Assembly: GCF_032191835.1 (NCBI RefSeq)
Contig: NC_083241.1
Coordinates: forward strand, 496,001-560,000
Direction of reading: 5' to 3'
Length of the DNA: 64,000 bases
Source: Heteronotia binoei
Lineage: Eukaryota
This document shows, piece after piece, positions 1 through 64,000 of this stretch (the stretch's first letter is position 1; each line of letters begins with the position of its first letter). A model generated the notes under the pieces. It saw only the letters and a list, made by a program, of their open reading frames with translations, did not search any database and was not told the DNA's origin. The position numbers were made by a program, and so were the translations under genes.

Positions 1-3000
1 TTCTTTTAAAACAATTTTATTTAGTAACATATGGTAACTATCTATTTCTTGCATCATTAATAACTTCTTTTTATCTATCCCATATATTACTTTCTAACCA
101 CCCCTCCCCCCGTTACTTGACCCCCACCGGTGTTATTTACTTAAAATACTAATATTTAAAGGTACCCTTAACTAATAAAAACAAAGATTAATATTCTTTT
201 TCCTTCTAAGACTTAATCATTATCAAAAATTGTCCAATGTCCTTTTATTTTCCACTCTTTTTTTACGTATCTTCTAAACTTTTTCCACTCCATCTTAAAA
301 ACTTCTAAGTCATAGTCTCTTAAAATTCTTGTTAATTTGTCCATTTCACTCCATGTCATAACTTTTACAATCCAATCCCATTTTTCTGGTATTTTTTCTT
401 GCTTCCACAACTGCGCATACAATGTCCTAGCAGCTGAAAGCAAGTACCAAATTATAGTTCTATCTTCTTTTGGAAATTTTTCCATTTGTGATCCCAACAG
501 AAAAGTCTCTGCAACTTTCTTAAATTCGTATTCCAAGATCCTAGAAATTTCTTGTTGAATCATCTGCCAATACTTTTTTGCTCTTTCACAAGTCCACCAC
601 ATATGGTAGAAAGAACCTTCATGTTTTTTACATTTCCAACATCTATCTGGCATCTTATTGTTCATCTTTGCCAACTTTTTAGGAGTCATATACCATCTAT
701 ACATCATTTTAAAACAGTTCTCTTTAATACTATGACACGTCGAAAGCTTTATAGAATTCTTCCACAAATATTCCCAAGTATCCATCTGTATTTCTTTATT
801 TACATTAATTGCCCACTTAATCATTTGAGATTTCACTACTTCATCTTCCGTAGACCATTTTAAGAGTAATTTATATAATTTTGAAATTAATTTTTCATTG
901 TCTCCAAGCAGAAGTTTTTCCATTTCTGTTTGCTCTTTTCTTATTCCTTCAGTTTTAATATTATTTTCCACCAAGCTCTTTATTTGTTGCATTTGGAACA
1001 ATCATATTTATTATTCAGCTCTTCAGCAGTTTTCAACTCTATTTTGCCACTTAGTATTTTTAATAGTTGGTTATATGACAACCACTTTTCTTCACCCGTC
1101 TCAGCTGTTATTTTTATTACTTCTGCTGGCACAATCCATAACGGTTTTCTCTCATCCCCATATTTCTTATATTTCATCCATGTATTTAGCAAATTGTTTC
1201 TTATATAATGGTGAGAGAAAAAACCATCCATCTTTTGTTTCCCATAGTACATATAAGCGTGCCAGCCAAATTTATTTCCATGACCTTCCAACGCTAAGAG
1301 TTTTTTGTTTAACAGCGTCACCCATTCTTTTATCCACACTAAACAAACTGCTTCATGATATAGTTTTAAATCTGGTAATTGGAATCCTCCTCTCTCTTTT
1401 GCATCTGTTAAAATTTTCATTTTGATCCTTGGTTTCTTCCCAGCCCACACAAACTCTGAAATTTTCCTTTGTCATTTATTAAACTGTTTACTGTCTTTCA
1501 CAATCGGAATAGTTTGAAACAAATACATTATTCTTGGCAGAATATTCATCTCAATTGCAGCTATTCTACCAAGCAATGACAAATTAAGTTTATTCCATTT
1601 TATCATATCTTCATCCATTTTACGCCATAGCTTCTCATAACTGTTTTTAAACAAATCAATATTCTTTATTGCTATCTCCACACCCAAATATTTTACCTTA
1701 GAGGTAACTTCACAACTCGTTTGCTTCTGCAGTTCCTTTCATTTACTTACTTGCATATTTTTACATAGCAGTTTTTATTTTTCTTTATTAATATAAAGTC
1801 CCGCCAGTTCTCCATATTCTTGTATTTTAACTAACAACAAAGGTGTTACTTGTATGGGATTTTCATTTATAAACATTATATCATCTGCAAATGCCCTATA
1901 TTTGTAAGTAAATCCTTTTACTTTTAATCCTTCTATTACTTTGTCTTCTTGGATTTGCATCAGTAAGAATTCAAGAGTAATTATAAACAACAGTGGGAAA
2001 AGCGGACAGCATTGTCTTGTACCTTTGCTAATTGTCATATCTTCTGTAAGATCTGCATTTATACATAACCTTGCACGTTGTTCAGTATATATTGTTTTTA
2101 TCATCCTTATAAAGTTTTCCCCCAACTCCATTTTCTCCATTACTGCAAACATAAAGTCCCAGTTTAAATTATCAAATGCTTTCTCTGCATCCACAAAGAA
2201 TAATGCTACTTCCTTTTCTGGATGTCTTTCATAATATTCCACGATATTTACAACAGTTCTAATATTGTCTCTTATTTGCCTTTTGGGAAGAAACCCTGCT
2301 TGATCCTCCTTAATAAAATTTATCAAATGATGTTTAAGCCATTCTGCCAATATTCTTGTATATATTTTATAATCATTATTTAATAGTGAAATTGGTCTAT
2401 AATTTTTTACATTCGTGACATCTCTATCTTCTTTCGGGATCAATGAAATAACAGCTTCCTTCCATGTATTTGGTATTTCCCCTTTTATTTTTATAATGTT
2501 CATCAATTTCTGAAGTTTCGGTATTAATTCCTCTTTGAAGATTTTATAAAATTTAGCAGTATATCCATCTGGCCCAGGTGCCTTTCCATTTTTCATTGCA
2601 TTAATCACTGCTTCAATTTCTATTTTTTCAATTAGATCATTCAAAGCTTTTTTCATATTTTCTGTTAAGGGTGCTATTTTAATATTTTGTAAATACGTTT
2701 CCATTTTTTCTTTCTTTATTTTAACACCCTTAGATAATTTGGCATAGTACTTTAAAAAATTCTCTTTTTATTCCTTCCTGATCTACCAACTCTCTTCCAT
2801 CAACCACAATTTTATTAATAATTTTACTTTCTCTCTTTTTTTCAGTTGCCAGGCCAAATATTTTCCAGGTTTGTTTGCTCCCTCAAAAGATTTCTGCTGT
2901 AATCTTTCCATATTCCATTCCAGTTCTTTATTTAACAAATGTCTCCATTTGTGTTTGTAATATTGTAATCTCTCTCATAATTTTCTTTTTCCCTGGTCTT

Positions 3001-3809
3001 TTTCTCAGTTCCCCTTTTTTCTTTATTTCATTTTGAATGTCCAACATCTGTTTGTCTTTTGCCCTCTTGTCTTTATTATTCAATCAGTGTTCCTCTCATT
3101 ACTGCTTTATAAGCATCCCACACCATCTGAAATTCTATATCTTCTTTATCGTTTATTTGGAAGAAAACTTTAGTTTCATTTTCTAGAGATGTCACTATTT
3201 CTTTATTCTGTAGTAAATCTTCATTTAATCTCCATCTTCTCGACTTTTTAGACAATTTTGTAATCCACATTATTGGGTTATAATCAGCCCCTATTTTAGG
3301 TAAAATCTCTATTTTTTTGTTATAAGGCCTAAATCCTTAGTGCCCCACAACATGTCAATTCTGGAAAAAGTATTATGTCTTGCTGAAAAAAAGGTATAGT
3401 CCCATACTTCAGGGTTAAATTTTCTCCATATATCTTCCAGGTTTTCTTGTTTGACCAGTTCAAAAAAAGACTCTGGCAATTTTCCTTCCTTATTCTTTTT
3501 TCCCCAGACCTATCCAGTGTATTCTGGATTGTTCCATTAAAACCCCCCATTATCAAAATTTGATCATATGTCACTTCATCAAATTGTTGTATAATGTCTT
3601 TTAAAAAAACATCCTTTGCTCCATTTGGTGCATACAGCTCCAATAACAACTTTTTTTTGCATTTAATATTATTTCTACTGCTACAAATCTTCCATTTTTG
3701 TCTTTAAACACTAATTTCGGCTCCAGTTCTTGTTTAATAAAAAAAAAATCACTCCCCTTTTCTTCTGTTCAGCCAATGAATGAAATTCTAGTCCCAATTT
3801 CTAGTCCCT

Positions 3810-3985
3810 GGGGAGGGACTGTGGCTCAGTGGTAGAGCATCTGCTTGGGAAGCAGAAGGACCCAGGTTCAATCCCTGGCATCTCCAAAAAAAAAAGGGTC
3901 CAGGCAAATAGGTGTGAAAAACCTCAGCTGGAGACCCTGGAGAGCCACTGCCAGTCTGAGAAGACAATACTGACTTTGATGGACC
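3810..3985 (+). mobile_element. tRNA-Ala-derived SINE (Squam2-like), 3'-truncated copy created by tandem duplication
   Basis: The tRNA-Ala-like head GGGACTGTGGCTCAGTGGTAGAGCATCTGC...GGTTCAATCCCTGGCATCTCCA has A and B boxes. The copy stops at GATGGACCA, without the 3' tail. The family name is from recall. Confidence 0.85.
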
Positions 3986-4105
3986 ATTTTCCATTTTTGT
4001 TTTTAAACACTAATTTTGGCTCCAATTCTTGTTTAATAAAAAAAATCACTCCCCTTTTCTTCTGTTCAGCCAATGAATGAAATTCTAGTCCCAATTCTAG
4101 TCCCT

Positions 4106-4326
4106 GGGAAGGGACTGTGGCTCAGTGGTAGAGCATCTGCTTGGGAAGCAGAAGGTCCCAGGTTCAATCCCTGGCATCTCCAAAAAAAAAAGGTCCAGGC
4201 AAATAGGTGTGAAAAACCTCAGCTGGAGACCCTGGAGAGCCACTGCCAGTCTGAGAAGACAATACTGACTTTGATGGACCAAAGGTCTGATTCAGTATAA
4301 GGCAGCTTCATATGTTCATATGTTCA
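4106..4326 (+). mobile_element. tRNA-Ala-derived SINE (Squam2-like), full length, inserted in the L1 endonuclease domain
   Basis: Same head as 3810, plus body and (CATATGTT)n tail. It is nearly identical to the copy at 9668-9883. Confidence 0.9.
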
Positions 4327-4459
4327 ATTGCTTATTCCATAAAAATTTATAATCCTTTTGTTTGATATGTACTTCTTGTAAACAAATGATATTATAATTT
4401 TGCTTTTTAATCCAATGAAACGTTGTCTTTCTTTTTTGTGGTGAATTTAGTCCATTTAC

Positions 4460-5246
4460 ATTCCAAGATAATAATTTGTAATCCATCGTGGTGCAAATTC
4501 TTTATGTTCTTCACAAAATCTACGCAGTTCCTGTGTGTTTGTAACTGTAATCCTTTTTCCTTGAAGTTCAAAGCTCAAACTTTCAGGTATTATCCATCTA
4601 TACCTCATTTCATTGTCCTGTAATTTTTCTGTCAGGTTTTTGTATGCTCTTCTGTCATTTATCACTTGTCGTGGTAACTCCTTCATAATTCTTACTCTGC
4701 TGCCTCCCACTATCAATGTCTTTTCAAAGTTTTTATTCATGATCTTTCCCACCATTTCTTTTGTCATATATCTTATAACCACATCTCTTGGTAGATTATT
4801 TTTTTTGGCATAAAGTGAGTTCACTCTATACATATAGTCATACATATTTCTAGTCCCTTCAGGATCTTCCTCCAAAAATTCCGCAATTATTTTTATTAAA
4901 TATTCTTTCAAATCAGTTTCTTCATCCTCAAGTACTCCTCTCAGACGGCTCTGGGTCTCCATCAATTTGCAGTCATGAATTGCCACTTTTTCTTGTATTT
5001 TTAACAAGGTGGAATCATGTACTTTCACTCTCCCTTCCACCTCTTGCACTTTCTTTGCTGTTACCACAGTCTTATTTCTGAGATCTTCTATATCTTTATT
5101 AGCTCTTCAATATCTTTTCTAATTTCTTTTTTGGAAGCAGTTATCTCCTTCACCCCTTTCATTATCCTGGCTTCCATTGCATCTAATTGGTCCTACACTT
5201 TCTCCAATGAAGAAGTCCTTGCTCGGGTTTGCTTGTGGTCTGACAT
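4460..5246 (-). pseudogene. L1 ORF1 (coiled-coil plus RNA-binding region), disrupted
   Basis: MSDHKQTRARTSSLEKV* has in-frame stops and a frameshift near the N-terminus. The remaining frame (4456-5067) resembles L1 ORF1p C-terminal domains (RDVVIRY, IMKELP, YRWIIPESLSF) and directly abuts the ORF2 ATG. Confidence 0.8.
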
Positions 5247-6639
5247 GTAAAAACACCGAAAATGTTGACCTCACCAAATTAAATTTCAACTATCAGGTTT
5301 AAAAGAGTGAAGCTTGCTTTCTTCAATAAGCCTAAGTCCGCCGTCCTCAGAGCCTCCTGGGCTCAGATATTAAAGTTTTTATTCTCTCCAAAATGGAAGT
5401 TGCGACTTTCTGCCTCACTTTAAAAAAAAAAAATCTTTTTTCTTTAGAGGCTTCTAAAATAGTTATTAACAATAAGGTCCAATAGCATTTACCTTATAAA
5501 CGTTACCTCTGTCGGCTCCCCAATTTTTAATGTCCCGAACACTTTAAAAATGTTATTTAAACTTTAGCCTCCTTGCAATGGCCGCCGATGTTTTTCTATG
5601 ATATTATAGCCCTAGAGTAGGCTGTCTGCTTCGATGATTTCCCTTTTCCATCCAATGCTTCCTGCTTTACTTGGCACCAAATCCCGTTTTCGCTGGTAGA
5701 GAGATCTCGATACTTGACGTATTTCCTGTGTTGACTGTGGGAGCTGCAATTCTATGACGATGGGGCTTTTTCTCAGAAACCGCAAGTAGACCAAACAATA
5801 AATTCCTTTCCACTTTTTAGCACTGTCCTTTAAATTTACAAAGTCCAAATTTCGCCCCTTCTCTTTTTCTTCCAAGCTTTCTAGATTTCAATTTCCCACC
5901 TTCTGATTTTATTTTGTTTAACTTTAATTAGTCCTGGAATGAAAGATAGTGATCTGTACATTTTCTGTAGTTATCCAGATCAACACCGGTCTTGTGTAGC
6001 TTTAGATGTTTAGTAGTATCAAAAAAATTAAGATCCTGTCAAGCTTATGACTCTGGAAACTTCTGCAGATGATGAAAATGCAACTCGTCTCCGGAGACCC
6101 CTCAAAGGAGCTCGCCCCCTCCGGGACTCCCTTTTAGCCAAGGTAAATCTCCTCAAAGTTTCCTGTGTACATCTTGGACTGATCTCTGACTGAGAAAAGT
6201 AGGCATTAAATTGCCTTCCACTACCCCGAACAGAAGTTCCAGCCTGCTCCCCTTCTGAGAAGCAGTTCAGCTTGGCATTTTCCAACCCCGGAAGTCCCAA
6301 CAAGGCACTTCTTATCCATTTCGGAATCCATTCTGTCTGCTTCTGGCAAGACCCAACGAAGGGGCATCTCCAACACTGCTGTGCCAGGAGTCTCTCGCAG
6401 GGGGGAGCAGCCACCATGCCTTCAGCAGCAGAGGGAGCCGAAGGGTGCTTGGAGGAGTGTGGGGCGGGGGGCTGGCCTCACTGACCCCTCCAGCCGCTGC
6501 AAATGTTATGGGGCATGCAGGCCCTCAGGACTCCTCCTCCCCCTGCCCCCGGGGGGCTCCTTGCATCACCAGGCAGCCGTTTGGCCTCTTAGAAGCCCTG
6601 CAGCTTTCTGGCCAAGCTTGCTGCAGCAGCCAGACGTAC

Positions 6640-9600
6640 CTTATCCTGGGCATTCAGCAGGACTTTGATGCTCCGCTCAGAGGAGGTGACGTCTGGGCCA
6701 AAGTCCACACTCCCTACAGAGGACAGAAATGAGCCAGGGTGCTCCCCCCACCACACACGCATATTCTTGGCTTGCAGGTGGCCCATTAGCTGCTAAGTGT
6801 TCATTCCAGGAGGCAGCTCAACCCCCAGCTGGCCCCAAAGAGTCAGGCTGGCCAATGGGAAAGCAGCCCTCAGGGCTGGGGAACTTACCACACTTGATGC
6901 GGAAGGTGTCATCGACCAGGCCTTCGTACACAACCTGGGAGCAGAGGGCTGTGACGTAATCCACATCTGCAAAGAGAGTAAGCCCCCAGTGGGTGCCCCA
7001 ATGCCTGCAGCCTCCTTCAGGGCCCTATGGGGAGGCACCTCAGCCCCAGGGGGACCCACCAAAGCCGACCATCAAGGGGTCTGCTGTGTCAGCGGGTCAG
7101 CAGAGGGGTCTCATTTGCCATCCATTCAGTCACTAAAGTGGGGAAGGAAAAGCTCCTGTGATCTGGCAGTGTGCCAGGCTGGGAGACGAGCCTTCAGCTC
7201 AGAGCCACTCCATGAGCCCCCACCTCTGTCCAGGAGGAACACTTGACCAATCTCTGGCTTCCGGCCCAGGCTGTCCCCTTCACTCTCCTCCGCTACCTCG
7301 CGCCAGATTTCGTGGACCATCTGGAAGAAGAGCACACCCTGCCCGTTATCTCAAGCCCAGGGTCCCACCACCAAGCCCCGCTGCACAATCCTGCCTCCAC
7401 CACTTGCAGTGCTGAACCGCCTCCCCGTCCCAGCTCTGCAGTGACCACACGGAGAAAGGCAAACGAACCGTCCAAAATGCACTTCAAAGTCCCTTACTGC
7501 ATTTCTCAGCTGCCCAGAAGCTGGACTGTGCCCCCACCCACCCACAAAAGCTTCTCAGGCCCCCACCCCTCCCCTTTTGTTAGGCTGCACCTTGGCACAC
7601 CGGCCAATTCCGTAAGTTCTGGAAAGCGGTCCAAAGAGGGAGCTCATGAGCTGCAAAGCCTGGGCCACGGTGCTGATCCAGCACTGATTCCCTTCCTGCA
7701 CAACACAAGAACAACAAGCAGCGGGTTCAGTCTCAGCAGCCAGCCACCAGCCCCACCTCCCTTGCTGGGAAGGTCAACCCTGCAGAGCCCTCATACCCAA
7801 AGCAGTGACAGCCAGAAGCCCCAGCCAGCCATCAGGGGGCCTCTCCGAGAAGCCTCTCGGCTCCTGCTGCTGCCACGGCTCAGCTGCCAGGGGGAAATGG
7901 GGGCAGGGGAAGGGAGTGTGAAAGACTGACCAGGAAGTAGTCCCGGAAGAACTCGGGCAGCTCCATGCTGATGATGTCATCATCCAAAGGCAGCAGGTAG
8001 AAGGACCACTCATCCCAGGTCACATCTGGAGAGGGAGAGGAGCAGGGAGGGGCTTTGATGGTAACTGTACTCCAGTCCATGGCCTGTCACCACCGCAGGA
8101 ACTGCCCAGAAATCTCTGAGCTTGGGGAACGGGATTCTGGGAAGCCAGGCATGCCAACTCCCCAGGTCATGGGCAGATCAAAGGTGCTACGTCTTCTTCC
8201 TACATCCTCTGCAGCAGACTTGGGAGAGCCCTCTACTGACACGCGCCAGACTTACCCCCATAGATCCCCTCTTCCTCCAGGACCATCTCACACTTGTAGA
8301 ACTGCAAGGGAGGAAGCCAGCAGTCAGTCCCTCCGGGGGGCCTTAGCAGCCCCCCTCCGCCCATTCCTGACACACTGGATGCCTAGGCAGACATAGACCA
8401 GAACCTGCACAAGCCCATGAAGCAAGATGGAGACTCTCCCAAACTCCTGTTTACAGAGGAAGAGAAGTGACCACAACAGACACCCTTCGCCCCCCACAAG
8501 ACCTCTCACAAGGCAAATTGCCTCTGATCCCGCCCAGTCAGACTAAAGATTTTGCTCCCAAGCCGTGTGTGTGTGTTCTTTAGAAAACATACACGCTGCC
8601 ACTCCAGATACCTGCTCAAGCGGGCTCACAAAGCCAAAACAATACAAACAGCAAAATAATGTGAAAAAGCCATAAAAATAGCACAAAACAAGATTCAGCA
8701 GCATAAAATAATATCCAAAACACAGTTCTCTGGATGAAAGCTAAGGTTACCAATCTCCAGGTGGAGGCAGGGGATTGTATTTTCGTATTCTTGCTGCCTT
8801 GAGGAAGACTCTCTAAAAGCAGCACGTGCCATTTCTAACCTAATAAAGCCCCTCACCTTCTGAGGGGTGAAGATGATCTTGTACTTGCGGATCCTCCCAG
8901 CAGCCTTATCAGCATTGACGATGTCTGGAAAGAGGCGCAGGGCGGCAAGAGAGCTGCTCAGACAGGGCAGGCTCCACCTTTCCTCCTGCAAGGCTTTGGC
9001 CATGACCAGCATGCAATGGAACAGGAGGTAGGCCTGCAAGCCACCACCAGGGTCCCCAAGCCAGCCACCAACCAACATTCCCTCCAGTGCTCGTCAAGGA
9101 GAGAGCAGTAAAAAGTTTAGGGTCTGTGAGAAAGCAGATTCTGTTTTCTGTGAAGTTGTCCCCCACCCCTGATGAGAAGGGAGACTCACAAAATAATGAC
9201 TACACTGCACAGTTGGAATGGGTGGCAAGAACTAAGGCAGACTCCCTCAATTGTTTCCTAGCACACTCCATGTATACTGGTGCTCATCAAAGGTGGGGCA
9301 AGAAAAGACTGCGCTTGAGAGGAGGGGAGGCTGCTGAGGGGGCAGCATCTCTAGTCCAATAGCTGAGGGGGGTGATGTGCAAACCCTTGACCTGAGACCA
9401 CTGCCCGTTGGAGGAGGCAACGCTGACCTTGGCAGAGCATGGGTCTGGCTCAGGAGCAGGCAGTGCCCATGCCCGCCACCTCTGCTACTCCACTGGATGG
9501 GGGTATTATCTTGCTCCACTTGAGGGCAGTGCTCTGGTCTGACCACTCAAAGGACACCTGTCCAACAGCCTGCTAGCACCCAGACAAGCACAGCCGGTGG

Positions 9601-10644
9601 GATTTTTAATTATCCATTTATAAGCCACTTTCCTTCCCAGTTTTTTTTTTTGTTGGGAGTGTGCTCAGTAGGGACGGTGGCTCAGTGGTAGAGCATCTGC
9701 TTGGGAAGCAGAAGGTCCCAGGTTCAATCCCTGGCATCTCCAAAAAAGGGTCCAGGCAAATAGGTGTGAAAAACCTCAGCTTGAGACCCTGGAGAGCCGC
9801 TGCCAGTCTGAGAAGACAATACTGACTTTGATGGACCAAGGGTCTGATTCAGTATAAGGCAGCTTCATATGTTCATATGTTCAAATGTTGGCTGGTGGCT
9901 GGCTTGGGGACCCTGTCAAGCAGCTTACATCCTTCTCCTTTCCATCCTCCCAACAGCCCTGTTTGGTAGGTGAGGCTGTGAGAGGGAGTGCCTGGGTCCC
10001 CCAGCGAGCTTCCATGGCGTGAAGGGGTGGGAGGATTCAAGCGCAGCCTCCCAGCATTTCCGACCTGCAACCCGCCAGGTGGGGCCATCAGGACGCCTCC
10101 CTCCGACTCACCTGCCACGTACTTGACGCTCCTGATGCGCGGGCGGACTAGGAAGCACAACCTGGGGGGGGGGGGGGAGAAGGCAGGCGGGTGAGGGGGG
10201 CTCCTCCCCCTGAAGGGGGCTCCTCCCCCCACCCCGCAAGCGGGACTCACTGGTCGCTGGTGCTGAGGGCCGGCCTGGTCTCCACGCGGTAGAGCTTGTC
10301 CACTTCGTGCTGCTGCTCGGGGAGAGGAGGAGGAAGAGGAGTGAGCCCGGCGGCCCCTTCCCCTCCCTCCCTCCCTCCCTCCCCTCGCCATCCTTACCTT
10401 GAGGAGGGAGACGTTGGCGATGCGGTCCAGCGGGCTCATCAGGTCGGCCTCGAGGAACAGGTCCTTCTTCCCGGGCAGCTGCAGGAGGAGGAGGTCAGAG
10501 GTCAGCGCCCGGCCCGGCCACGCAGCCCCCTCCCCGCCCCCGCCTCACCTGCTCGAGCAGGTAGACCAGCTCGTCCCGCGCCAGCCGCTTCAGCAGCCCG
10601 AAGTCCGGCAGCTCCGGCGCGTCCCGGTGCCCGGGGGAGGCCAT
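6640..10644 (-). CDS. VPS33B: Vacuolar protein sorting-associated protein 33B (Sec1/Munc18 family), exons 1-11, 3'-partial
   Basis: Exons: 10644-10549, 10478-10398, 10312-10251, 10161-10112, 8924-8857, 8301-8256, 8025-7931, 7695-7591, 7320-7224, 6966-6889, 6713-6640 (96/81/62/50/68/46/95/105/97/78/74 nt), all GT-AG with consistent phase. Protein starts [59 protein letters not shown]. Exon 12 is not found in 1-6639. Confidence 0.96.
9668..9883 (+). mobile_element. tRNA-Ala-derived SINE (Squam2-like) in VPS33B intron 4
   Basis: Near-identical to 4106-4326, with A box, B box and (CATATGTT)n tail. Confidence 0.9.
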
Positions 10645-10900
10645 GGCCCGGCCAAACGACTCGCAGGCGACCCGGAAGCGCCCGCCGGAAGTGGCTGAGC
10701 GGCGCCATGGCAGCGCGGCCCATTTACTTCCGCCGCCGCAGTAGCGACGGAGGCCGGGTGAGGCCAAATGGGTGCTGAGAGCGCGCGCAACGGCTTTCCT
10801 TTCCCTCTGGGGCGGGGGGAAGGGGGCCGCGGGAGCTGCACAAGGAACTCCCCCCACGCCCCCCGGTTCCTCCTGGGCTGAGCCGCATGCAGCCCCCCAC
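9990..10900. promoter_or_regulatory. CpG island / VPS33B promoter
   Basis: Dense CpG around exons 1-4. ETS-type CCGGAAGTG at about 10685-10693 and a second CGGAAGT on the minus strand near 10725. Confidence 0.7.
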
Positions 10901-10940
10901 CCCTTTGGTTGCTTGGGGAGGGGCTATTATCATCACGACG

Positions 10941-11453
10941 TAGGGTTGCCAAGTCCAATTCAAGAAATATCTGGGGAGTTTGGGGGTGGAGCCAGGAGAC
11001 ACTGGGGCGGAGCCAGGAGCAAGGCTGTGACAAGCATAATTGAACTCCAAAGGGAGTTCTGGCCCTCACATTTAAAGGGATGGCACACCTTTTCAATGCC
11101 TTCCTTCCACAGGAAATAATGAAGGAAAGGGGCACCTTCTTTTGGGGCTCATAGAATTGGACCCCCTGGTCCAATCTTTTTGAAACTTGGGGGGTATTTT
11201 GGGGAGAGGCACTAGATTCTGTACTGAAAATTTGGTGCTTCTACCCCCAAAAACAGCTCCCCCAGAGCCCCAGATACCCGCGGATCAATTCTCCATGATT
11301 TTATATGGGAATAAATCTCCATAGAGAATAATAGAGTTCCCAGCAGACATTTCCCTCCCCTCCCCCCCCCCCCGCTTTCTGATGACCCTGAAGCGGGGGG
11401 AAGGCCTCCAAACCGGGGGATCCCCTGCCCCCACCTGGGGATTGGCAATCCTA
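10941..11453. mobile_element. Non-autonomous hAT-type DNA transposon (MITE)
   Basis: TIRs TAGGGTTGCCAA / TTGGCAATCCTA. The 8-bp TSD TCACGACG (10933-10940) / TCATGACG (11454-11461) fits the hAT signature. Confidence 0.85.
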
Positions 11454-11826
11454 TCATGACGACCCCCAGTTGCTGGAGGTTCCCGCGTGCAGAAATAAAT
11501 CAAGCCAGGCTCCACTGCCCTTTATCGGATAAGAATCCCAAGATCACTTAGCAAGTTGCTGGATTTTGTGCCCGGATACACTTAGGTCACAGAAACGAGG
11601 TTCCAGTGTTTTACTTTTTATTTTGCATGTCTTGTATTTTGTATACAATTTTTTAATTTCAACTGCATGTATATGGCTGTTCTAGCGACTGTGATAATAA
11701 TGAGCTCTCTCAATCACACTGGGGGTACGTCACTTGGGGCCAGAGGTCCGGGGGCAACAGAACATTTCCCATCCAGGAGTCAAGCTGAGTCAGTGGTCTC
11801 CCAGGTGGGGATGAGGGGGGGGCAGG

Positions 11827-13704
11827 TCACACCAGGAGGAGGCCTCTTGCTTGGAACAGCTGCTGCAGCTTCTCTTCCAGCACCGCGTTGGTCCCTCTCA
11901 AGCCCTTCACCACCTCCAAGGCCCAAAGGAAGTACTCCTGGACCCGCTCCTCTGACCAACCTGCCAAAGGAAACCGGCCAGTTAGAAACCGGGCTGCGAC
12001 ACACGCAGACACCCCTCACAGACCAGCAGCGCAGGCAGTTCTGGCACGTGGGCAGCTGCTCCTCTGCTCTGTGCTCTTCAGCAGCAGGACTAGCTCACTG
12101 CCTTCAAGTGCCAGCCAGTCTCCAGCAGGCAGGTGAGGCCTCTGCCTCCATTGCAGCCATCACAACCAATGGGGCTTGTGCAAGGAACCCTGCAGGTGAC
12201 CAGACTGATTTACTCCTTTTCTTCGGGTGGAAGGCCAACCCGTTTGCGCCCACGTGCTTTGTTTTGTCACACTCCAGCCAGGCTCTGGCTGGTAAACCCC
12301 ACCACCATGGGTCTCAGGCTCCTCTACGTTCCCCTGGGGTGGAGGCCAGAACACTGACAGGGAGGCAGGTGCTGTACTCAGCTGCTCTTTCCAGCTGTCA
12401 ACAGCAGCCTCACTGATCCAGGCTGCCAGCTCAACCAGAGCAAGGACCTCCCTCCCAGCCTCTTTCCCAAATCCGCTACTGGCCTTCGCTTCTGTACCTG
12501 AGAGCAGCGAGGCTTCCAAGAGCCTAATTTGGAAACGCTACAAACTTGGTCTATGGCTGGAGTTTTTGTACAGAGTCCATGTTTTTATTTTCTACAGTGC
12601 CCTTTTAAACATACGGCGTCCTGACCTGAGTCCTAGAGATGACCCTAAGTAATGGATTGTTACATTTAATTGACCTTCTAGTATGAAATGATCTGGCAAC
12701 CCAAGAGGAACGTATTCATTCACGTTGCGCACAAGAGTTTGGGAGTGCTCTTTGGTCATCTCTAGGTGGGATTATTGTAATGTATGGCAGCCCCCACAGC
12801 CTTCCCTGAGTCCGGAATGGGGCCAGGTACCTTTAGAGCAGTAGGGCTACCTGTTTCTTTCTGGGTTCAAGTGCTGGAACTTTCCTGTAAAGCCCTGCCT
12901 GCCTATGCACTTGCTCCCTTGTCTTGGGCCCAGATTGGGGGGGAGGGGCTTTGGGGCCCTGGTCTCCTGTCCTGGACCCATCTTTTCTGGGACAAGGCTG
13001 GAGAGCTGCCTTTTCTTTGCTAGTGCTGAGGGTTTGGATGGCGATGGTCTGTGGTTGAGGTGTCTTCTGGCTTGGGCCTTTGGAGGTGGGGGTGAATCGT
13101 GCCTGACCTGCGGGGGTGCAGCGCTGGAGGTCGCGCAGGTTGTGGAGCTTGTCGGCCAGAGCGACCAGCCGGGCGGAGGGGCTTTTGCTGGCGGCCCGTT
13201 GCACCTGCAGGCGCTTGCGCTGGGCCTTGGGCAAGGCCTTGTCGTCGGTCACCTCCTGCACCAGGCGCCGCACCTCCGCCCCGAAGCGCTCCTCCAGCTC
13301 GGCCGGGGAGGTGTCGGTGTCCTCCAGCGTGTCGTGCAGCAGCGCCGCCTGCGGGGGAGAAGCGGCGGCAGCGTCGGGCCCTCTGCACGCGCTCAGAGGC
13401 GCTCTCCTCCGGCTGGCTGGCTGGTGGGGCGGGGGGGGGGTCTTACCTGCAGCACCGCCACGTCGGTGACTCCGCCTTCCTGGGCCAGGATGCAGGCCAC
13501 ACCTGCAGGGGCACAGGGGAGGGGAGGGGTGAGCGGCGGCCGGGGGGGGGGGAGCTGCCCTCCCGCCCTATGGGGGTCTGACCCACCGATGGGGTGGTTG
13601 ATGTAGGGGGTGCCCTCCGGGTCCTTGCGCCGCTGCTCCTTGTGCTTGCGGGCGGCGAAGTCGGCGGCCTCCAGCAGGCGGGCGGCCTCCGAGGAGGGGC
13701 TCAT
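11827..13704 (-). CDS. HDDC3: HD domain-containing protein 3 (MESH1; ppGpp hydrolase / NADPH phosphatase), 182 aa
   Basis: Exons 13704-13587, 13502-13447, 13348-13108, 11960-11827 (549 nt). Motifs QRRKD, YINHP, LLHDTLED and ADKLHNLRD are intact. AATAAA on the minus strand at 11617-11622. Confidence 0.96.
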
Positions 13705-14150
13705 GGCGCCGGCAGAAGCTAGCCCCGCAGAGGCCCTCTCCCTCCTCCTCCCCGCGGGGCCACCGCGCGCCTGGCCCTGCCCTGCCCCCTCCCCTCGAGG
13801 CCCGTCTGCAGCCAGCGGGGAGGGGCCCCGACGGAGGCCTGCCACTCAAGCCCAGACCTCCAGAGGGGAGGCAGCCGCTCTCCGCCCCGGAACTCCGGCC
13901 GAGGGAAGTTCTCCCGCTTCCCCTCCTGCCTTGCCCATCTTTCCAAACTGAAGACGCAAGGGCGGGGGGGGGGCAGGGGAAATTCCAGGCCCTGGTGCCA
14001 TTGGCCACAGCGACCCACAGCCCCCTACGCAGCAGCCAAGGCCAGTCCCCAAAGGTCACCCCTCCCCCGCAACTAGAAGTCCACAGAACCCCGCCCCCGC
14101 CCGGGCTTTGGGTGGCCATCGCAGTCCACAATGGCAGCATGCCAGGGGAG
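13000..14150. promoter_or_regulatory. CpG island / HDDC3 promoter
   Basis: High CpG density spans exons 1-3 and the upstream region. Confidence 0.65.
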
Positions 14151-16181
14151 GGGGCAGAGAGGGACAGAAGCCCTGCCAGCCGAGGTGGGGCTTGCATGGT
14201 TGTGGCAGCGGCTACAGCAGGGGGCTAGAAGAAAGGGCAGGGAGGCAGGCAGGCTCGGGCTGGTTTCAGGGCTGCTGCTGCACACTTCAGCCACTGAAGA
14301 CCCAGCGGTGCTGGGTGCCCTCTGGCCTCTAGTTCTGCCCACTCCTGGTTTTGTGCCAACGAGGTTGGTGGTAGTGGCCACAAGGTGACTTTTCGTAGTG
14401 AGCCACAAGTCCTGGTGAGCAGACAACTCTTCCAGCGGCTGGGGGGAGGGGGCACAGTGGCATCATCGTCTGGATTCGCATTCAGAGCAGGTGGGTGGAG
14501 TTCAGCCCTGTGGTGCAGGTTCTGAGGATGCCGCAATGCTCTTTCCCCACTTGCCCTCTGACCCCGCCAAAATTCTTTTGGGTTCTAAGCCAAATAAATT
14601 GGAACACAAATAAAACTATTTATTTAGAATATGTATTTTCTGATCTTTACAAAAGTACAGATCATTTTTCATAATGAACAACATTAAGGAGTTACTTCCA
14701 CTAGCACATTACAAATCGATGGAGAAGACTGCTGCCCCCCACCTGGCTCAAATGGCAGGAGAATTGCTGAAGATTTCTTCTCCCTAAAAGGAAGTCTTTT
14801 ACTCCCTCCTGACTCCTCCATTTGTCATCCTTATTTTAACATGATGGTGTCGAAGCAGCCCAAGAGCATTTATCAGAATACTTGTGTGCAGATGCTGACA
14901 ATGTGGCCAGTTAGCACTCCTTGAGTTCTCAGAGCAGGAATAAAACAGTCTTTGACCCCTTCAAGAAGCCCTCCAGGGTGCCAGCAGCTACATGTCTCCT
15001 GACAAACGGAACCTCCATATTCAGGGGCTCAGCTGGTGAAATGCAGCAGCAGGGGGAGCCTGTATTCTCCCTCACCTATCTGTGGGCTTCCTAGAAACAT
15101 CTGTGCAGACCCAAAATCCGCTTTCTCTTTCTCTACATTCAGGAAGTATCATTCTATGGAGCCTTAGCTTATTCTTATGGCCAAACTTCAGCAAGGTATG
15201 ACTTATTTAATTAAAAAGCTGCCATCCCTCCCCCGCCAACAAATAATGCAGAAGCCTCCAGAGTCCTTCAAATCTTGTTTCTTTCCTGGCAGGACCTCTG
15301 GGTCCAAGTTGGGTGGGGTGGAGTGAGGGAGCCCCAACAAGGCCGGACAAAGAGCTTCAGAGCTGGCGGCCCTAAGAGGCCAAGGGCCTTCCCTGAGGAG
15401 TCAGACACAACTGTGAGAGGATGGCTGATATCGAAGGAACCGGCGTTATTTTAAAAGTCCACCCTGTGTGTGTCCCCTGGTTCTTGCAGAGGTAGAATTA
15501 CAAATTTGTTACTATTGAGGGGTGGATGGAAATTCTAAAAAAAAGGTAGCGAGTATCATTTAGCATCAACAGGGCTGCAGGAACAGACTGAGCCTTGATA
15601 TAGTAATGCCCCCTAAATGTAGTGGGTGAGGAAGAAGATTTTTGCTCTGGCCTGCTCCTGCATTTCAGGCGCTGTATCCAAACCCTTCTCTGTCTCAACA
15701 GAGAATTCCAGTCATCTGCCCTGAAATCCTTTAAATGGCACTTTTAATAAGCAGCAGCAAGCAGGCACCTCCTCAGAGGTGGAAGGTCCCCAAATGGGCC
15801 AAGTTCTCCATCTGCCAATTTTATTTCCAAGAGGTTTTATTCCGTTTTCTCTCCCACCTCAGGCAAGGTCTGGCCAGTCCCCCAACAGCGTGGATCTCTC
15901 CCCGGAGCTCTTTTTGCCTTCTGGTTCAGGGTCCCTTTGAACCCCATAGAGCAGAGAAACTGAGCCACACCTCTGAGCAAGTGTGCGGTCCCCCCCCCCC
16001 CACCCTGGGACCAGAGAGCAGCCCAGAAATTCCAAGTCAAAAGACCGAGCTGAGACCAAAGATTTCTCCCCTCCCCCCAGCAGGGCCTCTGATCAGCAAC
16101 CAGGACTGGTGGGGGTGGGGATTGCAAAAGGAGTCTGCCTGGACCTGGGCCAGGCGCAGGGGGGTCTTGTGGCCTGGGCTC

Positions 16182-17666
16182 CTAGTTGGGGATCCTGTAG
16201 AGGAAGTTTCCGTCCTCATCCACCACTTCCCGGCCCTTCTGTACGATCTGCAGCTGGGGGCTGCACCCCTGCGAGCGGCGGCTTCTGCTGCTGCTGGCGG
16301 GTGGCGGCGGGGCTCTCTTCTTGGGTGCCACGTGGGGTGGCGGGGGCAGCAATGGGCCGGGAGGCGGAGGACCCACGAGACGAGGCTGCGGAGGAGGCGG
16401 CTGCGGCAGGCGGCTGTCCTGCTTGGCTGCCCGCTCTGGGGAAGGCGAGAAGCGGCTCCGCAGTACCCTTCCGACCACCTCTGGGCTCACCTCGAAGCTG
16501 CGCGCCAGGCGGGAGATGGGCCACTCATCTGGCGCCTCTTGGCGGAGGAACCTGCGCAGGCACACACGCACAAGACAGGCAGGCAGGCAGTCAGAGAGAG
16601 CAGTGCGCACCACCCTACTAATAGCTGCAAAGCCGGCTTGAGCTACAAAATGGAAGGATGACAAAGGCCCATCATTGGCACAAAAACGTTTGGAATCTCT
16701 TTATGTTTGAAAACTGGAAACCTCTCAAAAATTGTACTGATTGGACCTCTTTTGAAGTTAAATGGTTTCCTATGATAGCTCATATGGAAGAGAATGGAAC
16801 TGTACCATGGTCCTTAATTACTTTGTAATATTTCTTGTTTTATTTATTAGACCAGATTGGTGTTCTACTTACCTTATGTGATCTCCAGTTGGAATTAGTG
16901 CTTACTTATCGCTCTGGTGCATCAGTTAGTTATTAATGTAAATTCTTTTTGTTAAAAGCATTTATGCTATTACCCACATTTACTGGTTGTAAAATGATAT
17001 CTATTCTTTGTTGTACCTGTGGTGAGTGTCCCCTCTGAGTGTGAGCTAGCTCACAGATTTTTTGCCTCCAGCTCACATTTTTGTCTTCTCAGGAAGGAGG
17101 ACCCCTGAGCACACTAATTCACGCAGGAGCTCAGGACTTTGACGCCAGCAGCTCACAAAGAAGAATTTTTGCTCTCAAGACGCTGCAGCTTAGAGGGAAC
17201 ATGGCCTGTGGCGTGCTTGAATTTGTTCCTGGTTACTCTATACTTCGAGGTTTCTAAATTACTCTCACTTGTTCTATTGTATCAAAAACATATTCTAAAT
17301 AAAATAATTTTTATAAAAAAAGAGAGAGAGCTGCGCGCGCAGCACCCAGGGGCCCTCCCCGCGCCCTCCACTCACCGCATCTGCTCCATGGCCATGCAGC
17401 TCAGCGTGCGCTCCGGGGGGCCCGCCGGCGCCTCCATCAGCCGCCGCACTCGGCGCAGCCGGGCCGCCTTCGCCCGCCGCTCCTGCTCCAGCCTAAGGGG
17501 GGGAGGGAAGCCCAGTGAGCAGCCACGACCCCGCGGCCGCCCGCCAGCCCTGCCCTGCCCGGCCCTACCTGGCGGCCGCCTCCTCCTCCGTCTCCAGCAG
17601 CTCCCGGGGCCCGGCCCGGCCTGCCCGCAAGCCCGGGCCCAGCAGCCGCCCCCAGCGCGCCGCCAT
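16182..17666 (-). CDS. NGRN: Neugrin, 194 aa
   Basis: Exons 17666-17569, 17492-17376, 16551-16182 (585 nt). Neugrin core (PPERTLS..AMEQMRFLRQE.P.EW...LA..F.VSP.VV.RVLRSRF.P) and C-terminal VQKGREVVDEDGNFLYRI. Minus-strand AATAAA at 15820-15825 and 15836-15841. Confidence 0.93.
16609..17322 (+). mobile_element. 5'-truncated L1-type LINE 3' end in NGRN intron 2 (antisense to the gene)
   Basis: Degenerate ORF2 C-terminus (LLIAAK...KWK...PS; FEVKWFPMIAH), AATAAA and an A-tail at about 17298-17322. The roughly 16-bp TSD reads AGAGAGAGCAGTGCGC (16593-16608) / AGAGAGAGCTGCGCGC (17323-17338). Confidence 0.7.
17026..17203. mobile_element. MITE nested inside the L1 fragment
   Basis: Inverted ends AGTGTCCCCTCTGAG ... 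CTTAGAGGGAACAT. A second copy lies in the opposite orientation at 28881-29065. Confidence 0.7.
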
Positions 17667-18700
17667 CTCGCCAGGCGAGGAGCACGAGGAGGAGCACAGG
17701 CTGGCCGGGGCCCTGTCACTGGCGCGGGGCGGGCCTTCTGCAGCCGGCCAGGAGGGAGGAACACGCCAAAGAGCAGCCGCTTCTGCAGCAGCCCGCCTCC
17801 TGCCGCTCGCCCCCGGAACAGTGCTGGCTGCAGCCCCGGCCGGGGAGAAAAGAGCAGGCAAGGGCAACAGGAAGAACCGTATAAAGTTTTAATACAAAGC
17901 TGGTTACAAAAGGGCGCGGCCGCGTGGCCGGTGCAGCCCTGCAGGGCGCGGCAGGCGGAGGGGCAGCACAGCGCCCCCCTCGCCAAAGCCTCTGCGCCGA
18001 GCCAGCTGCCCTCCCTGGGTCTGTCGCGCTGGGCAGCCGGGCCGCAGCCGCCTCTTCCTCGTGTGTCGCCGGCAGGGTGGTGGGATCAGCGCTGGGGCCG
18101 GCACGGCCTCGCTGCTCCGCTCCGCTGCCTCCTCTGGCCCCTGGCCCCGCCGCTCTGCCCCCGAGAGGTCGCTCAGGTGCCCTTCCTGCGGGGAGGAGGG
18201 GGGAGAGGAGCGACGGCTTCAGCCACCGGAGGGGCCGGAGCTGCTCTCTGCTGCGCCAGAAGGGCTGCGCAGAACCACCCGGCTGACGCTGGGGCAGGAT
18301 TGGGGAGTGCCCTGCCCTTCCCGCTGTCGCCCCGGGCTGCAGAGGGGGTTACCTGGGCTGGCTGAGGTTCAGCGCGGCCGTGTGGCTGGAGCGGAGCGGG
18401 GTGGTGCGCCGGAGGAGTGGGGCTGAGGCAGAGTTGATGGCCAGGCCGAGTGCATCGGTGCGGTTGAAGGGGGCCGAGCCGGACGGGAAGGGGAAGGTGC
18501 TGTACAAGTGGCCGGCGGGGGCTCTGCCGGCCTGAGAGAGGCAGCTCAGCGAGCCCGCGCTCAGGTACAGCGGCCTCCTGCTGGCCGGGCTGCCTGCAAG
18601 AGAGAAGCGAGACGGCTGAGCGCAGCTATCATCTCCTCCGCCTGGCTCTGAGGACTGGCCGCTGGGCTCTCTCTGGGTGCAGCAGGGGGACGGGCGGGCA
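17330..18700. promoter_or_regulatory. CpG island covering the NGRN promoter and the last TTLL13 exons
   Basis: Continuous CpG-dense tract from NGRN exon 2 to TTLL13 exon 14. Confidence 0.65.
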
Positions 18701-20524
18701 GGGAATGCCCTCAGATCCAGGCTGGTGCCCCCCTCCCTCCCTCCCACCTGGCCAGATGCTTGCAGGCAGCCAACCAGCCACCCTCCCCCCACCCCAGCCC
18801 TGCAGTTCCTGAGCCGCCTGGCCAGGCTAGCAGCAGGGGGGTGGGGCTGCCCGTGGTACTCACTGCCTTCAGCCTTGTTCTTGGCACTGGTGAACCGCCG
18901 GCCCCCCACCTTCAGCATGCGGGCCACAGTGCAGGGCTCACCCCCCATGGCCGTGCCCAGCCAGCTCATGTTCTTGGGGTGCTGGAGGTGGAGCTGCGGC
19001 TTGTAGTGGGAGGTGTAGGAGGCCTCCGGGCCAGACAGGGCACTGAGGAGGGTGGGGATGAAGCCTTGGTTGCCCAGCAGCTGGACCCGCTCCAGGGGTG
19101 GCGGCTGCATGATCTGCTTCCCCAGCTCTTGGAAGGAGAGGGGGATGAGGGTCATCAGGGGCTGCGGGTCCCGGCTGCTGAAGTGCTCCTGCAGAAAGTG
19201 AGGCTGGGGGGAAAGGCCAGAAAGGGGCTAGAGGATCGCTCTCCTCCTGGCTGTATCCCCCTTCCTCGCTTACAACCCCTTTAGCACTGCTGAGGCCCCT
19301 GAAAGCTCTCTCACAGCACTGCGTCCCCCGTCCTTCCTGGGAGGTCAGGCTCTGAGGAGACAGGTGTGGAGAGTGCCCCAGCCCAGGGGAGATGTCCCGC
19401 TCAGCCCCACATCAGCCAGGATGCTGCTAGAGCAGGCAGATGCCCACCTTGCCTTTCCTAGAGGCCTTGCTGCTGGACAGAAGCCACAGGCTGCTCTGAA
19501 AGGGGAGGGGTTCAGCTGGTTCCTGGAGGAGAGTCCAGCCAAGGGGAGTTAGGAGATCCTCCATAGCCAGGGGCAGTCAGCCTCCGAATGCCAGTGCTCG
19601 GAAGCCATCTCTGGGAAGGGCGGCAACCTCTGGGCCCTGTTGCTGCCCTCCTGCAAGGCTCTTCTGATCCTGGCCCTGGTGGAGACCGCCTGACATGAGT
19701 CAGGGGTTCTCCAAAGGCTGCCGCTTCAGGGTGGTGAGAACCAGAGAGGATTGTGAGGCACTCCAAAGGGATCTGTTGAGGCTGGGTGAGTGGGCGTCAA
19801 CGTGGCAGATGCGGTTCAATGTGGCCAAGTGCAAAGTAATGCACATTGGGGCCAAGAATCCCAGCTACAAATACAAGTTGATGGGGTGTGAACTGGCAGA
19901 GACTGACCAAGAGAGAGATCTTGGGGTCGTGGTAGATAACTCACTGAAAATGTCAAGACAGTGTGCGATTGCAATAAAAAAGGCCAACGCCATGCTGGGA
20001 ATTATTAGGAAGGGAATTGAAAACCAATCAGCCAGTATCATAATGCCCCTGTATAGATCGATGGTGTGGTCTCATTTGGAGTACTGTGTGCAGTTCTGGT
20101 CACCGCACCTCAAAAAGGATATTATAGCATTGGAAAATGTGCAGAAAAGGGCAACTAGAATGATTAAAGGTTTGGAACACTTTCCCTATGAAGAAAGGTT
20201 AAAATACTTGGGGCTCTTTAGCTTGGAGAAACATCGACTGCGGGGTGACATGATAGAGATTTACAAGATTATGCATGGGATGGAGAAGGTAGAGAAAGAA
20301 GTCCTTTTCTCCCTTTCTCACAATACAAGAACTCGTGCGCATTCGATGAAATTGCTGATCAGTCTGGTTGGAACGGATAAAAGGAAGTACTTCTTCACCC
20401 AAAGGGTGATTAATATGTGGAATTCACTGCCACAGGAGGTGGTGGCGGCTACAAGCATAGCCAGCTTCAAGAGGAGGTTAGATAAAAATATGGAGTAGAG
20501 GTCCATCAGTGGCTATTAGCCACA

Positions 20525-20586
<62 letters not shown>

Positions 20587-23500
20587 ACACACACACATAT
20601 ATATGTGTGATAGTTTGAAATTATCTGGTTTGTGTCAATGGATCAGGGGAGAGATTGTTGTCTTTGGGTGGGGGAAGGAACTAGAAGAGATGCTATCTGA
20701 ATTTTCCAACTCCAATTTTCCAATTTTGGCCACTGTGTGACACAGAGTGTTGGACTGGATGGAGCATTGGCCTGATCCAACATGGCCAATGGTCCATCCT
20801 GATCCAACATGGCTTCTCTCGTTCTTCTGTTCCCACCTGGATTTCAGAGATCTTGATGTGGGGCTTCTGGAGCTCCATGGGCGGGGGTTCTGCGTTCCGG
20901 AGCAGGCGGGTCAGCTGTTCGACGATGCCCAGACCCCGGATGAGGTTCTCACGCCGCAAAAGGGCTTTCACCCTCTCCACTTCCTCTTCCTCCACGATCG
21001 GTTGGGGAGTCATGATGTCATACGGCAAAGAGGACATCTGGGGGGGGGGGAGGAACACCCCAGGTCAAAGCTGCCTCTCAGTCAGTCCTGCAGAGTAGAA
21101 CTTCCACCACTTGGCACTGCTCTCCCATCCCTGTACCTGCCAGCCAAGGATTCCCTGCTCTCCCCTCTGGCCTAGAGCAAGGCAGTTGTGGGGAAGCCAC
21201 ACCTGAGCAGGCAAGAGGCCCTGCCCCGGCCTGGTCGTGGGCACAGCTCAGCCCAAGCACTCTACAGGGCCTCCCAGACCAGATCAGCAGGCAGGAGAAA
21301 GCGGGAAAACAGCAAGGCAGGGGAAGGATCCAGCCAGTGGAAATGGATGGCAGCAAGGAGTTTGTGTCCTGGGTGAGGCCCGAAACCACATGGGGCCTGG
21401 GCCCCCCTCCCTCCCTCTGGCTGTGCACCTTTGGGTTCCAGGTCTTGCTGTGGCTGCCAGCCACCCGCGAGAGAGCAGGCTTTGCCCTGCCCTTCTCGTG
21501 GGGCTTCTCCCCAGCAGATTCGCCTTGCAGGGTCTCCTTCGCCTCCCTTTTCTTCTTCCCAGCTGGGCTGTCCTTCTGCTCTTGCTTCTGGCGGATCTCC
21601 TCCAGCTGTTGCCTGCCAGGGACACCATCGTGCAGTGTGTGCGTGGGGAGGCAGGAGCAGAGGGAGGGCTTGCTCCCCCTGCCCCCCCCCCCCCACCGCT
21701 GCTGCTGCCGCCCAGATACCTGGCGCATTCTTCCCTGGCCTTGGAGGCCACTGTCTCCTGGAAGAGGGATCCGCTGTGCTTGAAGAAAGGTGTGTACTTC
21801 TCCGTGCCACGTGCTGGGAAGATGCGTCGGTAGCCCCCCAGGTGGCTGTCCTCATACTTTTCTGCCTGGGCCAGCCAGGCAGCCTGGCTGCTCTCCAGCT
21901 GTTCGCGTCTGGGGCAGGGAGGGGCAGAGCAAAGGTTCAGCAAGGGAGATGCCTCCAGAGTCTTGCGAGTGCTGCGGTTGGCTTCCTCCCCATCTCTGGT
22001 GGGCTAGCCCAAAAGTGCCCTCTTCCCCCCATTTGCCCTAAGGCCCAGCCTCTCTCTGGGCTAGGGAAGAGCCATAGTCAGCCCCTCTTCGCTGCTGCTG
22101 CTTCCCCAGGCCAGCCAGGCAGCTCCTCCTCCTTCCCTGCGGCCTCACCTGGCTTCCCGCGGAGGCTGGTGAGCTTGGAGCAGGCGCTCCTTGACCCGCC
22201 TCTTCTCCTCCTCCAGGACCTTCTTCTTGTCACAAGCCCGCAAGTTGACCAGATTGATGGCATCGCAGAGCAGGGCGTCTTTCACTTCTCGGTCCAGCCG
22301 GGAGTCGGTGGTGAAGCTGGGAGAGTGGTTGACCTGGAAGGGAAGAGCAGCTCAGCCCCACCCCCCGTCCTTGTCCTGGCATCTGGGACGGCAGGACTGG
22401 TGCTTGCACTCCCAGCCACAGAACCTGCTCTGCCTGACCAGATGCTGCACAAGCAGGGGGGTCGCGCAGAAGGGGCTCAGGAGCATCTTCCTTGGGGACT
22501 GCAGGGCCTGAAACAGGGTGGGGCAGGGGGAGGGAGGTGCTGCAAAATGTGGAACCCACCAGGTGGCCCCCAATGGGTGTGCTGCGACTGCTTCGCTAAC
22601 CTGTGGGGGCCTGAGGACATTCTGCAGCTCCAGCTCAGCACTCAAGGAGCAGAGAGGCCCAGATGTTGCATGCAAGGAAGAGCGGGGAGGCACAGATGTG
22701 TGCAAGGAAGGAGCAGAGGCCCAGATGTTGCATGCAAGGAAGGAGCAGAGATGCCCAGATGTTGCATGCAAGGAAGAGCAGGGAAGCACAGATGTGTGCA
22801 AGGGAGGAGCAGGGAGGTCCAGATGTTGCATGCAAGGAAGACAGGGAGCCCTAGATGTTGCATGCAGGGGAAAAGCAGAGAGGCCCAGATGTGTGCAAGG
22901 AAGGAGCAGAGAGGCGCAGATGTTGCATGAAAGGAAGGAGCAGAGAGAGGCCCAGATGTTGCATGCAGGGGAAAGCAGAGGCACAGATGTGTGCAAGGAA
23001 GGAGCAGAGAGGCCCAGATGTTGCATGCAAGGGAGAGCGGGGAGGCAGATGTGTGAAAGGAACGAGCAGGGAAACCCAGATGTTGCGCACAAGGAATGAG
23101 CAGGGAGGCCCAGAAGTTGTACGCAAGGAAGGAGCAGAGAGAGGCCCAGATGTCACGTGCGCAATGAAGAGGCACAGATGTTGCACGGAGGAAGCCCAGA
23201 TGTTGCATGTGAGGGAGGGTGGAGAGGCACAGATGTGCGCAAGGGGGCACAGATGTTGCATGCAGGGGAGGCTGAGGCCCAGATGTTGCACACAAGGAAG
23301 AAGAGGCGTAGATGTTGCGTGCGGGAGAGGGGCAGAGGCCCAGATGTTGTGTACAGGGAAGAAGAGTGCCCAGCTGCTGTATGCGAGGGAGGAGCAGAGA
23401 GGCCCAGATGTTGCGTGCAAGAAAGGAGAAGAGGCCTCGATGCTGAGTGCAAGGAAGGCGCAGAGAGGCCCAGATGTTGCACGCAAGGAAGAAGATATTG

Positions 23501-26500
23501 GATTTATATCCCACCCTCCACTCCGAAGAGTCTCAGAGCAGCTCACAATCTCCTTTACCTTCCTCCCCCATAACAGACACCCTGTGAGGTGGGTGGGGCT
23601 GGAGAGGGCTCTCCCAGCAGCTGCCCTTTCAAGGACAACCTCTGCCAGAGCTCTGGGTGACCCAAGGCCATTCCAGCAACTGCAAGTGGAGGAGTGGGGA
23701 ATCCAACTCGGTTCTCCCAGACAAGAGAGCTCTGGCTGACCCAAGGCCATGCTAGCAGTTCCAAGTGGAGGAGTGGGGAATCAAACCCAGTTCTCCCAGA
23801 TAAGAGTCTGCACACTTAACCACTACACCAAACTGGCTCTCCAAGGAGCAGAGAGGCCCAGATGTTGCATGCAAGGAAGGAGCAGAGGCCCAGATGTTGC
23901 GTGCAAGGAAGGAGCAGGGGCCCAGATGTTGTGTGCAAGGAAGGAGCAGAGCCCAGATGTTGTGTGCAAGGAAGGAGCAGGGGCCCAGATGTTGCATGCA
24001 AGGAAGGAGCAGGGGCCCAGATGTTGTGTGCAAGGAAGGAGCAGAGAGGCCCAGATGTTGCATGCAAGGAAGGAGCAGAGGCCCAGATGTTGCATGCAAG
24101 GAAGGAGCAGAGAGGCCCAGATGTTGCACGCAAGGAAGAAGATATTGGATTTATATCCCACCCTCCACTCCGAAGAGTCTCAGAGCAGCTCACAATCTCC
24201 TTTACCTTCCTCCCCCACAACAGGCACCCTGTGAGGTGGGTGGGCCTGGAGAGGGCTCTCACAGCAGCTGCCCTTTCAAGGACAACCTCTGCCAGAGCTC
24301 TGGGTGACCCAAGGCCATGCCAGCAGGTGCAAGTGAAGGAGTGGGGAATCCAACTCGGTTCTCCCAGACAAGAGAGCTATGGCTAACCCAAGGCCATTCC
24401 AGCAGTTCCAAGTGGAGGAGTGGGGAATCAAACCCAGTTCTCCCAGATAAGAGTCTGCACACTTAACCACTACACCAAACTGGCTCTCCAAGGAGCAGAG
24501 AGGCCCAGATGTTGCATGCAAGGAAGGAGCAGAGGCCCAGATGTTGCATGCAAGGAAGGAGCAGGAGCCCAAATGTTGCATGCAAGGAAGGAGCAGAGGC
24601 CCAGATGTTGCATGCAAGGAAGGAGCAGGGGCCCAAATGTTGCATGCAAGGAAGGAGCAGAGGCCCAGATGTTGCATGCAAGGAAGGAGCAGGGGCCCAG
24701 ATGTTGCATGCAAGGAAGGAGCAGAGGCCCAGATGTTGCATGCAAGGAAGGAGCAGGGGCCCAGATGTTGCATGCAAGGAAGGAGCAGGGGCCCAGATGT
24801 TGCATGCAAGGGAGGAGCAGAGAGAGGCCTGCCAGGGAGGCCTGCCTGGGGGTGGGAGGGCGGGCAGGTGCTTGGCTGGGCGAGAGGACAGAGGGGGCCC
24901 CATTCACCTCCAAGAGCCAGGGCTTAAGCTTCCTGTCCAAGAGGATATCGAAGCCGAGGATCTCGAAGCAGGCGCAGCCCGAGATGTGGTTGGGGAAGCA
25001 GGTGCGGTAGTTGTGCTTCAGCACCGGGTGGGCAGCAATCAGGGTCTTGATGATGATGTCTTCGATGTCATGCCACAACTCGGCCGTGTCGTAGCCGTGC
25101 TCCCGCATCCAGGCCTTCAGCGTGGACAGCTTCCTGTGTGTGTGTGTGGGGGGGAAGCAAATGGGGGTAGGTGTCAAAGCTGCCTGCTAGTGGAGCAGCC
25201 CCAGCTCAGACCTACCAAGCCCCATCCCCAATCTGTCTCTGTGGGCCTTGCTAGCATTGCAGCCTTGGGTGCCTTGCGTGATGGCGCCTGCCCCAGAGGG
25301 CCCTGAACGGGAGACGGAGGTGGCTACGATGGCTGTGCCCAGCCTCCTCTGGGGGGGGGGGGAGTAAATGCAGAGGCCCATGAGCCAAGCTAGGAGCCAG
25401 AACCCACATCTGCTGGAGCCTGGGCTCCATTTCCTTGCCCAGTGATGCCCTCCCACCCCGCTCCCCCAGAAGGAGCGCAGCAGCCAGGCGCTGATCGATC
25501 GCTTGCAAATGTCTCCTTTCTTCTCTGCAGTGCCTCGGCCAGTGGCAATACCTCTTACTGCCTGTGTTCTCATCCCGAACAAAGTTCTCATTGTGCTTGT
25601 TGATGGCGTAGTTGGTCAGGTGCATGCAGATGTCATCCTGAGGGACAGATGGCAGGAAGGGCTACTCCTCTCCCAGGACAGCAGCCTTTGCCCACCTCCC
25701 CATCCACCCCCTCTGGGGGGCCTGTTCTAGCCCTGCCCGGGGCGGCAGCTGCTTGGTGCTGTGGTGGGTGCATGGCCCAGCCAGCTCAGCCTCTTCCCAG
25801 GAAGGAGAGGGAGGCCCTGGAAGCCGAGAAGCCTGCGGATCCCGGGTGCTCTGCTCTGAACCACCCGTGGGTGGCACGTGGCACTCCCAGCCAGACAGCA
25901 CCGCCAGTTAGGTAACTGCCCTCCCAAACCTATGCCGCTCCTGGGGAACGCTCCTTCTTTACCAGGTTGCTGCTGCTGGGCTCGATGTACCTCATGGTGG
26001 CAAAGCGGGCCAGCCCCTCCTCATAAATAAAAATTTTCAGCGGGTCACAGGAAGTGACCAGAACGTAGATGCGCATGTCAAACTTGAAGCCGTCAATGAG
26101 GAAGGGCTGCAAGGAGACAAGCCGAGGAGGGACTGTGGGCGAGGGTGGGTGGGAGCTGCACCAGCTGAGCTAAGCGAGGAGGCAGGGGTCGCTTTGTAGG
26201 AAAAGGTGGTGCTCATCCAGGGATTGTTATGCAGCTGCCCCTACTATTCCATGGGCAAGGTGGGGAGGAGGAGAGGGGGAGCATCAGGAGCTGAATCTGA
26301 GGCCTGCTAGGAGGGCAGGGAAGGGGGCCCAGAGCCCACCTTGTTGATGTACTGCTGGCAGATCATGTGCTCGCCGTGCTTGATCTCCTTGGGGTTGCGT
26401 GTCATGAAGATGCCCCGCCCTTGGCAGCCGCTGTCTGGCTTGCAGATGTATGTCCTGTTCTTCCGCATTCGCCCATAGGCTTGGAAGTCCCCGTAGCTGC

Positions 26501-28754
26501 CCAGTGAGAAGCCAACCCAATCACAGGCATGTCTTTGCTGCCCAGGCAATCCCCCTCCCCGTTCCTGCGGGATTCCCTGGGGGGACACTCACTCTGCGGG
26601 CAAGCACCAGGTGCGAGGGAAGATACAGTACTCCTTGGGGAAGAGCTTGAGCATGCGGTTGAGGTTGCGGGCCAGGAGGTCTTTGCGGCAGATCTCGGCC
26701 ATGCCTGGGAAATGGTTGATCTTCTGAAAGAAAGTGAGAGCAGGAGAGCGACCACGTGGAGTGGGACTACCCACGGAGCGAACAAAAGGTTTGTGCCGAA
26801 AATACCTGGAGACTTTGGGGGTGGATCTGGGAGAGGGCGGGGTTTGTGGAGGGGAGGGGCTCTTCCAAGCAGCCATTTTTTCCAGGGGAGCTGATCTCTG
26901 CCAGCTGGAGATCGGTTGTAAAAGGGGGAGATCTCCAGGCCCCACCTGGAGGTTGGCAACCCTAGATGTCTGTAATGCATAGAGGAATAACTAAAAAAGG
27001 AGACTCTGTCAAGAAACTTATCAGCAAACTTAACATTCAATTAGAGTTGAGTTGGCATTTTTACACTGCGTCTTAAATGAACTGGGCAAATATGGCCTAC
27101 AGCTATAAATAGGTTGTTTGTATGCATTTGCATTTTGCATCCTGGGTCTGTTGAGTCAGTTTCCATTTCCCCCTTGCATCTGCATGGCTCTGATGGACTC
27201 TCCTCTCCTCTCCACCCAAGGAGGTCAGGTGGCCTCCCACTTTCCTGGATTTCTGCAAATCAGGAAAAACAATGACCCAAGAGGCCTTTTCTGCAAAGGT
27301 AAGAGGGTCACATGGTACTAAATGGTGCTCAGACTTCCTTGGATAAAGGATTAGGAATTGCAGCCTCTAACCTACTCCAAGTGGGATGGCACTGCCTAAT
27401 TTTTGCACTGCTTTACTGTCATGTCAATATGTTTCAGTGTTTCTTTTAGATTTCTGGGTGGTTCCAGACACCTGAAATCCTAAGGTGCTGTGTATTGAAT
27501 GTCCCACTGTGTTGACTGTATTGATTCTCTATGCATAATCTGCCTTGAGCCCCTGGGAAGAAGGCAGACAATGCATGTCTTAATGAATTTGTTAATATGT
27601 AGGATGCCAGTGTGGTTTCGTTTTGCAGACTCCAAGATGGAGGCCCCTCACTTCTGGCAAGAGCAACAGCGCAGACAGTCCAAGCAGGGGGTGGAGGGGG
27701 TGCCTCTAATGAGTGTGCAGATTTGCATCAGGGATTTCTAAGGGCGGGGGGCGGCAGCAAAAGGAACAGAGGTGCCCTGTCCTCTCCAGGCTCGCAGGCT
27801 AAGGGAGACGCAGCCGGCCTGCTCCTTCTCTGAAGTACCTGGAACCTCTTCATGTCCATGACACGCTCCAGTGAGACGGAGCAGTCAGTCCAGTACACTG
27901 TCCACTCCTCATCTTCGCCTACTTCTTTGAGGCCGCAACGCCGAGCTGCACGCCGCACTGCAGCAAAAGCAGGAGGGGAAGGAGTGCAGAAGGGTTGGGA
28001 CTCGTGGTCACAGAGAGGGCTACAGAACTGGAGCCAACACAACAGGGCGGCAAGAAACGTTGCTAGCGGGGCCCAAAAAGCCGCTCCTCTAGGGTATGAA
28101 CCCCAGGCCTCCTAGTCCTGGTTGCCCAGTGGTGGCTCCCCAGTCTGTCCCTGCACAAGGCTGCCTGGCTAGAGGGGAAAGTGCCAAACTGCAGCTCTTA
28201 ACTTACCACTTTCATACTTGCAGCAAGACAAGTTGATGGACAGGATCCTGGAATCCAGAAAGCAAGGGTTCAGTGCAGCAAAGGAACAGCAGACTTCAAG
28301 GCTACCCACCCCCCCTCTCCAAAGGCACAGGAAGGAGGGCTGCATCCCCAGCCCTCCTCCAAACCTGAAGAGAAGGGAGACTGCAGCCTGCATGCTGGGG
28401 CGCCTGCGTGAGAATCTGGGGCACAGGGGATGGGGAGACTCGCCTGCACTTTTTCTTTTTCTTCCTTCTTGCGTGTTCCACATCCCACTCCTCGGGCACC
28501 TCCTCCTCCAGGTCTATCAGGGACACCCCTGGCTGGTCATTCATGCCGTCTGCCTTGCTTTTGTGCCCTGGAGTGAGGTCTGGTGGCTTGCTGGCGGAAG
28601 CTTTCTCCTCCTCCTCCACCTCCTCCTTCAGACATGCCTTGGCAAAGTCATCCGAGAGGCCCCCGGCCGCTGCCTCCTCCTCTTCCTCCTCTTCATCTTC
28701 ATCCTCGTCTGTTTCGTTCTCAGACTCACTGCTTTCTTCTGCGCTGATCTTCAT
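18173..28754 (-). CDS. TTLL13: Tubulin polyglutamylase TTLL13 (TTLL6/7/11/13 group), about 850 aa
   Basis: Coding exons: 28754-28444, 28247-28207, 27957-27839, 26723-26593, 26496-26340, 26106-25963, 25637-25552, 25133-24908, 22333-22149, 21908-21720, 21612-21429, 21037-20837, 19188-18864, 18593-18353, 18185-18173 (2553 nt, open). TTL motifs [41 protein letters not shown] and [24 protein letters not shown]. Minus-strand ATTAAA at about 17888-17893. TTLL13 rather than TTLL6 is assigned by position between GDPGP1 and NGRN. The last three exons are less certain. A probable non-coding first exon has its donor at 29504. Confidence 0.88.
19722..20828 (+). mobile_element. 5'-truncated CR1 LINE (RT C-terminus plus 3'UTR), antisense within TTLL13
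   Basis: ORF 19695-20498 carries CR1 motifs ([34 protein letters not shown]-like, [33 protein letters not shown]). The 3'UTR matches the copy at 40200-40453. Confidence 0.92.
20524..20608. repeat. Compound (TG)n(TA)n(CA)n microsatellite in the CR1 3'UTR
   Basis: Read directly from the sequence. Confidence 0.95.
23489..23842 (-). mobile_element. tRNA/MIR(CORE)-type SINE (Squam3-like) with two internal 79-bp units
   Basis: The minus strand reads GGAGAGCCAGTTTGGTGTAGTGGTTAAGTGTGCAGACTCTTATCTGGGAGAAC...CTCACAGGGTG...CCAATATCTTCTTC. The family name is from recall. Confidence 0.88.
24136..24489 (-). mobile_element. Second copy of the same Squam3-like SINE, offset by 647 bp
   Basis: Same length, same two-unit structure and same flanking minisatellite variants as 23489-23842. 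Confidence 0.88.
26795..26964. mobile_element. Partial hAT MITE, one TIR (TTGGCAACCCTA)
   Basis: Shares its terminus and internal motifs with the family at 10941-11453. The other end is not recognisable. Confidence 0.6.
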
Positions 28755-28880
28755 CCTCTCAGGCGCTCTGGCAGACGGGGGAGCAAAGGGCAGACGGGGG
28801 AAGACTCAGAGAGGGGCCCAGCCAGCCTTGCAGAACCCCTCCGTCCTCTTCCTCCCCCTCTCGGCCAAGAAGGTTGGGGG

Positions 28881-29065
28881 CAATGTGCCCTCTAAGCTGC
28901 AGAGTCTTGGGAGCAAAAAGTCTGCTTTGTGAGCTACTGCCATTAAAGTTGTGAGCTGCTGCAGAAATTAGCATGCTCCGGGGTCATCCTTCCTGAGCTA
29001 AGGCAAGAATGTGTGAGCTGGAGGCTAAAAGTCTGTGAGGGGGCTCACGCTAACTCAGCTTAGAG
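28881..29065. mobile_element. MITE, same family as 17026-17203, opposite orientation
   Basis: CAATGTGCCCTCTAAGCTG ... CAGCTTAGAG. The body is the reverse complement of the 17 kb copy. Confidence 0.7.
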
Positions 29066-29250
29066 CAGGGGTGGCCAAGGTGGCTCTTTCACACATATTG
29101 CGTGGCTCTCCCATCAGCCAGCCTGGAGAAGGCATTTCTCTCTTTAAATCACTTTTCCAATCTAAGCCAGCAGCAGCTTGGAGAATGTACTAAATACAAG
29201 TTGCTTTCTTCCCACCTCTCCCTCCCTGCCTGCCTGTCTCGTGGCTCTCA
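29065..29250. mobile_element. Partial hAT (Charlie-like) MITE
   Basis: Starts CAGGGGTGGCCAA and shares internal sequence with 52823-53133. Confidence 0.6.
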
Positions 29251-29562
29251 AGCATTCCGCGAGGCTCCTCTGTGAAGCACTGGCTCGGCCCAGGGCAGGG
29301 CAGCTGGATGCTTGCGGGGGTGCCAACTCCAGGTGGAGATTCGGGGGTGGGGCTCGATTCCGGGAGGTCTCCCGGTCCCGCCGGGAGGGAGGGGCTGTGT
29401 GGAGGGGGTCCCCCGGCCTGCCCGGAGCAGCGCCCCGCCCCCTCGGCGCAGAGAGGCCGGCCGCCCCTTGGCCCCACCCGCCGGCCCCGGCTCCGCCCCC
29501 TCACCGGCCCCGCGCGGCTTCTCTGAGGGGGCGGCGGCGCCTGGGCCTCGGGCCCGGACGCT

Positions 29563-29576
29563 GTCGCCATGGTGAC
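29563..29576. promoter_or_regulatory. RFX X-box in the TTLL13 promoter
   Basis: GTCGCCATGGTGAC matches the palindromic X-box GTYRCCATGGYRAC. Nearby are a CCAAT box (ATTGG at about 29645) and an E-box CACGTGAC (about 29720-29727). Confidence 0.7.
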
Positions 29577-29951
29577 GCCCGGCCCCGCCCCTTCGCGAGA
29601 CAATGCGGCGCCTCCTCTGTGACGAAGGCGCTCTCGCGCTCCTCATTGGCTCGCCCTCCGCGCGCAGGCCCCTCCCCTGCACGGAAGCCGGACGTCCGGC
29701 GGGGGGGGCGGGCTTTCCGCCACGTGACGTGGAGGTTCCGCTCTCGGCTGCCCAGAAGGGCCTCGGAGGAGGCGTGGGCGCCCCGCTGCAAAGCCGACCC
29801 TTCCTGCGCCCCGCTCGGGGACATGGACGGGTCGAGCTGCTGCGTCCCGTGCGCCTCGACGGCCTGGCGCTTCCCCCTGCAGCCCCCGGGACACGGATGG
29901 GCCCATGCACTCGAATGTCCAACACACGCGGGGCGGGCGGGCGGGCTGGGG

Positions 29952-31076
29952 TCAGTCGTCTTGGGCGCCGTCGCAGGGCGGGGGGAGGAGGTCGGCCAGC
30001 TCCTGCTGCAGGCGGGCCCAGCGGGGCGGGGGCAGGAGGCAGCGGCGGATGAGGCGGAGGGCCGCGGCCTCGGAGAGGGCGTGGAAGTCTTGGGCCGTCT
30101 TGACGGGCAGGTGGCCGGCCAGTTCGCAGAGGGCCACGTTGAAGGCGGCCTCCTGCTTGGCGCCGAAGGAAGCCTGGCGGGGCCACAGGAGGACGCGGAG
30201 GCCCGGCCGAGCGCCCGGCGGCCCCCCCTCGGGCGCGGCGCCCCGCGTGGCGAAGAGGTTGTGGGCCACGTCGCCGCGGGCCAGGTGGTCGGTGAGGCGG
30301 CAGACGCGGCGCGCCAGGGGGCCCGGGGGCCGGCCGGCGGGGCTGTAGAAGAGGAGGCCGGGGGCCGGGACGCCGCGCTCCAGCACGTAGAGGCCGGCCT
30401 CGGGGCGCAGGGGCCGGGCGGGCGCCTCCTCGACGGGCAGCTGCCAGGGCAGGTAGTAGGCGTGCAGGTGGAGGTGGTTGACGGAGGCAAAGGCGCCCAG
30501 GCTGTTGAAGCCCACGCGGAAGCCCGGCTGGCCGCTCAGCAGCAGCGCCTCCAGGCCGGCGCGCAAGGCCTCGGCGCTCAGCACCTGCGGCAGCCCCAGC
30601 GACGGCTCCGGCAGCAGCAGCACGTGGCCGAACTCCAGCGGGCTCACGTTGATGGCCACCAGCACCCGCGACGACGAGGCCGCCGCCACCCGCTGCAGGG
30701 CGAAGAGCACCTCGCCCGGCCGGATGTGCGTGAAGTTGAACTGCGCCGGGTCGAAGCTCTGCCGGACGCTGCGCACCTCCTGCGGCCGCCGCCGCTCCGA
30801 GCCCCGCGGCACGTTCAGCTGCGCCACCAGCCCCAGCGGCCCGGGCAGGCGCCGCGTCTGCAGCTCCCCCAGCCGGTAGCGGAAGAGGCCCCGCGCCAGC
30901 CGCTCCTCCCAGCCCCGCTGCAGCGCTCGGTCGAAGGGCGACGCCTGGCCCGCCGCCGCCCACACCAAGTCCTCCGCCGGCCGGTAGGCGAAGACCGCCG
31001 CCGCCTCCTGCTCCTCTTGCAGCGGCCGGGGGGCCCCTTCGGCCGGGCCTGCTCCTGCTGCCGCCTCCGCCTCCAT
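29952..31076 (-). CDS. GDPGP1: GDP-D-glucose phosphorylase 1, single coding exon, 374 aa
   Basis: Starts [11 protein letters not shown]... and contains [63 protein letters not shown] (HIT-like HLHLH motif) and [15 protein letters not shown]. The longer frame in the ORF track starts at a GTG. Confidence 0.95.
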
Positions 31077-31331
31077 CAGGCCGCCCGAGAGCCCCTCGAG
31101 GGAAGGAGGAGGCCGCGCTCGCCACCCAAGTCCCGCCCCGAGGGAGGAAGAGGCGGCAACGGGACCTCCGCGGCCTGGCGCCGGCGCTGCCCGGGCTGAA
31201 GCCGGAGGGAGGGCGGGCGGGCAAGGCGGTCCCGCCTCCCTGGAGGGCCGGGCACTTGGCGGCGGCGGGGAGGTGGCGCAGGCAGTCGAGGGGGCGGAGG
31301 AGGAAGCAGACCCGACGGGGGTTCCGCCGCC

Positions 31332-33209
31332 ATGGGGGGCTCGGGAAGCCGCCTGCCGCGGGATTTGCTCAGCGAGTACCAGGTACGGGGGTGCGGTGGA
31401 GTGGAGGGGGCTCCCGGGAGGCGGACTGAAGCCCCCCCCCCATCGCTCCCTCACTCACACTCTCCCCCCCCCCCCCCAGGAGCTGACTTTCCTGAGCAAG
31501 CAGGAGATCTTGCTGTGAGTAGCGCCCCGCGGGGAGCGGGAGGCGGGGGGGGGGGCTGGAGCTCTGCTCTGCTCGGGCCGGGCGTGGAGGGCCTCTCTGC
31601 GCCCCCCCGCCCAGGCAAGCAGGCGTCTCTGGTTCTTTTGCAGGGCTCACCGGCGCTTCTGCGAGCTGCTGCCCAAGGAGGGGCGGGACCGCGCCTTCCT
31701 CACCCGGCTCCCCCCCAGCAAGATGCTGACGCTGCCCGAGTTGCGGGTAGGGCGGGGTCCGGGCGGGTGGGGAGGCCCCTCTCGGAGGGGGGGATGCCCT
31801 CCAGGTTGCTTTGGGCCTTGGGGGAGGGGGGTGCAGAACCCCAGGGGCAGAAGGGCCACTTGCGCCCATGGAGCTGCCAGGACTGGGGCTCTCCCCCGTC
31901 ACCACCACCACCACCGCGGGGGCTCAGGGGAAGGAGGGGCGCACCCCTAGCAGAGAACAAACACCTTTCCCTTCATTTCTGGGGGGACAGAAACACCTCC
32001 ATTGTCATCGGTATTACCTCTAGGAGGAAAAACAGTCCACTCCCCACCCCCTCCGCAGCTTTAGTGAGGCTGCCCCCTTGGGCTGGGGGGGGGAGGGTGG
32101 CAGCCTTGAGCCCAAGGGCCGCTCACTGGCTCCTCTTGTGTTGGCAGGCAAACCCCTTCTGCCACCGGATCTGCCAGGTCTTCTCCACGGCCGCTGATGG
32201 GGAAGGCGGCCTGTCCTTTGAGGACTTCCTGGACATGCTGAGTGTCTTCAGTGATGCCGCCACCCCAGAGATCAAGTCCCACTACGCCTTCCGCATCTTT
32301 GGTGAGGAGGCCCCCAGGTGCCAGGGCGGACAGACAAGCACACATCCAGGGGCTCCGTCTCTCTCCAAAGGACCAGAAAGCCACCTCACCCCCGGCCAGA
32401 GGGCAGACTGCCTCCCAGGGCTGTTGTGAGGCTGAAGTAGCTTAAGCTTCTTTCAGGAAAAGCCAAAGCAAAGTGGCGTCACTTTGGTGGGGCGGGGCCT
32501 TTCCAGCATAGCAGAAACCCCCCCATCATCTGTAGATGCCACTGAAGGAGCTGCCGCGTGGATCTAGCCCCGCTTGCATCGGCAGCTCGGTTGCTACTCC
32601 GTCCCTCGCCTGTTGCCTGCTGCGGTGTGTCCCAGGAAGGGGACAGGCCTCTGGACTCTGCCCCTTCCCACCTGAGCAGGCGGGTTGCCTAGGCCCTGAG
32701 CAGAGTCCGGCCTCCAGCTGGGAGTCCTTCAGGTGCAGCAGCCTTTCCCACACAAGCAAACTCTCTCCTCCTTTTCCTTCCTTGAGATTTCGATGATGAT
32801 GGAACTCTGGACAAGAGAGACCTGGAGAATCTGGTGAAATGCCTGACTGGAGAAGGAGAGGAGAGCCGGCTGAGCCCCACGGAGATGGGCCAGCTCCTCC
32901 AGAACGTAAGGGCTCGGGTGGGGGGGGGTGTTGGTTCTGGCCTGGCGGGGGTGGGGGCTCCCACTGCTCTGACCCGTGGCTCTCTCCGTGGCTGCCTCAT
33001 TTCCTGCAGATCCTAGAAGAATCTGATATCGACAAGGATGGGACCATCAACCTCTCTGAGTTCCAGCACATCATCTCGCGCTCGCCCGACTTCCCAAGGT
33101 AGCTCCTGCTGTTCTGCTCCTGGGGCTGGGGCTGAGGGCCCCCAGCCCGCCCGAGCCTGAGCAGCTCTCGCCTCCCTTCTCTTTCAGCTCCTTCAGAATT
33201 GTGCTGTGA
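31332..33209 (+). CDS. CIB1: Calcium and integrin-binding protein 1, 190 aa
   Basis: Exons 31332-31382, 31480-31514, 31644-31746, 32148-32301, 32787-32905, 33010-33098, 33188-33209 (573 nt). N-myristoylation start MGGSGS, EF-hand loops [12 protein letters not shown] and [13 protein letters not shown]-terminus SSFRIVL. AATAAA at about 33636-33641. Confidence 0.97.
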
Positions 33210-33769
33210 GCTCCTCCTGTGGCTCTGGATGGCCCCTCCTCCTCTGAGCCAAGTGGCCCTTGAAAACTGCTCTGTCTGGGTGGCAGGCCGGCAGGACACA
33301 TCTTTCCCCCTCCCCCGGGGCCTGTGAGCCAGTGTCCCTCCCCCAGGAGAGTCGCTGTTGGAGGATCCCGCTCCTCTCAGGGCTTTGGCCACGCTGTGCC
33401 TTGGCCTCCCCTGTCCTCTCTGGTCCTGCCTGCTCTTCCTTCCACAGGGGGAGGATCCCGCACAAGCAGAGTCCGCCCTGCCCCTTCCCATAGCTGGAGT
33501 GGGAGGGGGGGAATTCTGGCCACCCTTTGTTGGATGGGGGAGGGGGGCGCTTTTTGTAGAAGGAGAAACACTGGTGCCTCTGAAACTTGTCTTACAACCT
33601 CAGTCATGGCCCTGGCTGGTCTCTGCCTGGAGTACTAATAAAGCTCAGGAGCGAAACCTGTTGAGTCAAAAGCCATTTAATTGTGTCTCCAGCTTCCCCA
33701 CCCCCCTCCCTTTGCAGCCAGTCCAGCAGCTACAGTGAACTGCAGGGAGCCTGCCTTGACTTGTCTGAT

Positions 33770-33994
33770 AAGAAAGAATTAGAGGCTCAGAGCGGCTTAC
33801 AATCTCTTATATATTCTCCCCCCACCAGACACCCTGTGAGGTGGGTGGGGCTGAAAGAGCTCTCTCAGAAACTGCCCTTTCAAGGACAACTTCTGCAAGA
33901 GCTCTGGCTGACCCAAGGCCATTCCAGCAGCTGCAAGTGGGGAATCAAACCCAGAGAAGAGTCTGCGCACTTCACCACCACACCAAACTGGCTC
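33770..33994 (-). mobile_element. Squam3-like SINE with a single, partly deleted internal unit, between the CIB1 and SEMA4B 3' ends
   Basis: Homologous to 23489-23842 but with one internal unit. Confidence 0.8.
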
Positions 33995-34793
33995 ACTTCA
34001 CCAAAATGGGAGGGGGCAGGGCCAGAGAGATCACTTCCTTTTCTGGCAAAACCAAAATTAGTTCAGGTCATTGCGGGGGGGGGGGGGCTGCTTGAGAGAA
34101 AGACTGTCAATTGTGGCGAGCAGGGCAGGACACTGAGAAGGAGTGAGGGAGACCTGTCCCCTCCACCCACAAGGCACCAGGCCAAAACAGAAGCCAGGCC
34201 AATGCCCCCACCAAAGAAAACATCTTCACTTTATGTAAAATGCACTCAACAAAGAAACCTCTTGTGCAAGAACATGGGGAAAGGGGTACAACTGCAACCG
34301 CAGAGCGGTTCCAGCTGGGAAGAATTCACATTTTGAGACACTTGCACAACGTGGCATGTGAAAGACGCGTACAGCATTCAACAGTACCAGACACACTTCC
34401 CCCGCCCCACAAAGCAACGAAAGTTTTCTCTCGTCCAAGGGATGGGTGGACGACCTGCCGACTTCAGCACCTGCTCCTCTCTCTCTGCTCCTCTGCAGAT
34501 AGCAGCTGGACAGAGCTCTTGCCAGGCAGCTGCCATGTTTGGTCTTTCCTGCCGGGAAACGGGGCTGGCTGGGCCGTTCCTCCTGTTGCTGCAGCTCCGG
34601 GGACTGGTCACAAAGTCTTGCAGCCTGACTCTGCACGCCCAGCTTCCCCTCTGAGCAAAGGTGTCCACGGGCTGCATGGCTTCTGGTCCTTTGGTGGCAG
34701 CAGTACTGAAACCTGCACTACGGCAGTCTGGGGGCACTGCCCCCCCCCGGACAACCCAGCATGAGCCATTGGCATTGGCTAAGAGCAGCTCGC

Positions 34794-37700
34794 TCACACA
34801 ACTGAGTCCCGGATCTCGGAGCCCAGGCGCACGCGGGGCCGCTGGGAGGGAGCCGGCATCTCCACAAAGCTTTCGTGCACGCTCAGCGCCCGCAGATCGG
34901 CCTCGAGGAAGGCTGTGCCGGGGGGAGGAGCCGGGGTGTCCCGCAGCGGAGTGCTGGCCACGTGCCTGTCGTCCAGCGTCTGGTAACCCCTGTGGTCGAG
35001 AGGGGCGCTGGGGGCGGAGGCACCGTTGAGGGGCAGGGTCTCCGTGGGCAGCCCCGCCTTGTGCAGTTTTTTGGCTGGAGCGCTGGTGCACTTGCCCTGC
35101 TGGAGGAAGGCCTTCATGGTGCTCTGGTGCCGGCGCAGCACAAAGAGGGTCAGGAGGGTGGCGGTCAGGCCGAAGAGCCCGCACATCACCAGGAACTCGG
35201 TCCAGTAGGTCTTGGCCTCCAGCAGGGCCGTGATGCCCCCTGCTGCCACCGCCGCGGGGGAGGTGCTCCGGGAAGTGCTGATGGTGTCCAGGGGGTCCGG
35301 GAGGGGCACCAGCCAGCCCGGCCCCTCCGGCTCCACCCTCACGCAGTAGCTGCCCATCAGCCGGCGGAACCCCCCCTCCTGGGACCAGCACTCGTAGTGC
35401 CCAGCCTGCTCGCGGCTGCCCACCAGCACCAGCTCACCTGTGGGCAGCACCAGGAAGGAGGTGTTGAGGGCAGCCCCCTCCCTCACCCACTGGCGGGAGG
35501 CCAGGTTGGAGAGGCGGGGGCAGGGCAGCGGCTTCACGGCGTTGGCGGTCAGCCACACGGGCTGGCACTTGGCAGCTGGGGGGAGAGAAGGCAAAGGTGA
35601 AGGGGTGGGGCTCCCTCTCTCCAAAAGGCTGCTGCCCCCCGCCCACCACTGGTGCTTCTGTACCTGTCGAGTGGTCCGGCTGCAGGCTGCTGGTCTGGCA
35701 CAGCCGCTTCACGGCCGCAGTCTCAATGTCCTGGGCCCAGGGCCTGGGGGGAGAGGAGGGAAGCGGAGATGGGTATGGGGCGCAAAGGGCACCGGGGGCA
35801 CCAGCGCTTGAAGGAGGCCCGGCTCAGTCTCCCCAGCCCCCCAGGAAACGGGAGCGCTTACACTGTGGGGGGCTGCTGGTGGCGCTGGGCCACAGGCCGG
35901 CAGGCTTCTCCGCTCCAGGCACAGTAGGGGTCCCGGGCCAGGATGCATTCCCCACAACTCTGGTGCAGGCTGCAGTTGGCGACCGGCAACTGCACCAGCA
36001 TGGAAGAAGAGGCTGCGTAGAGCAAGCCCTGCGGGGGGGGGAGGAGGGGCTGGGCTGAGAGGGGATGCCTCTGCATGCAGCACCCAGCAGAGAGCCCAGC
36101 CCTGGGAGGCAACGACAGCAGCAGCCCGGCTGCCCTCCCTCCGTCGGACGCTTGTCCCAGCTGGCCCTTCAGCATGGGCTGCCCCTCCCTCCCTCCCCAC
36201 CCGCCCTGCCCTCCTGCCTTGCCTGGGTGGGGTCCAGCAGCAGCTTGAGGACCGGCTGCCCTGCAGGGAAGAGTTGTAGCTCCTCGACCAGGTGCACCCC
36301 CTGGCCCCTCACCACTGCCTTGTGGAGCCGCCCGTCACCTGCAAAGCACAAGGGCAGCTGCTGAAAGCTCTTCCCCAGCCGGAGCCAAGCGGCTGCACAC
36401 TGAAGGCCGCCTTCCACAGACTCCCCTCTTCTCTTCTTCCCAGCCCTGCTTCTCCACCTCCAAAGGCTGCTGCTTTTGTAGCCAGCAGCCGTTCCCATTC
36501 CCAGGAATTCAGCCCCACAGAGAGGACTTTCTGCCTTCCACTTTAGCCCCAGGCTGGGCAGAGAGTGTGTGCCTGGCCTAAGATGAATCACTGAACTTCA
36601 GGCTTGGGTGTGGACTTGAACCCAGAGCTCACCAGCCCAAGATCTGACACTGGTCCCTCAGCACAGCCTCCCAGTACAGAGACACCCCACCCCCCTCAAC
36701 ATCCGCGAACAGGGAGGGGGCAGCACAGCCAATCCGTTTCTCTGCTGAACTCTGGAAGCAGCAGATAATGAAGGGCACAGGAGCCAGCCTCAGAAGGGAC
36801 CCACACACAGGCCTCCTGGCAGCAGGGCACAGGAAAATGCTCCCTGACAGCAAGCAAACTTTTACGCTGCCCCCCCCCCCAATGCAGAAGAACGACATTC
36901 TGAAAGGGCTGCGGCCCCTCCTCTGCAAGTCAAAGCGAACAATCCTCTCCGGTGGAGCAGGCACTGAACACCGCTGGGTGCCTCTGAGTCACGGAGTGTG
37001 CCCAGACCTGCTCCACACGGAGCCCCCTGCACAACTGAGCCAAGTGAAAGAGAGACAGGTCCCAAAGAGGAGGAGGCAGCAGCGGCTTCTTCACCAGCCA
37101 GGCTCTCCCCTCTTTGGTCCTTGGCCTGCAGGAAACCTGGAAGGTGTCGCAACTCCATTATTTCTTAGAAAAAGGAAGCCAGGACAGATGTGACTTCCTG
37201 GAAAAGGAGGGGCTAAAGGCACCAGCGCAAGTGGGGGGGAGGGGAGAAGGAAAGGGGATGCCATTGCTTCAGATGACAGGCAGCCTAACTTCCACGGGGG
37301 ACGTTTGGTTGGCAATACCAGCCAGAACCCAGCTTGCTGCAGAAAAGCCCCCTTGGAAGCCCACCCTTTCCTGTTATGGGCTGACAGAATGAGGGGGGGA
37401 GCTGCCCAGCACTTAAGACTAAGCCCCCCCCCCCCCCCCAGCAGGCCAGCCCTGGGGGCCATTCAGCTCAGCAGCATCTCTTCCGCCCAGCAGCCAGCAT
37501 CAGCCATCTTGGGCAGCCCGTGGGCTTTCCCAACAGCTCCACTAACCAGAGAGGCCAAAGACTGCCACTGGGTGTCATGAGCCCTGACAAGGAGGAGCTG
37601 GAAGGGTTAATAGACCTGGAAGAGTTTCCAGCCAGTTCCTCAGCTGAACAAACAGCAGCTGGCCCATCAATCACTCTCCAGGCACCAGTGTCAGCTGTTG

Positions 37701-40700
37701 AGGATCAATCTCCTCCAAGCTCTCCTCCTCCCATCTCAAGAGTTCGAAGCAGGCTCCGGAAAGAACTTTCAGAGCGAAGACATGAGGCACACTGCTTCAG
37801 ATCTCTCAGCCCTAAGTTCTAGCAGAGTCTCTGCCACCCAGGGAGCAGGCTGATTGAGAATCCCATATAGCTGCCACCCAGGTCCTGGTAACCTCCTGGA
37901 AGCAACAAGTCTATTCTCTGGCTTGCATCCACGCTCTTCCTGCTCCTGACCTGCTTGATTTCCTTGGCACCCTGACCTTTTGGCTTTTGGACATTGACTT
38001 CTGACTCCGGTTTGTGATTCTGCATTGGTGACTTGGCTCCTGCTTGACTTCCTGGACTGGCTTTGGACTCCTGCCTGCCTGCACCCTAAGAACGTGACAC
38101 TGAGCAATGACTCCTCCTCCTCCTCTTCAGACTCCGTCCTGTGTCTTGGAAAGCCCTGGCCCCCTGGCAGTCACCCCGGTGTTGCCTTCAGCTATCCTAG
38201 TGCCAGCTCTCATGCGAATGGTGCACAGGACCTCTGGGGCCCTTTCCAAGCAAGACTGGGGGGCTGGTCCACTCATTCCACCCCTCACCCCCAGACCCCC
38301 TTTCCCCCGCTGGCCGCCCACCTGTCCCCAGGAAGAGGACGTCGTAGGCGTAGTGCAGGCCCTGGACACGCTGCACACTGATCTGCTGGTAGTGAGCCTG
38401 GCTCTGCGGCAGGAGGGGCTGGCTGCGCACGGCGCTGTCCATCAGGAAGTGGTCCTTCAGGTAGTTGAGCACCCGGTCGGGCATCTGGAGCGAAGAGGTG
38501 ATCTTCATGTGGCGTGTCTGGCTGGTGATGCACTGGAGAGGGGAGGGAGAGGATTGGACCAGCAGCTGCTGATAAGGACTAAAGGGAAGCCCTGGATCAG
38601 ACCAACGCTGTGTCACACAGGGGCCAACCCCCCCCCCCCCCGGTGCCACCAGGAGCTCCACCAGCAGGGGCAGGAGCCCTCCCCCATCACCCCCTGCAAG
38701 CTCTCCCGGGTCTCCAGCATCCATGGCACAGGTGGGACGAAGCTGCAGCAAGAGCCACCCACTTCAGTGTCTCCCCCCGCCCCCAAGTACCTACCGCTCC
38801 AGGGCGGGGCTCTGGCACAGGGTGGGTGTCTGTGTACCACTGCTGCGTCTCTCGGTTGATTTCCTTGTAGAGGCCATTGAAGACTTCCGTCACGGCAGGC
38901 ATGGAGAAGGCGCAGACTGCTGTCCCCACACTGCCCTTCTTATCCCTGGCGGAGAGGAAGAGAAGTCCTGAGTGGGCAAGCAGCAAAGCGAGAAGGAGGC
39001 GTGGACCCCAAACCCCAACGCACCAGCCAGGAACCAAGGAGGCCTGGGAGCCAGTGTTCTGAGATGCCCTGAATGCCTGCAGGGCTGGCCTCTCCCCCTC
39101 CCCCGTCAGCTCTCCCTGCCCCCCCTCCTGCTGGAGTGGATGTGGTCTCCTCCCCCACTCCTGCAGCTCACCACTGAGAGGAGAAGACCCCGTAGAAGAT
39201 GGTCTCCTGCCAGCCCTCTCCTGGCGTCAGCGTGAACATGTCCTGCAGCACGTTGAAGGGGAAGCCGTCCCCGGGGCGGGAGCACAGCAGCTGGGCTTTC
39301 AGAAAGGTTGTCCAGCGCCTCTGGAGCACTCGCTCTCCCCCCACATCTCCCTGGTTTTAAACAATTTTATTAATAACATATGGTTACAATATTTAATTAT
39401 GTCCTTACTATCTCTAACCCATGATATTTTCAAACCCCCCTCCCTCCATTACTAGACTTCCGCCGAAGTTATATACTTAAGTTCAATTAAAAAGGCACCC
39501 CTAACCAATCAAAAATCAATGTCTTTCTTTTCTCCCATTCACATTAAAAAATTGTCCAATGTATTTTTTCTTGCTTCCACAACTGCGCATACAATGTCTT
39601 AGCAGCTGAGAGCAAACACCAAATTAAAGTCCTATCTTTCCGCCCACATCTCCCTTGCAGGAAGGAGGGCAAAGCAGAAACAGCCCAAAGTCAGGCAAAA
39701 CAATCAGTGTTTCACTGGTGACTGGGAACGGCCTGGCCCCGGCGGGACTTAGACAGAAGCTCTTCCCACTTCTGCATTCAGCAGCAAAGGGCATTTTAAA
39801 CAAACTTGTACCCAGGGTGGAGACCACGTTTCAGCCAGGGGGTCTAGAGCTTCAGCAACCCGCCCAGAGCACCTCAACAGGATCTCTCCTTCCTTGGGGA
39901 GGACTTCCTTGGGGTGGAGGCCGTTCCCTGAGCCATCCCCTCTGAGTTCAGAGGAAAGGGTCTCTGCCTGGGATCCTGGAGAGAGCCTGTAGTGCCAGCC
40001 TTATGAGGGGACCCTATCTGGCAGCTGCCCATTCACACACACACACACACACCCAGCAAAGGGCAGGGATGCCCTGGGTGAAACGGTGCAGACACGCTCA
40101 CTTGGGGGCATCCTCTTCCCCAGAGGGCCCACAGCAGGGGCTGAGAGGCTCTTATGGGAGTGCTGGGGGGGGGGACTCCATGCGGATCCTGCCCTGATGG
40201 ATGGATAAAAGGAAGTACTTCTTCACCCAAAGGGTGATTAACATGTGGAATTCACTGCCACAGGAGGTGGTGGCGGCCACAAGTATAGCCACCTTCAAGA
40301 GGGGTTTAGATAAAAATATGGAGCACAGGTCCATCAGTGGCTATTAGCCACAGTGTATGTGTGTATATAACATTTTTTGCCACTGTGTGACACAGAGTGT
40401 TGGACTTGATGGGCCGTTGGCCTGATCCAACATGGCTTCTCTTATGTTCTTATGCCCTCTGGCCACAAGGAGGCTCCCCAGTCCCCCCACCTGCCAGCCT
40501 GGTCTAGAGCAGGAGGCCCTTTGCAAGGCCACAGGACGTGCGGCCACAGCTACATCCTCCAGCCGTGAGTCCCAACTGCGCAGGAAGCACTTCTCCCGTC
40601 CTCTTCTTCTGGCCTTCAGCTTCTGCAGCCAGCTGCCAGTCTGACTTTTATGGGAGAGGGAGAAGCAGCCCTCGCTATCCACATTCTCCACACAGTCACT

Positions 40701-43700
40701 CTCTTATATTCCTGATCCTTGAAACGTCTGATTCTCAGCCTTTCCTTACAGACCCTGCAATCGTCATGATGGTTCTCTCTTCTGCACTGTAGTGTGGCTT
40801 CTGGGATATGGCAACCTGAACTCTACGCAGTGTTCCCAAGATCTGGGCAAGAACGCTGCAATCCTGGCTGCTCTGCTAGCACAGAAACCCCCCCACCTTT
40901 CCACAGCTGGGGCTCAGGGAAATCTTCTGGGGCTGGCCACCGTGAGCCCAGGGCCAGACCTCCTAAAGTTACTCACGCTCCACCTCCTCCTCATTCCTAG
41001 GTCATCGCTGGCTCTCCCTCTTTGGAGAGATCCTTTGGGACCTCTGCGTTCCTGAAGAACTGGTCTGCCACCTGACCGTGCTCAGCAGGACGCAGTTTCA
41101 GGGGGAAAGCCTCCTCTCCCCACCCCCCACCCGGTTACCCTGGCCAAGTTCCACAGTGCAGCACACGTGGCTCTCACCTTGCACACTCGTGCGATGCGTG
41201 ACACAACGGTGTCCTCAAAGAAGTCAAACTCCTTGCCGCTCTCGCTGAAGAAGAAGTACACCTTGTCGTCATCTCCCTGGGGGTTGCTGGGGGGGAGACT
41301 TTCCCGGAGGACAGCGGAGCCCACGAAGGAAGGGTCTGTGCCACGGCCACACCAAAGACAGGCCAGTAAGTGCCAACAGCCCCCTGCCCCCAAGAGAGCC
41401 CCACCCTGGAGTCGCTTGCCGAAGGGGAAGCTGAGAGGGGGCCAGCGGAAGAGCTGCAGAGCCTTGCTCCCTGTGCCTGATCAGCCCAGCCCAAGCTCTG
41501 AATGCAGTGAAGAACCCCCCACCCCACCCCAGCAGGCTATGCTGCCAGTTCTCCTCCCCTCCCCCAATGTACCTTGCAGCCAGCTGAGGGAGTTCTCTGT
41601 CTTGACAGCCCCACGGCTGCTGCTGTGACTGCGCGAGATGGTCGGCTCATTGCCCTGGAAGTTGCTCACCGTCCCCGTGTACAGCTCCCCGTCTGCAAAA
41701 CAGAGCCCCCCCTCACAGCAAGCAGAACCAGCTCCTGGGCCTCTGACCCACCTGAGACCAGGTCCTCCCTCTCCAAACCCTTGGCCTCAGCCCCGCCCCG
41801 GCTGCCTTCTCTCCTCCTCCTCGTGCTCATGGGCCAGTCTTCCCCAGCCCCCTTACCAACAAGAAGGGCCGTGGATCTGTACTCTGGGTCAAAGGGGCAG
41901 CGGCCTTTCCCATCCTCCAGCACCAGCCGCCCCGACGCGTCCCGCTGCAGGCTGAAGTCTGGGATGCTCTGCAAGGGAGAGAGAGATGGGAGGGGGGAGG
42001 GACAATCGGGTGGGGCTCCCTCTAGCCTGGAAGCCCTTCCCCCAGCACTAAGGCTGTCTGCACGTGCTCAGAGGCCCTGCCTGCTTCTTTCTTTGCACTT
42101 CTAGGGACTGAGAGCGGCTGGAGGCAAGTCCCAGCACAGGCAGAACCATGAAGGGATGAGGCCAGGGAAAGCCCTTCCCTTCATTCTCCCTTTGCAAGGC
42201 AAACACTACACCTTGGGGAAGGGGTATACCTCCCCCGCCAGACGCAAAGCCAGCCAGCCAGCCAGGGACAGCAGAGAGCATCTGCCCAGAAATGGGCCTT
42301 GGAACAGCGCCTCTCCCCCAGCCAGCAGCACTGCGCTCCCCTTGGCAAGAATGCCATGGACAGCACTGCCCGTCCGCCAGCACCAGCCTCCCCGAATGCC
42401 ACTCCCCAGCAAGGATGCTCCGGGAAGCCCCAGCAAAGCAGGTGTGCGGGTGGCCACCCAATCCAGCCACCCTCCCACTCAGGCGGCCCTCTCCCCAATC
42501 CCAGTGCTTACCAGGTAGGTGCAGGTGGGGCTGAAGGCGCTGGTTCCACAGGTGTAGAGGTGGGTGTCATTCAGCTGCAGCAGGATCTTGATGTAGTTGT
42601 GGCAGTCTCTCTGGAGGGGGCGGCAGGGCACTGGCATCCAGCCGGGTGGCTCCCCAACCTCCCCTCACCCTGCCCTCTGCACCAGTCAGTCCGCCTTGCC
42701 CCCACCCCAGCTGGGCAGGAGGATGGGCACTCACCTGGGGGTCCTTGCCCTTGAAGACGCACTGCTGCTTCTTCTCCTCCTCGGCAGCCCACAGCAGCTG
42801 CAACAGACAGGGAGCCACGCTGACGGAGGGGGGAGGGGGGCTCTATGCACCTGCCCGCTGCCCTGGCGCCCCTCCCTCCCTCCCTGCACAACTGCCCAAG
42901 GTGCCCCGACCTGCAGGCTGTGGGCTCTGCCCCTGCTTGCGCTCTCTGGCTGTGGGGCTCAAAACCAAGTCCTGGTCTGAAGCCAAGAGGTGGGCACAGC
43001 AGAGAGCAGGGGCCAGAGAGCCCCCCCCCCCGGGGCTTGTTCTTGCAAGGAGAGCACAAGCCTTTGGAAGAGACCCAGCCTCGGCAGGAGGAGCGTCCCT
43101 CCAGCAGACGGAGAGCGGCAGGGGAGGCAGAGAAGGGGGGGCGGGCACTCACGCTGCGATGCTGCGGCCCAGGAGAGAAGGCGCTGGTGTTGAGGGCGAG
43201 GAGGGTCTCGCGGGCCCCCACATACAAGGTGCCCCCATCCGGACTCAGCAGCAGGACGGTGTAGTTGGTGACACCGGGCAGTTCAAAGCGGTGGGCCAGC
43301 CGGCTGGGGAAGTCTGAGAAGAGGCAGGCAAAGAGGCCTGTTGGAGCACAGGTGGCCCAGAGAGTCCCTTGCCCGCCCCAGAGTGCCTTCATGGGCTCCC
43401 ATGGCAGAGACAACGCTGCAGCCCTGCTCCTCCTCCCTGAGCGCTTTGGGGGCCAGCAGAATGCCAGGGGCAACCCCCCCCCCCATGACTGCTTCCCTGT
43501 AAGCAAGAAGGACCTCTGCCCCCCAAGCCCGCCCTGCCCTCTGGGGCCCCACAAGGAGGGAGGGGAGTGATGGGAGCAGACCCCCCCTTGGCTGACAGCC
43601 CCTGGGCCTGAGTGGCCCCAGGAGGGCCTGGAGTGGGCACCGTGGGGGGGGGGGGTTGTGTGCCAGTCTTGCATCCTCATTGGACAGGGAAAGCACATGC

Positions 43701-46619
43701 CCGCAAGGGGCAGGAAACTCGCCTTGGGCTCTTCCTGTTGGCAATCCCTCCCCCCCCCCCGTCTGAGGGGGTTCTGGCATCCAGTCCTGCCCTCCAGCCT
43801 CACCCGCTGGCCAGCTGGCTTCTGCCTTGGGTCTGGGGAAGGGCAGGAAGCCCCCTTGCCCATCCTGCCCCCAGCACTTTATTCACTTCATTGATTCCCC
43901 CGTTTTTCTCCTCAGTGGGAATCCAAAGCAGCTTCCACTCTTCTCCCTCTGCCCCATTTTATCCTCACAACAACCCACCTGTGAGGTAGGCAAGGCTGAG
44001 ACTGCCCCCCCCCCGGAATCCCCCAGCCAGCTTCCCTGACAGGGTGGAGATTCGAACCTGGCCCTCCCAGGTCCTAGTCGAGCCCTGGAATTGCTGTGCC
44101 AGCCTGCGCGGCTCCTCACTCGAACTCGGGCCTCTCCTTGGGGAAAGCCAGCCTGTTTAGGGGGGAGTTGCTAAGATGCTGCCCCCCCATGCAGCCACGG
44201 GAGCAGGGAAGGAGGGAGGCCCCCCCATGAAAGTGCAGCAAGGAGGCCAGGCAGAGGCCCCCCCACCCACTGGGCGTTTCCCAGAGGAGCCTCCTGGGCA
44301 CTGCCTGGCACCAGCGACCTGGGCTGACCCTCCCTGCCAGGTGGAAAGCCTGTTCTGGTAGTTCTCGGCAAGCCTGCACCTGACCCAGGAATCTGCCCTG
44401 CCGGCAGCGACTCTCCAGCACTCCAGGCAAAGCACACCTTCTCCCCCCCAGAGCCAGACTTGCCCACGTCAAAGGAGCTGGCCACTGGGGGGGAAGCCCC
44501 ACCCCAGGCAAAGCCCGGAAGACCCTGCTGGCCCCCCCTCCTCTGCCCAAGAAAGGAGCAGGCAGCTTCCTGCAGCAGCCATGGACGCCCCCCCCCAGCC
44601 CAGGCTCTGCCCCACAGCCTCAGCAGCACACACACCCCTCTCCCTCCCCCTCCCCGTGCACTGCCTCCTGCTTCCACACCCCACCACATGCTGTGACAAG
44701 AGCCCCCCCCCCGGAAAACCCTCTGGGGTGGGGCAAATGTGAGGCAGGCCAGAAGTGGGGGGGAGGGAGGCTTCTGGGAGGTTCCCCCCACCAGCCAGGG
44801 AGAGCTTGGCTTCCCGCCCAGCGGATGGCAGCCTGCTTTCGGGGAGGGGGGGCAAGCAGGCACCATGAGGCCCTCCTTCCTGGCAGGGGGGGCAGAGCTG
44901 GTTCTCAGCAGCGCTCCAGGCAGGGGACACCTGAGACTGGCTGCGGGAGGGGGGCTCCGGAGCACCAGGGCTGCCTGCCTGGGAGAAAGCGCCTGCTGGG
45001 GGGAGCTCAGCACCAACAGGAGAGTCTCTTCTGCTTCCCGGCACAAAAGCAGCCGGAGTGCAGGACAGAGGCTTGCTGGGCCAGGACTGCCAACTCTGCC
45101 CTTGGCCCCAAGCCAGACTGGGAGGGAGGGCCCCGTCTCCCCCTCCCCCTGGGGCCTGTGCCCAGAGAGGGGGAACCCTCCTCCTCCTTCTCTTCCCTGC
45201 ATGAAGCCAACTCCCTTGGCATCCAGCCACACATTCTGCCCTCTCCCTCAAGCTGGCCAGCAGTCAGTCAACTGCCCCCCCATCTCGGCTTCCACACACA
45301 GAAGCACTCTGGGCGAGGTCAGCTCTGACGCCCCCCCCTTTACCCTGCCTACTTAGAATCATAGAGTAACAGAATTGGAAGGGACTTCCAGGGTCATCTA
45401 GTCCAACCCCCTGTGCAATGCAGGAAACTCACAAACACCTCCCTTTCAATTCACAGGATCCACATTGCTGTCAGATGCCCATCAAACTTCTGTTTAAAAC
45501 CTCCAAAGAAGGAGAGCCCACCACTTCCCGAGGAAGAAGCCTCTTCTACTGAGGAACCGCTCTAACGGTCAGGAAGTTCTTCCTCATGTTGAGCCAGAAA
45601 CAATTCTAATTTAATTTCAACCTACTGGTTCTGGTCCTACTTTCTGAGGCAACAAAAAACTCTGCACCTGCTCTCTAGGACAGCCCTTCAAGTCCCATCA
45701 CCTCTCAGCCGCCTCCTCGCCAGGCTAAACAGGCTTCTCTTTGGGCCACTTTGGCAGAGACTCCCCTCCCCTCCATTGGTCTGTCCCTCCAGGGCAAGCA
45801 GCTCCCCCCAAAAAAGGAACATGGGCAGCCAGGAATGCCAGGCCAGTGCCAGTCTTGGAGTAGGCAGAGCGAGCCTTTGCCCTCTGGAAGGGGCAGGCCC
45901 CCCAGCCCACCCACTGGCCCCCCAAGGGGAACAGCAGGGCACAGGGTGCCAAACTAGGGTCTGGGGTTGCCAGGTCAGCATGCCCACCCTGCCAGGGAAG
46001 CTGGCCCGGGGGCCCAGGCCTGACCTGCCACTTCTGCAAGCACAACGTGGAGGAGCAGAGGTGGGAGATGTGGGCAGCCCCTGGGGGAGGCAAAAGTCTC
46101 AGCCAGCCCTCTCTTCTCCCAGGGCACCGCAAAGGAAGTTCCCAAGAGCAGGCGTCATCCGGCACCCAAGATCTGTCGGCCAAGGGCGCCACTCAGGTTC
46201 TGCAGGGGGCACACGGATGGGCATGGGGAGCCAGCACTGGGCCAGGCTGCTGGCAGGAGACTTGTGGGGCGCAGAGCTGGCTCAGGGACTGGAGCCCCAG
46301 AGGCCTGGATGCCCCCCCCCCAGGGCACAGCCACTCAAGAGCTTCCCTGCTCAGCACCTCTGGGCCAGCATGGCCCAAGGAGAGACCTCGTGGGGACATC
46401 AGGCAGAAGGAGGCTTTGCTTCCCGCTCCCTGCCGGAACTCCGGGATGGGGGAGGGTCGCGGCCGGCCTAGTTCCACCCCAGCCAGCCTTCAGACAAGCA
46501 GCCTCCTCCGCAGTTCTTCCGGGTGGCCACAAATGCAGCAGCAAGAGCTCCACCAGCTGAGAGCCCCAGGGGGCCTCTGCCACGTCAGCACGCTTGCTGG
46601 GTTGTTGTCGTCTTCACAA

Positions 46620-46653
<34 letters not shown>

Positions 46654-49600
46654 CAGGCGGAACCAGAGCCGGGCTGTGTCTGGAGGCAGCTGGCACCTAA
46701 CTGCGCCTTCCCTCCTGGCTGTAGAGAGCGGGTGACCCAGCACAACTGCTCCCGGGAACTCCTGGGCACAAAAACACCCTCGCCTCCTTGCCACAGCTGC
46801 GTTCCCAGAAACAGAGCAGAGTGGGGCGGGCCCAGCAGGAAGGAAGCTGCGGCGGAGCTGAACCCTGCCACACCTGCCGGGCTGGGCGAGCCACTGATTC
46901 ACCCACGGCAGGTGCTGGCCGACGTCACTGGGGAGTGCTGGTGACTACCTGCTTCGTCACTGGGCTGGCTCCTTCTCCCCAGCTGAAGCAGAGGCCGGGG
47001 ACACGCCCACCCTGCAAGGACAGCCCCCGTCAGCTGCAGCAGACCCCCGCCCTTTGCTCTCTTCACCTCAGGGTGCTGCTCGGCCTGCTGAGAGATAGCT
47101 GGGAGGCCCCCGAGGGTCTTCAGGATCCCTGTCTGTCCTGGTGGCGGCAGCCAGGCCCCCCCCCTCCCCGTTGTCTGTCATGAATCAACCACCTGCACTC
47201 AGGCGACCTTTCCTAGGGCTCTAGAGCAGGCCTGTCAAACTCATTAGTTATGAGGGCCGGATCTGACATAAATGAGACCCTGGGTGTGTCATAAAATGTC
47301 ATGCCGCATAGCAAAGATATAAACTTTATAAAGGACACAGACAAACACAAAGCTTTAAGAAAACCCACTTGAAATAAAACATGCTTAAAGTATTAGCACT
47401 CTTGCAATATTGTGGTCAGTTTCAAAGCAATTTCCTCCCCCCCCCCCACTTCCTCCCCAAGAGAGAAGCCTCATAGAGAGGCTTTGCTCTGTAGCTGCTG
47501 TGCAATTGAGCAAGCCTTGCAAAGCAAGCTGTGATGCAGAAGGAAGCAAGAGAGAGGGAGAAGGAAGCAGGTGACAGCCGGTTGCCCAAGGGCCTGATCC
47601 ATCCCCCGGCCACACTTCTGACACCCCTGCACTAAAGGATGGGTCTTCTTTCTGCCACTTTAAACACCAGCGCTGGAGAAGAGCAAGGCAGGCAGCCAGA
47701 CCAGTAGCTCCCCTGCCCTGCACCCCTTTCAGCCTGCCTGCAGGCCAGAGACAGAGCTGTGGGCCTGGGCAGGTGGCTGTGGCCCCTCGTCGCTCTTTCT
47801 GGATCCATCCATGACGCCTGAACCTCAGGGCCACCCCCCACCGGGGTTCTTGCTGGGAGGGGAGAGGAGGGATTCAGGGAGGGGCACAGAAGGTGGTGGC
47901 TGTTATCCGGTGGGGGGGAAGGAAAGACCTGCCTTGTGGGGTTCCACGCAGGCTTCTGCTGTCCCCTACCCTCTCTGTGTCCTTCTCAGAAATCCATCAG
48001 GGTTCCGGAGCCACTTGTGATCTGCATGCTGTTGACCCCCCCCCCCTCTCCTGCGCACTGCTTTCACCAGAAGGCTTCTGGGGGGCCCGTTCAAATGGCA
48101 AAGGATGAACAACCTGGATCTGAATCCTGACCAGATGGGGGTGGAGCTGGAAGGCCTTGAAGGATGCTGCGCTTCTCCCCCCCCCCCCGCCCCCAAATTG
48201 GACAGACTCCAGTTGACACTGGCTGGCTTAGTTCAGAGCCCTGGAGCTGTCCTGGAGGCAGAGTTGCGACTGGAGAGGGAGTCACAAGAAAGGCTTTCTT
48301 CCAGCTTCATCCCACGGGGAAAAGGGCTCTCAGGCTCTCAACCTTGACTCCGTCTGTCTCGCCATGTGGATCCTTGGCTCTGTGGTCCTGAGGCTGCTCT
48401 ACTGCCATGCACTCTACGTGGGCCTGCCCTTAAGGTCGTCTTGGAGACTCCAGCCTGTACTGAACGCCACAGCGTGGTTGCTGCTGGGAGCCAGGTGGAA
48501 CATGAACACAGCTCCCATTTGGTAGCCACTCCACCGGTTACTGATCAATTACCAGGTTCAGTCCAAGGCGACTGTCCTCACCTACCAAGCCCTCTGTGGT
48601 CTGAGACCTGCAGAGCTGCTGGGCCCAAGCTCTACCAGGGCAGCTTCTTCACTCGTTGGAGAAGAGCCTTCACTTGCCCCTATACTCTGTCCTTCCTTGG
48701 GGAGGGGCTGCCTGCTTCTAGCCTTTCCCAGCAAGTGCACAACAGAAAGATTCAGGCAGCATTGTGGCCAAGGGATTAGAACTGGAACCATTGTGGGGGG
48801 GAACTCTTTTGTAATGGAATTAGGATTGTAGTCCACTGGCAGGAACTCGCTTTGCAACTTTGCTTTCTACTTCGGCCGACTGGGCTCTGCTTAGGCAGTT
48901 GGTGGTTTGCATTGTCTTTTCCTCCTGTAATCCTGGTCCAACTGCACTGCTCACGGGACGTCTCCGGCTCTGTGACTACTTTATCTATTTATTTATTTTA
49001 GCAGGCTTATGCATAGCCTGCCTTCCCCACAGACTTCTGGAGTACAGGGAGACAAAGTCATGGGACAGTATGGGACACGGGAGAAATAATGCAAGTGGAG
49101 CAGGAGGACAACACAGGACAAAGCCAGCAGTCATGTGGCCACACTGTGTGAGTAAGCAGTGCCATAAACTGGGCGACTGAATTGTCCTGCAAGGGGCTGG
49201 GAATGCAGCGGAACGGCCGGGCGCAGCAAGAGAGAGGGGCCCAGGAATACAGCTAACAGAGGCATAAACTCAGGCAAGTCACCAGGCTGGTCTGAAAGAG
49301 TGGAACAAAGTCTGAGTCCAGTCGGGCACCTTTAAAGCCAATAAAAGTTTTTCCAAGGGATGAGCTTTTGTGTCACTTCCTCAGACACACTGAAATGGAA
49401 GTTAATGTTTCACGCATATTGGCAGACCAAGAGAAGGAGGGCAGGAAGGGCTGGCTGCATCAGGGTTTAGTTCTGGGAGGGGAAATGCTGATTGCCACTC
49501 TGGGGTCAGGTGGAGGTATCTGTGAGTTTTCTGCCTTGTGCAGGGGGACTAGATGAGCCGGGCTCAGGCTCAACCGGGTGCTGCTGACAAGCGGCCCCAG

Positions 49601-50559
49601 AGGGCATTTGCTGGCTCCGTTCAGAGTCCTGCAGCTCTAACCTCCCAGCTCGAAGATTCTGTCTATTTAGGCAGGTTTCCCCGGACTCAAAATTTGTTCA
49701 AAGGGGTAAACCGTGAAAGAGCTTTGTGCATTGGGCTGTTTTAAGGAATACAGGATTTGGGTTTTTTTCTGTTTTTGTATGTTTTTTCTGTCTTGCTGCA
49801 GTAAGTTTTGAGCTGCCTTTTGGGAGAGGTTAGACAAGCACATTTTCAACAAACAGATTCCTTTGCCAGAAAGCGGAGTCTTAGAAGGGCCCAACCAAAA
49901 TACACCAGAGTCAGAAAGGGCCGGTCAGACAGCTCTGCCACAAAATCTCCTGTTTGGCTGCACCAGACATCTGCAGCTCCCAAGAAGTGGGACCCCCGGA
50001 AGAGGGAAAGGGGTCTCCACTCCCAGCAAGACAGGTGGCCAAGAGCTGCTTTTGGGACCCCCAAAGGCCAGCGAGGAGAGCCAAGCCCCCCCCCCATAGC
50101 GTCCAGGCAGAGAGGGGCTGCCAAGAGAGCATCTGCACCCCCCTCCAGGCTCCTGGCCCATCTGCTCAGCGGGGGCCACTTCCCCTCTCCTGTGCCCGGC
50201 AGGGCAGGACCATCTCGCAGCTCCATAGGCAAAGGGTGTCAGTCTAGATGCCCTCACGGGTCCCCTTCCAACTCCTGTATTTCGGAAAGGCCCCCTCCCT
50301 CGCTGCTTCTCCCCTTCCCCGAGGCAGACCTGGCCGGGCCAAGCAGGGAAGGCTGCGGGAGGGGCGTCGAAGCAGCTGGGAGCCCCCCTCCCCGCCCGCG
50401 CGGCCGCTCACCGTAGCCCAGGCTCAGCCGCGGGCCCCTCGCCGCCGCCTCCGCCTCCTCCTCAGCCGCCCCCGCCAGCACGAGCACGAGCACGAGCAGC
50501 GGCGCCGCCGCCCAGAAGAGCGCGCCGGGGGTCCCGGGGGGGTGGCGGGGCGGCCCCAT
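34794..50559 (-). CDS. SEMA4B: Semaphorin-4B, about 848 aa (signal peptide, Sema, PSI, Ig-like, TM, PDZ-binding tail)
   Basis: Exons 50559-50412, 43313-43153, 42797-42735, 42610-42512, 41968-41857, 41692-41573, 41335-41178, 39350-39172, 38945-38795, 38532-38322, 36338-36223, 36028-35862, 35743-35664, 35575-34794 (2547 nt, open). Motifs [40 protein letters not shown]; C-terminus EIRDSVV*. The model uses the downstream acceptor for exon 8 and a GC donor after exon 11. Confidence 0.93.
39353..39642 (-). mobile_element. L1 3' fragment (about 290 bp, internally deleted) inserted into SEMA4B exon 8 with a 13-bp TSD
   Basis: Homologous to window positions about 5-240 and 391-470 of the large L1. 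TSD CCCACATCTCCCT at 39340-39352 and 39643-39655. Confidence 0.88.
40200..40453 (+). mobile_element. CR1 3' end
   Basis: Near-identical to 20372-20520 plus 20728-20826; ends CTTCTCTTATGTTCTTATG. Confidence 0.88.
43940..44085 (-). mobile_element. Old MIR-type SINE fragment
   Basis: CCCCATTTTATCCTCACAACAACCC..TGTGAGGTAGG...GATTCGAACC is the reverse complement of a MIR/CORE SINE. Confidence 0.6.
45354..45738 (-). mobile_element. CR1 3' fragment (different subfamily)
   Basis: AGAATCATAGAG..TTGGAAGGGAC...GGTCATCTAGTCCAACCCC is the reverse complement of a CR1 3' end with an (ATTCTATG)-type tail. Confidence 0.75.
46619..46652. repeat. (TG)n(AG)n microsatellite
   Basis: Read directly from the sequence. 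Confidence 0.9.
47227..47629. mobile_element. hAT (Charlie-like) MITE
   Basis: TIRs CAGGCCTGTCAAAC / CTGACACCCCTG, with degenerate 8-bp TSD CTCTAGAG / CACTAAAG. Confidence 0.7.
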
Positions 50560-51200
50560 GGCGCGGCGCTGGCTTCCACCGCGGCTCCTCCCGGCCCGGC
50601 CTCCCCGTCTGCAGCCGCCCGCTCGCTCTGCCTCCCTCCCTCCCTGGCCTCTCGAGGGGCGGGGCTCTCTTGTTCTCGCCCGCCCCCCCCCGGCGGCCCC
50701 AGGGAGCCCCGCGCCACCTCCCCGCCCCCCGACGGCACTGCTAGGAGGCACCGCCCCCCCCCCCCCCCCGCAGCAGGGCTTGCGCCCCGGAGCAGCCCCG
50801 AGTTGCGCCCTGGTGCTGCCAGCCGAGGAGCCCCCGCCCCGCCCCGCCTTTCAGGGCCCGGCTCTTTCTCACTGGCGGGGCGGGGCCGGGCAGCTGCTGG
50901 CACGCTCGACTGGCAAAGCTGGCTCCGCCGCGCCCGGCCCTTTCTCCGCAGCCTGGGCAGGCCGAGGCAGGCGCGCGGGGTTGATCTGCCCTGCCCTGCC
51001 CCGCCCCACCCCGCAGCAGCAAAGCCCTGCCCTGCCCTGCCCTCAACACCCCCTGGCCTGAGCCAGACCCCAAACCCGCCCCCCCCCGCTGGCCCTGCTA
51101 CGAGGCAAACTAGGTGGCTGCCTAGGGCGCCGGCCTTCGGGGCACTCTCATGGGGGGAGGCTGCCTGGTGTGAGCCTCGCCTAGGGTGCAGACAGTCTAG
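50250..51200. promoter_or_regulatory. CpG island / SEMA4B proximal promoter
   Basis: CpG-dense region around the ATG exon, with multiple GC boxes. Confidence 0.7.
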
Positions 51201-52822
51201 GGCCAGGCCTGCTGGCACCCCAAGGGCGTGGGGGGGGAGGGGCTCCGGACCTTCCTGCTTCCTGGGTTCGTCCTCACCCGCCTCCCCAGCAGGGCACCAC
51301 AGCAGCTGCAGGCCTCCTGCTGCTCTCTCTCTCAGGCTGAGAACGTGCAAGTGGATCAAGGCCTCCTAGTGATTCTCCATAGCAGAGCAGGGATTCGAAC
51401 CTGGGACTCACCTATCCCAGTCTCGCATTGCAGCTACTACTAAGCAGAGGAGCTGCAGAGCAGTATAGATTCAGGGGGGAGGGGGTCCCCGGGGTGGTCT
51501 GAAGCAGCAGAAGCGAGTCCAGCCAGGCACCTTGAAGACCGAAAGGGGGGGGGGGGCTGCAGGCACACAGAAGGTCAGGCCCAACTTTCACCTTGGTCGG
51601 TCTTCAAGGTACCTGGCTGGACTCAAACTTACAACAGCATCGCATTGCCTTGGTTTTAGAGGAGACCCATGCAGGTGCTTGCTCACCTCGCAAAGCCATC
51701 TTTGTCTCCCTCAGACTTGCCTGCCTGCCCGCCCTTCCGTCTCCCCGTTTATGGACACGCCTCCTTCTTCCTGAGGGCACCCCCTGCAGGGAGTGAATCC
51801 AGGGGGCAAGGCTGCCTTCCCGTGGTGGGAGCCAGAGGAGAGGGAAAGGGCTGTTCTTTGGGCATTGGCACCTCTGGCCTTTGCACTTGGCGCAGCAGCC
51901 GTCCAGGACCTTCTAGAGAGAATCCAGGGTTTCCGTCTTGTGAGCAGCCCTTGCCCCCACCTGGCCAGGCCCTGTCCTCACCTCCTCCTCCTCCGCTCGC
52001 TCTCAGAAGCTGGGCAGGCAGGTCAGCCCCGGCTAGCTCTTGTGGGCAGCAGGGGAGTCTGGGATTGCTCTGCAGAGCCCCCTCCGAATAACGTCTCTTG
52101 CCTTGAATCCCCCCCCCCCCGAAGCCAGCTGCCAGGAGCATCACAGCACCACCCCCCAAGAGGAAAAGACTCGCTGGCCACCTCCTCCTGCGGAGGTTGA
52201 CTGGCCGGCCGGTTCTGTTGGTCAGTTGGGTGAGCTGCAGCGCCAGCTGATCCATCATGCACCCCATAGGGCTGCCAAGAGGGACGTGCTCTGGACACAG
52301 CCTGCCAAGGTGGTCACTTGGGGGGGCTGTGGGGGGGGTCTCTGCACGGAGAGGCCTCCCTATCTAGCAGGGGATCAGGGTCTCCAAGGCAGGCCTGGAC
52401 TTGAGCAGAAACCCCAACAAGTGCTCATGGGCTTCTCAGGCACAGCTGGCAGGCGTGAATCAGGGCCATCTGGAGAGGGAATTATTCCTCTACGGGATCT
52501 ATGCATTTTAAAAATAACGGGCTGCACCATAAGTGCAGGGCACACCCAGGCGCACGCGCTAATTAACTATACTGGGAACAATAAATTTGCCATGGCAAAC
52601 TATATGCAGGAAGACAATAGGCAAACCGAAAGCAGCCGTGAGGCACGGATCAGCCCCCGAGCAAAGTTGTCCCCAGAAAAGTTCCCCCAGTGGAGGAGGC
52701 TGCTGTGGGGGAGGGCAGACCCAGGGCCATGGCGGGAGGCGCAATCCTGCCCCTTTCTGCATGGCCAGGCCAATGCTGCGTTTCTGAGGGGGGGTGAGGT
52801 CCCACCTAAGCTCTAGCTCTGG

Positions 52823-53133
52823 AACATGGTGGCCAAACTGGCTCTTTCACACCTCTTGTGTGGCTCTTGAAGCCCCCAGTACCCTGTCAGCCAGCTTGGA
52901 GAAAGCATTTGTCTCTTTAAATCAGTGGCATTTAAAGTTGCTTTCTTCCCACCTCTCCCCCCCCCCCCCGAAACCATTTGCCTGCCTGCCTGCCTTCCTT
53001 CCTGTCTCGGGGCTCTCAAACATCTGACATTCATGTCTTGTGGCTCTCAGACGTCTTCTCTTTTTTTTGGCTCTCAAACTTCTGACATTTATTCTATATG
53101 GCTCTTAAGTTGAGCAAGTTTGCCCCCCCCCCC
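52823..53133. mobile_element. hAT (Charlie-like) MITE
   Basis: Ends CATGGTGGCCAAACT / AGTTTGCCCCCCCC; shares its body with 29065-29250. Confidence 0.6.
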
Positions 53134-53164
53134 CCGCTGTGCGCATCCTCTGTGTGGAAGGCAA

Positions 53165-53390
53165 CAGGCCAGGCCAGCCTGATCACCTCCGATCCCAGAA
53201 GCCAAGCAGGGCCAGCTCTGGCAAGGACTTGGAGGGGAGACCTCCGAGGAATACCAGCAGTCGGGAAGGCAGAGGCAGGCTCTCTTCAGCCACTTCCCTG
53301 AATATCCTTCACGCTCCCAATAGGGGTCAGTCACCAGAGGTTGCCATGGCTTCCAGGTGCATGTGTGCGTGCTCACACACACACACACGC
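53165..53390 (+). mobile_element. 5S rRNA-derived SINE (SINE3 type) with (CA)n tail
   Basis: GATCCCAGAAGCCAAGCAGGGCCAGCTCTGGCAAGGACTTGGAGGGGAGACCTCCGAGGAATACC aligns to the 5S rRNA internal control region, followed by a non-5S body. Confidence 0.65.
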
Positions 53391-55527
53391 AATACAAACT
53401 AAGTCGGCAGTCCAGGCCCTGCAGGTAAGTAAACACAGCTAAGACAGACAGGAAAAGAGTAATAATAATAATAAGAAAGAAGAGCTTGGGCAGAGTCCCT
53501 CCTCAGAGCCACAGAATGTGGGAGGCTCCCTCTGTGACCTTGGTGACCCGGCTGTTGCCTCCTCTCCGGATGGTCCTGGGGCAATCTGGGTGCCTGACCT
53601 CATTTCTTCAAGGTCGAGCAATCTCCTACAGATGTGTCCAGTCCCAAAAGAAGAGAGGCTCCCCAGCCCCACATCAATGGCCCCATGCCTGCTGCCTGCC
53701 AGAGTTTCAAGCAAGTGATGGGTGGCCCTGGCGTTTATCCCAGACTCCCCCCCCCCCCCGCCCTAGGCCCACGTCATAAATCTGGACCCCACTCACTAGT
53801 CGCTGTCAGGGCCGAGCCAAACAAGTCCTCTGCTTGTTGGGTGAGGAGGTTGTGGTGGTCCACTCCATGGAGCTCACCATCCCAGCAGACCCCACCCCCC
53901 CGCCAGCTCCTGGGCCCTTGGGCTCCCAGCTTATGAACAAGAACTGGGCAGGGAGGTCACAGAAGAGCCCCTTGGCAAAGCCCACCCTTTGCCAGGGAGT
54001 AAATGGGCACCCCAAGAGGAGCCCCTGAGTAAAGGTTTGGTGGCAGATGGCCTGGTTGGAGGCCTGGCAGCTCTCCTCCTCCCACGAGGAGACTTGGGAC
54101 AACCCAAACCCACAAGGAGGGCTTGCGGAATCCTGGCCCCAGCCTCCCCCCCCGCCCCTGCCTTGGTGCTGGCTGCAAGCCCTGGCCTCCGCAGACAGCC
54201 TCAGGCCTTCCTGGGTGATGGGGGCAGGGCTCAGGGTGCCACCAGGTTTTGCCGCAGCTTGGAGCACCAGCAGGACAGGGGCCGGGGTTGACAATGGCGC
54301 AACTTGAAGCAAAATGAACTTCTTAAATTTATTCCAACGCGAGCCTCCACAAGAACTCACTGCATCAGACCCAACGATCTATGGACGCAACTGACAGGTA
54401 TGTGTGGGGGTGGGGGGGTGGGAAGAAGGGTGTTGCAAAGAGAGGCCAGTTCAAAACAAGATCCAAACCAAAGTGGGATCTGGCTCAGGTGTGCAGCCGT
54501 CCTGGTTTGAAGCAGCAGAACAAAGTCAGCCACCTTGAAAACCAACCAAGTTGTCTTGTGTGTGCAAACTCACAACAGCTCACACTGTGCAGAAAATGTT
54601 GGTCTTCAAGGAGCCACTGGAGTCAAAGAGTAATCCATTCCCTTGGAATGGGCGTGACGCTCCCAAGGGTTGTGGGTGTTTGTTTTTTAAAATAGGTAGA
54701 ATGTAAAGGTGAATGTGGGATGAAATCAGATAAGCAGATAAGATAGAAAGATCCGAGGGAACAGCTGAAGTCAGGAGGAGCACCTGTGGGTGGGGGGTTG
54801 AGAGACGAAGGAGCGCCTTTCTGAGGGTCCTCTGATGACCTTCTGGACAAAACAAGCGAGGCCTCCCAGGCTGAATTTGGGAAGGAATCCTAAACCAGCA
54901 AGTTCCCTTGGTATCTGGAAGCCCTTCCAAAGAAGAACAGGGAGTTGGAGACCTGCCAGTTTCAAAACGCTATGAGATGATGCCCTGCCAAGATGTCTCC
55001 ACTCAGGGCACTGGGGGTGTGATTGTCAAGCATCGATATTTCTCAATAAGTAGTCTTTTGTTTTAGTTCAAAGCTATTTTATTTTAGAAACTCAGAAGCT
55101 GTACAAGCCTTGGGAGTAATGACGTATACAGTGTTACACAGCTGCTATATAGGATATCTTCAAAGGTTACATCACAGATGCATACTTGAGTCACGGGTTC
55201 AAAGGCTGCTAAACATTATCTCTTTTCTTACTAAGGAATTTGGGCTACTAAAAACATCTTCCATTCTCACACTTCTCTAGCAGAAGATAAGAGCTGTCTG
55301 TGTGAACCTGTGGGAGAGGCGACTTGAAAGTGGTACCAGCCAGGCTGTAGCATAAACATCCTCGGGCCAGATGGATTTCCTTCTCCTCACCAAGGCTGGA
55401 GGTGCTTCAGAAGAGGCCAGGGGGCATCACTCCTCAGAGGCCACCTCCTGAGAGACAGCCACTTCCTGAAACCTCCCCAATATCTGGGCTGCAGCCTCCC
55501 CACCCCCCCAGCACTCACTTTTAAAAC

Positions 55528-55750
55528 TGTGTGTGTGCACGTGCAGATGCGCCTGGAAGTCATGACGGCCTCTGGCGACTGACCTCCCTGGGGGCCTGGA
55601 GGATATTCAGAGAGGTGGCTGAATAGAGCCTGCCCAGCCCTCCTGACTGCTGGTATTCCCAGGAGGTCTCCCATCCAAGTCTTTGCCAGAGTCAGCCCTG
55701 CTGGGCTTCCGAGATCTGATGAGGTCCCTGGGCTTGCAGGTGGGCTCTCC
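55528..55750 (-). mobile_element. 5S rRNA-derived SINE, second copy, inverted
   Basis: The minus strand reads GATCTCGGAAGCCCAGCAGGGCTGACTCTGGCAAAGACTTGGATGGGAGACCTCCTGGGAATACC, with the same body as 53165-53390. Confidence 0.65.
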
Positions 55751-55989
55751 AGGGCAGCAGCAGTCATTTTTGTGGCAGGGCCCAGTTAATTCTGTCAAGT
55801 GTCCAGCAGCTCAACAAGATCAGAGACACACGTAGGAAGGGCACAGCTGGGATATCCCATCTCCTCATCTGCAAGGAAAGGAACCAGATTAAATTAGTCT
55901 TCAACACATCCAAAAAGACTGCAGAATGCCCTTGTGGGTCTTAAGAACCTGGCTGGCCCCTCCTTCGAAGCCGTGGCAGGAGAGGTGAG

Positions 55990-56560
55990 AAAAAGTCCAG
56001 TGTCTCCCTGCGGCCCTCTCCCTTCCACAAACAGGGCCCTGAATGGATCCCCGCATAGCAGGCACTGAAGAGGGTCGGGTGACCTCTAGAGCATGGTTGG
56101 TGGAAAGACCAGGATGGCACTCAGCGTTCCACACAATGTTGTCCCGTAGAGCTATACAAGAGCATTACAATATGGGCCATTTCACCTCCAGTCCCTTTCC
56201 TAACAACCCCCAGCATGGAGTTCGCATTTTGCATGCTGGATTGGCATTTTCTTTGTTGTGCTGTCGCCCACCACAGCTCCAAGATCTCTTTCCTTCCCTC
56301 GACTGTCAGAAAGTTCTGGTGCTTTCTTCCAACATGCAGCAGCTTACACCTTCCTGCACTGAACTTCACCTGCCACACTGGAGCCCACCCAATTTAAAGA
56401 GACCCTCCAGGAGCTCTTCGCAATCTGACTGGCTTTTCACCATCCTGAATGATTTGGTATAACGGGCAGACTTGCCTGCTGTCCTGCTCACCCCAAGTCC
56501 AGATAATTTAGAAAGAAATGAAATTGTGACGTCTCAGTTCCTGACCCTTGTGGGACCTCA
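55990..56560 (-). mobile_element. Old CR1 RT fragment
   Basis: Degenerate WQVKFSAGRCKLLHVG and ANSMLGVVRKG motifs (ORF 56121-56378). Confidence 0.7.
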
Positions 56561-58546
56561 CCGCTCACTTCCCTCCTCTCAATTCACCGACTTTTAAACC
56601 AAAGGAGGACTTTTATCACATGACTGCTAAACTTCCTCAGGAGCCAGGAACTTTGTAAACAACCCCAAACTTTTGGAATTCCAAGTAGATGCCGTCTTCT
56701 GGATCGCCCTTGCCCACATGCCGGAGAACCCTCCAGGAGGGCGGTGAAGGGGGGCTTCCCTTTGTGGAAGCCATCCTGAGTCTCCCTTGGCAAGCCTTTT
56801 CCCTCAATGGGCCTAAGAAGTACGTGTGGGAGGCCAAGGAACGGAGCCAACCCCAGACCAAGGGGCAATGGCTGTGTAGCTGGCTGCAGGCTCTCCTACA
56901 TGCCCTCCCTTTCTGTGGGGGCTGCTGGCTGTTCAGCTTCAGTTCTCACTTCAGACATGCCCCCTTCAGCCTTCCCACCTCAGGAAGCAGCAGCAGCTCA
57001 GACTAGGCAGGCAGGCCCTCCTGTTCCCTGGGGAGAGGAGAGCACAGAGCCCCTGCCAGACCAGCCTCAGTTGCCACGGCAACCTGCTACTGGTGTGGGA
57101 CCCTCCTTTTGCCATGGCAACGGGAGCAGGAGAGAATGGCCCTGGCCGGTGGCTGCGGAGAGCCTGCCTGCGGGTCACTGAACATCCTGGAGGCCAGCCG
57201 GAGAGGGGAGGGGAGCCCCCCCAGGCTGGCCAGCTCCCAAGCAAGAGGCTCAGCGGCAGGGAGACCAGAAACCTTGGAACCTCCTCCAGAGGCTTTGGAA
57301 GCAGCCAATGGGTGGCAGGGGGGGGGGTCCACTTGTGCTCTGCCCATCTCCAGGAGTGGATCCTTGGGCAGTCCCAGGCAGACGGGCATGAGCCCAGGAC
57401 TGGCCAGAGAGCCCATCGTGGCAGGGCGGGGGACACAGAAGGGCACTGTGGGTGTTTCCAGACCCTCCTGGAATGGGGATGGGGGAAATGACCTGCAGTG
57501 GGTGGGAGTGACACGCTGAGGCAAGAGCGCCCCCTCCCCTTGGAAGCAGCAGCAGCTCAAAGGGCCCTTTCCCAGCCAGGCCAGAGGCTCTCGGGAGGCG
57601 TCCTGTTCAGTGCCGGATTAAACCCTAAGGAGGGAGGCCCCTGGGCAGACCAAATCTCAGGGAGTCTAAGTGCCCGCCCCACCGCCCAGGACCCCGCTGC
57701 AGCCTGCAGGCCCCTTCTCCAAAGCCCCTCTGCCGAAGCTGCAGGGGAGAGGCGGAGAGAGGCAAACTTGGCGAGGACAACAGCGGCAGCCCCACCAGGC
57801 AAGTCGGGCAAAGAGCGGCTCAGTTGCTGGCTGCGTGTGCAGGCTGGGAGGGCTGCAAGCAGGGGGGGAAGCTGGCCTGGGAGCCCATAGGCTGGTGTCT
57901 ACTTGTTAATCCAGCTCTGCTCCTGTTCCTCTTCCCCCCAAGGGGCAAGCCGCGGAGAGAGAGGACTCCTTCCTGCCTCACGGACAGTGCAGCTGTCAGC
58001 CCAGCCCTCCCCTCCCCTCCCCTTCGGGGACACAGAGGCTGTGAAGCAAAGAGACCCTTCCTCAGAAAACGCTTTAAGGACAAGGAGGGTGGCAGCAGGA
58101 GACCGCAGGGCTGGGAGCCTGACATAGGTGGGCAACGGAGCAAAGGAGATCTGCTCACACAAAGGAATCCCCAAGGCGGCCAGCAGCAGGGGGGCTCCGA
58201 AGTCCGTTGGGGCTAGAAGCTGACATCTGCACACCCAAAGGGCGGGCCCAGAATGAAATGTGGTTGGTCTTGAAGCTGCCCCTGGACTGAAACTTTGTGC
58301 TCTGTTGGAAGGAGCTCCCTCCCAGGAAGTGCACACTGGATGGCAGCCTGGATTTAAGATGTCCTGCTGCTGGGACAATGAGCCAATAGACAAGCCAGCC
58401 GGCAGGGATTTGGATCGGACTCTCCCGCTCATGATCCCGGGGCCTCCTCTGGGCCAAGCGTGCCCTCTGACCTCCGTGCTGCTACAGGCCACTGCGGCAA
58501 ACCGGACAGACCTTCCTCAGCCAGGCAGGCAGCTCTTGCACCAGTC

Positions 58547-61500
58547 AAGAGCTCTTTGGTGCAGTGGTTAAGTGTGCAGACTGGGAGAACCGGGTTTGAT
58601 TCCCCACTCCTCTGCTTGCAGCTGCTGGAAGGGCCTTGGGTCAGCCAGAGCTCTCTTATCTGGGAGAACCGGGTTGGATTCCCCACTCCTCCACTTGCAG
58701 CTGCTGGAATGGCCTTGGGTCAGCCAGAGCTCTCTTATCTGGGAGAACCGGGTTTGGTTCCCCCCTCCTCCACTTGCAGCTGCTGTAATGGCCTTGGGTC
58801 AGCCAGAGCTCTCTTATCGGGGAGAACCAGGTTTGATTCCCCCCTCTTCCACTTGCAGCTGCTGGAATGGCCTTGGGTCAGCCAGAGCTCTCTTATCGGG
58901 GAGAACCGGGTTTGATTCCCCCCTCTTCCACTTGCAGCTGCTGGAATGGCCTTGGGTCAGCCAGAGCTCTCTTATCGGGGAGAACCAGGTTTGATTCCCC
59001 ACTCCTCTGCTTGCAGCTGCTGGAATGGCCTTGGGTCAGCCAGAGCTCTCTTATCTGGGAGAACCGGGTTTGATTCCCCACTCCTCCACTTGCAGCTGCT
59101 GGAATGGCCTTGGGTCAGCCAGAGCTCTCTTATCTGGGAGAACCGGGTTTGATTCCCCCCTCTTCCACTTGCAGCTGCTGGAATGGCCTTGGGTCAGCCA
59201 GAGGTCTCTTATCTGGGAGAACCGGGTTTGATTCCCCACCCCTCCACTTGCACCTGCTGGAATGGCCTTCGGTCAGCCAGAGCTCTCTTATCTGGGAGAA
59301 CCGGGTTCGATTCCCCACTCCTCCACTTGCAGCTGCTGGAATGGCCTTCGGTCAGCCAGAGCTCTCTTATCTGGGAGAATCGGGTTTGATTCCCCACTCC
59401 TCCACTTGCAGCTGCTGGAATGGCCTTGGGTCAGCCAGAGCTCTCTTATCTGGGAGAACCGGGTTTGATTCCCCCCTCCTCCACTTGCAGCTGCTGGAAT
59501 GGCCTTGGATCAGCCAGAGCTCTCTTATCTGGGAGAACTGGGTTTGATTCCCCCCTCCTCCACTTGCAGCTGCTGGAATGGCCTTGGATCAGCCAGAGCT
59601 CTCTTATCTGGGAGAACCGGGTTTGATTCCCCCCTCCTCCACTTGCAGCTGCTGGAATGGCCTTGGATCAGCCAGAGCTCTCTTACCTGGAAGAACTGGG
59701 TTTGATTCCCCACTCCTCCACTTGCACCTGCTGGAATGGTCTTGGGTCAGCCAGAGCTCTCTTATCTGGGAGAACTGGGTTTGATTCCCCACTCCTCTGA
59801 TTGCAGTTGCAGGAATGGCCTTGGGTCAGCCAGAGCTCTCTTATCTGGGAGAACCTGGTTTGATTCCCCACTCCTCCACTTGCAGCTGCTGGAATGGCCT
59901 TGGGTCAGCCAGAGCTCTCTTATCTGGGAGAACCGGGTTTGATTCCCCACTCCTCCACTTGCAGCTGCTGGAATGGCCTTGGGTCAGCCAGAGCTCTCTT
60001 ATCGGGGAGAACCAGGTTTGATTCCCCCCTCTTCCACTTGCAGCTGCTGGAATGGCCTTGGGTCAGCCAGAGCTCTCTTATCGGGGAGAACCGGGTTTGA
60101 TTCCCCCCTCTTCCACTTGCAGCTGCTGGAATGGCCTTGGGTCAGCCAGAGCTCTCTTATCAGGGAGAACCAGGTTTGATTCCCCACTCCTCTGCTTGCA
60201 GCTGCTGGAATGGCCTTGGGTCAGCCAGAGCTCTCTTATCTGGGAGAACCGGGTTTGATTCCCCACTCCTCCACTTGCAGCTGCTGGAATGGCCTTGGGT
60301 CAGCCAGAGCTCTCTTATCTGGGAGAACCGGGTTTGATTCCCCCCTCTTCCACTTGCAGCTGCTGGAATGGCCTTGGGTCAGCCAGAGGTCTCTTATCTG
60401 GGAGAACCGGGTTTGATTCCCCACCCCTCCACTTGCACCTGCTGGAATGGCCTTCGGTCAGCCAGAGCTCTCTTATCTGGGAGAACCGGGTTCGATTCCC
60501 CACTCCTCCACTTGCAGCTGCTGGAATGGCCTTCGGTCAGCCAGAGCTCTCTTATCTGGGAGAATCGGGTTTGATTCCCCACTCCTCCACTTGCAGCTGC
60601 TGGAATGGCCTTGGGTCAGCCAGAGCTCTCTTATCTGGGAGAACCGGGTTTGATTCCCCCCTCCTCCACTTGCAGCTGCTGGAATGGCCTTGGATCAGCC
60701 AGAGCTCTCTTATCTGGGAGAACTGGGTTTGATTCCCCCCTCCTCCACTTGCAGCTGCTGGAATGGCCTTGGATCAGCCAGAGCTCTCTTATCTGGGAGA
60801 ACCGGGTTTGATTCCCCCCTCCTCCACTTGCAGCTGCTGGAATGGCCTTGGATCAGCCAGAGCTCTCTTACCTGGAAGAACTGGGTTTGATTCCCCACTC
60901 CTCCACTTGCACCTGCTGGAATGGTCTTGGGTCAGCCAGAGCTCTCTTATCTGGGAGAACTGGGTTTGATTCCCCACTCCTCTGATTGCAGTTGCAGGAA
61001 TGGCCTTGGGTCAGCCAGAGCTCTCTTATCTGGGAGAACCTGGTTTGATTCCCCACTCCTCCACTTGCAGCTGCTGGAATGGCCTTGGGTCAGCCAGAGC
61101 TCTCTTATCTGGGAGAACCGGGTTTGATTCCCCACTCCTCCACTTGCAGCTGCTGGAATGGCCTTGGGTCAGCCAGAGCTCTATCTGGGAGAACTGGGTT
61201 TGATTCCCCACTCCTCTGCTTGCAGCTGCAGGAATGGCCTTGGGTCAGCCAGAGCTCTCTTATCTGGGAGAACCTGGTTTGATTCCCCACTCCTCCGCTT
61301 GCAGCTGCTGGAATGGCCTTGGGTCAGCCAGAGCTCTCTTATCTGGGAGAACCGGGTTTGATTCCCCCCTCCTCCACTTGCAGCTGCTGGAATGGCCTTG
61401 GATCAGCCAGAGCTCTCTTACCTGGAAGAACTGGGTTTGATTCCGCACTCCTCCACTTGCAGCTGCTGGAATGGCCTTGGGTCAGCCATAGCTCTCTTAT

Positions 61501-61973
61501 CTGGGAGAACCTGGTTTGATTCCCCACTCCTCCACTTGCAGCTGCTGGAATGGCCTTGGGTCAGCCAGAGCTCTCTTATCTGGGAGAACCGGGTTTGATT
61601 CCCCACTCCTCCACTTGCAGCTGCTGGAATGGCCTTGGGTCAGCCAGAGCTCTCTTATCTGGGAGAACCGGGTTGGATTCCCCACTCCTCCGCTTGCAGC
61701 TGCTGGAATGGACTTGGGTCAGCCACAGCTCTCTTATCTGGGAGAACCGGGTTGGATTCCCCACTCCTCCGCTTGCAGCTGCTGGAATGGGCTTGGGTCA
61801 GCCATACCTCTCACAGAGTTGTCCTTGAAAGGGCAGCTGCTGTAAAAGCTCTCTCAGCCCCACCCACCTCACAGGGTGCCTGTTGTGGGAGGGGAAGGAA
61901 AAGGAGATCGTGACTGCTCTGAGGCACTGAGATTCTGAGTATAGGGCAGGCTATAAAGCCAATATCTTCTTCA
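58547..61973 (+). mobile_element. Single Squam3-like SINE expanded to 3.4 kb by an internal satellite
   Basis: 5' head TGGTGCAGTGGTTAAGTGTGCAGAC at about 58558-58582; unique 3' body and tail at about 61800-61973 (CTCACAGGGTG...CCAATATCTTCTTC). Confidence 0.85.
58581..61810 (+). repeat. SINE-derived 79-bp tandem satellite, about 41 units, with a 1185-bp (15-mer) higher-order repeat
   Basis: Unit CTGGGAGAACCGGGTTTGATTCCCCACTCCTCCACTTGCAGCTGCTGGAATGGCCTTGGGTCAGCCAGAGCTCTCTTAT. ORF-track starts recur every 79 bp, and variant patterns recur at +1185. Confidence 0.96.
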
Positions 61974-62299
61974 AAGGCCATTTCTGGGAGCCGCAGCCTC
62001 CCCGCGTCCCAACCAGCTGGCCCTCTCAGCCACTGCAGCTGCCAGGCTGCTGGCCACACATGCTCTGCAGACCCTCTTCACAGCCCCTTGTCATATGCTG
62101 TAGCTTCCCCTGCATTTGGCATGGCCTTGGAAACCCCTCCCCCCAAGCTCCCCTTCAGCACCTTTCTGAGTCCGGGGTGGGGGGAGCTGCTTTCACCTGG
62201 AGAGGGGGCACCTGGGGTTGCTAGCAGGCTCTCCCAGGCACACGAAGGGGCCCCTGAAGGCCAGAAAGATCATCCCCGGAAGCCCCCCCCCCCCATTAT

Positions 62300-62760
62300 T
62301 AGGGCAGGGCGTTTTTCTCCAGGCTGCTGCCGGCCTTAGCCTTGGCGCCATCCTCTCTGCAGCAAACTCGACCGGCTGGGCGGTGAGAAGAGGGCCCCCA
62401 AGGAGCAGCAGCCCCTGCGAGAACGAGCCTCTCCTCCGGCGCCAACACCGCCCAGGCCCTGCCCTCAGCACCGCAGCAGCCTTTCCTTCCTTCTTTCTTT
62501 CCTCGAGCGCCCCCTCCCGGCTCAGCTGCGAAACGCCGGAGCCCAGCCCCGCGGGCTTCGCTTGGCCAGAGGGCGGCCCTGCCCTGCCTCCCCGCCCCCG
62601 GGCCCCGAGAGTCAGCTGGCCGGCCAGGCAGCAGCGGGTGGCGCGGGCTGGCTGGCGAGGTGCAAGCGGCGTCTCCCGGGCTGGGGGGAGGGCGGGCTTC
62701 CCAGCCAGCCGCCCGTGTGGAAGAGCCTCCGCTACATAAGAGCGCTGCACCGCAATGTAA
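62300..62760. promoter_or_regulatory. Orphan CpG-rich island with no assignable CDS
   Basis: Local CpG enrichment and GC boxes; no recognisable protein in any frame. Confidence 0.45.
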
Positions 62761-63654
62761 GCTGTGGGTGGGGGCTCACAAGTCGTGCACCCCCCACATC
62801 CAGAGGTCTCTGCCCTGCAGGGTCCGAAGCCTCAGTGCTGGACTCCCCAGGAGAGGGGCCGCTCAAGAAACGATCTGCTCCCCCCCCCCCCCAAAGCCTT
62901 GAAGCAGTCCAAATCCCACCCCCACCATTTCCCCCCTTACAAATTTACGGTATTTATTATTTATTTATTTATGATTTGTATCCCGCCCTTCCCACAAGTG
63001 GCTCAGGGCGGCTCCCAACAAAGAGGCCTGTACTGCCTCCGGCCCTTAGAGGTTCTGTTCAGCCTCCCCCCCCCCCCCCCCGCAAGACTGTAGCTTTATG
63101 TTGAGAAGATGCTCTGAATAAGGAGGTGGGAGAGCTGTTGAGTGGGGGGCGGAGGAAAGGAATATTAGGGTTCCCGGGGGACCCCAAATAGAAGCCTGTG
63201 GTGCCAGTCCCTGGGGGCAGGACTCAGAAAGGGGACAGGTTTCCTGTGGGGTGGGGCAGGGCCTGCCTGGTGCCTTCGTGTTGTTTAGGCTCTGTGTGAA
63301 GCTTTCAGATGGGGTGCCATCAATATGCTGAGGACACCCAGCTCTGCACTGAAGAACGGAAGAGAAGCCAAGCTGGGCCCTCCAGTCCACCCTCTTGTGT
63401 TGCCTGCGGGCCAAAACCCAGGTGGGCCATCAGGAGGTCCACCAGCGGAGCCAGAACTCCAGAAGCCCTCCCACTGTTTTGTTTTATTTATTCAGTTGAT
63501 TTATATTCCGCCCTTTCCCATATGGGCTCAGGGCTGATCACAGTCGTAATGAAACAGTTAAAATACAGCAATGGCTCAATAATATACCAATAAAACAAAG
63601 CTCAAAAATATACACAAACAATTTTATGCTTATTATATTTATATATTTATGTTG

Positions 63655-64000
63655 CCAAGAAGACAGAGCATCAGTGTCCTCGACATAGTGCGTTCCCTTT
63701 ATACCTGATGGCTAACAGCCACTCTGGGACCTCTGCTCCAGATGTTTCAGATCTCCTCTTGCAGCTGTTTGTGCTCAAGGCTGCCACCACTTCCTGCAGC
63801 AGCGAATTCCACCAGTTAACAGCTCTAGGCTGAAGGAGGCCTTCCTTTGATCTAAATCTACTGTTCACTAATTTCATTGAGTGGTCTCAAGTTTTTGGAT
63901 TGTGAGAAAGGGAGAAAAGTACTTCTTGTTCTACCTTCTCTATCCCATTTTGCAAACCTCTGTCATTTCACTCCTCAGTTGTCATTTCTCCAAGCCAAAG
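63655..64000 (-). mobile_element. Old CR1 fragment running off the right edge
   Basis: Degenerate MKL..SRFR...RAVNWWNSLLQEVV motif (ORF 63671-63877). Confidence 0.7.

Follow-up and report, generated by a model that had tools for sequence, protein, structure and literature searches.

A possibly recent L1 insertion in a coding exon of SEMA4B in Heteronotia binoei, with a target-site duplication that includes the splice acceptor

A 3' fragment of an L1 element lies in sense orientation inside exon 7 of SEMA4B in the stretch of Heteronotia binoei DNA analysed here (64,000 nucleotides; hereafter the window, to which all positions refer), and the duplication that flanks it carries, behind the insert, a second copy of the AG of the splice acceptor together with the first bases of the exon. 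At the level of sequence, the architecture that would permit the exon to be rescued is confirmed as real and as lineage-specific. Our reading, which we put just short of an even chance, is that this is an insertion allele in which the regenerated acceptor would serve a substantial share of transcripts, so that the allele would be tolerated and possibly leaky, and would not be an evolved switch.

SEMA4B is encoded on the minus strand of the window. The letters of that strand were read again, and the coordinates and translations of the original prediction, which had been made from the sequence alone, were all reproduced. Exon 6 (41178–41336) reads ..DPSFVGS...SRIARVCK, ends in phase 0, is followed by a donor GT at 41177–41176 and shares 86% identity with the Paroedura exon. 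The intact exon 7 (39172–39350, 179 nt) is followed by the donor GTGAGC at 39171, corresponds to positions 1–27 of the Sema profile and shares 93% identity with Paroedura; exon 8 occupies 38795–38945. Four consecutive exons fit the Pfam Sema profile in order (1–27, 31–76, 77–144 and 146–181) and are followed by a PSI domain, and the last SEMA4B exon ends in ...GSEIRDSVV. All other exons of the gene had been said to be open, and this holds along turtle SEMA4B, of which residues 42–842 are collinear with open exons of the window, except for about 40 residues (539–579) that are without a match. The exon 7 region is single-copy in the assembly, and a search of the assembly found no second copy or haplotig of the SEMA4B locus. 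Protein searches with exon 7 returned distant species only, at up to 85% identity, and squamates are absent among the best 120 matches to the full-length SEMA4B of a caecilian. The ORFs that run across either junction of the insertion have no exact-protein record.

About 290 bp of an L1 3' end had been predicted to lie within a coding exon of SEMA4B. The insert is in fact 286 bp long (39353–39638, minus strand) and is flanked by the target-site duplication. It is truncated on its 5' side within the region that encodes the C-terminus of ORF2, and about 142 bp are missing from its interior at 39561|39560. Its beginning at 39638 is given by alignment with the family and by an RNA contig that continues there as family sequence. 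The deleted segment is present in every other scored copy, and 69 reads of other copies run off at 39561 into it. Splicing of the L1 RNA was considered as the source of the deletion and was rejected, because the boundaries are not GT..AG.

A first look at the genome with the 290 bases between the perfectly repeated sequences gave more than 3,400 candidates, and the more than 40 copies that were scored are 95–98% identical; the ORF2 C-terminus of the scored copies gave about 42,000 first-look candidate matches. One related copy of the family (L021) has an intact ORF2 of 1191 amino acids, which matches RVT_1 at 5.7e-38 and human L1 ORF2p (8uw3) with an E value of 1e-148 over residues 49–1175; over the ORF2 C-terminus, this copy shares 89% identity with the closest copies of the insert. 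Judged from these ORF2 matches, the family belongs to the L1 clade. It is an ordinary autonomous L1 family with tens of thousands of candidate matches.

The window copy is collinear with the family to the exact 3' terminus, AAAACC (39358–39353), and ends in ...GTTTAAAACC like four other copies (L004, L005, L009 and L010). These four end in ...AATAAAATTGTTTAAAACC and pass directly into unrelated flanking sequence, and in L005 a 20-bp target-site duplication abuts AAAACC on the 3' side; thus the family is one without poly(A), having CC as its terminal dinucleotide. No poly(A) tail was found in the window copy or in the family copies examined. The end of the insert had been described as an A-tail of 4 nt followed by two unexplained Cs, and this description falls, since AAAACC is the regular end of the family. 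The insertion target, GCA/AGGG, is also unlike the TT/AAAA-like target of mammalian L1 elements. Such an end and such a target appear to be a trait of this gecko L1 family, and they are no argument against retrotransposition.

A direct repeat, AGGGAGATGTGGG, occurs at 39655–39643 and again at 39352–39340, 303 nt apart. It was on this repeat that a 13-bp duplication had been proposed; its 13 bases are perfect and include the AG, but the duplication probably extends to 17 bp with one mismatch (16/17), and so takes in 15 exon bases and not 11. Beyond the thirteenth base the upstream copy (39639–39655, minus strand) reads cGGA and the exon gGGA, the difference being a C at 39642. Since Paroedura has G there, as the exon does, the change is placed in the upstream copy. 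A length of 17 bp falls within the range of about 7–20 bp for flanking target-site duplications. The downstream copy (39336–39352, minus strand) holds the AG at 39352–39351 and then continues as intact exon 7, so that acceptor and exon start have indeed been recreated by the duplication, as had been claimed. The CAG of the new acceptor results from the terminal C of the L1 and a duplication that begins with AG. Target-primed reverse transcription placed the element 15 nt into exon 7.

Two acceptors therefore precede exon 7 sequence, both where they had been predicted, and the exon is intact from 39350. The old one, ...ctttgccctccttcctgcAAG|GGAGATGTGGG at 39654|39653, lies about 1.5 kb past exon 6 at the end of the ancestral intron 6 (39654–41177), and has a branch-like CTGAC motif at -38 (A at 39691), a pyrimidine tract at 39680–39657 and AAG at 39656–39654. 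The new one is ...gtttaaaacCAG|GGAGATGTGGG at 39351|39350. The core of the old site is AAG|G, whose A at -3 is less favoured, and that of the new site is the optimal CAG|G. The pyrimidine fraction is 0.85 at the old site and 0.45 at the new site, and the longest pyrimidine run is 11 and 3 nt, respectively. The branch-like motif of the new site is TTAAT (39373–39369), at -20, and neither site has an upstream AG for more than 48 nt. The new acceptor has, then, a YAG|G core, a branch-point motif 18–40 nt upstream and an AG-free interval. The acceptors of SEMA4B exons 5 and 6 have pyrimidine fractions of 0.45–0.55, the weakest being that of exon 5, at the same value as the new site; by this measure, the tract of the new acceptor would stand at the low edge of the normal range of the gene, and inside it.

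The consequences of the two sites for the message differ greatly. The frame that opens at the old acceptor (39624–39653) encodes GDVGGKIGL and then meets TAA at 39626–39624, the stop at codon 10 that had been foreseen. This stop precedes the last exon junction by more than 55 nt, with at least seven exons downstream, and so has the geometry for nonsense-mediated decay. Exon 7 measures 482 nt when taken from the old acceptor and its native 179 nt when taken from the new; skipping it shifts the frame, 179 being no multiple of three. On established models of splicing, the native length and native exonic context of the new site should be favoured by exon definition. The insert also carries AATAAA at 39371–39366, 14 nt before its end, and the CA at that end precedes an exon start rich in G/GU; premature cleavage at this signal would be a further possible outcome.

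The orthologous site in Paroedura picta has no L1. The Paroedura intron 6 is about 930 bp long and ends in ...ctttgactctgggttgtttctgctttgccttccttccggccggccag|GGCGATGTGGGGGGAGAGCGGG, and its 3' end is homologous to the window sequence upstream of the old acceptor. Thus the insertion is lineage-specific. This comparison also disposes of the possibility that orthologues without the L1 already use an equivalent of the new acceptor behind unrelated sequence, because what precedes the exon in Paroedura matches the region of the old acceptor. A contig from a more distant sauropsid (L022) has a pyrimidine-rich ...gcag|GGAGAC... boundary, and genomic ORFs of other species all read ...Q|GD.GGERVLQ at the boundary, which argues that the position of the exon 7 acceptor is conserved across amniotes and ancient. 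Read against these sequences, the insertion has separated the exon by 303 nt from the branch site and pyrimidine tract that served it ancestrally.

In a comparison with 16 family copies, the window copy departs from the majority at 3 of 285 positions. One of the differences is common to four of the 16 copies, that at 39617 is found in the copy at C19:2.6 Mb, and 39599 alone is private. With at most this one private substitution, the insertion may be very recent. An argument that the intact gene implies retained function was rejected on the same grounds: one of two seemingly private substitutions proved to be common to another copy, and a gene that had lost its function may not have had time to decay since the insertion. 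The open state of the remaining exons accordingly carries small weight for retained function.

Two RNA runs, X17 and X18 (raw reads from 2026, with matching species label), were compared with the window, about 6% of each run being read. Both runs cover SEMA4B exons and show expression of exon 7. Depth in X18 is about 3.5–4.6 on exons 5 and 6, about 2.8 on exon 7, and higher near the junction of exons 8 and 9, where reads pile up; dips in depth may stem from a human-read filter. That junction (38532|38795) is spanned by 4 and 34 reads, the 34 being from X18, and is the sole SEMA4B junction among the matches listed; rows from repeats take up the rest of that listing, beyond which lie 18 further junctions and 281 loose ends, and neither 41178→39350 nor 41178→39653 is among the listed ones. 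Unique intron bins have zero reads in X18, including the bin that immediately precedes the old acceptor. At 39617, none of 13 reads in X18 and none of 10 in X17 has the window allele; at 39512 it is missing from all three reads, and at 39599 it occurs in three of 94. The RNA reads over the L1 derive from other copies. Because the window alleles are nearly absent and the intron bins are empty, the steady-state SEMA4B mRNA of the animals used for RNA-seq is without the insert. At three positions, 38395, 39279 and 41607, X18 is homozygous for non-reference bases, all of them synonymous changes, and it is heterozygous for Thr/Ala at 38517; position 39279 is 71 bp from the insertion. X18 thus carries other haplotypes, and the RNA-seq animals may lack the insertion entirely; with a non-reference haplotype so near, the RNA data would in that case be silent on this allele. 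Two runs of RNA contigs (X1 and X3), which seemed at first to contain about 20% of the stretch, were rejected as a source of transcript evidence: their cover is confined to the L1 and to an intronic SINE-like repeat, and the exons have none.

The course of events that we consider is the following. A sense L1 3' fragment entered exon 7, and the acceptor AG was duplicated together with 15 bases of the exon start. The AAAACC terminus, joined to a duplication led by AG, forms CAG|G, with untouched exon 7 behind it. When the new acceptor is used, the insert would leave as an extension of intron 6 and a normal SEMA4B mRNA would result; transcripts made from the old acceptor would contain the premature stop and would be degraded. 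We infer use of the new acceptor from the native 179-nt exon that it defines, which keeps its own enhancers, and from its optimal CAG|G and the TTAAT upstream. Its pyrimidine fraction, not below that of the exon 5 and 6 acceptors, and the lack of a competing AG over more than 48 nt are also counted in favour of rescue. The X18 reads, and the NF1 insertions discussed below, which seldom stayed in the mRNA, are placed on the same side. Counted against it are the absence of 41178→39350 from the junctions listed, the old acceptor, which is complete and has by far the better tract, the AATAAA that the insert brought in, and the non-reference state of the RNA-seq animals at 39279, since these animals may lack the insertion.

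The same observations can be read as those of a recent allele, null or strongly hypomorphic, which would probably be polymorphic and have been sampled with the haplotype that was assembled; to this we give a real likelihood, somewhat below an even one. The message could be lost through use of the old acceptor with its codon-10 stop and nonsense-mediated decay, through skipping of exon 7, or through cleavage at the L1 AATAAA, in which case the old acceptor and the L1 would make up a terminal exon. The old acceptor retains its ancestral branch site and strong tract, and the tract of the new site is the weakest in the gene; the cleavage signal is followed by CA and the G/GU-rich exon start, as described above. 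With no more than one private substitution, the insertion may be young enough to segregate as a deleterious allele, and the RNA-seq animals have a different haplotype beside the site. Sema4b knockout mice are viable, which also counts for a null allele. Among exonic Alu and L1 insertions in NF1, exon skipping is the commonest outcome (PMC3219598). What a null allele leaves unaccounted for is the site of insertion, which falls precisely within the short interval in which a duplication restores the exon, as would be expected had selection acted as a filter on exonic insertions. The RNA runs gave no SEMA4B reads that contain the L1, and depth passes from exon 6 to exon 7 without a drop in X18; these two points speak against a null allele and are uninformative if the animal lacks the insert.

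A regulatory switch, in which SEMA4B output is adjusted by a poison acceptor that exposes the message to nonsense-mediated decay, had been put forward in the original prediction, and we consider it very improbable. It is suggested only by the architecture, that is, by two acceptors 303 nt apart of which the upstream one leads to a suitably placed stop. The insertion, however, appears to be young and is missing in Paroedura, the nearest relative compared; the arrangement is not conserved; none of the reads listed shows the old acceptor in use; and a chance exonic insertion of the same geometry would look alike. Still less probable, and in our judgement close to negligible, is an assembly artefact, in which a chimeric read or a mis-join placed the L1 piece at a locus that is really an empty site. 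In its favour, at most 11% of the words of the stretch occur in any one of the DNA runs compared; against this stand a 17-bp duplication that precisely flanks an element with the exact family terminus, which is the signature of true retrotransposition, and the single-copy state of the locus in the assembly.

In human genes, L1 elements in sense orientation within introns can cause premature polyadenylation. The SEMA4B insertion resembles these in being a sense L1 3' end with AATAAA within a transcription unit, but the downstream exons are covered by reads and termination is seen in none of those listed. It also resembles alternative 3' sites coupled to nonsense-mediated decay (poison exons or acceptors), since the upstream acceptor adds an in-frame stop well before the last junction. 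Known poison acceptors are conserved and their use is regulated, whereas the SEMA4B pair appears to be young and is lineage-specific, and its use is seen in none of the reads listed.

The closest parallels come from two other systems. In a series of exonic Alu and L1 insertions in NF1, element sequence was present in the mRNA for only 2 of 13, and in one case, where an Alu had landed 30 nt past an acceptor, a 3' site farther downstream was used instead (PMC3219598). As in those cases, the machinery of L1 has made an insertion in a coding exon with a duplication of 7–20 bp, and an effect on splicing, and not read-through of the element, is to be expected. The downstream 3' site in SEMA4B, in contrast, is an exact duplicate of the native AG and exon start and not a cryptic site that truncates the exon, so that its use would restore the normal mRNA. 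Introner elements take the AG at the 3' end of the intron that they create from their target-site duplication (reviewed in PMC11282704). There, too, the duplication supplies a splice-site dinucleotide, so that a transposon within an exon can be precisely removed by the spliceosome. Introners, however, are specialised DNA transposons of algae and protists, which make new introns and bring the other splice site with them, whereas in SEMA4B a vertebrate LINE fragment has lengthened an existing intron by 303 nt and would rely on the existing donor. By analogy, the SEMA4B case joins an exonic LINE insertion of the NF1 type with a duplication-supplied acceptor of the introner type.

Exonic retrotransposon insertions are usually taken as knockouts. 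If the present one is spliced out, it would have been neutral from the moment of landing; an efficient new acceptor would have made the exonic L1 harmless at once, as 303 nt of extra intron, a vertebrate LINE counterpart of what introners do. We offer this as a tentative proposal, holding it at less than half confidence. If it is true, an intron–exon boundary can move ('intron sliding') without a point mutation, with a poly(A)-less L1 terminus supplying the acceptor context that would otherwise be missing. The end of this L1 family, with its branch-like TTAAT, U-rich stretch, CC and lack of poly(A), may be predisposed to make acceptors whenever the duplication begins with AG. If the allele is null, it would be a loss-of-function variant of the ordinary segregating kind that has entered a reference genome, and would deserve a flag in the annotation. 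The locus is a clean natural test, its alleles differing in size by 303 bp.

Downstream of SEMA4B, the window contains CIB1-like, GDPGP1 and TTLL-like sequences. The annotated order in Paroedura picta is a Sema/PSI/Ig protein (841 amino acids), an EF-hand protein, GDPGP1, a TTL protein and Neugrin, and is thus syntenic with the window. The proteins nearest to the GDPGP1 of the window are those of geckos, namely Paroedura (70%) and Sphaerodactylus (70%).

The L1 family to which the SEMA4B insert belongs is represented elsewhere in the genome by a 5'-truncated copy, L005:1450-1740 (G000:C4:138.27 Mb). This copy lacks poly(A), and its target-site duplication, a perfect 20 bp, directly adjoins the terminal AAAACC. 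Among the targets examined for the family of the SEMA4B insert, no TT/AAAA-like targets were found.

In intron 6 of SEMA4B, RNA read depth was very high over a SINE-like repeat on the minus strand (40200-40455), reaching approximately 2,200 in the raw-read RNA run X18. Numerous reads over this repeat carried junctions that go back 63-69 nt, and these junctions mean that other copies of the SINE-like repeat contain an additional tandem unit of around 66 nt at the position corresponding to 40386-40452. The same intron contains a (GT)n microsatellite (40045-40062), which was left out of RNA read placement as a repeat.

RNA reads were also heaped locally at 38433-38894, across the single exon 8/9 junction (38532|38795), which was covered by 34 reads in X18 compared with a depth of 3-5 for the adjacent exons. 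The human-read filter used in read placement may have produced this heap as a by-product. A heterozygous SNP (Thr/Ala) is located at 38517.

In the neighbouring region (29955-32429), the minus strand harbors an intronless GDPGP1 open reading frame of 374 amino acids at 31076-29955, and the plus strand has a CIB1-like exon at around 32100-32400; their order matches that of the gecko Paroedura picta. Within the TTLL-like gene region, tandem repeat arrays with a unit of 32-34 bp (AAGGAGCAGAGGCCCAGATGTTGCATGCAAGG) occupy 22643-24822; each array has 9-26 copies, and a repeat pair of approximately 79 bp is interspersed among them.
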